The notes beneath the pieces were generated by a model, which did not search any database, was not told the DNA's origin, and saw nothing but the letters and a program-made list of their open reading frames with translations. Both the position numbers and the translations under genes were made by a program. Shown here piece by piece: positions 1 to 64,000 of a stretch of DNA of 64,000 bases; positions within the stretch are counted from its first letter, which is position 1, and each line of letters opens with the position of its first letter. The DNA is from Octopus sinensis (Eukaryota), in NCBI RefSeq assembly GCF_006345805.1, contig NC_043004.1, positions 13,702,001-13,766,000 of the forward strand. The letters run 5' to 3'.

Positions 1-174
1 AGAGAGATAGAGAAAGTGGTGTTTAAGGCAGAAGTGTGCAAACAGGGTCAGTGTGGGTGTGTGTGCGCTTGTGTGTCTGATTGTGTGTATGTTAATGAGG
101 CATGTGTGTGGGAGTGAAGCGAACAAGTTAGTAGCTGTAGTGGTGGACAGATTTGTGCATGCGTGTGTTCGAGG

Positions 175-212
<38 letters not shown>

Positions 213-1002
213 AAGAAGATGGCTGAGCGTGTCTCCGCAGTTTCGGCCTGTTAACATCTGTATATGTATGTATACATATACATATCACATATATTATAAG
301 ATGTGTTAAATTTGACTGACGACTGCCAAACGAATTTGACAAAAATCTATTCTGCAGCTTAGATATTCTAAGATTCCATTCAAATATACCTTCAATTGCC
401 ATAGAATCCATACCTCTTAGATTTGAGTTAGTACTATCTAAAAAACCTGCTAGAAATCCTTAAACGACAGCGTCAATTTTGTGGAACATTTTTTTAAAAA
501 TCTTGCTCATGAGACAGTCAAACAGCATTACTTGATCCCAAATATCGGCAAAATAGAAATAGAGAAACAGATATCTGTGTATGAGAGGATATGCATTGGT
601 ATATACACAACAGTGTGTGAATATTCTATTGACTTAAATCTGCTGTATACAATGCACAAATCTCAATCGTAATTCGTTATCGAAGTGTCTACTTAAAGGT
701 GTGTGTGTGAGGTATATTTCTTGGCTGCTGCCAATAATCGGAATAAGACACTCCTTGGATATTTCAACAACAATATTCAATAAAAACATCGGTTTTCCGC
801 AAACTACAAACACCCACACACGGTCAGATATTCAAACACACATGCATACTAGCGTTATACATACTCACTCATAAATATAGACATGTGTGTGTATGTGTGT
901 TTGTGTGTGTGTGTGCGTGACTAAACTGATATACAATGCATTGTACATGAGATTATGCTATTGCAAAAGGTGTGTAAGACTATGAATTACGAGAATACAA
1001 TA

Positions 1003-1252
1003 TTTATATACATATATATATATATATATATATAATATATATATATAATATATATATATAATATATATATATATATGTATATATATACAAATATATACAT
1101 ATATATATATATATGTATATATATATATGTACATATATATATATATGTGTGTGTGTGTATGTATACCTATGTGTGTAACTATCTTTATTTATGCGTATAT
1201 CTATGTGTGTGTATATATATATATATATGTATATATATACAAATATATACAT

Positions 1253-1298
<46 letters not shown>

Positions 1299-1306
1299 CA
1301 TGTATG

Positions 1307-1379
<73 letters not shown>

Positions 1380-1385
1380 TTATAT
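1003..1385. repeat. Compound (TA)n/(TG)n microsatellite
   Basis: Directly visible; source of the YIYIYI pseudo-ORFs. Representative of many such tracts. Confidence 0.95.
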
Positions 1386-1532
1386 ATTCGTGTGCTTATG
1401 CGTATGTGTGTGATGGTAATGATGTGGACAATCAGGTGCAAATGTTAAAAGTAATTCTCAAAGTGAAAAGGAAGTTCCAGTATGAGTGATCTAACAAAAG
1501 AGAAATATCAAATCTCTCTCCCTCTCTCACTT

Positions 1533-1572
<40 letters not shown>

Positions 1573-2157
1573 ATATATATATATTTATTTATATTTATAT
1601 ATTTATATATGTGTGAATGTGTCTCCAAATATATACATATTTACATACGCGCACACGCACACACATACACACACACGCACACACACACATACACACATAT
1701 ATATATATTACGCGCACGTATACGTACATGCATACATATACATGCGTGCGTTTGTGTGTATTATACAATTGACTCTAAACAAATCCGGTTGCCATGAAAA
1801 GAAAACAAAAATTGAAAATACAAATGATTACTTCAATGCGAATGTGTACATTATCGTTATTATTTTTTTTTTTGTTATGTCATTGTTATTATTATTATTA
1901 TTATCATTATTATTGAATGTAGCGCAGATCATGTCTATTTGATTTATGTATTTTTCTATTGACAGCACTAAAGACTGAGAACTTCAATAAATGAATAAAC
2001 GAAGTCGTGAAACAAACAAGATTTAGAGAAATGAAAATAAAAATCTTCAAGCGACAACCAGACATCGCAGCATGATTATTATGAGTGTATTGTTGTCAAA
2101 AGTTAACTTTCTATTACGACCTAGCAAGACTGATTATGTCCGCGTTCTATACCGTTA

Positions 2158-2160
<3 letters not shown>

Positions 2161-2245
<85 letters not shown>
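2161..2245. repeat. (GA)n microsatellite
   Basis: Perfect GA run; explains the RERERE ORF. Confidence 0.95.
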
Positions 2246-2247
<2 letters not shown>

Positions 2248-2674
2248 ATCCGGGACATAAAGGTTATTTGCTAGCTTTCAGGGTTAGAAACAATGTGAAA
2301 AACGTACTTTTCTCTGTTATAGGAAAATTAATGAGAAACCTGTGAGTCGAGTCTTTTTCAGTTCTTTTGATTTCTTATTTATCCAGTCGCTGATTTTTCT
2401 TTTCATTCTTTGTCGAGCCTAAAGACCTAATTGGCTTGAGCTTTTTTTCCGGTTTCTGTCGCGTTTAAGCGACTAAAAGAAAAGACAATTCCATGAATGG
2501 AACGCCAGTGTGTCGCAGGATTAATTCAGGAGTTGCTGTTACGCATTTTCAGCTGAATAAAATGCTGGAGCATCTAGCACGAAAATGACACTTCCTGAAG
2601 CGAACGCTCGACTATACGAACGCTAACTTAATACTGAAAGTACCACTTCAAGCGTTTTCAATTCGAATCGTTAA

Positions 2675-3064
2675 TCTTTATATATTAAGCTGAAGTTGTC
2701 TGTGCGTGTGTGGCAGCCTTCAACTAACACCATCTCCTACGAGACCCTGCGGCGCAAGTTGACCAAATTTGAGAGCATCATAGAAGAAAGCTTTCTCTTC
2801 TTTCCGTAGGAGAAAAAATTCAAATCGGACCATGTTAAGACCAAAAATTCTTTACATCAAAAAGGTGCTGTTTTATTATGAAGATCCCTATCTTTTAAGA
2901 TTTTTTGACTGCTGTGTCGCCATTTTTCGGTGTATTTCAACCAAAAAATGTTCACTTAAAGAGAATAACAAGCTACCTAATGCAAAATTTTTACTTTTCG
3001 AAAATTCCAATTCTAAAGGGTCGAAAAGAAAATAAACCCGAGTAACGCCGGGTTATACTGTTAG
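2675..3064 (+). mobile_element. Non-autonomous Helitron-like element
   Basis: Starts TC(TTTATATA) after A; subterminal GC hairpin CCCGAGTAACGCCGGG (3037-3052); ends TTAG (CTAG variant) before T; no TSD. Confidence 0.7.
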
Positions 3065-4657
3065 TAGAATTTAAAAACCCATAGACATCGTAAATTATAA
3101 ATTTATGCTGTTCAAAGTTTGTAAATAAAATTATAATCATTGACCGTCTATTAGTTATATAAAATATTAGGGCATGTAACCCACGTAACGGATAAAGGGA
3201 TATTGCATGCGTGGGAATCGAACCCATGGCTCTTATTTTCGATCTCCATGTGTACTAATACCCATTTTTTCTACTACGGGGATATCCTAATATTAAAATG
3301 TTTACTATGGTGAAGACTTATGATTCTATTGGCAAAATTTCAATAGCTACCGTTTCCTAATTCAAGCAGAATTCGCACTTGTTTACATTTTATTGTGTTC
3401 ATTTCACAAAGAGTATATCTGATTATAATTGATAAACTTTGCTACGATAAATACTATACATAATACTGCATTCCAGTTGGGTTAAACTTGAAGACATATT
3501 ACTAGTGGCATATTCTACCGAATATGTCAATATTTTAGCATAAATCAAATTATGCCCTTTTATAAAATTAATGAGCTTGACATTGACATGGACAGTTTGA
3601 AAATAAGGAGAATTTATCAACTTGCCAACAAGATCTGGCAGTTGGCCCTTCTCTCCCTACTCAGTTGGGCCCTTCGCTCCCTAAGAAGCAGAAGTCAACG
3701 GCGCCTTTTCCACTGTCCTTACATCTCGGTCGCCTTAATTTTTATTTATTTTTTATTTACTTATCTATTTATTTATTTATTTTATTTATTTTGTGTCTCT
3801 CTCGTTAGATCCTTCTTTTTCAGCTCTGACTTCCGTGTTTTGCTGCACCCTGTCATGTTTCCCAGAAGGATGACCTTTCTCTTCCAGATCTCGCTAGTTT
3901 TGAATTGTCACCGATGCTTCTATTGCTGCTTTCCTTTCTAAATAGAACTGTTGACAAACTTGTTTTTACCACTGAGAAAAATGTGATTTATAGTATGCTG
4001 GCTTCTATCCTCTCACCAATCCAGCATGGATGTTTCTACCAGGATTTTGCGCTCCACTGGCAAATCTCTCTGGTTAATGAGGCATACAAGCCACTATACA
4101 AGAAATAGAGCTTGTGGTGAATAACGAACATATGCAGAGATAGTAATAGTCTCAAGGTAGGCGGCGAGCTGACAGAACTGTTAGCGCGCTAAATAAAACA
4201 TTTCGTCCGTCCTTACGTTCTGAGTTCAAATTCCACCGCAGTCGGCTTTTTTTTTCTTTCATCGTTATATTAGTTTCGAACTGAAAATCTAATAAATCAG
4301 ATGTATGCTGCCAAGCGTTTTGTCCGAAGTGCGGACGATTGCACCAGCTCGCTACCTAACCCAATGCCAATTAATAACATCATATTGGTTTCTAATTATG
4401 GCACAAGGACATCAATATTGAAGAAGACGTAAGTCGATTATATCGACCCCAGCATTCAACTGTTACTCTTTTATAGAATCCTAAAGGATGAAAGTAAAGT
4501 CACTCTCGACGGAATTTGTACACGGAACGTAAAGACGGATGAAATGCGAAGGCTTGATTGTTAGGGTATTCGACTCGTGATCGTAGCATTTTCCTCCGGC
4601 TGCTAAGGATAGGATTCGGTTAGCTCACTGGCATCTTTGATAACATCATATTAAATA

Positions 4658-5182
4658 CTAGCTGGAAAGCTGCACTCCGAGCGGACTTTTGAGCTAGCTT
4701 CTGTGGAGGGCAAATTGGGCCTGTGTCTCAAAACTAAAGAAAGCTAAATAGCATGACTACAATACGTCTATAATCACTATATACCCCGATGGTATATGGT
4801 CAGTGGTTAAGGATGGATGGGAATTAATTCTGTAATGCAATCATTCCATTGAATTCCAACTGTTGGCCAATATGTCCCAATGTTCTTATCTCGACGTAAA
4901 TTTATCGAAGTGAATGCCTTTTATCCCCCCATATATTCATACATCTTTTGTCAAATGTCAACCAGGGTGGCGTGAATCAGCCAAGCTTTACCTGCTAGAA
5001 ATAACAACCCAAATGCTTTTAAATCAGATCCCAATTCTGGAGGTTCAAGAACCAAATGCAGGGCAGATTTTCGATCCCGGGATCATCTTAATTCCAAAAA
5101 GTATAATATGTCTATGTAGAGCAAATGTAGACTAAGATACAGGGGTCCCAGACGGACAGAGTTTCGCTTTTATCAATATAGA
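4658..5182 (-). mobile_element. Non-autonomous Helitron-like element
   Basis: Minus strand begins TCTATATTGATAAAAGC and ends CTAG|T (4658-4661), with a degenerate GC hairpin just inside; A|T insertion site. Confidence 0.6.
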
Positions 5183-8100
5183 TAGATGAAAGTTAACCAA
5201 GTCTACTAGTGTATATGTAAGTGACATTATGCAATGAAGTCTGGTGAAGTTGTACTGGAAATCACGTATCTGCATTTGACAATGCTTTTCAAACTCATTA
5301 ATGTTTTAACAGAATTTAAATATTCTTTATTAACGAGTAGGGTGGAATATGTATCCAATCGGTTGTCAAGGGAGTCATTCACCAATAATACTTCAATGTT
5401 TAGTAAATGTCTTTAATAGCTACAACCTCTTCTACTCAAATTAGGAACGCTGCACACCACTCCATCCAATTAATAATAACGAATCTAGCAATCAATCACC
5501 ATCATACTTGTTTACTTTCTTCTCATCAAAGTACCTCTCCCTGTGTGTCTATTTCTCTCTTTCTCCCTCTCTCTTTCTGCAGCCTTCCCACTCTTCACAA
5601 AACTTCAAATACTGGGTTTCCAAATCCACATAGTTTATTTCCTACTTTAGTCGACTTGTGGTTGTTTTAGCTAAAATAATCTACACTATTCTGACCAGTC
5701 TGCCAATATCATAGACACAATCGCTTCTTCCCAAGTAACGCAATAAAAGAGATAAAAAAATACTTATTTAATTGATACTGTTCGAAATACCAAAGTTAGT
5801 TGCCATTGGTTTTTGAGCTCAGAAACAAGTATTATGAAACACGATATTTTGTAAAGCGCCTGGACTATATCTCCATATTCTGCACCATGTACACCACCAC
5901 TCGAAATGTAATTTGATAGCATAACATAAAAGAAAAATCAATTTAATACAGAGATTAATCTTTTTTTTTTAACATCGTCTGAAATTCAGATAATTCTGAA
6001 TTTAGTTCAAATAAAATATTAATGTTATTATAGTTTCTTTTCTATTTTTTTTTGTTTTTGAAAATGCAATATATTAATAATATCATGGCCAAATTTTCAT
6101 ATCCTAAATGTTTACTAATTTAGAATATGGATCTGATATTTGATGCTTAGGCTCCTGGAATTGTTGAACTGCATTCAATTTAGATTTAGTTGAAAGAAGT
6201 TACATTGCGTTGTTTCTCTTCCAGTATTAAACTGAATCAGTCATGCGTTGTACAGATAGCAAATCTAGAATTTAGGAGCCAGTTAACAGATCGATATAGC
6301 ATCGGTAGTGGGAAAAAAACATAGCTAAATAGTTATCTAAAAGCCAAAGGTCTTTCTGAAGGCTATAAGTTTATTTTGATAAAAAGCAAAATATCAAATT
6401 ATATTTCGAACTATGAGATAATGAAATAGGAAAAACATTTACTCCTTTTTAACTTTATAGTTGTATAAGGTGGTGGAGTGGACTCTTAAATGTGTGAGTG
6501 GAGTGTATAAAGGATACACAATGATACAATCATGAAAAATAGTCCTGCATGTCTGCATAAAGAAATCGATCGTTCATACTTTAATCTATTCTTATCAAAT
6601 TTATAAAGACTATTTCTGAAACCACCGCCAGTACACGGAACTTTGCAACAACAACAGAAAAAGAACAATATTTTAATGAAACGTTAATATTGTTGTAATA
6701 CTGGAAGAGGCTGGAGGCATACAACAGGTAGATCTCCATCGAACAGACCAACTATCAATGGCCTCCAAACAGGACCATCCTTTTTCAGTTATGAGGTAAG
6801 TGTAATCTATGGTTACATTACACAATGCACTCCATCTTTTTCAAACGTGGAAGGCATTATTTAAAGGAGCGTGGCCGAGTGGTTAGGATGTTGCACTCAC
6901 GATTATGAGATCGTCGTTTCGATTCTAGTACCCAGCGATGAATTGTATTCTTAAGCAAAACACTTCATCACACATTGCTCAACGTTCACTTCAACATCTT
7001 ACTTGTGGCACACGATGCACCTGTACAGTCAATGTCCATCTGGTAGAGGACGTGAGCTAATAAATAGCACATGCATTTGATTACTATAACAAAAAATCAT
7101 TTATGTAGTGCTCAGCAAGATATTTCGGAACCCTCAGCGACAGGGCAGTCCGCAAAGAACAAACAAAAAGAATGATTTGAGGGGAGTGTTAACTGCTAAT
7201 TCTAATAGATCGAGCAACCATTTAAATATTCCATTGTTAAATGCTTGTTTAATATTATGTAAGTACTGAGTTTTAAGTGAGGAGATTTTTTTATGTCTAT
7301 CTTCGTCAGTAGAACTGACTACTATTAGGCTATAAGAAACTTGTATGTGTTAGCTATTAGTTTTTAGCTCCAAGCCAGCAGTGATTGAAAAGACTTGTAA
7401 TCAAAAGAGATATTATCTTGGAATACAATCTGTACATACGATTTCCTTTACCCTTCGTGTATTTCCTTTCGAACGAAAATGTCTCGCATCCTGATTGTGG
7501 CAAGTATTTTTTTCCTTCTTCTCCGCAAAATAGTGCATCTAAATATTATAGCAAATGTTCTAAACTTCCTTATAAATGGCTATGATTTCGTCAGTAGTAA
7601 TTAACTATGCTATAACCTTGGCTTTCGTTGGAATCCCGGAGGATGGCGACACCTAGAAAGTTGACATTATTCTTGAAAAACAACAAGCCGATGACAAGAA
7701 TTTCTTGAGAACGGCGCAGCGGGGAGAAAGGAAAAGGTAAATCTAGTTGTCACTGCAATGACAAGTTTATCTTTTTATTTTTTGGTGTATTTTTCTCGTG
7801 TATCTACAACTGCGTTAGTTGTGTCCTTCTGTCTTTTAGACGGTATAACGTGATTTCGAAGAGGTTTAGTGCAACGGTTCTCACGTTAACTTGAAACATA
7901 TTATGTATCAATTAATAAAAACAAGTTTAAATAAATCAGTAGATAGAATTATAAGTATAAACTTAATGTTTCCTTGTTATCAACTTTCTCAAGTTGGTTT
8001 TCATACTCAATGTTTTAGCTATATTTTTAGCAAAATTAATGACGTATATTTAGGGCCAGAATGTGGTCTGCTTAGTAGTTAGTAGTTACTATTATGTATA

Positions 8101-8330
8101 TAGGATATACATATAGTATGATAACAGACTTACTTTATCATTATTAGTTTTGTCTCCGACTTTGTATAACCAAAAGCATTTCTAGCTATGAAGCTATGAC
8201 CATGTTCTCCGTATTCAAATAGAGAACATGGTCTCTCTCTCTCTCTCTCACACACACTCACGTGTATATGTTTTAGGACGTATACACGCGATATTCGAGG
8301 AATTACTATATATATATAAAAAAAATATAT

Positions 8331-8382
<52 letters not shown>

Positions 8383-8387
<5 letters not shown>

Positions 8388-8552
8388 ATTCCTCGAATAT
8401 CGCGTGTATTACGTCCTAAAACGTCCCACGGAAATAATTGAAATAAGAAAAAATATAAATACCTGTCGGCTGCAGAAACCCGTGATATACTGAGGAATCT
8501 GCGATGTATTGAGTGCGCGACAGGTGAACCGCGATATGGCGTGGGATTACTG
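8383..8552. mobile_element. Tc1/mariner-superfamily (pogo/Tigger-like) MITE
   Basis: Imperfect TIRs TAGTAATTCCTCGAATATCGCG / CGCGATATGGCGTGGGATTACTG; left end lies in (TA)n. Confidence 0.55.
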
Positions 8553-8609
8553 CATGCACACACACACACACACACACAACACAACACACACATATTAATA
8601 TATTATATA

Positions 8610-8668
<59 letters not shown>

Positions 8669-8677
8669 CATGCACAT

Positions 8678-8915
8678 ATATATAAAACTGAGAATGTCTT
8701 ATGTCTGTCTGTATATCTGCATTATTAAAACGCGCGAAGTACGAAACCGATTTCATTCAAATTTTACACATGCCTTACTTAGGGTCCATGCAGTGACATG
8801 GGCCAAAAGGTTTTCAACTTCGTGTCTAATGTGAGCCCGGAGCAATCTTTTATATCTTATGCTATTTCAGTATTACGTGTCAAAAGTGAAACAATAACAT
8901 CTCTACTGTAATGTT
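8678..8915 (+). mobile_element. Helitron/Helentron-like non-autonomous 5' fragment
   Basis: TATATAAAACTGAGAATG..TGTCTGTCTGT..CCGATTTCATTCAAATTTTACAC resembles DINE-1-type 5' blocks; no 3' end seen. Confidence 0.4.
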
Positions 8916-9714
8916 CGCCACCATGGGGTCCTGTCTTTGACTATCTTCTATAGACTTGAGCCTTATTCAAACGATTAAATAGAAACTGTATAGAAATCCG
9001 TTACGTGGATTGTCTGTGAAAGTTAAAACTTGGCACATAGGAAGCTGATTTTGCATTAAGAGCACGTATGCCTGTGGAATACACAGCTATTTAGAATTTA
9101 ATTCAGGAGCAGATAATTCAGTTCATTAACTACAGAATCTTCATCGTTGATCGACGGATAACCGGCAGTAGTAATTTTTCAGATCTATAAGCGAACACCG
9201 ATCTTAGAATATTGAAAGTGTAGAATATTCTGCTCTGTTACTGGACAATCTGTATGCAACATTTTAAAGTAGGGTAACACCTAAAATCGGCAGAAACAGG
9301 TGAGAAACTGGCTTAGCAACCTTTAGTTAGTAGAAAGCTTGGCGAATTTTAATTACCGCGAAGAGAGGAAATCTAACGGAATGTGTTTTGAGAGTGACGA
9401 AATGAAGAAAATACGCACATTCTTCATTCCTCATAGCAACTCAACACTCAACATTTTTTTCATCTTTAGTTGCTTCAGTTATGGGTTTGCGGCCATGCTG
9501 TACCATTCCTTGTAGGATTTTGTGGAATAAATCTACATAAGTACTTGTGTTTTGTTTTTGGTTTTGTTTCGATTCTTTTTTTTTTGTTTGTTACTTATAC
9601 TCACACCTTTCGCTGAACCTTCTAGTTACGGGAATATAAACAAACCAACACATTTCTTCAAGCGATAGTGCGATCACACACGCACACAAACAGTTATACA
9701 CAACGCACACACAC

Positions 9715-9752
<38 letters not shown>

Positions 9753-9874
9753 ATGTGCGATAATAAGAAATAACCTGTCTTATTACTCGACCACTGCACA
9801 TCATTGACGCTTCATTCTGAAGCATATGTATACTGAATTCTAACACCAGGTTATCAGTAGTATTGCAATGCCAA

Positions 9875-9912
<38 letters not shown>

Positions 9913-10002
9913 TATATATATACATATATATACACATATATAAATACATATATATACATGCATTTATATACAGACACACGTGTACGTATCATGTATGTGT
10001 GG

Positions 10003-10441
10003 GGACGCCTGGCTTAATGGTTAGAGTGTTGGACTCATGATCGTAAGATTGTGGGTTCAATTCCTGGATTGGCCGACGCGTTCAGTTCTTGAGAAAAACA
10101 TTTAATTTCACGTTGCTTCAAAGAGCGGAGGCTTGATTTTTAGGGTATTCGACTCGCGATCGTAGAATTATGAGTTCAATTCAAGGCTGCGTGTCGTGCC
10201 CTTGAACAAGACGCATTATTTTACGTTTCTACACTTCACTCAGCTGGCAAAAATGAGTTGTATCTGTAATTCAAAGGGTAAACATTGTCACACTCTGTTT
10301 CACGCTGAATCTCCTTGTGAACTACCTTAAGAGTACTCGTGTCTGTATCGTGCTCAACCACTCCCTCTTTATTTTCACGAGCAGGCTGTTTCGTTGAGCG
10401 GTTTAACTAGACTCCTCGTTGTCGTACACCACGGAAGGTCA
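10003..10441 (+). mobile_element. tRNA-derived SINE family C (head duplicated)
   Basis: A-box TGGCTTAATGG, B-box GGTTCAATTCC, then CTTGAGAAAAACATTTAATTTCACGTTGC; homologous to 6868-7150, 62600-62890, 63166-63427 and minus-strand copies near 13370-13535 and 25945-26165. Confidence 0.75.
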
Positions 10442-10821
10442 TTCGTGTGTGTGTGTGTGTATGTACGTGTGTATGTATGTATGTATGTATGTATGTATGT
10501 ATGTATGTATGTATGTATGTATGTATGTATGTATGTATGTATGTATGTATGTATGTATGTATGTATGTATGTATGTATGCGGCAGGCCACTACACAGTTT
10601 CTGTCAACCAAATTCACTCACAAAGCATTGGCCTGATCGCCTAGGGGTTTTAGTAGGGCACTTGACGAAGGTGCTGCATGGCGGGACTGAACCTGAAACC
10701 ACGGGGTTTCAAAGAGAGTTTCTTGACCACACTGCCAATGATGCTTGATGACAATGATGAGGAAGAGGAAAAGAAGGAGCAAGAAGAGTAGGACGACGAC
10801 GATGATACAATAATAATGAGG

Positions 10822-10995
10822 AAGGCGGCGAGCTGGCAGAATCATTAGCACGCTGGGCGAAATGCTTAGTGGTATTTCGTCTGCCTTCACGTTCTGAGTT
10901 CAAATGCCGCCGGGGTCGACTTTACCTTTCATCCTTTCGGGGTCGGAGAATTAAATACCAAATTTCAGGCCTTGTGGCCTTTAGTGGAAAGGATA
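10822..10995 (+). mobile_element. tRNA-derived SINE family A, monomer
   Basis: GGCGGCGAGCTGGCAGAATC head, GAGTTCAAAT B-box, GTCGACTTTACCTTTCATCCTTTCGGGGTCG core. Confidence 0.8.
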
Positions 10996-11884
10996 TAATG
11001 ATAAAGAGGAGGAGGAGGAGGAGGTGGAGAAGGATGACGATGGCGACGACGACAACGACAAGGAGAGAAAAGGAGTAAGACGACGATGACAAGGAGAAAG
11101 AAGAATAGGACGACAATGACGACAAGGAGAAAGAAGAGGAGGAGGAGCGACGACGACAACACCGATGATGATGATGATGATGAGGAGGAGGAGGATATAG
11201 CCTCCTTTAAGTATTTGTAGGTGAAATCTTTCTTACTATGAAATATGTTTGTCTATGTAGTATTGTTAAATAAGCAGGTTCATTTCTGGTGAATAAATTT
11301 CTCCGAAATATTGATTGGCAAACTGTCAAGACAAGAAGAAACCTGTCTTCCTCTCTATGCTGATACAAGCTTATCAGAAGTTAACTTCTCTATCGAAGCG
11401 ATCTCGTGAGATATTAGACAAATGTAAAGTTTCTTATCTTCAGCATCGTATCTTAAAGATGCTAACTTCTACCATAGAATATAATGAAATTTAAAACTTA
11501 ATTTACGTAAAAATAAAAACAAATCATCATTCTTATCAATCAAGCAATCTTAAATTAGTGTAAACCTATCAATTTGCAGATGATTGTGACGAATACAAAG
11601 TCTGTTGGTTTTTGTCTTGAAAATAAACATGAGAAATGAAATGGTTAAATCGTTGTAAAAGTTGGAGAGTAGAAATTATAACTGAATACAGTACCGGACC
11701 ACATGTCCGGCTCTCAGAAATGCGGAGTTTTCGAAAATTAGGAAATGCCATGCAGTACATGAAATATAGTGTATGCTATGAGGGCGGTGAGCTGGCAGAA
11801 TCGTTAGCACACCGAGGAAAACGCTTAGAGGCATTTCGTCCGTTTCGGCGTTTTGACTTCTAATTTCGCCGATATAATCGATTA

Positions 11885-12106
11885 CATTGGGATGCTGAGA
11901 AGTTCCTGTCTTTAAGGGTATCGCGAAAGTCATACTTAGAGGCCCAACCTCCCGAGTTTTTTTTTTTTCTGCAGGGCTTAGAAAAACTGAAGGACTGCTG
12001 TAATAAGTGTGTGAATCTGATGGGAATACGTTGAAAAAAATTATAACTAACTGATTCTCTTGTATTTTCTTTTACCCAAAGACAGGAATTTTTCGGCAGT
12101 CCCTCA
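11885..12106 (+). mobile_element. Mariner-derived MITE
   Basis: Degenerate TIRs, TA flanks, transposase C-terminal relic (AGLEKLKDCCNKCVNL..EYVE); reverse complement of 34497-34713. Confidence 0.7.
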
Positions 12107-12689
12107 TATATTTTCAGCAAAATTTGAAGCCGTCTACCTAAGCTAAATTTTAATGTTAAATTTGTTGATATACGTTCTGAGTTAGAAATCGATTTTTGCC
12201 TTTGATCCTACAGGAATATCGATAACATAAGTAAGGTTCATTTTTCAAGGTTGATTTAATCGATAATTACTCTCCTCTCCCAAAATATGCAACTTCGTTC
12301 CTATGGATATAAAGCCATTACTAAAAAGATTAGAAAGGCAATAGTTTGGGAGAATCCTTGGAACATCAAAGAAAACAAAAAAGAAGTGCATTGGCGTATT
12401 TCCTCCTGCTCGTCTCATTTGTGAGTTCAATTCCTGCTAACATCAACTTTAGTTCCTTTTTTCCCGTATGGGATCGATAAAATAACTAGTCAAGAACTGG
12501 AGCCAATTTAACGAACTAAGCGCCTCACCTCTAAATTTCTGACCTTCCGTCTATTTTAGAAAGAAATGTTAGTAACTTAGGTACAATGTTTTTATAGGTT
12601 ATATTTACGTGTAAAACAGTTGAAGATTTACCACTGATTGTGACAAAACAAAAACAATCTTAGATTCCAATCAAGGAATAATTATATCT

Positions 12690-13260
12690 GCTCTAGGCAC
12701 AAGACCTTGAAAATGTGCGAGGGGCGATTACATCGACCCTAGTGCGTAACTGGTACCTATTTCCTCGACCTCAAAAAAATGAGAGGCAAAGAGACCCTCG
12801 GAGGAATTTGAACTCAGAACGAAGCGACAGACGAAATGCCTATTTCTTTACTACCCACAAGGGGCTAAACACAGAGAGAACAAACAAGGACAGACAAACG
12901 GATTAAGTCGATTACATCGACTCCAGTGCGTAACTGGTACTTATTTAATCGACCCCGCCAAAAGGATCAAAGGCAAAGTCGACCTCGGCGGAATTTGAAC
13001 TCAGAACGTAGCAGCAGACGAAATACCTATTTCTTTACTGCCCACACTGAACTACACACAGAGGCGACAAATAAGGACAGACAAAAGGATTAAGTCGATT
13101 ATATCGACTCTAGTGCGTAACTGGTACTTATTTAATCGACCCCGAATGGATGAAAGGCAAAGTCGACGTCGGCGGAATTAGAACTCAGAACGTAGCGGCA
13201 GATGAAATACTGCCAAAGCATTTCGCCCGGCGTGTTAACGATTCTGCCAGCTCGCCGCCT
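12690..13260 (-). mobile_element. SINE family A trimer
   Basis: One head plus three body units; junctions at 13026/13027 and 12839/12840. Confidence 0.85.
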
Positions 13261-13809
13261 TTCAAGCAAGGAATAATAAAACTTAATACAGTAGAAAAAA
13301 TTAATGCAAAGTGCCATCAAATGTTCCAACACATGGTTATAAGTGACTGAGTTCACATCATCTATCCAGAGTGGAACGCCAGTCCTTCGCAGTGGTACTG
13401 CTTTACATCTGAGTGGACAGGAGCAACATAAAATGAAGTGTTTTCATCAGGGACACAACATAACCCACGGCCCAGGAACCGAAATCATGATCTTGGGATC
13501 GTGATTTCAACACTTCTAACCAATAGACCACACGCTTTCGCTAATCGAAATACAGGCATATATAATTGGTTTCAAATTTTGGTACAAGGCCAGAAATTTC
13601 AGGAGAAGGGCAAGTCGATTACATCGCTCCCACCCCACCCAGCCCGCTACCAGTGCTCACTGTTAGTTGTTTTATCGGCCCCAAAAGGATGAAAGACAAA
13701 ACTGACCTCAGTGATATTTGAACTCAGATTGTAAACACGGACGAAATGCTGCTAAGCATTTTGCCCGGCGTGCTAACGATTCTGCCAGCTGTTTGCCTTA
13801 GACTTACAA

Positions 13810-14520
13810 ATAATTAAGAATTATTGAGCTAAACAATGCATAAAATATACAAATATGAAATAAAAAGGTCAAGAAAGAACTTCATTGGTGCATTAAGATG
13901 GATATTTAAACTGAGTTAAATGCAAAAATAAAGTTAATGAATATTAATATTTTTCCTTGGCTGTTCCACTAATAAATTACAATTATATTATTTTCAACTA
14001 GGAGTTAAAGGAATTAGCGAGACTAGATAGGAAAAGCAGGAAAATAATGACAGCAATTAGAAAATATCACCAAACAGCTGGCGCATAAATATTGTTTATC
14101 ATGAAAATTATTATACAATATCTATGATAGGAATGTAAAAACAACTGGTAAAAAAAATAATAAATTGTAACTGATACAAATAAACTACACAACAATGAGC
14201 AGAGCAAAAGAAAACAAGTTATTTTCCGTCTTCAAGAAGATCATCAATTATAGAACAGAGTCTGAAATAAGAGGCAGCTGTAAGGAGAAAAATTCTTAAA
14301 ATATATGTGAACACTATAAAACTTTATTAAAATAGGACTAGATAATGCCATGCTAAGATGGCAAAATAAGCTCCTAAATGAATAATGCATGGAATGGTTA
14401 GTGAAACAGAAGCGGGGGTAGGAGGAAACAAATAACTCAGGGCTGACAGACAGGCGTATTATTCAAATTGCAGACAGAGCGAAGAACTTCAAGTTGCACT
14501 TTCCTAGCAGAAACTGAAAA
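13810..14520 (+). pseudogene. Degenerate Dong/R4-clade non-LTR RT C-terminal fragment
   Basis: Manual translation across stops and frameshifts: TELNAKIK..IN..LAVPLINY..LARLDRKSRKIMT..YH, like the R4/Dong TELNAKNK..LAVPV..DRKTRK..HHP region. Confidence 0.65.
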
Positions 14521-14609
14521 GGTAGGAGTCAATGAGTGAGTGAATTTTGTTCAACTTCGTAAAAACAGTAGCCAAAGTTCCTTCTAATCAAAGTTGTCAG
14601 CTTACATAA

Positions 14610-14826
14610 CTCTTTTACTCTTTTACTTGTTTCAGTCATTTGACTGTGGCTATGCTGGAGCACCGCCTTTAGTCGAGCAAATTATTCTTTGTAAGCCTAG
14701 TACTTATTCTATCGGTCCTTTTGTCGAACCGCTAAGTTACGGGGACATAAACACACCAGCATCGGTTGTCAAGCGATGTTAGGAGGGAAAAACAGAGATA
14801 CACAAACATATACACAAACTACATAT

Positions 14827-14878
<52 letters not shown>

Positions 14879-14990
14879 CATTTATACGACGGGTTTTCAG
14901 TTTCCGTCTACCAAATCCACTCACAAGGCTTGTCGGGCCCGAGGCTATAGTAGAAGACACTTGTGGTTGGTAAGCAAGCTACTTACCACT
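14610..14990 (-). mobile_element. SINE family B with internal (TA)n
   Basis: Reverse complement of 25356-25757 with a head deletion. Confidence 0.8.
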
Positions 14991-16066
14991 ACATTAAATA
15001 AGGTAGCTCTACAAAGCTGTTTGGTAGTAAATGGACACGTGCAATAGCTGAGTAGACTGAAGCGATGTGAAATTTAGTGTCTTACCCAAGAAAGGAAGAC
15101 ACGGTCCGATCCTAGAATTGAACCCTGGAATACAGAAACTTATGCTTGTGAAGTAAATCGCCTAACCGCTATACCATGTACATTCACAATGATACAAATG
15201 TACCCTACAAAAGTTCTTATGAAACAAAATATCAAACGTAGTACGTAATAAGCATGACAGTCAGAGCCTGGGAGATTAATACAGATTTTCCTTGCAAAAT
15301 TGCCGAAGACATCAAGTAAACTATATCTAACTCGGTATATTATTTCCAACAAAATTCACACACATACACACACACAACACACACACACACACACACACAA
15401 CACACGCAGCAGCACACACACACACGCACAAACACACGCATACATATAAAGATATTTAGAGAGATAGATGGATAGATATGGATATAGATATACAAAAATA
15501 AAATAAATATAAGAGAGTGGTCACTATATGGCTCACTCTAGCACTAGCTAATCCAAAAGGTTTCAACATATTCATATGTTTATACATATATACATAAATA
15601 TATGTATATATATATTTATATATATATATATATATTTATATATAAATGCACACACACACACACATACACACACATATATATATATACGTTGTGAGGATGG
15701 AAAGCAGAAACAATTCTCAAAAGAGAGGTGTCAGGAAAATGATAAAAGAGAGAAGCAGGTAAGTGTATCAGCTAAGATCCATCAACTTAAATGCAGTTAC
15801 ATCATAAAGAAAACTACCTAAACAACCGAGGTTTCTTACATATGTGATACGTTCCGAAAATTCAATACAAAACCATTTATATAGGTGTGTGTATGTGTGT
15901 ATGTGTGTGTTTACCAATGAAGTATGTTATATATATATAATATATACATATATATACAAACACACACATATATATATACATACATACATACATGCAGACA
16001 TACATATCATATATATAATATATATATATAATATATACTTACATATATATGTGTATATATATAGTA

Positions 16067-16112
<46 letters not shown>

Positions 16113-16273
16113 AATGTATGTATACGTAAGCAAATAAGAAAACCACGACCTCGCATCGGTTAGGAAATGAAAGTACGTCATAAGTTAACTATAATGATAA
16201 ACAATAGCAACAACAATGGTTGATGATGATGGTGTTGGTGGTGGTGGTGGTGGTTTTAGTTATGATGGTGGTG

Positions 16274-16323
16274 ATAATAATATAAATAATAATAATAACA
16301 ACAACAACAACAACAACAACAAC

Positions 16324-16380
<57 letters not shown>
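16274..16380. repeat. (TAA)n/(CAA)n microsatellite
   Basis: Directly visible. Confidence 0.9.
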
Positions 16381-16382
<2 letters not shown>

Positions 16383-17226
16383 ATATATACCGTAGTCATT
16401 CACAAAATTTCTTTTTGGCCAATGCCACCTTAGAGAAAATTAATTTAACTTGAAAAGGTGTTTCATTCGCAAGACGTGTTAATTACCTAATCCAAACTAA
16501 TCTTCTCCAGGTGCAAAGACATTTACAGCAAGAGAAAACCGAATGAATAGTCGTGCATTTCCAAACTACGTGATTCCACCAAGAGTAGTTACTGGGGTGT
16601 TAATGAACTGGAGATGAGAATTATAACAAAAATAGAAGAAATCTAGTCTTGTTTAGTGGTCAGAAGGACAAAGATAATGTAATAGAAGTGTTTATTAGCA
16701 CACATAATAGAGAGGAAGTGAAAGAGATAAGGGGGAAATAATTAAATAACCATTAAACTACGAGTAAGTTTTCAAATAATTCAGCTCTCTACGACTCGTT
16801 TCTTACTCAAGTCTTAACGTTGGTATTTTTTTACTTCTGAGAAAATGAAGGAAATTTCAGTGACCTCAAATTGCAATTCTCCCAACTCTATTTCATGTTT
16901 CAATGACTAAACAATAGAACTTTACATCAATCGTGAACAACATTAAACTTGAAAATGTTGACTATTTTAAAGGGCGTGTGATAAGAAACCTATTCCCAAC
17001 CACGGGGTATTAAGTTCAGTTCCGCTGCTCCAAAGCGGCCAAAGACTTCTGAACGGATGTAGTGGACGAAAACTGAAAGAAGTTCGTCATAAATATGTAT
17101 GTGTACATATATACACACATATATACATACATACATATATACATACATACATACATATATACATACATATATACATACATACATATATACATACATATAT
17201 ATATACATACATATATACATACATAT

Positions 17227-17313
<87 letters not shown>

Positions 17314-17351
17314 TATATATATCTATGTATATATATATATATATATATATA

Positions 17352-17549
17352 TAGGGAGAATTCACAAAAGTACAAAAGACGAAGACAGATGGTGTAGACA
17401 ACAAACAGATGTATTAGTTTAAAACGCTCGGGAAGTGAAAAAGTTTTAACGTTTCGAGCCTACGTTCTTTCACAGAAAGGAAAACACAGAAAGAAACAAG
17501 GTAAGGTGGGAAAATAAAGAATGGTAGTGGCTAGCGATTCTACATGGCG
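17352..17549 (-). repeat. ~190-bp interspersed repeat with hammerhead-like motif, copy 1
   Basis: Highly similar to 19594-19778; partial inverted copy at 51638-51698. Confidence 0.75.
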
Positions 17550-17850
17550 AATATATAACTATAACTATATATTATATATATTATATATATATATATATAT
17601 TATAATACGACGGGCTTCTTTACAAGCCTTTAGTTAGCCCGAGGCTACAGTAGCAGGACAGTAGCCCAAGGTGCCACTCAGTGAGACTGAACCTGAACTA
17701 TGTGGTTGGGAATGAACTTCCTACCACACATTATATCTATCTATATATATATATTATATATAATATATAAGTAGGAAGTGGAAATGTCCCAGAAGTAAGT
17801 CTATGAAATTTCAATTTAAGAGGTACTTTAATAAAATATTATATAAAAAA

Positions 17851-17890
17851 GATATTACCAGTTTCGATGTATCTCATCTTATCAAATATC
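17851..17890 (-). ncRNA. Minimal type I hammerhead ribozyme (U3-A8 variant)
   Basis: GAUAU-UUGAUAA-GAUG(AGAUA)CAUC-GAAAC-UG-GUA-AUAUC: stem I GAUAU/AUAUC, stem II GAUG/CAUC, GAAA, GUA triplet. Confidence 0.7.
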
Positions 17891-18004
17891 AGAAAAATTT
17901 GAAGGAAAGACAGTTTATCTTCTGTCTGGGGATCAAGAACATGTTCTTCACCCCGAGATAGAAGATGAACTGTTTTTACTTCAAATTTTTATAAATTTTT
18001 ACTT

Positions 18005-18042
18005 ATATTTGATAAGATAAGATACATCGAACCCGGTAATAT
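18005..18042 (+). ncRNA. Degenerate hammerhead ribozyme, partner arm
   Basis: AUAU-UUGAUAA-GAUA(AGAUA)CAUC-GAACC-CG-GUA-AUAU; GAAA mutated to GAAC. Confidence 0.5.
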
Positions 18043-18345
18043 TTCTTTATATATATATATTTTTTTTTATTAAACTCCCCCTTAAATTGAAATGTCTTAG
18101 ACTTAAACCTGTGCCAATTCCACCTCCATCTTTTATATTTTATTTAATTATTTTTTTTTTCCAGTTTCCCTGTTTAAATGAAGACATATATATACTATAT
18201 ATATAAATATGATTTGTTTACATCCTCTATATTTTTCCAACTAATATATAGACATATTATATATATATATTATATATATATTATATATATATTATATATA
18301 TAAATATATATATATTATATATTATATATATTATATGTGTGTGTA

Positions 18346-18380
<35 letters not shown>

Positions 18381-18396
18381 CATACAAGCACACACA

Positions 18397-18436
<40 letters not shown>

Positions 18437-18676
18437 TATATATATTAAATATATATGGTTTACCATATTTGTTAAGAACGCAGTACAGTACCGTACAGGT
18501 ATAAAGCTCGTCCACCTTCAGATTTACTATGTTGCTATCCAATATGCATTATACGTACTTCTACGTTTTGCGTTTGGACATTTGTTGGGTTGTGAATAGA
18601 TAATTGGAAAAAAAATTGTGGCTATTAAAAAAATAAATATCCGACCGTACTCTTTGTTGTTGACTCCAATTATTTC

Positions 18677-18727
<51 letters not shown>

Positions 18728-18932
18728 TATATATATCCATATACTATACCATATTATATATATATATGTATATATATAGTATATATATATATATATATAT
18801 ATATCTTTATTCTTGACTTGTTTCAGTCATTGACTGCAGCCATGGTGGAGCACCGCCTTTATTCGAACACATCGACTCCGAGTACGTTTTTTGTAAGCCT
18901 AGAACTTATTCTATCGATCTTTACCGAACCGC

Positions 18933-19032
18933 NNNNNNNNNNNNNNNNNNNNNNNNNNNNNNNNNNNNNNNNNNNNNNNNNNNNNNNNNNNNNNNNNNNN
19001 NNNNNNNNNNNNNNNNNNNNNNNNNNNNNNNN
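18933..19032. other. Assembly gap (100 N)
   Basis: Run of N; truncates a family B SINE tail at 18805-18932. Confidence 1.
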
Positions 19033-19219
19033 TACATACATATATATCTGTATGTACATTTATATACATATATAAATACACACGCACATAAATATATACC
19101 TATACATATACACACATATACATATACCTATATATATATATAATACTGGTATTTATCTTAATTTCCCCCTATATATATATATATACATAGACATTCCTGT
19201 ATATGTGTGCATATGTTTG

Positions 19220-19250
<31 letters not shown>

Positions 19251-19479
19251 ATGAGCGTTTATCTGCCTGTGTGTGTTTATTTTCACCATTAGTTAATTAT
19301 TACAAGTTGAGTGTTTTGGCTTTTAATTATAGTTTAATTGTTGTTGACATTCTTCTTAATGGGCTGTTATTGTTTGTCTGGCTTTATATGCCTGCCAGAA
19401 ATGCACACACGTAAACAAACACAAGTATACAGATATTACAGCGCAATCAGATATTTCACCATGTGCGTGTGTGCGCCTG

Positions 19480-19515
<36 letters not shown>

Positions 19516-19548
19516 TATATCTCTAAAGGTAAAATATCAATATTTATA

Positions 19549-19588
<40 letters not shown>

Positions 19589-19593
19589 ATATA

Positions 19594-19778
19594 TAGGGAG
19601 AATTCACAATAAAGCAAAAGACGAAGACATGTGGTGTAGACAACAAACAGATGTATTAGTATAACGCTCGGGAAGTGTAAATGACTTTAACGTTTCGAGC
19701 CTACGCTCTTCGACGGAAAGAAACACAGAAAGAAACTGGGAGAGAAAATAAAGAAAGTGTAGTGGCTAGCGATCTATC
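19594..19778 (-). repeat. ~190-bp interspersed repeat with hammerhead-like motif, copy 2
   Basis: Minus strand 19685-19720 CUUU-CCGUCGAA-GAGC(GUAG)GCUC-GAAAC-GUU-AAAG. Confidence 0.75.
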
Positions 19779-19878
<100 letters not shown>

Positions 19879-19954
19879 GCACTAAGCAAACACTCACACA
19901 CGCATGTATATGTGTGTACGTGTGTGTGTGTGTGGTGTGTGTGTGTGTGAGTAT

Positions 19955-20339
19955 GATAATTGCAATGAATACGGATATTAGTATATCTGCATACTTTTTT
20001 ATTTCTACTATCAGTTATCTAGCATATTTGATTTATGTGTCCGACGCACGTTTCAGCTGCAAAACCACCTAGTTATTGCTTTTGTATCCAGTTGCTTTCG
20101 ACTGGTTATTAAACTGTACAACTTAATTCAAGTTGTAGTCTGATGCGTCCGTAGATGGATCTTGAATAAAGCGGCATAGTCTAATAACCAGTCGAAGGTA
20201 ACTGGATGCAAATGCAAGTGTGAGGTGGCTTTGCAGCAGAAACGTGCATCGGACACATATAAATTTAATATACTGCATAATTAACTGTAGAAATGAAAAC
20301 TATGCAGATGTACTAACCTCTGTATTCATTGTTATTGTC
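19955..20339. repeat. Long imperfect inverted repeat (~175-bp arms, ~29-bp spacer)
   Basis: e.g. TTCGACTGGTTATTA / TAATAACCAGTCGAA and GTGTCCGACGCACGTTTC / GAAACGTGCATCGGACAC. Confidence 0.85.
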
Positions 20340-20542
20340 TTGGATACACATTCGATGAAATATTTATAACCCAGGGAAACGATTATAAATTTAACATCGT
20401 ATGAAAAACATTGGGATTGCTTACCTTAGGTAATCCTATGTGTTCCTTACAACTCGATGCGGTTAACGATATCCCAGACTATACCTGAGTGCTCGTACGA
20501 TACCAGCTTGGATACTCCATCCCTATCCATTATGTAAATATG

Positions 20543-20621
<79 letters not shown>

Positions 20622-21700
20622 TCAGCGGTGGTGCCCCAGCATGGCCGCGGCCTTCGGGCTAAAACATTTTAAAGGATTTTAAGGATTTATATACTTATAT
20701 ACATATATATATATATAATAATATATATATATACATATATATAATATACATATATATCTATATATACATACATATTCATATATGTATGTATGTATACATA
20801 TATATATATGTATGGTATATATGCATATATATATATATATTTAACATATTTATATATATTTATATATTCCATCTGTTTTTGTATTTTCATTCCAAAAACC
20901 TAACCCGAGGTAAGTTTTGGGCACGTGTTTCTGCTCCAATAAACGCCAGTAGTACACCAATTAAAGAATGGCCTCTCCTACTTAAAAATCATTTATGCAG
21001 ACGTCATGACACTGTTGAGAATGATATACATAAATGCTTTTTACTACACGTTTTCCACAACCCTAAACATACATTACACTTCATAAGACAAGAATAATAT
21101 AAAATTATGACAATAATTCTCTTAGATATTCAGTTAGACATTTACTAATTACAAATTTTGAATGGCAGCCCCAGCCACTCATCATATTATTTCGGTTGAA
21201 CATTCTCCTTATGGAAATACTTTTAGAATATTTCCCTCATTATGATTTGATTTGTTTTTTCGAAATATTTTTGACCTTTATAACATCATAATACTTCAGT
21301 TGCCCTTCACTTGGAATCACCTCTTAAGAATAAATAAGTTTTTACCCCTTTTCATTTTCAATATTTAACATACATTTCATATTTATGCCAAGTCCCTGAT
21401 GTGTATGTATATGTATAAGTTAATATCGAACAGTGAGAATGAGTGTCCCACAAAGAATTGGTGGATATATATATATATATTCTATATTTGTTGGTTAACA
21501 AGGCTACCAATGGTTTCAGTTAAAGAGAGAGCTTTACAATTATTCGGTCATGTCACAGGGGAACGATGGTACTGGTCTCCATTTCACTCAAAAGGGAGAC
21601 GAAGAACAACGTTACCCTGTGGTACGCTAGAATAACTGCAAAGAGCTCTCTTTACATGAAATCATTTGTGCCTTCTTTAACCCTCTAAAATGTGCGTGTG

Positions 21701-21731
<31 letters not shown>

Positions 21732-22304
21732 ATGTATATATATAAAAGTTATTAATGACAGAAGTACTCTTGAAATCGAATAGCAATCTATATACTCTAA
21801 TTAATGCCAATGCACTGAAAGAATGCTTCAACACTGCGATAGTGGTCTTCAGATAGATCATTATCTCGTACAGACGCACAGTGCTAAACAGCGCAGAAGT
21901 TTGTATGTCTGTCTCTCTATCCATCAGCTTGATTGTTTTCCAGCTATGTATATGAACAAAAAATCCAAAGATCGGCAAAAGAGAAACCTTTACTCTGAAA
22001 ATGAAGTTCATCGCTTCGGAATAAATCCATTATCACCCTCAGATCGAAAACAAAATGAACCAGTGATAGATACATTGGAAATCTATAACCAACGACGCTA
22101 TTTCCCCCCAATTTCTGTATAAAATAAATACGTATTTTATTTGTGTTTTGTTGTATTCCTTTATATTAGTTTTGTTAGACAAAACATTCAAAACCTTCCA
22201 AATGTGACCTAATGGACCAATCATTAGTGAAAGAACTGCCATATACTCAATCATCGTCGGCAACATTCAGCAATTTACGGGATATAAACCTATACAAATG
22301 TTTC

Positions 22305-22376
<72 letters not shown>

Positions 22377-22559
22377 TTGCAGAGAATTTCTATTGTAGAT
22401 TCTACTAAGGCAGTTTCTAGGGACACATGGAATATCACCGCCTTTTGTATCTTTAAATTCTTACCCAAATATTGTAAGAGGTATTTCTTCTTTCTTCTTT
22501 CTACTTTCTTATTTCTCGGTATAGAACACTTGTTTGATCTAGTTATTTTTGTTTCTGTA

Positions 22560-22965
22560 GTTTTACGGGAATCGTCTAGGAGATACCATACGAGACTCAT
22601 AAATGCCAAGCTTTTCAATCGATGATTGTGTCTTACGGGGTTTGTTGTCATTATAACAGACTTTCCCCCGTTGACAGTCTTACGATCTTAAATCTTACTG
22701 TACCAATATCGATGTTGAAATGAATTGATAGGATATTATCTAAATCTAAGAGGAAAGCTATGACTACTGTATTTTATTATGTCTGGTTTTACAATACCTT
22801 GGTCTTCTGTCTTTATTCACAGTGCCATTATATGATTTATTTTCTTCAATACCAATGTATTTATAGAATTCATTGAGTGGAACAAGGAAGATACAGAAGC
22901 CATTGATATGGATGTTTTCGGTTGGGAAAGCAATTTTAGGACGTTTTTAACCATGTTTCTTTAAT
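22560..22965 (-). pseudogene. Degenerate R4/Dong-like RT fragment
   Basis: Minus strand reads FYKYIGIEENKSYNGTVNKDR, resembling the YKYLG..EN..Y.G.VNK motif after RT domain 7. Confidence 0.45.
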
Positions 22966-23021
22966 GCTTATGTGCTTCTATGTATGTATCTCTCTCTCTC
23001 TCTTTCTCTCTCTCTCTCCTT

Positions 23022-23052
<31 letters not shown>

Positions 23053-23077
23053 TTCTCTCTTCTCTCTTCTTTCTCTC

Positions 23078-23124
<47 letters not shown>

Positions 23125-23266
23125 CGCATGCATGTATGTATACATGTATTAATGAATTATGCTGTACGCATGCATGATTTTGCGGCGAATATCGGAGGAG
23201 GTATGTTTCTAGCAAGATGCGTTGTGGTGGTGTACATAAACGTGTGTGCATGTATGCATGTATGCG

Positions 23267-23331
<65 letters not shown>

Positions 23332-23787
23332 TAACCACGTAACATTGCCAAACGTTATGTAGGTATAAACATTTACACAATATAATTTTTTGAATTATTA
23401 TTATTGTTTTCTTCTTCCTCACCGCTGCTTCTGTTTTTATTTTTTTTTATTTTTGCTGTTGGTTATTTTTGGGTTTATTTTTTGGTGATGTGGTTTCTAT
23501 TCCAAAGCATTGGAAGAAACAGAAACATTGTTAGAGACATACAACATAGGTTTGTGTTTAGAATACAATTATATAGTGTTTGAAATATACTTCACATCGT
23601 CCTCTGCTCAATAATCTTCTTATGAAACCATTCATTATTACAGTTACATACACTCATACACAGCCAAAAACATAGTTATCTCTTTTGACAGATTTATCGT
23701 TCATTTTTCTTCTTTATTTTTTTACTTCAAATTAAATCATTCTATCATAATATCCAATACGTTTTTGCCAGCATCCATATTTTTAAG

Positions 23788-23834
<47 letters not shown>

Positions 23835-23845
23835 CATTATTATTA

Positions 23846-23898
<53 letters not shown>

Positions 23899-25355
23899 TC
23901 TTTATTTCTTTATTTATTCTTTAACTTCTCCGAGTTAAAAACACTTTGTGATGGCAACATATTAAATTTTGCTCTTCTTATTGGCGTTAAGTTGTCACAT
24001 ATGTTTTTACCTGAACGTGTAGTCGATTTTAACATAAAAGAATAACGACGGTGCAACATAATGTAATAAAAATATATGTTGTTTTAATATATTTTAACAA
24101 TAACTCACATGATTTTTATTTCAATGTCTGTGCTTTATAAAACTGAACAAGCAAGATAACCTAGTAAATTTGGTTTCAGTTAATATTGTCGTTTCCTTCT
24201 TTCATATTGATTAATGTATAGCGAAAGTGAAAGCAGAACTGGTGATTTGACAAAAACAATAAATAACATGACGGTTTAAACGACATTAAAGAGTGAACGA
24301 GCAGAAATATTAAAGGCAAATACGTAAGCGAGTAAGGAAATTCAACACATTTACATCTCAGAGGAGAAATAAACGAGCAAATTGTTGAGAAAACCACGGG
24401 GTCATGAGGCAAAGCAGGGTTGCTGAGTGAAGGAAACATTTTTTCATCTGATATCTTTAAGCTGGTAGTAGTAATGCTCTTGTTTCCAGCAGTACAGGCG
24501 GTGCTCTGGTAGAATCGTTATCGCGCCGGATATTTCTTCCAGCGTTACATTCTGAGTTCGAAATTCGCTAAGGACGACTTTGCCTTTCACCTGTTGGGTT
24601 CGACGAAATAAGTACGAAATAAGTGTCTGTAATCGGCTTGCCCCATCTCCAAAGGTTCCAAGCCTAGTACTTATAATAGAAAGAAAGAAAAATAATTCCG
24701 GCTGTAATATAATTCGTCCTTTTTAGTCTAGTTAGGACTAATTATCTAATGTGCTCTTCCTATATTTAAGACGAGAGGTAATGTTGAATGAGATTTGGAT
24801 ATTATTTTAAGGTTTGTGTTCGGTAATAGAGGTTCCCTTGTTGTTGGTTCTGTCTTTGTTATTTAATCACAGGCCAATTGCGGGCGTGCACTTATTAATT
24901 TTTTTCCTTTTTACAAACATAGGTGATGGCTGTGTGGTTAGGAGGGTGCTTCGCAAGCACATGGCTTTTCAGTTCAGTCCCACTGTAAAGCACTTTGAGC
25001 AAGTGTCTTCCACTATAGCCCCGGTTCAGCCAATGCCTTGTGAATTTGGTAAATGGAGACTGTATTGAAGCTCGATCCTGCTGTATATATATGTGAGTGC
25101 TTTTGTCCCCCTCCACTGCTTGGCATCTGGTATTAGTTTGTTCAAGTTCCTATAACTGAGCAGTTCGACTGATGCAAACGATAAAATTAGCGCTAGATAT
25201 TTTCTTTTTAAATGTAAATACTAGAGTTGATTTGATTGACTAAATACTTCAACGCGGCGCCCCAGCATGGCCGCTGTCCCATGACTGAAGCAAGCAAAAA
25301 ATCTAAAATAAAAAAAAGAATAAAATAAAAAAGGAGAAAATCTTATTACGTGTAA

Positions 25356-25757
25356 GTGGCTGTGTGGTAAGTAGCTTGTTTACCGACCACATGGTTCCGG
25401 GTTCAGTCCCACTGCGTGGCACCTTGGGCAAGTGTCTTCTACTATAGCCTCGGGCCGATCAAAGCCTTGTGAGTGGATTTGGTAGACGGAAACTGAAAGA
25501 AGCCCGTCGTATATATGTGTATATATATATATATGCGTGTGTGTGTTTCTGTGTCTGTGTTTGTCCCCCTAGCATTGCTTGACAACCGATGCTGGTGTGT
25601 TTATGTCCCCGTTACTTAGCGGTTCGGCAAAAGAGACCGATAGAATAAGTACTGGGCTTACAAAAGAATAAGTCCCGGGGTCGAGTTGCTCGATTAAAGG
25701 CGGTGCTCCAGCATGACCGCAGTCAAATGACTGAAACAAGTAAAAGAGAAAAAGAGT
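25356..25757 (+). mobile_element. tRNA-derived SINE family B (CORE-like), full length
   Basis: A-box TGGCTGTGTGG, B-box GGTTCAGTCCC, CORE-like ACCTTGGGCAAGTG, internal (TA)n(TG)n, tail GGTGCTCCAGCATGACCGCAGTC..GAAACAAGTAAAAGAG. Other copies at 24925-25290, 38095-38390, 45609-45979, 47165-47550. Confidence 0.85.
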
Positions 25758-26208
25758 AATATCTTAAGACGGTTGGGGCTGGTAAATAGATTTGGCGGTT
25801 ATTTCTAGCATATTGGACCAAATAGGGGCGCCATCGTTATCCCGTGTAATTAAGTCAACGCAACTTCATCATCATCATCATCACTACCCCCACCCATTAT
25901 CATCATCATCATCATTATAATCATCAACAACTACTGAATATTACTGTCTCGAATCCTAGGACTCATAGAGTCGGTCAACCGGATTCCATGGGGTATAAGT
26001 GACCAAGATCACATCACTCCAACCTACCGCCAACAAGACACCCATTCTTCCCAGGGTCACTTGTTTTACAGCTAGGTGGACTTGGAACAGCATGAAATGA
26101 AGTGTTTTGCTTAATAGTACAACACGTCACCAGGTCCGGGAATCGAAACCCTAACCACTAACCACAATGCAAAGCGCGTTATATATGTAATAAGTGGAAG
26201 TAATATAG

Positions 26209-26440
26209 TATTTCTTTACTGTCCACAAGGGGCTAGACATAGAAGGAACAAACAAGGACAGACAAACGGATTAAGTCGATTAGATCGACCCCAGTGCGTA
26301 ACTGGTACTTAATTTATCGACCCCGAAAGGATGAAAGGCAAAGTCGACCTCGGCGGAATTTGAACTCAGAACGTAAAGCCAGACGAAATACTGCTAAGCA
26401 TTTCGCCCGGCGTGCTAACGTTTCTGCCAGCTCGCCGCCT
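26209..26440 (-). mobile_element. SINE family A monomer with Tx1-like tail and TSD
   Basis: Direct repeat GTGGAAGTAATATA at 26194-26207 and 26443-26456. Confidence 0.9.
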
Positions 26441-27344
26441 ATGTGGAAGTAATATATGTAAGAAGTGGATAGTTATTTGTGAGTGATGGGCGTAGACAAC
26501 ATTGCATTAACGGTCGAAGAAGCAGAAAGGAGACACAATGTATCTTGTGAGGCGGTGATGTGTAGAGAGTTGGTGAGTGAGTGTTTGTCAATCAACACAG
26601 CAGCCCACTTCCTTTTTTGTGTAAACTTACATAATTTTAGAACGCATGAATTAATAATTACATAAAATGATTGCTGCGAACAATGCCATCAGGTTAACAA
26701 CAATACTATCAACAAAAGCGGTTATATTTCATTTCCATTTCACGTTGTCTTCAAAGGGTGTGACACAAATAATTTGAAATACCTCACTCTCCACCCAACA
26801 CATTCTGTTGCATTATTTTCTACATATTTCGTTGAGCAAACTGTGAATTATTTGCCACACCCGGTGTGCTTTTGTTAAATTTTTATGCGTGTTTTTTTCC
26901 TTTTCTTTTTCTATTTTTAATGAAAGAAATTCCTTCCAACAGACAATGGAAAATTAAATAATGAAATAGTAAGCGAAAGAAAAAAAAGAAGCTGAGAAAA
27001 ACAGATTCGAAACGTAAATAAACTATTACATAAAGAAAAACAAAGAAATTATTTTCGTTTTTCAATTAAATTATATCCTTAAGACAACAGAATAATAACA
27101 TATTCAGAGTGACTACTACTACTAATGCTGCTGCTGCTGCAAGGGCTTTAAATATATGCAAATAAAGCGTGATACAAAAGGTTACAAAAATATTTGGGGA
27201 TAACCAAGACACATAAAATCGAGAAGGGGAAATTAAAATCGTTATAAAATGAAAATATTAAAAGACAGATATTTGTTAAAAACTGAAGCTAATAAGGCTA
27301 TGTAAAAAAACAACAACAATAATTAAAGAAAGTATCATTGAAGG

Positions 27345-28450
27345 GAGCGCAAACTGGGTAACTCGTCCACACGTGGGTTAGAGACCATCTTCTCGGTTAG
27401 AACTCCACGGTTCTGGCGAGCTTCCGGTCCTGGCCCTTCCCTCCTGCTTCTTCCCCGTCCGCATGATTTTTCAGGTTACTCACCAGATTCATCTGGAACT
27501 AGACTCTGATTTAAACGCACGGTAAATTGGGATCTTCATCCAGTGTCTTTGATGCATTTTGTATGGGTTCATTGTTTTTGTTTTCGCGGTTTTACTGTTT
27601 TCCATTAGTCACATTTTATGGTTAATTATCTACCGTTGCTCTTTATCATCTCTAGACTTTGGGATGACTCTACAATGAGGGCAATTCTCTGCTTTCTGAT
27701 TGTTACCCCTTTTGTCGTCAGCTGCCAGCAGCAATGACGAAGCAAGTTTTCATTCGTAGAGCGATAGCTTCTTTAAACAACAGCTTCTGATGTCACTGGA
27801 TGTTACTTAGTCTACAGCTACTAGCCGCCTCCCCTTTTCTGTTTTTTGAGATAATCAAAGCAGAAAGCCTTCAAATATCTCTTACTGCTACATGAGTAAC
27901 AGCTGAGCTGTTAGCCTTTCAACACCAGCCAGATCACATTTCCTCCTACTCCCATGAAGTGGTACATCTCAAGGATAATTGCAAGATCTTTGAAGTAGTT
28001 AGGACCTATTTGCACAACCTACCCAATCACGTCTTATTTTCCGATTACATTGAACCAAGTACTTGATTAGTACTCTATGTTATTCTATGTTATTAACGCT
28101 TGCAATTTTTCTAAACTGTGTCACAAACAGGATAAGGAGCCAAGAGCCAATATTTCTGTAATACCTTTTAGTCTGACCTTGTGTTCCACGAGCATGTAAG
28201 CAAGTGTGTGGCACACCCACTCATCTTATCCCCTTGTCTCTTACTTAGACTTGGGGACCAGCAGTATTGCCTCATATCTCGTTCTTCGATCGATGCAAAC
28301 CATAATATTTCATATTTCGACCAGGACTTCATTCAACTGCTGCCTTGTGGTCATATTGAAAACTTCATGGCTTTTCTCAGAGACAAGCATATCACCTTTC
28401 ACCTTACTTTCCCTTCTATAAAATCGTCTTCCAAGGAAGCAGAAAACTTC
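27345..28450 (-). mobile_element. Highly eroded coding-like remnant, possibly Gypsy integrase region
   Basis: Higher GC, microsatellite-free; only faint motifs (LLVPKSK..AH, YH..G..LV); many stops. Confidence 0.25.
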
Positions 28451-28620
28451 GTGATATGGTTGTCCCACGTTCGTTTTTTATTTTGCCTTTTTATTTTGGC
28501 TTGTTTGCTTTTTTTTTTTTTAATGTTGACCTAAATTTAGAATTACTTTATTGCATGCAAGCAATGCTGATAAAAATTTCAGTGTTCTTTATTACTCTTT
28601 TCGTTAATGATTTGTGTTAA

Positions 28621-29170
28621 AGCGGCGAGCTGGCAGAAACGTTAGCTCGCCGGGCGAAATGCGCAGCCGTATGTCGTCTGCGGTTACGTTCTGAGTTCAA
28701 ATTCCGCCGAGGTCGACTTTGCCTTTCATCCTTTCGGGGTCGATGTAATCGACTTAATCCGTTTGTCTGTCCTCGTTTGTCCCCTCTGTGTTTAGCCCCT
28801 TGTGAGCAGTAAAGAAATAGGTAGTTCGTCTACCGCTACGCTCTGAGTTCAAATTCCGCCGAGGTCGACTTTGCCTTTCATCCTTTCGGGGTCGATTAAA
28901 TAAGTACCAGTTACGCACTGGGGTCAATATAATCGACTTAATCTGTTTGCCTGTCCTTGTTTGTCTTCTGTGTTTAGCCCCTTGTGGGTAGTAAAGAAAT
29001 AGGTATTTCGTCTGTCGCTACGTTCTGAATTCAAATTCCGCCGAGGTCGACTTTGCCTTTCATCCTTTAGGGGTCGGTAAATTAAGTACAAGTGAAACAC
29101 TGCGGTCGACGTAATCGACTTATTCTCTCCCGACAAAAATGGCAGCCTTTGTGGCAAAATTTGAAACCAT
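28621..29170 (+). mobile_element. SINE family A trimer
   Basis: One head, three bodies; junctions AAAGAAATAG|GTA(G/T)TTCGTC at 28820/28821 and 29002/29003. Confidence 0.9.
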
Positions 29171-31131
29171 TATTGGTTGCTATCTGTGAAATGTTTTTTT
29201 CTGTTTAGCACATCTGTCTGTGTTTGCATGTCGAAGTGTTGCCTTTTTTGTTCTTTCTGTTTGCCATATTTGTCATATTTTTTATTTCAAATTTTTATTT
29301 GTATTAAAATATCTGACGTCATGTTTAAAATTCTTGGCGGCATGTAAGCCGGACAAAAAACATAATTGACATTTTGTTAAACAAGTAAGTGAACATTTAC
29401 AAAACGAAACAGAAAATTGCTGAACTCAAACCTCAATTTTCTTTTCCATCCAAGGAGAAAGGTGTTAATATTCAAATGTTCGAAGCATAATGTTACCCAA
29501 AACTGACTCCACAATCAGTATAGATGAGGTAAGTTTTGTATCTTCACAGAACGACGCTCAAACATATCTGCTCTCCAGCAAGCATAATAATAATAATAAT
29601 TAATTGCATAAGCACACGGTCTCAAATTCGTGAAAAGAACGTATATTCGATGCCAGTGACTTTACCACACGACTGCTATTCTTTGTTACAGACTGCCGGA
29701 TAGATGAAATGTAATGTCGACCTTGGTGAGATTTGAACTCAAAACGTAGAAAGACGGGACGAATAGCGCAAAGACGTCTGTTAAAGTGCTAGTGATTCTA
29801 CGAATCATCTGGGGTTTTTTTTATTGCCTACAAGAGACTACAATAAAATGCAAAATGTATCTCACTGAAGGGTTGTAAAACGTAGCTTTACATATACAAC
29901 AAATCTATTGGTGAGTGGACGAATTTAAAACCTACATAAAAATGAACAAATTTTTAAAAAATAATATAAAAATATAAACAGACAAAAGAACTGATATGTG
30001 AGGGGAAGGATTAGGAATCTGCTAAAGTAGTAGTAGTAGTTGTAGTAGTGGTGGTGGTGGTCGTCGTCGTCGTCGTAGTTATTATTGTTGTTGTTGTGGT
30101 GGTGATGGCGGTTGTTGTGGTGGTGATAGTGGTGACTGTGGTGGTGATGGTGATGGAGGTGGTGATGGTGGTGGTGGATGCTGTAGTGGTGTAAATTAAT
30201 GGAGAACTGCTTTAGTTCCTAAAAGACTTGAGCACCAAGGATTCCAAAACTACTACTAATCGATGGTGATTTTTGCCAATAAAATATCAAAATATCACGT
30301 TCTGACATCTACTCCATGCTCTGACCAGTCAGGCTAGCTGGTCATCAAGAGAATAGAATAAAGTTTTTTTTTTCTTTCTATTCTTTTTTTCTTTCCTAGA
30401 GGAACAGAAAAGATGAGGGAAATACATTTATAGATGTAAAGAACAACTATTGGCAAACTTTATAGTTATTGGTCTGACAGCAGGAAAGGGAGATGAAAAA
30501 AAAAGAAAGAGAAAAAAGAAGCGTTGTATGGATTGATTGTTGGAAAGCCTTCGGCAGAAAACGGAGCTTTTGAACATTGGCGGCCATATTTAACTAAACA
30601 GCCTCAATCCTAAATCAGTACATCAGCCATGACATGGTAAATTGCAAAGATCAATTATACTATCAGATAAAAGCAAGATAATCCATCACCCCCCAGCCTG
30701 GGTTGATAAAGATGGAATATACTGTGCCGTGAGACATGGACGGCAAACGTGATACGAAACAAAAAGAGGAATCTATGACAGCATGTGAACATATGCATAT
30801 ATGTGAATATGTATGTAAAGTATGTATGTATCTATGTATGGATGGAGGGATGGACGGACGAATGGATGGATATGTATCATATATATGTTAAATATATTTG
30901 TATGCGTATTATTGTATGCATATGCAAGTGTATGTGTATGTGTATATATATGTATGTATGTATATATGCGTATATATTTATGTATATGTAGAAATACACA
31001 CAAACAGAGATACATATATGCATGCATATGTAGGCATGCATACACACATATATATCTATATACATACACATATATGTATATATATACTTATATCCCTGAT
31101 ATTTATGTATTCTCTCTCTCTCTCTCTCTCG

Positions 31132-31185
<54 letters not shown>

Positions 31186-31278
31186 ATGCATATATGTATA
31201 TATATGTACACACATATATATACATATATATATATACAAAATCTATATATACAGCTACATTCACATATATATATACAT

Positions 31279-31338
<60 letters not shown>

Positions 31339-31431
31339 AGTAAGGAAAAGTTTTTTTAAAAATGCAGAATGCTCAAATGAAAGAAAAATTTTAATAAAAT
31401 GAGAAATTGATAAAATATATAAATATATATT

Positions 31432-31472
31432 TATTCAACCGGGTTTCGTCATTGTATGACTTGTCAAGAATA
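31432..31472 (-). ncRNA. Minimal type I hammerhead ribozyme (U3-A8 variant) in pLTR
   Basis: UAUUC-UUGACAA-GUCAU(ACA)AUGAC-GAAAC-CCG-GUU-GAAUA: stem I UAUUC/GAAUA, 5-bp stem II, palindromic CCGG in stem III, followed by AAUAAA. Confidence 0.75.
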
Positions 31473-31992
31473 TTTATGTTGTAAAAAGTTTTTTAAAAAT
31501 TAGAAAGGGGAAAAAAAGAAAATTGCATTGTTTTTTGTAAAAGAATAATGATAAAAATGTACAAAAATTAAAAAATAAGTTCTCCGATACATTGTGAGTT
31601 CGTTGTGTATCTTGAGTTTTATGGTTGTTTACGAAAAAAATTACTTGAGGTGTTAAGATCCAAAGGGATTAAGAGCATGTGTTGTTGTTAATTCAGCATG
31701 TTGCAGGACAGGAAGTAGTAGTAATTGTGGTCCTGGTTCTTCAGTTCCTGTGTTGTGAGTAAGGGGAGACAACTCTTTTGAGTTCTTCAATAAAACCCAA
31801 ATTATAAAATTATCATTTTAGCTTCATTTGCGTTATCTTTTTTATATAATTGCTTGTTAACTTAACTTTCAGATTTTAACACTTGATTTATATTATTTCA
31901 ATTATATAAATCTGCATAGACAATTGCATTTCAAATTGTCATATCATTTATAATAAAAATGATAGTAATAACAACAATAGTAAAAATGATAT

Positions 31993-32550
31993 TTAAAGAA
32001 TATAAGTTTTAGCTTGAAGTGATGAATGCATGGTATCTTTATATATTTGTGTTAGTCCATCCATGAAGAGTGAGGTAGAGAAAGGAAGTTTGATCAACGA
32101 GGAGTTGCATATTAAGTTGTGTTTGGAATTTTCAATAAAGAGATTCTCCTTGTTAATTCTCTCCTGTGTGGTGATCCCGTCTTTACATTGGTAGAAGGGG
32201 AATATATAGAATTTGGGGTTTAAGTCTTTAGCACATGAGTCTAAGTGGTCACTCAGTGGAATTTGTCGGTATTCCGGGAGATTTATTTGTTCTTTATGCA
32301 CCGTTACTCGTTTACGTAACGGGAGACTCGTTTGTCCAACATAATTATGTTGGCAACCAGCGCATGTGAGAACGTAGATAAGGTTCTCGGAGGAACAGGA
32401 GAAGTTAGTCTTGATTTTAAACTTCGTACCTTGTTTGAAGGTAAATTCAGAGCCTTCAAGTAGAAAGGGGCAGGTACCACAGTTTGAGCGTGCACATTTT
32501 TTTGCTGTTGGGGGTGGATGTGGTGTGTGAAGTTTGGCATTTGTCAAGAG
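31993..32550 (-). pseudogene. GIY-YIG endonuclease domain of a Neptune-type Penelope-like element
   Basis: CARSNCGTC (Cx4Cx2C linker), CSSENLIYVLTCAGCQHNYVGQT..LRKR..H; RT missing. Confidence 0.9.
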
Positions 32551-32653
32551 TTTATTAAAATTTTCTTTCATTTGAGCATTCTGCATTTTTAAAAAAACTT
32601 TTCCTTACTTATCATTTCTCCACGTGCGGTCAACACAACCCCACCATTATTGA

Positions 32654-32707
<54 letters not shown>

Positions 32708-33889
32708 ACATATGTGGTGTGTGTGCATGTATATATATATATATATATAGATGATGTAGAGAAGGTTAAATCCAAGATGTGTCGTCTTGAAGCACATCTG
32801 TTCATTCCAATTCTCCAAAGTTCTATCCAGATGTTATATTTGTATGAGTTATACATAAAACTTTGGCTGAGTATTTACTTATCAAGACAGGAAATGGGGT
32901 AAAAAAAAGATTTTGTATAATTTATTCAACATTACACGTGTTTCATTTACTAATATTATTTGGTTCTCTGCTTGAACGACTTATAATAAGAGATATCTTA
33001 CGTGTTACCCCTACCTGTGCAATTTTCTAATTCCTATTCGCAAATGAAATGCGTGTAATGGTGAATAAATAATACAAAAGTTAGAGTTACGTCCTCTTTG
33101 GCTACAGAGGTCATAATTAAACTAATTATAACTTCTAGGATCAAAAGGGATGTAGAGCTAATTTTTTTCTTTTCTATCCTTTTTTTGCCATTTAAATTCA
33201 TCCTTTCTCTTCTCATTCCAATTTTTGGATTAACCTTCTTGTTTTTATCTCGTGATTTCTCATGTACCAGCGTCCTGATTTTCAAATAGAACAAACCATG
33301 GGCTCAGAGATTAAAAATTTGTCTCTCTCTCCCTCTTTCTCTCTCTCTCTCTCTCTCTCCTTGCTCACACGTGATCATCGTACATTTTTCTTTTCCTCAC
33401 ATGACCATCTTTCTTTTCCTGCACGGACGTTCAAAGGACTGGACATTTTCTTTCTCTCTCTTCTATATTTTCTCTTTTCAAAGAAAGTATTTCTCCAGCA
33501 TTTACTATTGTCCCCTCGTTCTGGTCTAACGACCCTCCATGTTTGTTTTCGTTCGGTTTCCTCGTATGTCTACACTTTCCTGATTTTGTTCCCAACTTTG
33601 ACACTCCATAAATCCTAAATTTTACTTTAGAATTTATGGGAGCAACTGTCTTTTAAGATTCATATTGTCGTTGAATGCTCGAAATGAGGAGTAGATAGAC
33701 AGCCGACAACTGGTGAAGGGGCGTTCTCTGTGCTTATTTGTCCTGTTTTCCATTTTTGATATCGTTGTTTGCGTATTTAACTCGTTTGCTTTCATATTTC
33801 GTGTTATTTACACAGTAGGTGACGTCCTCTATCCATATATGTATGTATGTATATATATATAATATATATAATATATATATATATATATA

Positions 33890-33920
<31 letters not shown>

Positions 33921-33983
33921 CATACATATATATACATAAATATATATACATATATACATATATGTATATACATACATATATAA

Positions 33984-34023
<40 letters not shown>

Positions 34024-34031
34024 CACACACA

Positions 34032-34068
<37 letters not shown>

Positions 34069-34128
34069 ATGTATTCATATATATTCAAATTATATTATTT
34101 AATTGAAAGCTATGCATCCATTTCGAAG

Positions 34129-34177
<49 letters not shown>

Positions 34178-34496
34178 GTCTAATGTATTAGAGTCTCGAA
34201 TACATTTCTTTATGAAGGTGATGCACTAACAAAAGGAAGCGATCTATGCACAATGAAAAGAAGGAGGACTATACATCCGACGAAGTTAAGAAACCCCTAC
34301 CTGATTGCACAAATTGCTACAAATAGCAGCTAGGCTTACAAAACCGGACAGTAAGCATAAACAACATAAATACTCCATTAAAAAATGGGTTAAAAGAACA
34401 ATTACACAATCGCAGGAACTACCAGCTCAATATCATAAAATCAGTGAATTCCCAGGAACCGATCATATAAACATTCCCAGAAACCGATCATATATA

Positions 34497-34713
34497 CGAA
34501 GGGCAGCTGAAAATTTCTTGGTTTTGGGTAAAAGATAATACAGGAGGATCACTTAATTACGATTTTATTCAACATCTTCCACTCTCAAGTCCACGCGCTT
34601 ATTGCAGCTCTCTTTCAGTTTTTCTAAGTCCTATAAAAGAACTCGTATTGTTGGGCTTCCAGCTAAGCCCTTCGCGATACCGTTAAAGCCAGGAACTTTT
34701 TAGCATCCCCTCG
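34497..34713 (-). mobile_element. Mariner-derived MITE
   Basis: TA-CGAAGGGCAGCTGAAAATTTCTTGG ... CCAGGAACTTTTTAGCATCCCCTCG-TA TIRs with TA TSD. Confidence 0.8.
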
Positions 34714-35082
34714 TATATTTACATGTATATGTATGTATATACATATATATAGACAAATGCGTGTGTTTAAGTATAGTACGATAAACAAGATAAATAGAAT
34801 TCTGTGCAAGTATTTGTATATATATTTATATTATTATTATTATTATTATTTTCAGCTGGCAGAATGCCAGAGTGACTCCGGAACAGTTTCGTGCATGGCA
34901 CGTATAAATCTGACTTAAAATTTGGGAGTCTGCTTTTGTTCCGATTGAATGATAATTAGAAAGATAATAACCTCTGGACTGTTCGAGTAAACATTAGAAG
35001 TGGGGGATTATTTGACAAACATATACTTCTTCAAATACTCAGTCGTTTTAACAGCTCAGTACACACAAACACACACACACAC

Positions 35083-35934
<852 letters not shown>

Positions 35935-36618
35935 CCACTGCTGATAGTGCAGAATTTTGATCAAAGGCATTTCCTATGTCAGAGAATCCAGGTCTACATT
36001 AACTGACGTGTTCCTTTTAAGACGGCATAGAGTGAATTGAGGGAGAGTTGATCGCCACTTTTAGCGGATTGGGCGACAACTTCAAAACTCAGATGTTGAG
36101 CCGTTCTTAGCTCGCCTCTTGGCAATGCGTTAATGTACATTAGTCTGTAACAACTGCAGTAACATGGTAAAAGAACATAAGATTCGTTATTACTTATCGG
36201 AATGGTTGAAGTTACCATATCATCATAGCAATATGTAATTAACGATGGCACGTGTGGATTATCAGATTAAAGGATTATCGAAGCGCAACAGGTGGCTGTG
36301 ACGTTTGGCATAGGAATGCCGAGTGGTTCACATTTGACACCCGACTCAGACCTATGATAGGGTCAACTTTAATTTCAGATTTGGCAAAGTATTGAAATTG
36401 AGAAAAGAAGAAACGGATGATGATGATGATGATAATGATAGAGATATATTTAATCCAATGCAAGACTTGTGCTGCCCTCTAGGTATATGCGAGGTGATGT
36501 GGTATTTCATCATTGCATCGACAGAGATTTTAACTGCCTATATTACGTGGATGTGGTGCTTGAGGATAAAATCGAGTTGAACTTATGAAGAAACTATGCA
36601 TGTGATGTTAAATGCAGT

Positions 36619-37200
36619 AAGAAGAAAAAGGAAGAAGGAAGAGGGAAAGAAGAAGAAAAAGAAAAAGAAAAAGAAGAAGAAGAAAAAGAAGAAGAAGAAG
36701 AAGAAGAAGAGAAGAAGAAGAAGAAGGAAAAAGAAAAGAAGGAAAAAGAAGAAGAAGAAGAGGAAGAGAAGAAGAAGAAGAAGAAGAAGAAGAAGGAAAA
36801 GGAGAAAAGAAGAACAAGGAGGAGGAGGTGGAGAAGAAGAAGGAAAGAGAAAAGGAGAGAAGGTGAAAGAGAAGAACAAGGAGGATGAAGTGGAGGAGGA
36901 GGATGAGAACAAGAAGAAGGAAAAGAAGAAGGAAAAGGAGAAAAGAGAAGAAAGGAGGAGGAGGAAGGAAGGAAGGGGAAGAAGAAGAAAGAAAGAAAGA
37001 GAAGAACAAGGAGGAGGAGAAGAAGAAGAAGAAGAAGAGAAGAAGATGAAGGAAAAAGAAAAAGAGAGAAGGTGAAGGAAAAGAACAAAGAGGAAGAAGT
37101 GGAGGAGAAGAAGAAGAAGAAGAAGAAGAAGAAGAAGGATGATGACAATGATGCTGGGGAGGAAGAAGATGGAAGAAAAGAAGAACAAGAACAAGAAGAA
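36619..37200. repeat. Polypurine (GAA/GAG)-rich tract
   Basis: About 580 nt nearly all purine on +; source of poly-K/R/E and poly-F/L/S ORFs. Confidence 0.95.
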
Positions 37201-38179
37201 ATTGGCAGTAAGTTATAAAATGACAGGGAAAAATGGCAGTAACACAAACAACAAGACTAAACATTAGCATTGATCTGTTACGAGTAACTGAATTGATTAC
37301 CGAAGGAATTGTAAAGCTAAAATATCGATTAACATATTGCTAGATATTGGAAGGATAAGTAACATTACTTAGAACCGAGAAAAATACAGCAAGGAAAATA
37401 TGTAACGACTCTTATTTATACGTTGTCTTGTATATCACTCTGTGTAAAAACTAGTATAAGTGGAGCACAACCACAGATTTACAATATAGAATAGCGATGA
37501 CCTTTAACCTCGGACCCTGCCACACGAAAAAAATATCGTCGAGTTCCTTTTAATCTAATCAATGTTGTTTGTTAGAGCCTGATGCACAAACTGAGAACTT
37601 ATAAAGTATTTTTCCCGGATTCATAATACATAACTAGTAGTAATTCTGTTATATATACATACATACATATATATAAATCTCTAGTTAAATATATTCAATA
37701 AGAATATTATATACTGAATTTATTTTGGGTACTCTATTGTATCAAAGTATTAATACTATTAAAGTATTTATATATTTAATACGAGTGATTATATACATAT
37801 ATATTTTTAATAATATATTATTATTAATATTAGGAAATCAATATCAGAAAACTCCTCAGAAAGATACACACGTGTGAAAAATAATTGTTGTATTAAAAAT
37901 TGTTGTATTAAAAATATATAAATAAATAAATATAAATATGTATAAAATATATGAAAATATGTATAAGTATAAATATATAATGTATATGACAGTTTGAAAG
38001 TTTTGAATTAAGTATTTAAAGCAACTCACGATCATTTCACAGAAGTGTTGTCCCTATAATGAAATCCTATATTGATAAGCATTTATATTCTATGTTACGG
38101 GGGTGTAAACACACCACCATCGGTTGTCAAGCGATGTTGGGGGACAAACACAGACATACAACACATACACACGCACACA

Positions 38180-38238
<59 letters not shown>

Positions 38239-38734
38239 ATATATACGACGGGCTTTCTTTCAAATCCACTCACAAGGCTTCGGTCGGCCCGAAGTTATAG
38301 TAGAAGACTTGCTCAAGGTGCCACGCAGTGGGGACTGAATCCGAAACCATGTGGTTCGTAAGCAAGCTGCTTACCACACAGCCACTCATATGCCTATCTA
38401 AATTATATTTTAATATTTTTTTAACGCACGCATAAACGCATGGGCAAAAACATTCACATACATACATACATACATACATACATACATCATACATACATAA
38501 ATTTCTATTTTCAAGAAAAAGCGATCAACTAGTTCGCACATTACAGATACAATGGGTAGGTGGAGCAGTAAAATATGCAAGACTTTTCTGAAGTTTAAAA
38601 TGTGACATTACTTTCGTTATATACATTCCAACTATGGAGTTTTGTATTTTGTTAGAAACGAACTTCTTCCTCAGAAAAAGAATTTAAATAATTAAAATCA
38701 GAAGAGAATATACAGACACGCATACTTAAATACA

Positions 38735-39508
38735 AACGTACATACATACGTACATGCATACATACAAACGTGCATGCATACATACATACATACATACATG
38801 CATACATATATGCATTCATTCATACATACATGCTTGCATACATACATGCATACATACGTACATATGCATCCTTATATACATGCATATACATGCATGCATG
38901 CTTACAAACGCACATATATACGTACATGCATACACACATACATGCATGCATTCATACATATATGCATGCTTACATACATGCGTACATACGTACATATGCA
39001 TTCATTCATACATACATATATACATAATACATACATACATATATACATAATACATACATACATATATACATACATACATGCTTGCATGCATACATACATA
39101 AATGCATACATAAATACATACATAAATACATACATGCATGCATACATATATACATGGATACATACATACACACATATGCACCCTTATATACATGCATGTA
39201 CATGCATGCATACATAAATACACGCATGCATACATACATACATGCATACATAAATACAAACATGCATGCATGCATGTATACATACATACATGCATACATA
39301 AATACATACATGCATGCATACATACATGCATAAATATATACATACATAAATACATACATGTATGCATACAGACATACAAATATACATACATACATATGTA
39401 TATATAAATACATATGCACCCGTATATACATGCATATACATGCATGTATACATACATGCATACATGCATACATACATGCATGCATACAAACATACATATG
39501 CACATGTA
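38735..39508. repeat. Cryptic (TACA/TGCA)n microsatellite
   Basis: Alternating pyrimidine-purine tetramers; source of many HTYI/MYVC ORFs. Confidence 0.95.
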
Positions 39509-40099
39509 TCTGAAGTTTGCCCTATTCTATTAATTAAGAATGTAACAGGCAACAATTTCTAGGAAAAATTTAAACACGGAATACAAAAAAACAATGAAAA
39601 ACTCAGAATTAAGGAATAACATAGTTTTGAATCTGATAAGACTAAGAACGTATACGAAACAGATAAATCTATTTAGCATACATCCTCATCAAACTCAGTA
39701 AAGAGACAGGAAAATCACCTACCGTGAATACTTTTAATAACAGGCAGGAAAAACGGTAGCTAATGATAAAGGAAATGTACAGCAAAACAGAACATGTTTC
39801 GCCAGGACTCCCATATTACAGTTTGAGGGACCATAAAAAGAAATCTTTGGACAAACCCATTTGTTAGGTTAATTGAATCAATGAAAGCTTTCATTAGATT
39901 CAATAGCGAAGTCAGCCGTGAAAGTATCACAACTAAGTTTAACGAGGTCTTAGCCCTATCATTATGAAAGAAAAACCATTTTTTTAACAAACGCTTCTTT
40001 TATTATTTCTAGCTAAAAAAAAAAAAAACAACAACTGATGTTCTAATAATTTGCTATAAAAGATTACTATTTTTCTGTTTAAAATAATTTATACTAATC

Positions 40100-41350
40100 T
40101 CCCGAAACTTTGCCAATCTAATTATCGACATTACAGTTTTGGAAATTAAAATGATCCAAATTTGCATGTAAAGGTGTTTCTTTATGTTTATGCCATTAAA
40201 TATAAAACAGTCCGTCTTATCATTAGATGTCAGTATAAGGGGCAACAGATTCAGCAATGTTCAACGATATCGTGGTTCTCTATCCCCTACCGAAATTTAA
40301 ATCCAAATTCTATCATATTGAAGCAACTCTTTATTGAAATGATAGTATTCTGTCGTTAAGAAATGAAAACAAAACTACAATGGAGAAGCTCAGGAAAACT
40401 TTTCAAGCTTTCTTTAAAGGCGTAATAATACATAATATTATGAAAACTAACACCAAAACCGTCAATGTCTTAGATACTTCATTGAATCCATATGATAGTT
40501 TATATTTTCCTTACCAAAAGCTGAATGAGATACTAAAATATACACACAAAGATTCTAACCATCCTGGTAATATTTTCAATGATTTAAACAAAAAGATTTA
40601 TCTGACTTTATCCAATTGTCCCAAAGCCAACAAATTTTGAATTATTCCCCCATAATACAATGATGTCCTCTTCTGCAGTGGATTATAAAATAAAATAATT
40701 TGCTGAAAATGCAAACCGAACTAGAACAACGAAAACGTTGAAGAAATATACTCTGTTGCAATAGCTATTCAGTTTAGCTATAGTTACACCATTTGCAAAC
40801 AATATTTTTTTGTCTGCAATATAAACTCCTCCTAACATAAGAATTGAAAAATATTAATTGTAACTATATCTAAATTCCTTATTTCAAGACCCATACTTTT
40901 GCATACAAATTAGCTACATTCAAGTCGTCTAAACTTAAGCCGTCGATTCCTAACCCAGGTACCGCTAGCTGTAACTTTATTAACACTAGTAACATTGAAT
41001 GTCCTTTAATCAATTTAACGATACATATAAAGCATCAGGGGATACTAATAACGTCTATTCTTTATATGAATCACACTAGCAGCCGGTTCAAATGTAGATA
41101 TTATCACCAGATTTACTTTTTCCGTAGAAACAGATATGATACGATGCTAGCAAAATTCACATGAAACTAAATAAAACCACCAAATATAGATAAGCATGGA
41201 AGATACTTTGCTTAGCTAACTCCTATACAGGTAATGAAAAGCATGCTATCTTTATACAGCTAATAGCTATGAAATCCTGCTTGCAAATGCATTACGCCTC
41301 AACAGACATTTAGAACGCTGTGATTATTGCTTACATAGAGCATTCTGAAT
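40100..41350 (+). pseudogene. Degenerate Penelope-like RT/GIY-YIG remnant
   Basis: ORF 40380-40640 VNVLDTSLN..Y.PYQKLNE.LKY.HKDSNHP matches the PLE RT thumb (V.YLD..L..Y.KP....Y....SNHP); eroded endonuclease-like text follows. Confidence 0.7.
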
Positions 41351-42338
41351 TTTCAAACATTTCAAACCAAAGATATGCCCAAACAGACAGTAATTATACA
41401 CAACTACTTACTTCATATAATCTGCAAATTTAATAGCGGTCAAATTTTCTACGTGTATTCTTTAAATGAATAAGAACCTTTTGCGGCTATATTTTAAAAT
41501 CAATATTGAAGATAGATATATAGATAAATAGAATGAAGAATAAATAGAAAGATAAATAGATAAGTAGCACGAGACTAAAGCACAAAGGAATACATATTGC
41601 AGAATCTGGTATGGGTAGACACACTGACACACATTCTTTATGCAAGCATACCAAACCTTATAATACATATTCCTTTCCACCTTTAGCTTCATGCCAGCTA
41701 TATATTTGCATCTTTTTGTCTGTCTGTATTTATCTATCTATCTATTCATTCTTTATTTTTCCAAATTCCAACATCGGTTTAAGAATCATGTCGAAGCAGA
41801 TTAACTTTATTTAACGACCACAAGTGAATAGCTAGTCTATAACCAGATATCCTATAGATATGCAAGTTTCATTCCACACTAAAATTATAATTCCTGCATA
41901 ATAGATGCTTCCCAATTTGTATAGCTATAATATGAAAGCACATATCTGTTATTAAGATAGTTTTAGAATCTTTTTCTAAGCTTACATTTTTTTTTTGTCA
42001 TAAGCACTTAATACATCACTATTATTAGCTAACATAATTTATACATTAGTAACATATTTACTGTAATTATCAAATCAGGTTTCCTACAACGTACCATACT
42101 ATCACTGTTAGAAATACTTAATTATCTGTTACTATTAGAAATTTATCTTTAGTTGACTTTTTTCTACTCCTTAGTAACATAGTTACTCCCTATATTAAAC
42201 CAAGTTCCCAAACGCGCACCAATCTTCCTCGCATTTATATTATTCATGTATCTAAATTCTTGGTTACTTTTTCTACTATTTTTTCCTACCGTTTTACTAT
42301 AAGACTCTTTTTTTCTGTATGTTCCATACAATACTTCT

Positions 42339-42570
42339 TATTTCTTTATTGCCCACAAGGGGCTAAACATAGTAAAGACAAACAAGGACAGACAAACGGA
42401 TTGAGTCGATTACATCGACCCCAGTGCGTAACTGGTACTTAATTTATCGACTCCGAAAGGATGAAAGGCAAAGTCGACCTCGGCGGAATTTGAACTCAGA
42501 ACGTAGCAGCAGACGAAATACCGCTAAGCATTTCACCCGGCGTGCTAACGATTCTGTCAGCTCGCCGCCT
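42339..42570 (-). mobile_element. SINE family A monomer with Tx1-like tail and 12-bp TSD
   Basis: TACAATACTTCT at 42327-42338 and 42571-42582. Confidence 0.9.
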
Positions 42571-42729
42571 TACAATACTTCTACTGATCACAATATACAA
42601 CATTACTCACACATCCAAAGAGAAACGTGTATATTGGTTTCAAATTTTGACATAAGGCATTTTGCCCAACGACTTAACGTTTCTGCCAGCTCGCCACCTT
42701 CCTAATCCCTAATACGGAAAACGAAATTG

Positions 42730-42946
42730 AAGGTGGCGAGCTGGCTGAATCGTTAGTACGTCGAGAAAAAATGCTTAGCAGCATTTCGCCTGTTTTTTAT
42801 ATTCTGAGTTCAAATCCCCCAAGGTCGACTTTATCTTTCATCCTTTCAGGGTCGATAAATTAAGTACCAGTTGAACACTAGGGTGGATGTAATCGAATCA
42901 GCCCCTCTCAAAAATCTACTGGCCTTGTGCCAAAATTTGAAGCCAA
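42730..42946 (+). mobile_element. SINE family A monomer, alternative tail
   Basis: Head and core as above; tail GGCCTTGTGCCAAAATTTGAAGCC. Similar copies at 13565-13800, 43555-43757, 47565-47780, 48345-48545, 52112-52325. Confidence 0.8.
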
Positions 42947-44340
42947 TATCAAAACCAAGTTCCCAAACGCAAACCATTTTGCTTATAACATGGAAATTTT
43001 ACTCGTATTCATGTCTCTAAATTCTTGGTTACTTTCTCTAGTATTTATTTCCCATAACATTGTGCTATAAGACTCTTTATTTAAATCTTCCATATAATAC
43101 TTCTAATCTCAATACGCAACATTACTCATGCATCCAGGAGATACGTGTATATCATCTGGCATTTTTCTTGCACGAAAATTCCACGTGCAATATAAATATC
43201 ACAAAATTATGTAGTTATATAACACTAATTTTATTTTAGATGTTATCGTGCTTATAAATCCAGCACTCAACATTGGCCTTCATATTTCCTCATTACTCTT
43301 TTTTCAAATCATTTCTAAATCGGTCACCGAACTACTTTTTCTGTATAATATCGCTTAATCATATATTCTCTTCAGACGGCCATATTGATCTTCTTATAGT
43401 TTATTTTCTCTTACAACAATTTAAATAAATTAAATTGCATTTCAAATAAATATGTTTTATTTAAATAAGTGTTTTGAATAAGTATTTCAAATAAATATTT
43501 GAAGACTTTAACACTCACACAGTAACAGATAAGCAAAATGTTATAATATTAGTTTAAAATTTTGGCATAGTGCCAGTAATTTAGACGAAGGGAGTAAGTC
43601 AATTACATCGACCCCAGTGCTTAACTGGTACTTATTTTATCGACCACGAAAGACAAAGTCAACCTCGGCGGAAATTGAACTTAGAACGTAGTGATGGGCG
43701 AAATGCCACAAAGCATTTTGCTCTGCGCGTTTAACGATTCTGCCAACATGCCGCCTTAAAATGTTATGATATTAACCTCTGATTTTTTTCACTAGGTAAG
43801 CAGCTTTGAAAGAGGGGTGGTCGTTAGTACTGACGCCGGTATATCACTTGAACTTTATTTTATCGATCCTGCGGAGATGAAGGGCAAAGTCGAAGTCAGC
43901 AGGATTTGAACTCAAAATGTAAAGAACCTGAAAACATACCGCAGTCATTTTGATGGATGGTATAACGATTCTCCCAGCTCATCATTTTTATCAAAGTCTT
44001 ATAATAAATATAAATGATTAATGTAAGCTTAATATACACAACTTCGATTAACCCAAACCTAAACATTCATCTTTTATCTCAAACAATGTGCTACCGCTAT
44101 TTTAAATATTTAAAATATAATCATTTTAAATATACCGGCGCCTTAAGTTGTCTTCCAAACGCGATTATCACGTTATAATTTTGAAATATAATACAATTCA
44201 TCCCTCTTTATTGATGTTGCACTCTTGCGATAAAATAACAAAACACATTTTTCTCAATTTTTTAAAAATAGCATTAATGCTGTATACATCTCGCATTTAA
44301 AATGCATTATTATTTTAATGTTATAAATTTCCATGTAAAC

Positions 44341-44436
<96 letters not shown>

Positions 44437-44544
44437 TAAATAGACATACATAATATTAACCTCCGTGTATGCACGCTCACACGCACAGATATGCATGTAT
44501 GTATCTACATATGTAAATACATATTTTTTCCTTTCTTTATACGT

Positions 44545-44615
<71 letters not shown>

Positions 44616-45061
44616 TAATATGACAACAAAAGAATGAATGAGACCTGGATATTATGTAAAAAAGAGGAATTTATCTATAAAATATAATACGCGACAATTA
44701 GTTGGTTGTCATAATAAAACTCAGCAACCCCGGCATCCGAAACTCTGAGTTTTATTATGACAACCATACAGATCTTTGTGAGTGTGTATATCCTTGTTTC
44801 TGTTTAAGCTGAAATCATTTGATAAGCTGTGTTTGCTTTAATCATCTTTAGTTTGTGGTTAAATAAAAACTTTCTATGTCGACTTCACAGTCTAAACACA
44901 AGGTGATGTTACACTACGGTCGCTTTTCCTTGGGTAAAATTAGTAAATAATTCTGCAGATATACAGCTGTATATTTTTATTAATATTTAGCAGAGGTAAC
45001 AGAGTATACATATACTCATATTTTGAGTTCTGTTTTCCTTTTTTGTATCAACATACTTGTT

Positions 45062-45096
<35 letters not shown>

Positions 45097-45570
45097 GTGT
45101 GTGTGATGTACATATGTGTGTATTACGTATGTATACATATACATATATATATAGATATATATACATACATATATATATTTATATGCACATACGTATATGT
45201 ATATACACATACATACATATATATGTATACACACAGACATATATACAGGAGTGGCTCTGTAGTAAGCAAGCTACCACACACCACCACAGCACACATCGGT
45301 TGTCAAGCGATGTTTATTAACCGTAACGAGGTGAATGTAAATTTACTCCGATTTGATAAGCAGAAACAGCCGTAAATGGTTCCAAATACAATTAAACAAT
45401 GACTTTTAAACATCAATGATCCATTTCTCATTGTTAATTATTGTTCCATTTCTTATCTTCTCTATATATTAAACCACAGATTTACTTTTAAATTACCTAT
45501 TACCTAAATAGGAGTGCCTACGGATACGTCTATCCCTTAGATGGCTGCATAACCTCTAACTTATATCTTG

Positions 45571-46086
<516 letters not shown>

Positions 46087-46694
46087 TGTATGTATATTGA
46101 TATATGGGTATTGTATATATACATTTGTGTGCGTTTGTCATAGTATACTAATGAATAAATCTAAAGTTTTAAAGCTAGAATTAAATAAGTACACTGTTTT
46201 GTCGGAAACGGATATCGTAGTCTTTTGAACAATTTCACCGTCTACAAAAAAAACCAGTGTCAACTGCACTGGTTTCAAACGTATATGCGTTTTGATCAGC
46301 AACCAATTACCATAATATTTCTGTTCATTATATTATTGTATATATCATAACCAGTATTATTGCATACATTATAACTACTGTTATTACTGATTATAATAAA
46401 TCCTCTTTACTAACTTCCTTAATTGCCACATTCTCGGTATTTAGTTCGATTTCATAAATTACTGATATGATAATAGCATTTCCGTTTTTGATGCAGTAAT
46501 ATGCTAAAAGATAAAACGTAATCGATGTACATGCATTAATTTAGTTGCTAATGAAGGGGTATTTAACTGTAATGATACCATGGATGAAATAATAGAGGTC
46601 ACTCGGTTGTCGAAAAGATTGAAAATACGATTAAGTTGCTAAAACCATTTCCCCATTTTTCTAGGCATTATGTCCTTGTATATAAACAATATAT

Positions 46695-47095
46695 GTCTTT
46701 ATTGCCCACAAGGGGCTAAACATAGAGGGGACGAACAGGGACAGACAAATGGATTAAGTCTATTACATCGACACCAGTGAGTAACTGGCACTTTATTTAT
46801 CGACTCCGAAAGGATGAAAGACAAAGTCGACCTCGGCGGAATTTGAACTCAGAACGTAATAGCAGACGAAATACCCATTTCTTTACTACCCACAAGGGGC
46901 TAAAAACACAGACAGCATAAACAGGGACAGACAAACGGATTAAGTCGATTACATCGACCCCAGTGCGTAACTGGTACTTTATCTATCGACCCAGAAAGGA
47001 TAAAAGGCAAAGTTGACCTCGGCGGAATTTGAACTCAGAACGTAACGGCAGACGAGATACCGCTAAGCATTTCGACCGGCGTGCTAACGTTTCTA
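46695..47095 (-). mobile_element. SINE family A dimer
   Basis: Junction AAAGAAATGG|GTATTTCGTC at 46875/46874. Confidence 0.85.
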
Positions 47096-48924
47096 AAAAA
47101 ACTCAGCTTTGTATTTTGTCCCTTCTGTGTTTAGCCCTGCGTGGTCAATAAAGAACCATATTTTTTACTTGTTTCAGTCATTAGACTGAGGCCATGCTGG
47201 AACACTGCCTTCAAGAATTTTAGTCGAACGAATGGACCCTAGTACTTATATCTTTTTTTTTAAGCTTGGTACTTAGACTATCGGTCTCTTTTGCCCAACC
47301 GCTAGGTCATAGGGATGTAAAAACAACACCAGTTGCTAAGCGGTGCTAGAGAACAAACATAGACACATCTCACACACACACACACATATATATACGACTG
47401 GACTCTTTGGGTCTCCGTCTACCAAATACACTCACAAGGCTTTAGTCGGCCCGAGACTATAGTGGAAGAGACTTGCAGAAAGTGCTACGCAATGGGACTG
47501 AACGCGGAGCCATGTGGTTGAGAAGGAAACTTCTTAACACACAGCCACGTCCACAACCAATACCGATTTCGAAGTTTGGCACAAGGCCAGCAATTTTAGA
47601 AACGGGGATAAGTCTATTACATCGACCCCAATGTTTAACTGCTACTTACGTTATCGACCCCGAAAGGATGAAAGGTAAAGTCGACCTCGGTGAAATTTGA
47701 ACTCAGAACGTAGAGACCGACGAAATGCTGCTAAGCATTTAGTCCGGCGCGGTAACGATTCTTCCATCTCGCCACCTTCCCTACAACCAATATTTAAAAA
47801 AGAAATTTCTCATACTACGTGTTATAAAATGTCAGCTACATCAAATCCATTCTTTCCAAACAATTGTTGGCACATAAATTTCGTTTGAGATCAACAAGTG
47901 TCGTTTCAACAGTATTGCGAGAGCAGTAACCTCCATATCTCTTTTAAAATGTTGTTTGACCAATGTAATTTGACAGTGTATGAGGAACGTAGGAATACCA
48001 TTTCACAAATTAATTTTAACTTCAAAAAGTCAAATGATGATACTAAGTTTTGCACATGACTCATTAGATTCAATGGCAATATTGAAAATTGAAAAAATAT
48101 AAATGTAGTTTACATAACAGAACAAAAGAGTCATTAAAATCAGCAGCGATATTTTCAATAATAAAACCGAAAAAAAAGTCACCGTAAAAAATGTCAACAG
48201 TGGCCTGAATCCATTACTTTATTATTATATAACTTTTGTTTTGTTAGAACTCGTAAAAATTCAATTTCAAAAACTTTTCAACTTTTGGTTCTTCGCTAAA
48301 AGTAGACCATTTCAACAAAGAATATTTAAATAAAGTGAAAGATGTGCGCTGGCAGAATCGTTAGCACTATCGGAAAAATGCTTAGCGGTGTTTCGTCCGT
48401 CTTATGTTCTACATCCAAATTACTCCGAGGTTGACTTTGCCTTTCATCTTTTCGGAGTCGATAAAATAAGCACCAGTTGAGTACTGGAGTTAATGTAATC
48501 GACTAGTCCATTTCCCGAAATGGCTGTCTTTGTGGCAAAGTAGGCAGTCTTAAGCTTAAACTGATATTTCACAGAATAAAAAAAATAATATGTAGCACAT
48601 GCTTCATTACTTTGTAAAATTATAATATACATTGAAAGCTGATTTTAGCAAAAGTTATATATGATGGAAAAATTGGGCTGTTTTTTTTCCACCGTAATTT
48701 CTTATATCACCTACTGACGCAATGTAAGTTTCAATCATTGCATTCTTCAAAGGTTTAAGAATATAGTTCTACTTTGAAACAAGAAGTCTACTTCAAGTAA
48801 TCTGATGAAAAATCAGTTTATATAATTTTATTTTTGAATATTTGATATTCTGAATTTTGTTTTTCGTTTTCTTGGCCCATTAAGTTTCCCTAAATCCCTC
48901 TCAAATATGTATGGGAGTGATGTC

Positions 48925-49265
48925 AAACAATGGGTAGCAGGCAAGATGTGATCCCATTGTGGTGGGATGCTGGGTATCTGTTGACCAGTCCCTCTACAGA
49001 ACTTACTACATGCTTGGCACCACCAGGGCCGATAAACGAAAAGCTATCAGATTGATTGTGGAGGCAGTAGACGTTGCCTCAAAGTAGCTGTGGATCAACT
49101 GGTTTGAGCTCTAGAAGAGACAGTGCTGCTAGAAGCAGTGCTAACTGGACACAAGTAGGTGCTTAATCGACTCCGGTTGGGTCGCCTGGATGGTGAAAAG
49201 GCCAAAGCATCTAATGAGAGCAGGTAACTCCACTGCTGATGTAACCAGGAGCATCAAAGGATGAT
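48925..49265 (+). mobile_element. 3' fragment of a HERO-like (RLE-type) non-LTR retrotransposon
   Basis: ARCDPIVVGCW..DQSLYRTYYMLG...KRKAIRLIVEAVDVASK*LWI resembles the HERO C-terminus PIEVGCRGF..AE.ASRWLW; followed by UTR with GGGTCGCCTGG. Confidence 0.6.
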
Positions 49266-49787
49266 ATGGGGGAAAAGAATGAATATTTGATGTTTTATCA
49301 ATTAGTAAAGAAATCCTCTGCTAAACCATGTCGAGCCATTGGAGCAGAGTAGGCTCATCAAACGACTATGATCTCAAGCTCAGATTCACGGCCTCCACAT
49401 CAGACCATGGTGGGTGGAAAGAACATGCTCAAGCCCTCATCCTGCAGTGGACTGAACATGAGCAATCCAATTCAATACAGTATAGAAATATGCGAGAGAA
49501 AATGTAAGAGAAAAATCGACAATCGATGACACTCATATGCTGTATACTTTCTTTATCAACCCAAGAAAGACGAAAGGCAAGGGTAACATGGGTCGGATTT
49601 GAACTCAAAAGGTAAAGAGACACTATCACAACAATTTCTAACTTTTATGAAAATGAATAATGTTTTGTGAAGATTTTCCGGATTACTCGTATATCGACAA
49701 CCTTTAAACCGAAAATCCTTTTACTTCACTAGAACTGGTTTCTCAGGTACAGGATTTGGATTCAGAAAATAAATGAGTGAAACTAGT

Positions 49788-50218
49788 AGAAGAAGAAGAA
49801 GAAGAAGAAGGAGAAGAAGAAGAAGAAGAAGAAGAAGAAGAAGAAGAAGAAGAAGAAGAAGAAGAGGTAGAAGAAGAAGAACAACAACAACAACAACAAC
49901 AACAGGAGGGGGAGGAGGAGGAGGAGGATAAGATGATGATGATGACGATAAAGACAAAAGAAAATGGAAAAGCAAAAGGAGATGACGATGAAGAAGAAGA
50001 AGAAGAAGAGGGGGAGGAGGAAAAGTAAAAGAACAAGAACAAGAGCAAAACAAGGACAACAACAACTATAACAGGCAAAATCAACAGCAAAAATAACAAC
50101 AGCAACAACTTGACTGTAGAAGAAGAAGAAGAAGAAGAAGAAGAAGAAGAAGAAGAAGAAGAAGAAGAAGAAGAAGAAGAAGAAGAAGAAGAAGAAGAAG
50201 AAGAAGAAGAAGAAGAAA
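49788..50218. repeat. (GAA)n/(CAA)n/(GAG)n microsatellites
   Basis: Directly visible. Confidence 0.95.
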
Positions 50219-51011
50219 AATAAAGATAAAAATGATTAGGAATAACAAGAGAACAACATAATGCAGTGATTTATTTTCGAAAATCAAGTCACTGGAGATT
50301 TTGATGATAAATGTTTTAAAATATATCTTACATGCTTACCTGTTCAGTGTTACAAACTACTTAGAGCCAATTTATCTTCATCAAGTTTTATTCTTCACAC
50401 CTCCGCTCCACATCTACCACACCCCAAACCCACCGCCACCATCAAAACCAACAACAACAACAACAACAACAACGTTGTTCTTTTTCAATTGTTCTACAAG
50501 ACGGTAAATTATACAGAAGAGCTTGAATGTTATTTCAGTATTTGCAACCGAATTTATGGTGATTTTTTGGTTAATGTTTGTGTATGGTGGTAGTGATAGT
50601 GGTGGTGGTGGTGGTGGTGGTGATGGTGGTGATGGTGATAGTGATGGTGGTGGTGGTGGTGGTGGTGGTGATATGATGGTGGTGGTGGTCGCCGTCGTCG
50701 TTGTCGTTGTGTTGCTTTGTTGGTTTCCAATTCTTATAAGCACGATAACTTGACTCTTGGGTGTATTTAGCGGTATCCCTTCACTTTTGCAAAGCATTTC
50801 GTTCGGGTCCCACAAATCTCCTCAGCTCTCTGTTCATTTTTTTTTTTTTTTTGAATAGCTTTTTTTACACAGTTTTTACATGACTCGTTCTTCTCGTTCT
50901 TTATTCGTTTTCTTTTCTCCGGATGGTATAGGAAACTCTGCAAAGAGCAATTTTCTTGACAGATCTATCTATCCGTCTATCTATCGATATATATATGTGT
51001 GGGGAGGTGTA

Positions 51012-51580
51012 CAGGGTATTCCCCCCAAAACGTATGCACACTTTAGCAGCTGATAACTCAATTGGTGTTTTTTTACTTTGAAGATTAAATCCATTGGAAT
51101 TAATGATGGCCGTCAGACTAAGCTTTGAACAAAGGAGATTCCTTCTAAAATGCTACTGGAAGTGTGAAAATGCAGTCGAAGTGCAAAGACAGTTTAAGAG
51201 CGAGTTTTTCAAACAGATCCACCAACGCGACTTACGATCACTCGAATTAGAGATAAGCTTGAAGCCGATGGAACTGTTCAGAATGTCCACGAGAAGTGTT
51301 CCAGAAGACCACAAACATCGACAATCCCCACAATGCAAGAAGGAGTGCTGGAAACTTATCACCAAAGTCCAAGAAAATCTGTGCGGCAAGCGAGTCGTGA
51401 GGTAGGTATTTCAAAATCGTCTGTCCAACGCATTTTGAAGCGTTCCAAGATTAGCTCATGCGATTAATGTCGATGTTCCAAACCGAAGAGTGCAGTATTG
51501 CGAATGGTACTTGGCATATTGTGAAGAAGATGCACACTTTCCAACAAAGATTGTGTGGAGTGATGAGGCCACATTCAATT
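51012..51580 (+). mobile_element. Truncated Tc1/mariner-superfamily DNA transposon (5' TIR and transposase N-terminus)
   Basis: TA-CAGGGTATTCCCC end; frameshifted [64 protein letters not shown] (HTH plus first catalytic D). Confidence 0.85.
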
Positions 51581-52048
51581 AAATTTTGAAAAATGAAACG
51601 TATTTTTAAAACATCTACATTACAATTATTTAAAGCGTCGCTAGCCATTACACATTCTTATTTTCTCTCCTTGTTTTTTTTTTTATGTGTTCCTTTCTTC
51701 TGGTCGAGTAGCCCATACGGCTCAAGAGGTCCCTGAATAAGGATTGTATAAGGATGTTGAACGAACCACCCATGTTTCCAAAGGTGAATTATCTAAACCT
51801 CTAAGAATTCCTTTCAACACACGGCTATGATGCTTCCCCACTACTCCTGCTCATGACCAGAGATGCACATATCGTCAGCCACTAAGGGGCGGGGTCAACT
51901 GGTTGAGGTCAAACAACTGACAAACAAATTTGTGGTATTGAGCAGAATATTTGCTGTAGCCCATCTTTTATACCAAATGTACATGAAAACACTTCCAATC
52001 AGTTAAGATCTGAAGCCATTAGAGCCACTGTCTGGTACTGCATCAGGG

Positions 52049-52111
<63 letters not shown>

Positions 52112-52333
52112 GTCGGCGAGCTAGCATAATCGTTAGCACGCCGGGCGAAATGCTTAGCGGTATTTCGTCTGCCGCTACGTTCTGAATTAAAATTCCGCCG
52201 AAGTCGACTTTGTCTTTCATCCTTTCGGGGTCGATAAATTAAGTACCAGCTGCGTACCAGGATCGATGTAATCGACTGGCGCCCTCCCCAAAAATTTCGG
52301 GCTTTGTGCCTAGATTAGAAAAGATTATTATTA

Positions 52334-52381
<48 letters not shown>

Positions 52382-52391
52382 TTATTATTAA

Positions 52392-52427
<36 letters not shown>

Positions 52428-53301
52428 ATCTGATGGTATTATCTCTGATTTATTTGAGACGCATTTTCTTTCTTTCTGTAGAGAATTCTATTAATGCAAA
52501 CTTCAAAAGCGATTCAAATTAATAATATCTAACACACGTGCACGTCCGCGACCATGCACCCCTCCCCAAGCGAGCGCACACACACACACATATACACACA
52601 CATACACATACACATACACACACACAAACACCACATGTATGCGAAACACAGGCCTACAGTCATGTGTATTACTACATGTGCATACGTAGAAACAGTGAAA
52701 TTAACGTCCAGCGTCACAGATAGTAAAATTCATTAATTCTACTGTATATATTAAGACAGATTAACTGTGTGTATGATTCATTTCACTCTCCCTATCAGCT
52801 GCCGCTTAATCGCGTACCATCTTCATCCTTATTTCACGATTAGCTTCATCAAACACTAGATTACCTATGCCAATGTCTCCCCACCAGATCCTGCTCTTAA
52901 CAATGTCTCTTAATCTTTCTCGCCACAAACGCAACGCATTGGAATGCCTTCAAACTTACTTCAGCCAACCAAGATTTTCCAGCAGTCGCAAGATCAAGAG
53001 GTGTTTGAACTGAACGTTAATTAATCACATAGATTTAACCAGTCAAGGAAGGACAACGTTGATAACGTGTAATGATAAACTTATATAGTTATGTATATAA
53101 AACTTGCGATGTCATATCTACATACAGACTTCAAAGAGCATTTTAGCGCATACGTTTCCGTATGTGTGTATATATGTGTGTGCGTGCGTGCGCGCACACA
53201 TACAAACATACACACACACATACATACAGAATACATAGAGAGAAAATGAACAATTAAGCAAGTTTAATGACACATATAGATAGATAGATTGACAGACAGA
53301 G

Positions 53302-53693
<392 letters not shown>

Positions 53694-53888
53694 CTCTTTC
53701 TCTCTCTCTCTCTCTCTCTCTCCTCTCTTATCGGTCGTGTTATTCTTTGCTCCGCAGTGAAAGTTTGTTTTTGTGCTGAAAAGTTTGAAAATTTGCTGTT
53801 TTGGTCGTCGAGGCCACTTCTTTTCTGCTATTGCAGCAGAGTTCTGCCTTTTTTCCCCCTTGTTTCAAGGGGGAAGTGACGAAAAGAC

Positions 53889-55497
53889 ATGAATTTACAA
53901 CCAGTCTCCTCCGAGTCGGAGGAAAACGTTGAAAATTTGTTTGAAGGCATGAAGGAGAAAATGCGGGAGGAGGAAGGTAGAAGTAAAGAGACGTCTCACG
54001 CGAGCGTCACAAAAGCAGACGACAATATGTCTGGCGAAGCTAGTAAACGACAAGATAAGGCAAAAATAAATTTTGCGAGTGCAGCAACTCGCCCCTGTGA
54101 AAACATCGTTATTAACAAAGAAGGATTAAAGAAGTACCAAAGTTTATTAAAAAAAGAAGGTGATAATGTGAAGTTGTTCCCTCCCAGTGAATTAATTTAC
54201 GCGACGGAGAGAAAAACTGTAATTTACAAGACTTATAATGTCAAAAATAAGAAAATTGAGTTCGTACAGAGAGAAGCCATTGAAAAATGTTTGAGGCCGA
54301 TATGGCAACAAACAAGTTATATAACAAGGGGTAGTCGCTTCGGCACGGTAGAGGTGCGTTTCCCTAGCGAAGGGAACATTCAACAAGAACGTTGAAGTCG
54401 GAAGAGGTAGTTCTTTTACCATTTTATTTAGGAATGAGAACTAGTAGAATAACGGTTACGGACATTCCGCCCGAAATAGATGTGGACTTCATAACAGCAG
54501 CGATTCTCTTAGGCAAAGAGGAAGAAATTGCCATTCTTCAGTCTAAAAGATATCGCCCCACAACCTGGTATGGACAGGACTTAGAGCTTGTGATCCAAGC
54601 GAACCCCTCGGACTTGGAAAAATTGCCAAGCACCCTCACCATTGGAGATACCACCTTGATGGTAATAGTCGAGGGAAGAAAACCGAGATGCTATAAATGT
54701 GGCGAGAAAGGCCACATAGGTCGAGGCGAGCTGAAGAAGACAGCGAAGAAAATACTACAGAGGCAAGCACGACGCCGAAAAAACAATTCACCGCTAGAAA
54801 TAGCAGCCACGTCGCGCACCCCAATTGCCGAAATTCAGCCGACAACGGGAGAAAACAACGACAACAACGATGACAACAACATCAACAACATCCAGGAGTG
54901 GGTCAACGTGGAAGCTTCAAAAAGAAGACGGAAACGGAAAAATCCACCCTCTTCGGATACACAGGACTATACTCTGACACAGACAAGCACACCCACACCC
55001 ACAAATACAGTCGCAAACACACACGTAGCCAAAAAAACACACACACTGGAAAAAGCACACACAAACACTCACACACCTACCACAAGCACGCACACACCTA
55101 CAAACACCCACGCTTCTACAAGCACACACACACCCACAAACACACACACACAGCCCCCTCCACAATCACCTAACAAAAAAAAAAGAAACACCTTCACGGC
55201 GATAAATAAAAACAATAACCATTAAGGGAAAAAATTAATTTACTGAAATCGGCGAAAAAATATATCGCAACAGATATAAATAGTATTATATCCGAAAATG
55301 TAGAATTTTATACGATAGATAACGAGGATTATTTTGAAATTAAAAAATCTTTTGCGGAGGACGTAGGCCCGTTACAGATGAACTTTTCAAGCCATCTGTA
55401 CAAGCAATTCGCAAAAAAACTGACCTCGCAAAAACAAACACTCACAGACAGAAAAGATGAGGGTGAAACTACACCCTCTCTTCTGTTAAAACAGTAA
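53889..55497 (+). pseudogene. Tx1 ORF1 (gag-like), frameshifted
   Basis: ORFs 53889-54395 and 54392-55225; broken zinc knuckle EGRKPRCYKCGEKGHI; Thr/His low-complexity region. Confidence 0.8.
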
Positions 55498-55522
55498 GTT
55501 TTAAACATTCAACTAAATTTTC

Positions 55523-58500
55523 ACATTCTCGTTTAAACTCGGTTGTATAAATATTCGCGGCCTGGGGTCGTATTGGAAGCAAGGCTACCTCCCCTTACGA
55601 CCGAATCCAGACTGAGTGGGCTGCAGGCTTTTTCGCCCCTCTAAAACGGCTACGAGAAATACATTTCTCCCTGTCGACCTGGAGGGGGAGGAGGAGTGGC
55701 AGTGCTGGTCAGGAAAAACCTGGATTTAGAGATTAGAACTGTCTTTATAGATCCGGAAGGCAGGTTGGTCGTTTTGGATGTGACGCACAGCAGTGGTAAA
55801 GTGTTCAGGCTGGTCGCTGTCTATGCTCCCTGCGAAGGAAAAGCGGGCAGAAAGAGTATTTCAAAAGCCTAGAGAATTTTCTTGGCATGTCGAACACGTT
55901 AGTATTGCTTGGTGACTTCAACATAATTTGTGATGCAAGCGTAGATTATGTTGGCTCAAGAAAGAATACGAGGGGATTACCTCACCTCAACGATATGCTA
56001 AGTCGTTTCGAATTGGCAGATAGATTCAGACTGGACCATCCAGACATTCCAGAGTGGACCTGGGCAAGAAACGACGGGTCGTCCAGATCTTATATCGATA
56101 GAATCATAACTAGAAGGAAAGATAAGAAAATACTTAGCTGTCCACAACCCATATCGTCAGCTACAGCGATCACAAATTAGTGACCTGTACGCTCGACATA
56201 GATAGCATGTGTAGACGAGGTACCGGCTACTGGAAGCTAAACAAGTCACTATTGGACTGTGAAGCCTACAGGAATCGGATTAAACAATTAGTAATGAGGG
56301 CGTTAACCGGATCCATTATCAACAATAAATGGTGGTACGCTCTGAAAAGAGCCATCAAATTTGAGTCAATTAGGTTTAGCAAAGAACTAGCTAGTGCTAG
56401 AAACAAAGTAGAAAAGGAACTAGTTAAGGCTATAGAGGAGGCAATGAGGTCAGGCTGTGCATCGAAAGTATTAGCGGCGAGGTTAGCACTAGACCAACAT
56501 CTCCAAGCTAAACATGAAGGGTGCATTATTAGGGCTAAGATCCGTGCAATGAGACAGGAAGGGATCAACGCAGCCGGATGGGCCCGGGTGGTAGAGGGCC
56601 AGCGTGGCAACAACTCAACCATTCGATCCTTGACGGGCCCAAATGGTCGATTAGTAAACGAACCCGAGGAGATGTGCAAGGTGTTTCATGATCATTTCGC
56701 CCAGCTATTCGGGAGGAGCGGCGAGCTGGAGCGCGGGGAGAAGCTCGCAGACTTCCTAGCCGGTTCGCCGCGTCTATCGGGGCCGGACGCGGAATCTTGT
56801 GAGGCGCCGATCACAGCCAAAGAAGTCGAGGATATGTTGGCAGAATGCGGCGGGGACAAATCGCCGGGACTCGATGGTCTGCCTTACGAACTCTATAGTA
56901 GCATGCCAGACTTGTTTGGGCACCTACTTGCATGCGTGTACACCAACTGGCAGCAGAACGGGAGAATTCCTAAGTCTGTGAGCCGAGGGGTGGTAGCGTT
57001 GTTAAGAAAGGACCCAAACAAGGGGGATTTAATTGATAATTTCCGGCCTATCACTCTGCTTAACGCAGAGTTGAAGATCTTGGCCAAGGTCTTAGCAAAA
57101 AGGTTGGCGAGGGTCGTGGGTGAACTTGTTGGCGAGGCGCAAACTTGCGCCATCCCTGGAAGGACCATCCACGACAATCTCCACTTTCTACGCTATGCCT
57201 TAGAAAGGGTAAATAGGATTCCTGGCAAGGGTGGGGCTATGGTCCACTTGGACCAATCGAAAGCGTTTGATAGGGTGGACCATCAGTATCTGGCGGCGGT
57301 CCTCGCGGCGGCTGGCTTCGGCCCGACCTTCCGCGGATGGATCATCGCTTTATACAGCAACATCGAATCGGTAGTTCGGGTAAATGGTTTCCTTTCGGAG
57401 CCGTTCAGCATTGAACGTTCGGTACGTCAAGGGTGTCCTCTCTCCCCGCTTCTCTACGTTTTGGCCCTCGAGCCGTTGCTGAGGAGGTTGGAAACTATGA
57501 GAGGCACCCCGCAAGATCTAGGGTGCGGAAAGTCAGCTTCGGCGTATGCGGACGACATCACCGTCATCGTTTCCCGAGTCGAGCACCTACAGTGGGTGGG
57601 TGAGGCCTTAAGGGACTACGAAGCGGTGGCAGGAGCGAAAGTCAACCGGGATAAATCGGTCGGCTTGCAACTCGGCACCTGGAGGGGCAAGTCGATGTCT
57701 TCCGACAGCGTCGTAGGACGTTGGACGGAAGGACCGGTGAAAATGCTTGGGATCTGGTTAGGTCCAGATCTCCAGATAGAGAAGAATTGGAGCGAGGTGG
57801 CGAGAAAGGTGGCTCTCCTAACTCAGACATGGTCTGAACGGAATCTGTCCTTGAAAGGGAAGGCGGAGGTTGCAGAAGTGTTTATCGCCTCTGTAATCAC
57901 TTACCGCCTAACCGTAGTGCCTTGCCCCGATTCGTGGCTGAACAAACTGGAACGCATGCTCTTTCGCTTTTTGTGGAGGGGCAGCAGACCTCTTGTAAGG
58001 CGCTCTATTTGCTGCCAAAAGCCGCTGAACGGTGGGTTAGGGATGCCGTGGCTAAAAATGCGCAGACATGCGCTCAGGCTTAGGCACCTCTGGATTTACC
58101 TGGACGGTGAGCAGGTGTGGTCTCCGTTTGTCAAGCTGTTATTTCCACAGTTCACATCGTTTAACGAACTGAACCCATGGATCAAGTGTAGACCGAGGTT
58201 GGGCATGTGGCATGCAGAGTGCTATCAGGCACTCGTGCTTCTCTCCCAGTCGGGCAACGCCGGTGGCGGGGCTACTACCGCGTTCTTCTATAGAGGGTTA
58301 GTAGAGTTTAAGTGTGACGACGTCCTAGGAGAAACTCTGGGCTTCGACGAAAATCAACTGGCCAGCCTGTTCCAAAGAACATTCGGTCCGGGGCCTATGG
58401 ATAATTACCAAAAGTCCCTGGCCTGGCAATGTTACAGAGGAGCTTTACCGGTTCGAGATAAGCTCTTTAGACATGGGTGTGCACCTTCGCCGGTTTGTGC

Positions 58501-58896
58501 AAGATGTAAGAGGGACAGTGAAACTGTCCTGCACGCGATTGTGCAATGCCCCAAGGTGACTGAACTCTGGACTTATGTCGAACACCTGCTGTCGCATTCG
58601 AGAAGAGTACAACTGTCGAGCGAATCTGTAATTAAGATAGTTCCGCCGACCTTCCTGAATAGGGAGGAGCGAGCCTGTTTTCTTTCGGTAGTTGCTATGG
58701 CGAAAGAAGTAGTGTGAAGACGAGAGTAAAAGGAATTGCAACAGGCATGTTTATCTCCAGTCTCGAACTAATCGACTTTTTCGTTTTCCACATGAAACGG
58801 AAAATAAGGCTGGAGAAGAAATGCCTGTCGCAAAGTGTGTTTCGTAAAAGATGGAAGTCTATAGCAAGTATGTTGCGAGTGAAAGAACCTATTTAA
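55523..58896 (+). pseudogene. Tx1 ORF2: APE endonuclease, reverse transcriptase, C-terminal zinc finger
   Basis: INIRGL, VYAP, LLGDFN, YIDR, SDH (frameshifted EN); GYWKLN, KSPGLDG, FRPITLLN, LDQSKAFDRV, VRQGCPLSP, YADD (57545); CARC..ETVLH...C; premature TGA at 58715. Confidence 0.95.
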
Positions 58897-59131
58897 TCGA
58901 GAATGTAAAAAAGGATAAAGCAAAGTCTTCAGTGTGAGTATGTGGTTTGTGGGGTCGACCGCGTCCTCCGCTTCATTTTTTGTTAATCACTCATTCTCAT
59001 TTAATTGTATATATATTAATTGTTTGTTTATTCATGTTTCGTCTCATTCGATACCCTGACCCCAACGTTTGTTTTGTCCCCTCTTTTTCTCAACCTTATG
59101 GTGAATAAAGAAATACTCTCTCTCTCTCTCT

Positions 59132-61419
59132 TTTCGATTTACAGAATCATGCTCAAAATGGTTTCGTCACTTGCACGCAACATCTTTGCTACATTCACCC
59201 ACCTTTTTTTGAAACTTTCACGAGTCAAAATCTGCCTCCCCATTCTCACCTTCCTTTTCAAGTGGTACTTGAAAAAGTTGATGAGCGATTGGCCAGAGAA
59301 GTAAGTGTTTGTCTCTAATCCTTTTGCTCGAGTCCGCCACACACATTCTTTCACCATGGCCATCAGTATGATGAAGACTGCCTTGCCTTCCCGGATGAAG
59401 GAATGATAGACTCGGCCGACAGGCGGACTCGTCCCACACGTGACAGCAGCCGTTCGGCATAAGCCCACAGGTCCGAAATGGTTGGACACTGTACGAGTGC
59501 GTGCAGAACGGTTTCGTCGCTCTGACCGCATTTCGAGCAAGTCGGTCCGGTGTGTCTCGAACCGTGCCTGTCGAGCTTATCCCGAACAGGTAATGCTTCT
59601 CGATAGCACTGCCAGGCCAGGGATCTTTGGTGATTGTCCATGGGTCCCGGCCCTAAAGTTGTCCTGAACAGGCGGGTCAGGTGTTCCTCGTCGACGCCCA
59701 GAGGCCCCGAGCACGCATCCTAGTCTGACAACGCATCCTTCGTGTTTGGCGTTGAAGTATTGGTGGAGGGCCAACCTCGCTTCCAGTACGTTGGACGCGA
59801 TGCCAGTTCTAAGTGCCTCTTCTAATTTCTTAACTATGTCTCCCTCTATTCTATTTCGTTCTAATGCTAGGGCCTTACTGTACCTAACCGATTCTGCTTT
59901 AATTGCTTTCTTTAGGGCATACCACCATCTGTTGTTGATGATGGCACCCGTCAATGCTCTCTTAACTAATGTGCTAATTCGGTCCCTGTAAGCCTGGCGT
60001 GCCGTGAACGACGCGTTCAGCTTCCAGTAACCGGGACCCTACCTGTGTCTTATCTAAGTCAAGTGTACAAGTCACAAATTTGTGGTCTATGTAGCTGACT
60101 ATATGGAATTGTGGACAACCTACACTATCCTTATCCACTGTCCTACTGAATACTCTAAGTACGATCTGTACGACCCGATGCGGTTTCTCCATGTCCACAT
60201 TGGCACATTCGAGTGGTCCAGTCGGTACCTGTCAGACAGTTGGAAACGTCTGAGAAGGTCTTTGAGACATTTGCATCACCTATTACTATCTCTGCCCACG
60301 TAGTCTAGATGCGTGTCCAGGGTAGCGTTCCAATCCCCCACTAAAAGAAAAGATCGAGATGTTCCCAGGAAAACCTCTAGACGTCGAAAGAAATCTCGCC
60401 GGTCTGTTAAGGACGGTGCATAAACTCTTATCAGTCGAAAAGCACACCCATCGACATCCAAGACGACCAGCTTACCCTCCAGGTCTAGGAAAATTGCTCT
60501 TACTATGAGGTCCAGACTCTTCCGAAGAAGCACAGCGGTGCCATCTCCGCCCATTCTCGGCAGACACGGAGAAAAATAAATGTCGAAATGTCCGCCGAAC
60601 ATGTGCTGGAGTGCCCGCGGGCTGTGGAGTCTGGTCTCACTGATGGCTATGATATGCAGATTTTGTTACTTGCTGTTGTTTAACAGGTAGCTTTGTTTCC
60701 AAGGCGACCCCAAGCCACGTAGATTTATACTTCCTATTTTGAGTATGTTCCTATTAAAAGTTGTGTTTTACACACGAAAGGGAGAAGAAAGAGAAAGAGA
60801 GAGAGAGAGAGTCACTTACTGTCCGAAAGTTCTTTGTTCTTCACCTTTCAGTCTTCTCCCAGAAGGTTTTTGTATAGTTTTTTTGGACAGGTATTTTTGA
60901 AATCTCCCAACTGCATCAGGGTAGAGAGATTTCACGGTGCTGTGTGTGTTCTGTATTATGTGTATGATTTTAATGTGTTGTGGTGATGTTGTGCGTAGGT
61001 GATTCTTTGTTTTGGTATCATTTTCTGTTATGTTGGCGTTTGACCTAATGTGTTCCATTAGGTTTGGGTTGTTGGTGTTTATGGCTGTCAACATTGTTGT
61101 GGGGGTTGGTGTTAATGTGCTTGTGTAGATGCTTTTGTTTTCTGCGGGTGTTTTGGTTTCGGGAGTGGTAAACCTCCCTCCTTTCTTTGCCTGCTTCTCT
61201 ATTATTTTTTTCCCTTTTTTCTCCTTCCCCCTGTGGCCACTTGCCAATCCACTGTGTCGTCTTCATCTGACATGTCAGAGGAATCAAAAGGTGGGAGGGG
61301 AAGTGTATTGGGGTCTATTTCTGAGTGTGTTGACTTTGTTGTTGGTGTTTGTGCTGGTGTGTGACAGTTGGGGTGTGGTGTATGGGTTTTGGGGGTGGGG
61401 TATGAATCTTTTGAAGTTG

Positions 61420-61451
<32 letters not shown>

Positions 61452-62495
61452 GGTGGTGATGGTGTTGTTCCTGTTCTTGGTGGCGCTGGTGGTGGTGTTG
61501 GCTGGCTTGTTGCTGATGTTCCTTCATTTGTTTGTAGAGTTGTTTAATTAGTCGTGCATATAGCGGTGTGGGTAGCAGTGCTGGTATTTTTGCTCGGTTT
61601 TTGGTTTTCTTGTAGTTGTTATTTTTCGTGATCTTGTCGTTGTTGTTGCTGTTGTTGTTGTTTCTGTGCTAGTGGGCTATTAATTTGTAAGTGTGCTTTG
61701 CTACCACAAACGTAGCAACGTGGCTTTCTGCCTTCGACGACCACATCGAATCCTCTCTCAATTGGATTTGATGCGGAATTTTTTCGAAAATCATCGGATT
61801 AATTTGAGCAAGAATTTCAATTTCTTGGCCAATCCAGTTTTGCTGGTTCACGACAGCGACTTCCAAGATATAGATTTCGTCCTCGATGCCATAGCAAATG
61901 GCAGGCACGAGCTATTTTATTTCTATTTCAGGAGGAACATTCTTTATTTTAATTTTTGTCACCTTACGACCAAGGTATGTAGGGATCATCAGTAAATTTT
62001 CAAATTGGAAGGACTTTGTGGAGAGGTCCTTGGCTCTTTCTTCACTTTCGAATCGAACATCGATCGTGGTAAATCTGTTTCCCCTCGTGATGTAGTCTAT
62101 AAAGGCCCATATAGGCCTTAAACATTTTTCAACATTTTCTTGAGTGGCCTTTTCGTATAGCCTTGTTTTTAGGTTGAGTGTCCTATAAATTATTGGGGGG
62201 GGGGTCGTTTTTTTCCGTGATGTTTTGTGATGTCTGTAGTTGTGTGCTAAGGTCGTCTTTTTTAAACATTGCTTTACAGGTGAGCAGTTCTTTGGAAAAG
62301 CACATGACTATTTTCTTTAACTGTAAAGCTGCAGCAAAATTGTTTTCAGTATTCGTGTTGGTTGTGGTGGTGTTGGCGATAGTGGTGGAGCAGTGGTGGA
62401 GCCAGTGGTTATAGTAGCAGAAGCATTCGTGCGTTCTAAGGCCAATGTGCGTTCACGCGGAACGGCTTTGCTTTCAGCTTTCTTCGCGTCTAGCA
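59132..62495 (-). mobile_element. Older Tx1-like element B: ORF1, endonuclease and C-terminus, RT deleted
   Basis: Paralogous motifs EKCLRPIW..YITRG.RF, EGRKPRCYVCG..H, INLRGLG, VYAP, VGDWN, INNRWWYALK, KHEGCVVR, RSLAWQCYREALPVRDKL; many frameshifts. Confidence 0.9.
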
Positions 62496-63165
62496 TTTCA
62501 CAAGCAGACTCTTCCGTTGATCGGATAAACCGGAACCCTCGTCGTCTTAACCGACGGTGTGTCAGTTATGTATGTATGTATGTATGTATGTATGCATGTA
62601 TGTGGCTCATTGGTAAGAGCGTCAAGTTTTACAATCATGAGCTTGTGTGTTCGATTCCCGTACTGAGCTATGTATTGTGCTCTTGAGCAAGACACTTTAT
62701 TTTACGTTGTTCCAGTTTACTCAGCTGTAGAAATGAGTTGTCAGATCACTGGTTCCAAAATGTATTGACCTTTGACTTTTCCTTGAACAACTGCTAGACT
62801 CCCACAAACAACTGAACTTGTGCCTCAGAGGGGAACTTTCTTGGTGCAATCCGATGGTTGTTCGTGACAGAAGTAGGTATTTAGCCCTCGCTTCCCTTAT
62901 GTATGTATATGGTCAAATATTTTTGTCGTTGGTCGAGATTATTGCAGAGACTGTAAATTAAGCGTATCTGATGTTCCTGGGCTGTTTCCAGAAGCAAGTA
63001 TCAAACTCTTTGTACATCTGTCACCTTTCTATTTATGGATCCGCCACGTTGGAAAGACGAGTCAATATCTTTGTTGCACCCATGGAGCCGCAGAAGATGC
63101 CAGATATTGGTTAAATATAACTGAAAATATCTTCTTTGAGGTCCTTTTCTTTAGATTTTCGGTTA

Positions 63166-63427
63166 GAGGCGTATGGCTTAGTGGTTAGAGTGTTGGACTC
63201 ATGACCATAAGATTGTGGTTTCGATTCCTGGACCGGGCAATATGCATTATGCTCATGAGCAAAACACTTCATTTCATGTTAGTCCAGTCCACTCAGCTGG
63301 CAAAAATGAGTAATCGTGCGACCGAACGGCATCCTGTCCAAGTGGGGAATACATATGCTATGGAAACTGGGAAACCGGCTCTTATGTGTCTACATGACTC
63401 GAGAAGGTAACCTTACCTTTACCTTAA
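63166..63427 (+). mobile_element. tRNA-derived SINE family C, full length
   Basis: A-box TGGCTTAGTGG, B-box GTTTCGATTCC, CAGTCCACTCAGCTGGCAAAAATGAGT core, (TACCTT)n tail. Confidence 0.8.
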
Positions 63428-63429
63428 CG

Positions 63430-63800
63430 TTTTTTAAAATGCTCGACATATTATCTCACAAAGCAGCAAGGCTTTATCGTTAGAGTAATCGTGGTTTGTG
63501 CAGAGCCAATCTCACTCTCTCGTCCTTCAAACTTTTATTGGTCTGGTGCAATAAATGCCACGAGCCCAGTAGTTATGAGATTGCAAGGTTTGTATGGAGT
63601 TTTCTTCTCTTTGGTGTGCAAATAAAGAGATGATGGGCCTCATCTGCCCTGAACCCGTTGAGCTTTCAGTGAGAGACTTTCCTCCGTGACATGCTAATTA
63701 CCCTGTATCTGGGACCCTGGTAAGTGTTCCAGATTAAAGTAAGTCTGAGAAGAATAGTGTCTAAAAGGTAGCTCCACGCACTTCAAATCCCTCGAGATCT
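63430..63800 (-). mobile_element. Eroded LINE 3' coding remnant, possibly RTE clade
   Basis: Faint similarity to the RTE LLK.QLRW.GH..RM.DHRLP..APK.R region; many lesions. Confidence 0.35.
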
Positions 63801-63946
63801 CGAACTAGGGTCCAACTATCGGATGCAGTTTAAAACGAGACGTACACACACATACACTCACGCAGAAATATAGGTGTGTATGAGTGTTTGTGAGAGGGTA
63901 TATCTGTGTACGTGTGAGTGTGCGTGCGTGCGTGTGTGTGTGTGTG

Positions 63947-63994
<48 letters not shown>

Positions 63995-64000
63995 AAGTAT

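Follow-up and report, generated by a model that had tools for sequence, protein, structure and literature searches.

A palindrome at positions 17766..18136 of a 64-kb window of Octopus sinensis DNA (the whole stretch analysed, 64,000 nucleotides of contig NC_043004.1) poses a question of origin. An earlier note, made from the letters alone, had described a palindrome without spacer that carries two outward-facing hammerhead ribozymes, and had proposed either an extremely 5'-truncated Penelope-like element (PLE) or a non-autonomous fold-back element. The palindrome itself is clear. Its arms, 17766-17941 and 17942-18136, are identical at 148 of 176 alignment columns (84%), and the local alignment score is 210, compared with a mean of 43.5 and a maximum of 72 for 500 shuffles. 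The predicted minimum free energy is -149.7 kcal/mol (z = -19), and none of 100 shuffles folded equally well. The centre is symmetric about the axis between ACA and TGT (17941/17942), with no spacer, as had been claimed.

The end of the insertion, on the other hand, had been placed too early, since the insertion continues beyond 18136 to 18243. Aligned to the family majority sequence, the left arm (17756..17944, minus strand) is a pLTR copy covering family positions -3 to about +190, followed by a TA run; it has two 11-nt deletions and no tail. The right arm (17939..18133, plus strand) is a pLTR copy covering positions -3 to +196. Common to both is the self-complementary ACATGT (17939..17944), where the junction coincides with the family's hot spot of 5' ends. 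Beyond the right arm lies a 62-nt AT-rich insert (18134..18195, plus); it separates the arm from the family's ∼40-nt PLE tail (18196..18243, plus; about +196 to +242), which is present on this side only and runs into (TA)n. Both flanks of the insertion are (TA)n, in which a target site duplication is unreadable. The 62-nt insert also occurs in a near-identical contig copy (L024; G000:C8688:30112-31801), which is 96% identical to the right arm plus flank and begins at the palindrome centre. This copy is probably an alternate assembly version broken at the hairpin.

A descriptor scan of both strands of the 64-kb window returned two hammerhead motifs. The left arm contains an intact minimal type-I motif (17851..17890, minus strand), with features as in Cervera and De la Pena (PMC4209133). 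It comprises stem I (GAUAU/AUAUC, 5 bp), the U3-A8 core UUGAUAA, stem II (GAUG-AGAUA-CAUC, 4 bp) followed by GAAA, and a near-palindromic loop CUGG (CCGG, palindromic, in the family majority) followed by GUA. Cleavage is predicted between 17856 and 17855, after the A at 17856. The twin in the right arm (18004..18043, plus strand) keeps the core, but three changes damage it, affecting stem I at 18004, stem II at 18019 and A15.1 at 18032. Thus, both parts of the earlier description, a complete minimal hammerhead on the left and a decayed one on the right, agree with what can be read. An Rfam search of 15000-21000 gave no hammerhead among 97 matches up to an E-value of 5, so the motif call rests on the descriptor scan and the literature.

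To what does the arm belong? A DNA search of the 2.72-Gb genome gave 652 candidates, and the 40 of these that were scored included many full palindromes. Because a palindromic query favors copies with the same centre, sampling was switched to short exact patterns, which gave 21, 72, 113 (100 listed) and 71 matches; reversed controls gave none. Several arms extend upstream into common sequence that leads into a GIY-YIG domain. Among 30 loci with the GIY-YIG region, the arm lies downstream in the same orientation in 20, and an inverted arm lies upstream in five. At one locus (L144), the Pfam GIY-YIG match is above the cut-off (E = 1.5e-5). Parent translations contain a CCHH pattern and a CxxC linker of the form C-x4-C-x2-C, the linker being carried by L056, L066, L073 and L144. 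Translations from L145 and L146 contain reverse transcriptase (RT)-like motifs. These RT fragments had no match to Pfam RVT_1 or to PDB, and the Atlas offered a lead, at 0.92, to a cluster in which 15% of members carry RVT_1; the RT call therefore rests on the motifs and this lead.

The order of parts in another locus, L179, is endonuclease (EN) end, UTR, arm, tail and ORF start, with arm and tail directly abutting the ORF start. Here the tail, the same as in the window, continues into the ORF, and L176 has the same 5' sequence after the tail end. The pLTR thus forms a partial tandem at L179/L176, with one repeat before and one after the ORF. Since the arm lies downstream of GIY-YIG and also abuts an ORF start, we regard the window arm, on sequence grounds, as a true pLTR of an old PLE of Neptune/Nematis type (Neptune-like). 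The PLE origin suggested earlier holds in this respect, in that arm homologues do stand beside PLE ORFs and the family majority sequence retains the hammerhead core and stems. Arms average 92% identity to that majority, and the family is old; no intact full-length parent was found among the copies examined, all of which are broken. Long copies bear an adjacent inverted 3' piece with breakpoints elsewhere (-65, -72, -83, -223 and -279). L144 (3389-8774) has an inverted 3' piece and two 96% identical 2.3-kb parent copies across an assembly gap; the doubling is either genuine, as a partial tandem, or was introduced by the assembly. Contigs from four public runs contain many diverged arm copies, although contigs of this kind cannot show expression, starts or editing.

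For 210 unique arms, drawn from 340 raw hits, we then counted positions from the ACATGT centre (hits with <500 nt upstream were excluded, and at least three of the arms are duplicates of one event). The earlier idea of extreme 5' truncation proved only partly right, as the 5' ends are not scattered at random and instead bunch tightly around the centre. Sixty-six of the 210 arms start within -6..+6, and, when only arms with ends between -149 and +130 are considered, the fraction is 66/163 (p = 4e-44 versus uniform). The same holds for solo arms, those with no adjacent partner, 23 of 78 of which start in this interval (p = 6e-13). The left edge of the hot spot is abrupt, with 47 arms in -6..-1 versus 7 in -19..-7, and 36 arms extend past -150. 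Most of the 13 long copies listed retain a TATA-like TATATTTAAA, which starts 33 nt before the 5' boundary and has its TATTTAAA part at 31 nt. The boundary itself lies in what we take to be an initiator-like context. From this arrangement we infer that the hot spot represents a transcription start ∼31 nt below the TATA-like box, although the same 5' edge near -5 would be expected if RT stopped strongly there or if the master copy were short. We also asked whether the hot spot might be a 3' splice site and discarded the idea, because the ends retain AG and no upstream leader is common to them. Such a 5' hot spot of PLE copies may well already have been published.

How do two arms come to lie head to head? 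At 77 loci, arms occur as an adjacent inverted pair. In 29 of these, as in the window, the two arms both begin close to the centre, and at least one does so in 54, the remainder breaking elsewhere. The earlier note had offered a choice between copies sharing one centre, which would indicate a mobile unit, and copies with variable centres, which would indicate independent truncations. The outcome is a third one: junctions vary, yet the 5' ends are non-random. Such numbers are consistent with a large set of independent insertions, each limited by a hard template boundary, rather than with whole-unit copying or random truncation.

Taken together, the locus is probably a minimal insertion of an old Neptune-like PLE, consisting of paired head-to-head pLTRs in (TA)n that likely arose by two run-off RT primings and were likely joined through ACATGT. 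The element RNA would start near -5, and RT would prime on it twice internally, within the first pLTR. Both primings would run off the 5' end of the RNA, giving cDNAs of ∼200 and 245 nt. Both cDNAs would end in the self-complementary ACATGT, anneal there and be joined, which would yield exactly the junction of the window. The resulting stub lacks the upstream TATA-like box and so would be unable to copy itself, making it a dead end. The centre shared by many copies likely marks the start of the element RNA rather than a self-copying unit. Precedent comes from the anole PLE studied in vitro by Frangieh et al. (PMC11167929). There, nicking and extension occur on both strands of an AT-rich target. 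RT begins within the RNA at two positions, and the spacing between them is the tail. Truncating the RNA at its 5' end gives shorter products, and the template is mainly RNA that has not been cleaved.

The closest competitor assumes the same PLE origin and a single cDNA, which would reach the template end, fold at the ACATGT quasi-palindrome and copy itself. Junction palindromes are indeed read as self-priming by Arkhipova et al. (PMC3846280), and the two arms of a locus share variants, as a snap-back would predict. The loop II A/T variant agrees between arms in 42 of 46 pairs (p = 2e-8), and non-majority letters common to both arms of a locus number 71, versus 26 on average and at most 43 under permutation. 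The shared variants also suit two primings on the same template, and gene conversion between arms could explain them as well. Nearest-neighbour pairing recovered the own partner for only 7 of 58 arms; this weak signal is attributable to the copies being old and star-like, and the shared-variant tests were used for this reason. The position of the tail is harder to reconcile with snap-back, which predicts that the tailed arm is the one extending to the 5' end. Exactly one arm is tailed in 63 of 77 pairs (both in 1, neither in 13), and in pairs of unequal length the 5'-shorter arm has the tail 28 times and the 5'-longer arm 15 times. The activity of PLE protein on both strands in vitro (PMC11167929) also speaks against a single cDNA. 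Because the tail can be on either arm, two primings are favored over pure snap-back, which we judge unlikely.

Junction sequences bear on both of these readings and on a third, in which a non-autonomous palindromic unit, fold-back or MITE-like and ribozyme-bearing, is copied whole. The 29 same-centre pairs have junctions of varied form, one of which recurs in 5 of the 29. The recurrent form would fit a 2-nt fold-back, as in snap-back, and could also reflect limited amplification of a palindrome. In favor of the two-priming model, junction overlap in asymmetric pairs averages 2.45 nt versus 0.69 nt simulated, for the 22 of 40 pairs scored; the test excluded the other 18 (inserted letters or larger offsets), and counting these as zero gives ∼1.35 nt. 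Whole-unit copying draws further on the 29 pairs in which both arms start near the centre, and on the centre common to many near-full-length palindromes, a sample biased by the query. Against it, the centre is elsewhere in 48 of 77 pairs, and 120 of the 210 arms lack an adjacent partner. None of 180 columns separates tailed from untailed arms; this, together with the variable junctions, argues against a mobile unit. Moreover, same-centre palindromes are formed by both loop II subfamilies, the tail makes the ends asymmetric, unlike terminal inverted repeats, and the upstream TATA-like box is missing from the stub. The fold-back element moving as a unit, as the earlier note had it, thus finds no support in the varying junctions, the one-sided tail or the lack of diagnostic columns, and we consider this origin improbable. 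A MITE or fold-back DNA transposon was rejected on similar grounds (asymmetric ends, varying centres and junctions, unpartnered arms). Retrozymes consist of direct repeats in tandem whose hammerheads all point the same way. This class was rejected as well, the arms being inverted and the family continuing into an ORF with EN and putative RT.

Finally, the locus might be a regulatory hairpin or ribozyme switch exapted by the host, serving as an ADAR or small-RNA substrate. The strong predicted hairpin and the left hammerhead, with all its core letters, would suit such a role; this seems very improbable, given that the arms match each other no better than typical copies do (84% versus a within-locus mean of 87% across copies, with a longest perfect pairing run of 14 bp), that the right hammerhead is decayed, that hammerhead formation is predicted to be costly, and that a Pfam scan of 72 of 113 filtered ORFs found no host exon in the window.

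The cost of the hammerhead was estimated by folding the minus-strand read-through RNA. The hairpin is predicted at -163 kcal/mol versus -119 with the hammerhead fold forced, so the ribozyme would cost ∼44 kcal/mol against the hairpin, and the predicted pair probability of stem II is 0.0. In this model, the arms of the read-through RNA pair with each other and the ribozyme is locked inside the hairpin. Among the 210 arms, 5' ends at the hammerhead cut site (+97) amount to two independent arms, hence no peak. Four arms start at +97, which might have suggested one, but three of these are duplicates of one event. The three (L303, L314 and L317) are near-identical, each arm starting exactly at the predicted cut behind a common foreign flank; they are one event that was duplicated afterwards. 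The missing peak agrees with uncleaved RNA serving as the template.

Inverted pLTR pairs, minimal hammerheads with U3-A8 cores, and hammerhead pairs on opposite strands are all of kinds already published, and the octopus motifs may be listed in the supplements of the papers cited here. Cervera and De la Pena (PMC4209133) describe minimal hammerheads in PLE pLTRs with low, dimer-dependent activity, ∼1,300 hits of the U3-A8 variant in Schistosoma, and, in the same genus, dual motifs on opposite strands 100-700 bp apart. With these metazoan PLE hammerheads the window shares the U3-A8 core, the G10.1-C11.1 pair, a short stem I, the dimer-suited palindromic stem III/loop 3 and the opposite-strand pair. 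Inverted 5'-truncated copies, junction palindromes and a one-sided tail are described by Craig et al. (PMC8557442) and Arkhipova et al. (PMC3846280); the tail of EN+ PLEs is given as 30-40 bp at one end (PMC3846280; general scheme in PMC8557442). In the octopus family, we likewise find GIY-YIG/CCHH linked to the arm, a one-sided tail, an inverted adjacent copy and a hammerhead motif in the pLTR. For the Neptune and Nematis clades, PMC8557442 gives a C-terminal GIY-YIG and a CX2-5CxxC linker between RT and EN. The octopus parent copies have the same layout of putative RT, C-x4-C-x2-C linker and GIY-YIG with CCHH, so that the linker falls within this definition; unlike these references, every parent copy seen is broken.

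Adineta Pen2a/Pen3a (PMC3846280) resemble the window in their head-to-head arms of ∼200 nt, palindromic junction and tail at one end, and resemble the family in the pLTR partial tandem ahead of the ORF and the microsatellite target. They differ in that an ORF lies between their arms, whereas the whole insertion in the window amounts to two pLTRs. In Pen2a, TATA is inside the pLTR, while in the octopus family the TATA-like box is upstream of the boundary and outside the stub; the family's 5' boundary is, in addition, a quantified hot spot. Anole Poseidon PAc (PMC11167929) is similar in its two RT start sites defining the tail, its AT-rich targets and the extension of both strands, and also in the use of uncleaved RNA as template, in line with the lack of a 5'-end peak at the cut site in octopus. 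In PAc, RT initiates 111-118 nt inside the ORF and the hammerhead overlaps the start codon, whereas in octopus both hammerhead and tail precede the apparent ORF start, the tail stopping immediately short of it. A literature search for octopus Penelope elements with A-to-I editing and inverted repeats found none.

Other elements lie in the same window. A second, different PLE stub at 31334-32611 has the classic layout with a ∼70-nt inverted 3' piece; on its minus strand is the end of a GIY-YIG ORF that includes a CxxC linker and matches Pfam below the cut-off (E = 7e-4). The U3-A8 hammerhead of this stub, at ∼31471, keeps the core, its stems I and II differing from those of the octopus-arm family by compensatory changes. 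About 200 nt left of the palindrome, at 17355-17552 (minus), is a decayed pLTR-like piece of another hammerhead-type repeat. This repeat, which we assume to be a PLE, is far more abundant, with a contig depth about 100-fold higher than the arm has. A remnant of a very abundant SINE, presumably of octopus type, occupies 17609-17731 and adjoins the TA flank of the insertion on its left. An inverted repeat at 20034-20259 has 99-nt arms, 82% complementary and 28 nt apart. Helix-turn-helix fragments of DNA transposase type (DUF4817, HTH_32) occur at 51082-51464, and one or more LINE-type elements at 53880-61262, with ORF1-like frames and an endonuclease (Exo_endo_phos). Within the latter, an 859-aa RVT_1/zf-RVT frame without stop (56138-58714, plus) is followed by an inverted endonuclease piece on the minus strand.

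The locus by itself is ordinary decayed retroelement debris; the pattern across the family is of some value. The origin of inverted pLTRs in PLEs is described as still unresolved in PMC8557442 and PMC11167929. Tentatively, the family could be read as an in vivo record of PLE integration, with double priming in the first pLTR, run-off at a TATA-defined start, and a palindrome in the first ten nucleotides that anneals the cDNA ends. If this is true, hundreds of genomic junctions would chart where the RNA begins, the two positions at which RT starts and the way the ends are joined, and would indicate that copying mostly takes place on RNA whose hammerhead has not been cut. The sharp 5' boundary at a built-in palindrome, the tail on either arm and the same-template arms give predictions for the in vitro PLE system. 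The octopus lineage is known for heavy RNA editing, and long dsRNA may commonly arise in it from such stubs.

Follow-up and report, generated by a model that had tools for sequence, protein, structure and literature searches.

In Octopus sinensis, a non-coding SINE is joined to other members of its family at a fixed head position, probably by target-specific retrotransposition

Introduction

In crocodilians, SINEU-3 is mobilised by Tx1-Mar with Mariner as its target and forms tandem copies by sequential insertion, with a target-site duplication (TSD) of 16 nt, according to the available part of the source (PMC4494074). The octopus SINE described here resembles SINEU-3 and Tx1-Mar, as far as that text portrays them, in the preference of a SINE for another repeat, for which a Tx1 partner was held responsible there, in the tandem copies and in the 16-nt TSD. 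The same excerpts describe the tandem copies of SINEU-3 as enclosing a visible TSD and its partner LINEs as sharing the target, whereas the octopus SINE targets its own head, nearly always hides its TSD, has the head replaced and has no LINE found at its site. We keep the octopus SINE apart from SINEU-like pairs, as the search revealed no partner with the same site. For R1 and R2 of Drosophila rDNA, it was proposed that the transcripts include some bases of the downstream target, which pair with the primer strand, and annealing of the cDNA to the upstream target was connected to precise 5' junctions similar to those of the octopus SINE (sections of PMC2718515). A fixed first-strand site and tandem arrays formed by re-insertion are further similarities in these sections, which depict R1 and R2 as autonomous elements in rDNA with arrays of full elements separated by 14-bp TSDs. 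The octopus SINE is instead non-autonomous and has its own dispersed family as multicopy target.

Multimers of a SINE from the bivalve Scapharca broughtonii have the form TSD1-(SINE)n-TSD1 and, like the octopus arrays, start with a complete head, whereas the units behind it all lack the head up to one shared position, the whole lying within one outer TSD (PMC11481361, in part). Their inner units are described there as tail-truncated as well, and the authors favour unequal recombination, whereas octopus arrays have complete inner tails, unrelated units and older last units. The SINE-derived satellites (sSat) of squamates and the Dip/B1 multimers likewise combine tandem SINE parts with SINE ends, comparable to a few long homogeneous arrays in octopus, but most octopus arrays are heterogeneous 2-4-mers, and Dip multimers are described as full-length units in the accessible text (PMC10702118). 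Searches of the published papers listed no account of a SINE with a fixed insertion site in its own head, and the portions seen of PMC4824008, PMC13282606, PMC4758252 and PMC8967140 do not mention fixed-base self-insertion either. The family may already have been named.

Results and discussion

The window, 64,000 nucleotides of an O. sinensis contig (NC_043004.1, 13,702,001 to 13,766,000), contains, in a landscape rich in AT and in microsatellites, a short, non-coding, dispersed, high-copy repeat of 232 nt, the positions of which are numbered along the reference monomer in Table 1. By eye, the head of this SINE carries motifs that may correspond to A and B boxes, and ARAGORN called no tRNA in the window. 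The SINE may resemble MetaSINEs, which have a 66-bp Meta domain behind the head; a search of two supplementary files gave no match. Three tails were distinguished, a young tail A (divergence of solo copies 0.031) and the older tails B (0.118) and C (0.094). A young head allele, GTAGCC-GTA at positions 44-49, is common in solo tail-A copies (C at position 49 in 64/163) and lacks the GGTA motif; it may be resistant to self-insertion at position 49.

Table 1. Arrays, solo monomers and LINEs in the window.
Feature	Position	Strand	Description
Array 1	12686..13261	-	Tail-A unit with head (to 13028), second tail-A unit (13027-12841), old unit with tail C
Solo tail-A monomer	26209..26440	-	14-16-bp TSD
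Array 2 unit 1	28620..28819	+	SINE head, TAGCC-GTA variant without GGTA at 49
Array 2 unit 1, body and tail	28620..28819	+	Internal deletion of about 32 nt; young tail A ending AAAGAAATA
Array 2 unit 2	28820..29001	+	Positions 49-232, tail A
Array 2 unit 3	29002..29170	+	Old tail-B SINE from position 49 on; putative target
Solo tail-A monomer, coordinate reference	42339..42570	-	232 nt, C-variant tail, 12-bp TSD beginning AGAA
Array 3	46692..47094	-	Head from position 16, T-variant tail-A unit (to 46876)
Array 3 second unit	46692..47094	-	C-variant tail-A unit beginning at position 49
L1-group (Tx1-like) LINE, broken	53729..59115	+	3' end AATAAAGAAATA resembles tail A by eye
Second Tx1-like LINE, broken	59139..62300	-	Family ends in (TATC)n; tail closest to tail A

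The original prediction described three arrays of one tRNA-like head followed by repeated bodies of about 180 bp, with five joins at the same nucleotide, and all of these are present in the window. The tail ends at 13028 and 12841 (reverse strand), 28819 and 29001 (forward strand) and 46876 (reverse strand) are followed, in this order, by GGTATTTCGTC, GGCATTTCGTC, GGTAGTTCGTC, GGTATTTCGTC and GGTATTTCGTC. All five joins indeed share the nucleotide, with the correction that their first G is already part of the head (position 49), so that the join consists of AAAGAAATA followed by GGTATTTC. That two of the arrays terminate in a different tail was likewise correct, and these are two distinct old tails, B in the focal array (28621-29170) and C in array 1. 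The latter has an outer TSD of 15 bp with one mismatch, and its neighbouring A units are 0.11 apart. For the focal array, no outer TSD was called; its second unit differs from the first at diagnostic sites (distance 0.069). Beside array 3, a LINE-type 3' end of about 50 nt (47115-47164, forward strand) lies head-to-head with the array, the head of which begins at position 16.

Genome-wide (2.72 Gb), the junction of the tail with GGTATTTCGTC at position 49 gave 19,837 exact 29-nt matches and its reversed control none. Exact 23-nt tail ends numbered 98,609, and by comparison of these two different patterns at least one fifth of the young tail ends lie at a single base of their own family. A second class of joins at position 16, which the original prediction did not contain, had 1,637 exact matches in the genome. 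The contiguous sample comprised 1.064 Mb, made up of 464 kb around the window and 600 kb of contig C1 picked for tail density, and held 180 SINE blocks. In this sample, 47 of 90 tail-A ends ran into SINE sequence, 40 of them at position 49, one at 50, five at 16 and one at 9; these fractions are not genome-wide estimates, as the regions lie beside the window or are tail-dense and many arrays were obtained from exact junction patterns. The histogram of junction positions that had been suggested as a check thus places 41/47 SINE-joined ends at 49-50, rather than scattering them. The predicted GAAATA-GG-TATTTC hairpin is present as an inverted repeat, but its fold is weak (-1.8 kcal/mol, DNA parameters) and it is missing from the position-16 joins. 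We rejected it as the cause of the joins, and it seems to be incidental.

The relationship between units was analysed in 43 arrays of at least three units, which provided 81 adjacent pairs, 41 of them from arrays of up to four units. In these shorter arrays, adjacent young units had a concordance of 0.51 (41 pairs) compared to 0.52 between arrays, and distances were 0.101 within and 0.099 between arrays. The original prediction had offered rolling-circle copying as a second option, and arrays might indeed form in one event by reverse transcription of a circular RNA of about 184 nt or by jumping of the reverse transcriptase between RNAs cut at position 49. Such an origin would suit the near-identical adjacent pairs (distance below 0.02), which sequential insertion does not explain. 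They account for 9/81 pairs and occur mostly in long arrays, for example L306, L307, L309 and, on C1, a 10-mer. Arrays ending in tail A would also be compatible with jumps of the enzyme from one RNA template to a different one. Against this, units within a short array resemble each other no more than random pairs do, on which ground rolling circles were rejected there, the inner units are younger than the last units and the TSDs of the latter, and the same motif is used with TSDs at non-SINE sites of the genome. An Rfam scan of 26100-29300 yielded neither a ribozyme nor any other family above the gathering score, and the units of an array are not identical, so that features of retrozymes were not found. 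Formation in one event is thus very unlikely. Homogenisation of the sSat type was absent from arrays of up to four units and was seen in a few long arrays only, suggesting that a minority of the long arrays underwent local copying.

The order of events was derived from 111 arrays, many of them fetched by junction patterns, of which 55 with a terminal B or C unit were measurable. In 49/55, the last unit was older than the first (0.085 vs 0.034, p = 4e-9). Last C units also differ widely from one another (mean 0.166) and retain the C alleles at positions 62, 64, 142, 145 and 158. An examination of whole multimers for TSDs of their own, as had been suggested, detected them in 19/42 C-ended arrays, compared to 17/34 solo C copies, and their mismatches (20/299) were like those of solo C (28/317, p = 0.37) and unlike those of solo A (35/1215, p = 0.003). 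The older last units, the old outer TSDs and the kept C alleles together indicate that the old SINE was present first. Arrays ending in tail A had outer TSDs in 19/34 cases, and these were fresh (6/312 mismatches). Such fresh duplications would be expected if a single master dimer or trimer, or a small number of them, were transcribed and retrotransposed whole; the required read-through is possible, as four consecutive T do not occur in the reference monomer. The occurrence of an identical junction in a few loci with doubled heads (see below) would fit as well. The single-master explanation, named beforehand as what would overturn the prediction, was rejected for short arrays and is largely refuted for those ending in the old tails B or C, since their last units are old, diverse and flanked by TSDs of the old family type, and unit haplotypes vary both between and within arrays. 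Overall, we consider it unlikely.

While the last units are old, most heads of the arrays are young. Heads with a divergence of at least 0.10 made up 17/55 in arrays, 32/163 among solo A and 55/68 among solo B/C copies, from which our own mixture estimate gives roughly 80% replaced heads. The young allele C at position 49, which lacks the target motif, occurred in 6/31 array heads, including the focal array, and in 2/68 solo B/C copies. Because most array heads are young, incoming cDNA appears to replace the head of its target, likely by pairing with the homologous target head and displacing it. A plain insertion at position 49 would leave the head 1-64, a full SINE and then the sequence from 49 onward. 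This doubled-head form had 77 matches, which were collapsed by hand to 57 loci, well under 1% relative to the 19,837 merged joins. In 33/57 loci, the lengths fell within a 5-nt window that places the end of the duplication near position 64. At C8:13635117, a 16-nt duplication from position 49 has old-type letters on both sides, and locus L222 has a 16-nt TSD from 49 on both sides. The identical junction shared by a few doubled-head loci indicates that some composite forms were copied. Traces of the hidden TSD as shared alleles were weak (4/19 at position 64, p = 0.04), and private mutations shared within 49-66 amounted to one, too few to tell. Tandem runs of a 65-67-bp head fragment (1-64) in 5-9 copies were observed at C3430:1628-2208, C7:15322784-15323091 and C1:195358955-195359257; these are doubled heads that kept amplifying.

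The exact junction and the combination of young heads with old outer TSDs could also be accounted for by ectopic gene conversion or unequal recombination, which would move the junction of a donor dimer into old SINEs without a nick at position 49. With conversion, however, the old-type alleles from position 62 onward and the lack of a gradient along the last unit are difficult to reconcile, and the doubled heads with a 16-nt TSD at 49 as well as the non-SINE GGTA targets need a nick. Such an exchange is therefore quite improbable.

TSDs were called with an anchor on flank bases 5-13 and found for 89/162 tail-A elements and, in a second set, for 114/204; in the first set, a single minisatellite accounts for five rows, and a few rows are mis-anchored. 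The length of the TSDs is variable with a mode of 16 bp (26/89), and they begin at the tail end. Among solo A copies, 78/121 had a TSD, compared to 0.01 in the control. Non-SINE flanks in the 1.064 Mb began with AGAA in 9/43 cases (expected 0.31), with GGTA in 6/43 (expected 0.11) and with TATA in 4/43 (expected 0.98). For T-variant tails, the 5' TSD copy approximates a Y followed by GGTATT, as at the border of SINE positions 48 and 49, indicating that the SINE site is one instance of a motif that is also used elsewhere. The target is thus a short motif that is also used outside SINEs, with two self-sites at 49 and 16. In tail-B and tail-C copies, the ends (…GAATATT, …GGATTATT and …CCAATAT) overlap the start of their own TSDs (ATATT, ATTATT), and 3' microhomology with the target is thus also found in the older families.

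The target used goes with the identity of one base that lies 13 nt before the end of the tail: T occurred with GG in 37 and with AG in 5 cases, C with AG in 9 and with GG in 2 (p = 2e-5). By our own count among the matches listed, 97/100 position-49 joins had a T tail (with the pattern fixed to AG) and 86/100 position-16 joins a C tail, whereas the C variant had a share of 20/100 among the matches listed for tail ends overall. The association of T with GGTA and position 49 and of C with AGAA and position 16 suggests that read-through RNA guides the targeting. In a hand calculation, self-sites were struck about 80 times more per site than other YGGTA sites (25/140 vs 6/2,701). In ten arrays, old targeted units were nearer to the young sequence over positions 49-61 than solo old copies (2/40 vs 69/248; 6/90 vs 94/558, p = 0.011). 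Pairing of read-through RNA with the primer strand would explain the tracking of the tail variant, the excess at self-sites and the match over 49-61, and we give RNA guidance of site choice close to an even chance. The flank of C-variant tails at position 16 could be a terminal AAGAAAT repeat rather than SINE read-through.

The same self-insertion might be directed by protein alone, with Tx1-type endonucleases for GGTA, AGAA and TATA, each with one tail variant, and with easier 5' joining or Pol III chromatin as the reason for the excess in SINEs. Three related LINE families that each have their own target agree with such specificity, as does the main role of the endonuclease in target choice in the part of PMC4494074 available. 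G, moreover, rarely precedes the TSD (3/89), and a test for asymmetry, with the 3' TSD copy nearer to the motif than the 5' copy, was not significant (16 toward, 10 away, 7 neutral, p = 0.16 by a fixed rule, several rows appearing mis-anchored; 8 vs 3 by eye in an earlier set). A protein-only choice is less easily combined with the result that no LINE with a GGTA end was found and with the better match of last units to the young sequence up to position 61. In addition, a motif of 5-6 nt leaves a roughly 20-80-fold excess at SINE sites by hand calculation, and the SINE itself carries both main motifs where the two kinds of join occur. We regard protein-only choice as possible but less likely than not.

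If RNA contributes to guidance, the site could be inherited, with a source copy that reads into its flank and a few 3' bases of this RNA choosing the next target. To this idea, we give slightly less than even odds. The progeny of copies at 49 or 16 would then home to the same position as their source and overwrite old heads, a self-reinforcing, RNA-guided homing loop in a non-autonomous element. Inheritance of the site would also account for sister Tx1-like LINE families that each keep their own microsatellite.

In the search for a partner, three LINE families with related 3' ends were sampled, and they have their own targets, namely (CT)n, (TATC)n, and CC-starting and other sites. The family of the LINE on the forward strand (Table 1) inserts in (CT)n, in 25/30 ends among the matches listed by our own count, and not in the SINE site; its best PDB match is human L1 ORF2p (E = 9e-56). 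The designation as Tx1-like is based on the match to the L1 group, on predicted APE, RT and zf domains and on microsatellite targets such as those in the accessible text of PMC4494074. In the (TATC)n family, 26/26 ends found among 29 loci start with TTAT, nearly all with TTATCT. An alignment of tail A with the 3' end of this family covers 47 columns with a score of 49, which makes it a candidate partner of the SINE. Joining of Tx1 LINE 3' ends to the SINE site, which had been proposed as a check, was not found in the three families: ends at position 49 or GGTA numbered 0/30 among the matches listed for the (CT)n family, 0/30 among the matches listed of 39 in a further search and 0/26 in the (TATC)n family. 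Of another 84 ends, two were at GGTA and both had SINE-type tails, and the four matches of the last search were two ends in (TATC)n and two SINE-like joins. An ESM Atlas search returned generic RT clusters only. A Tx1-type partner enzyme appears likely. Of the predicted Tx1 machinery acting at a fixed site of the SINE's own family, self-insertion is the part that was supported, whereas the search for a LINE end of Tx1 type at this site was negative in the families sampled.

Several structures of these LINEs were noted besides. The two elements in Table 1 are nested (53276-62300), with the (CT)n-type element inside an (AG)n tract of the (TATC)n-type 3' UTR on the reverse strand, which by eye seems to resume near 53400-53693 and to reach as far as an (ATAG)n tract (53276-53400). 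The third family, which also ends in AATAAAGAAATA (L403-L412, L424-L426) and is putatively a LINE, forms tandem arrays of about 5.3 kb with the same short flank between units, for example at C1:74180457-74199388, and its 5' ends seem to carry pieces of the target sequences of other loci.

Taken together, copies of a 232-nt SINE with a LINE-like tail join at position 49, less often at 16, of other, often older, copies of the family. As the core of our explanation, target-primed reverse transcription with a Tx1-type enzyme would insert the SINE into its own family, after which the cDNA pairs with and replaces the target head; we assign this a probability of about 0.8. In favour of the originally predicted homologous 5' joining at a fixed own-family site are the advanced age of last units, the outer TSDs of old type, units that are independent of one another and the loci with doubled heads. 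Judged by sequence, this would be a variant of Tx1-type target-specific SINE retrotransposition with the own family as target. The bottom strand would be nicked between Y and GGTATT and the top strand cut about 16 nt downstream, as the observed TSDs suggest, and priming would take place at the tail end AAAGAAATA seen in the junctions. As the target head is homologous to the cDNA, most heads would take on the incoming sequence, in accordance with the young heads observed, and the 16-bp duplication is hidden. Each join rebuilds the site, so that rounds of insertion could repeat with unrelated source RNAs, consistent with units being independent of one another. Local copying would explain the growth of a minority of the long arrays. 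Regarding site choice, the odds are about equal that a source copy residing in an array is transcribed into the next unit, and that the read-through RNA, with the 3' end GGUAUUUCGUC or AGAAACG behind the tail sequence AAAGAAAUA, would pair best with the nicked strand of another SINE.

Self-insertion gives the SINE a safe harbour and provides old copies with a renewed promoter head. The dating of repeats and the assignment of subfamilies would be misled, since the head of a locus is not of the same age as its body. The family offers tens of thousands of natural events for testing pairing of the RNA 3' end against the endonuclease in the site choice of non-LTR elements, and the same events bear on homology-directed 5' joining and on retrotransposon-based gene insertion.

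The SINE family is abundant in four further sequencing runs (X5, X6, X8 and X13), the contigs of which break at the SINE, so that none spans an array locus for comparison with an empty allele. A frame of 203 amino acids in the window (31993-32604, reverse strand), probably a Penelope-like fragment by our assumption, has a weak match to GIY-YIG (E = 7e-4, below the cutoff). Several tail-B and tail-C copies stand in tandem with a shared TSD between them. On C1 (13007432-13008327; L202-L207), the end of tail A and a TAATATTAACAC spacer form a 53-bp minisatellite of at least 20 units.
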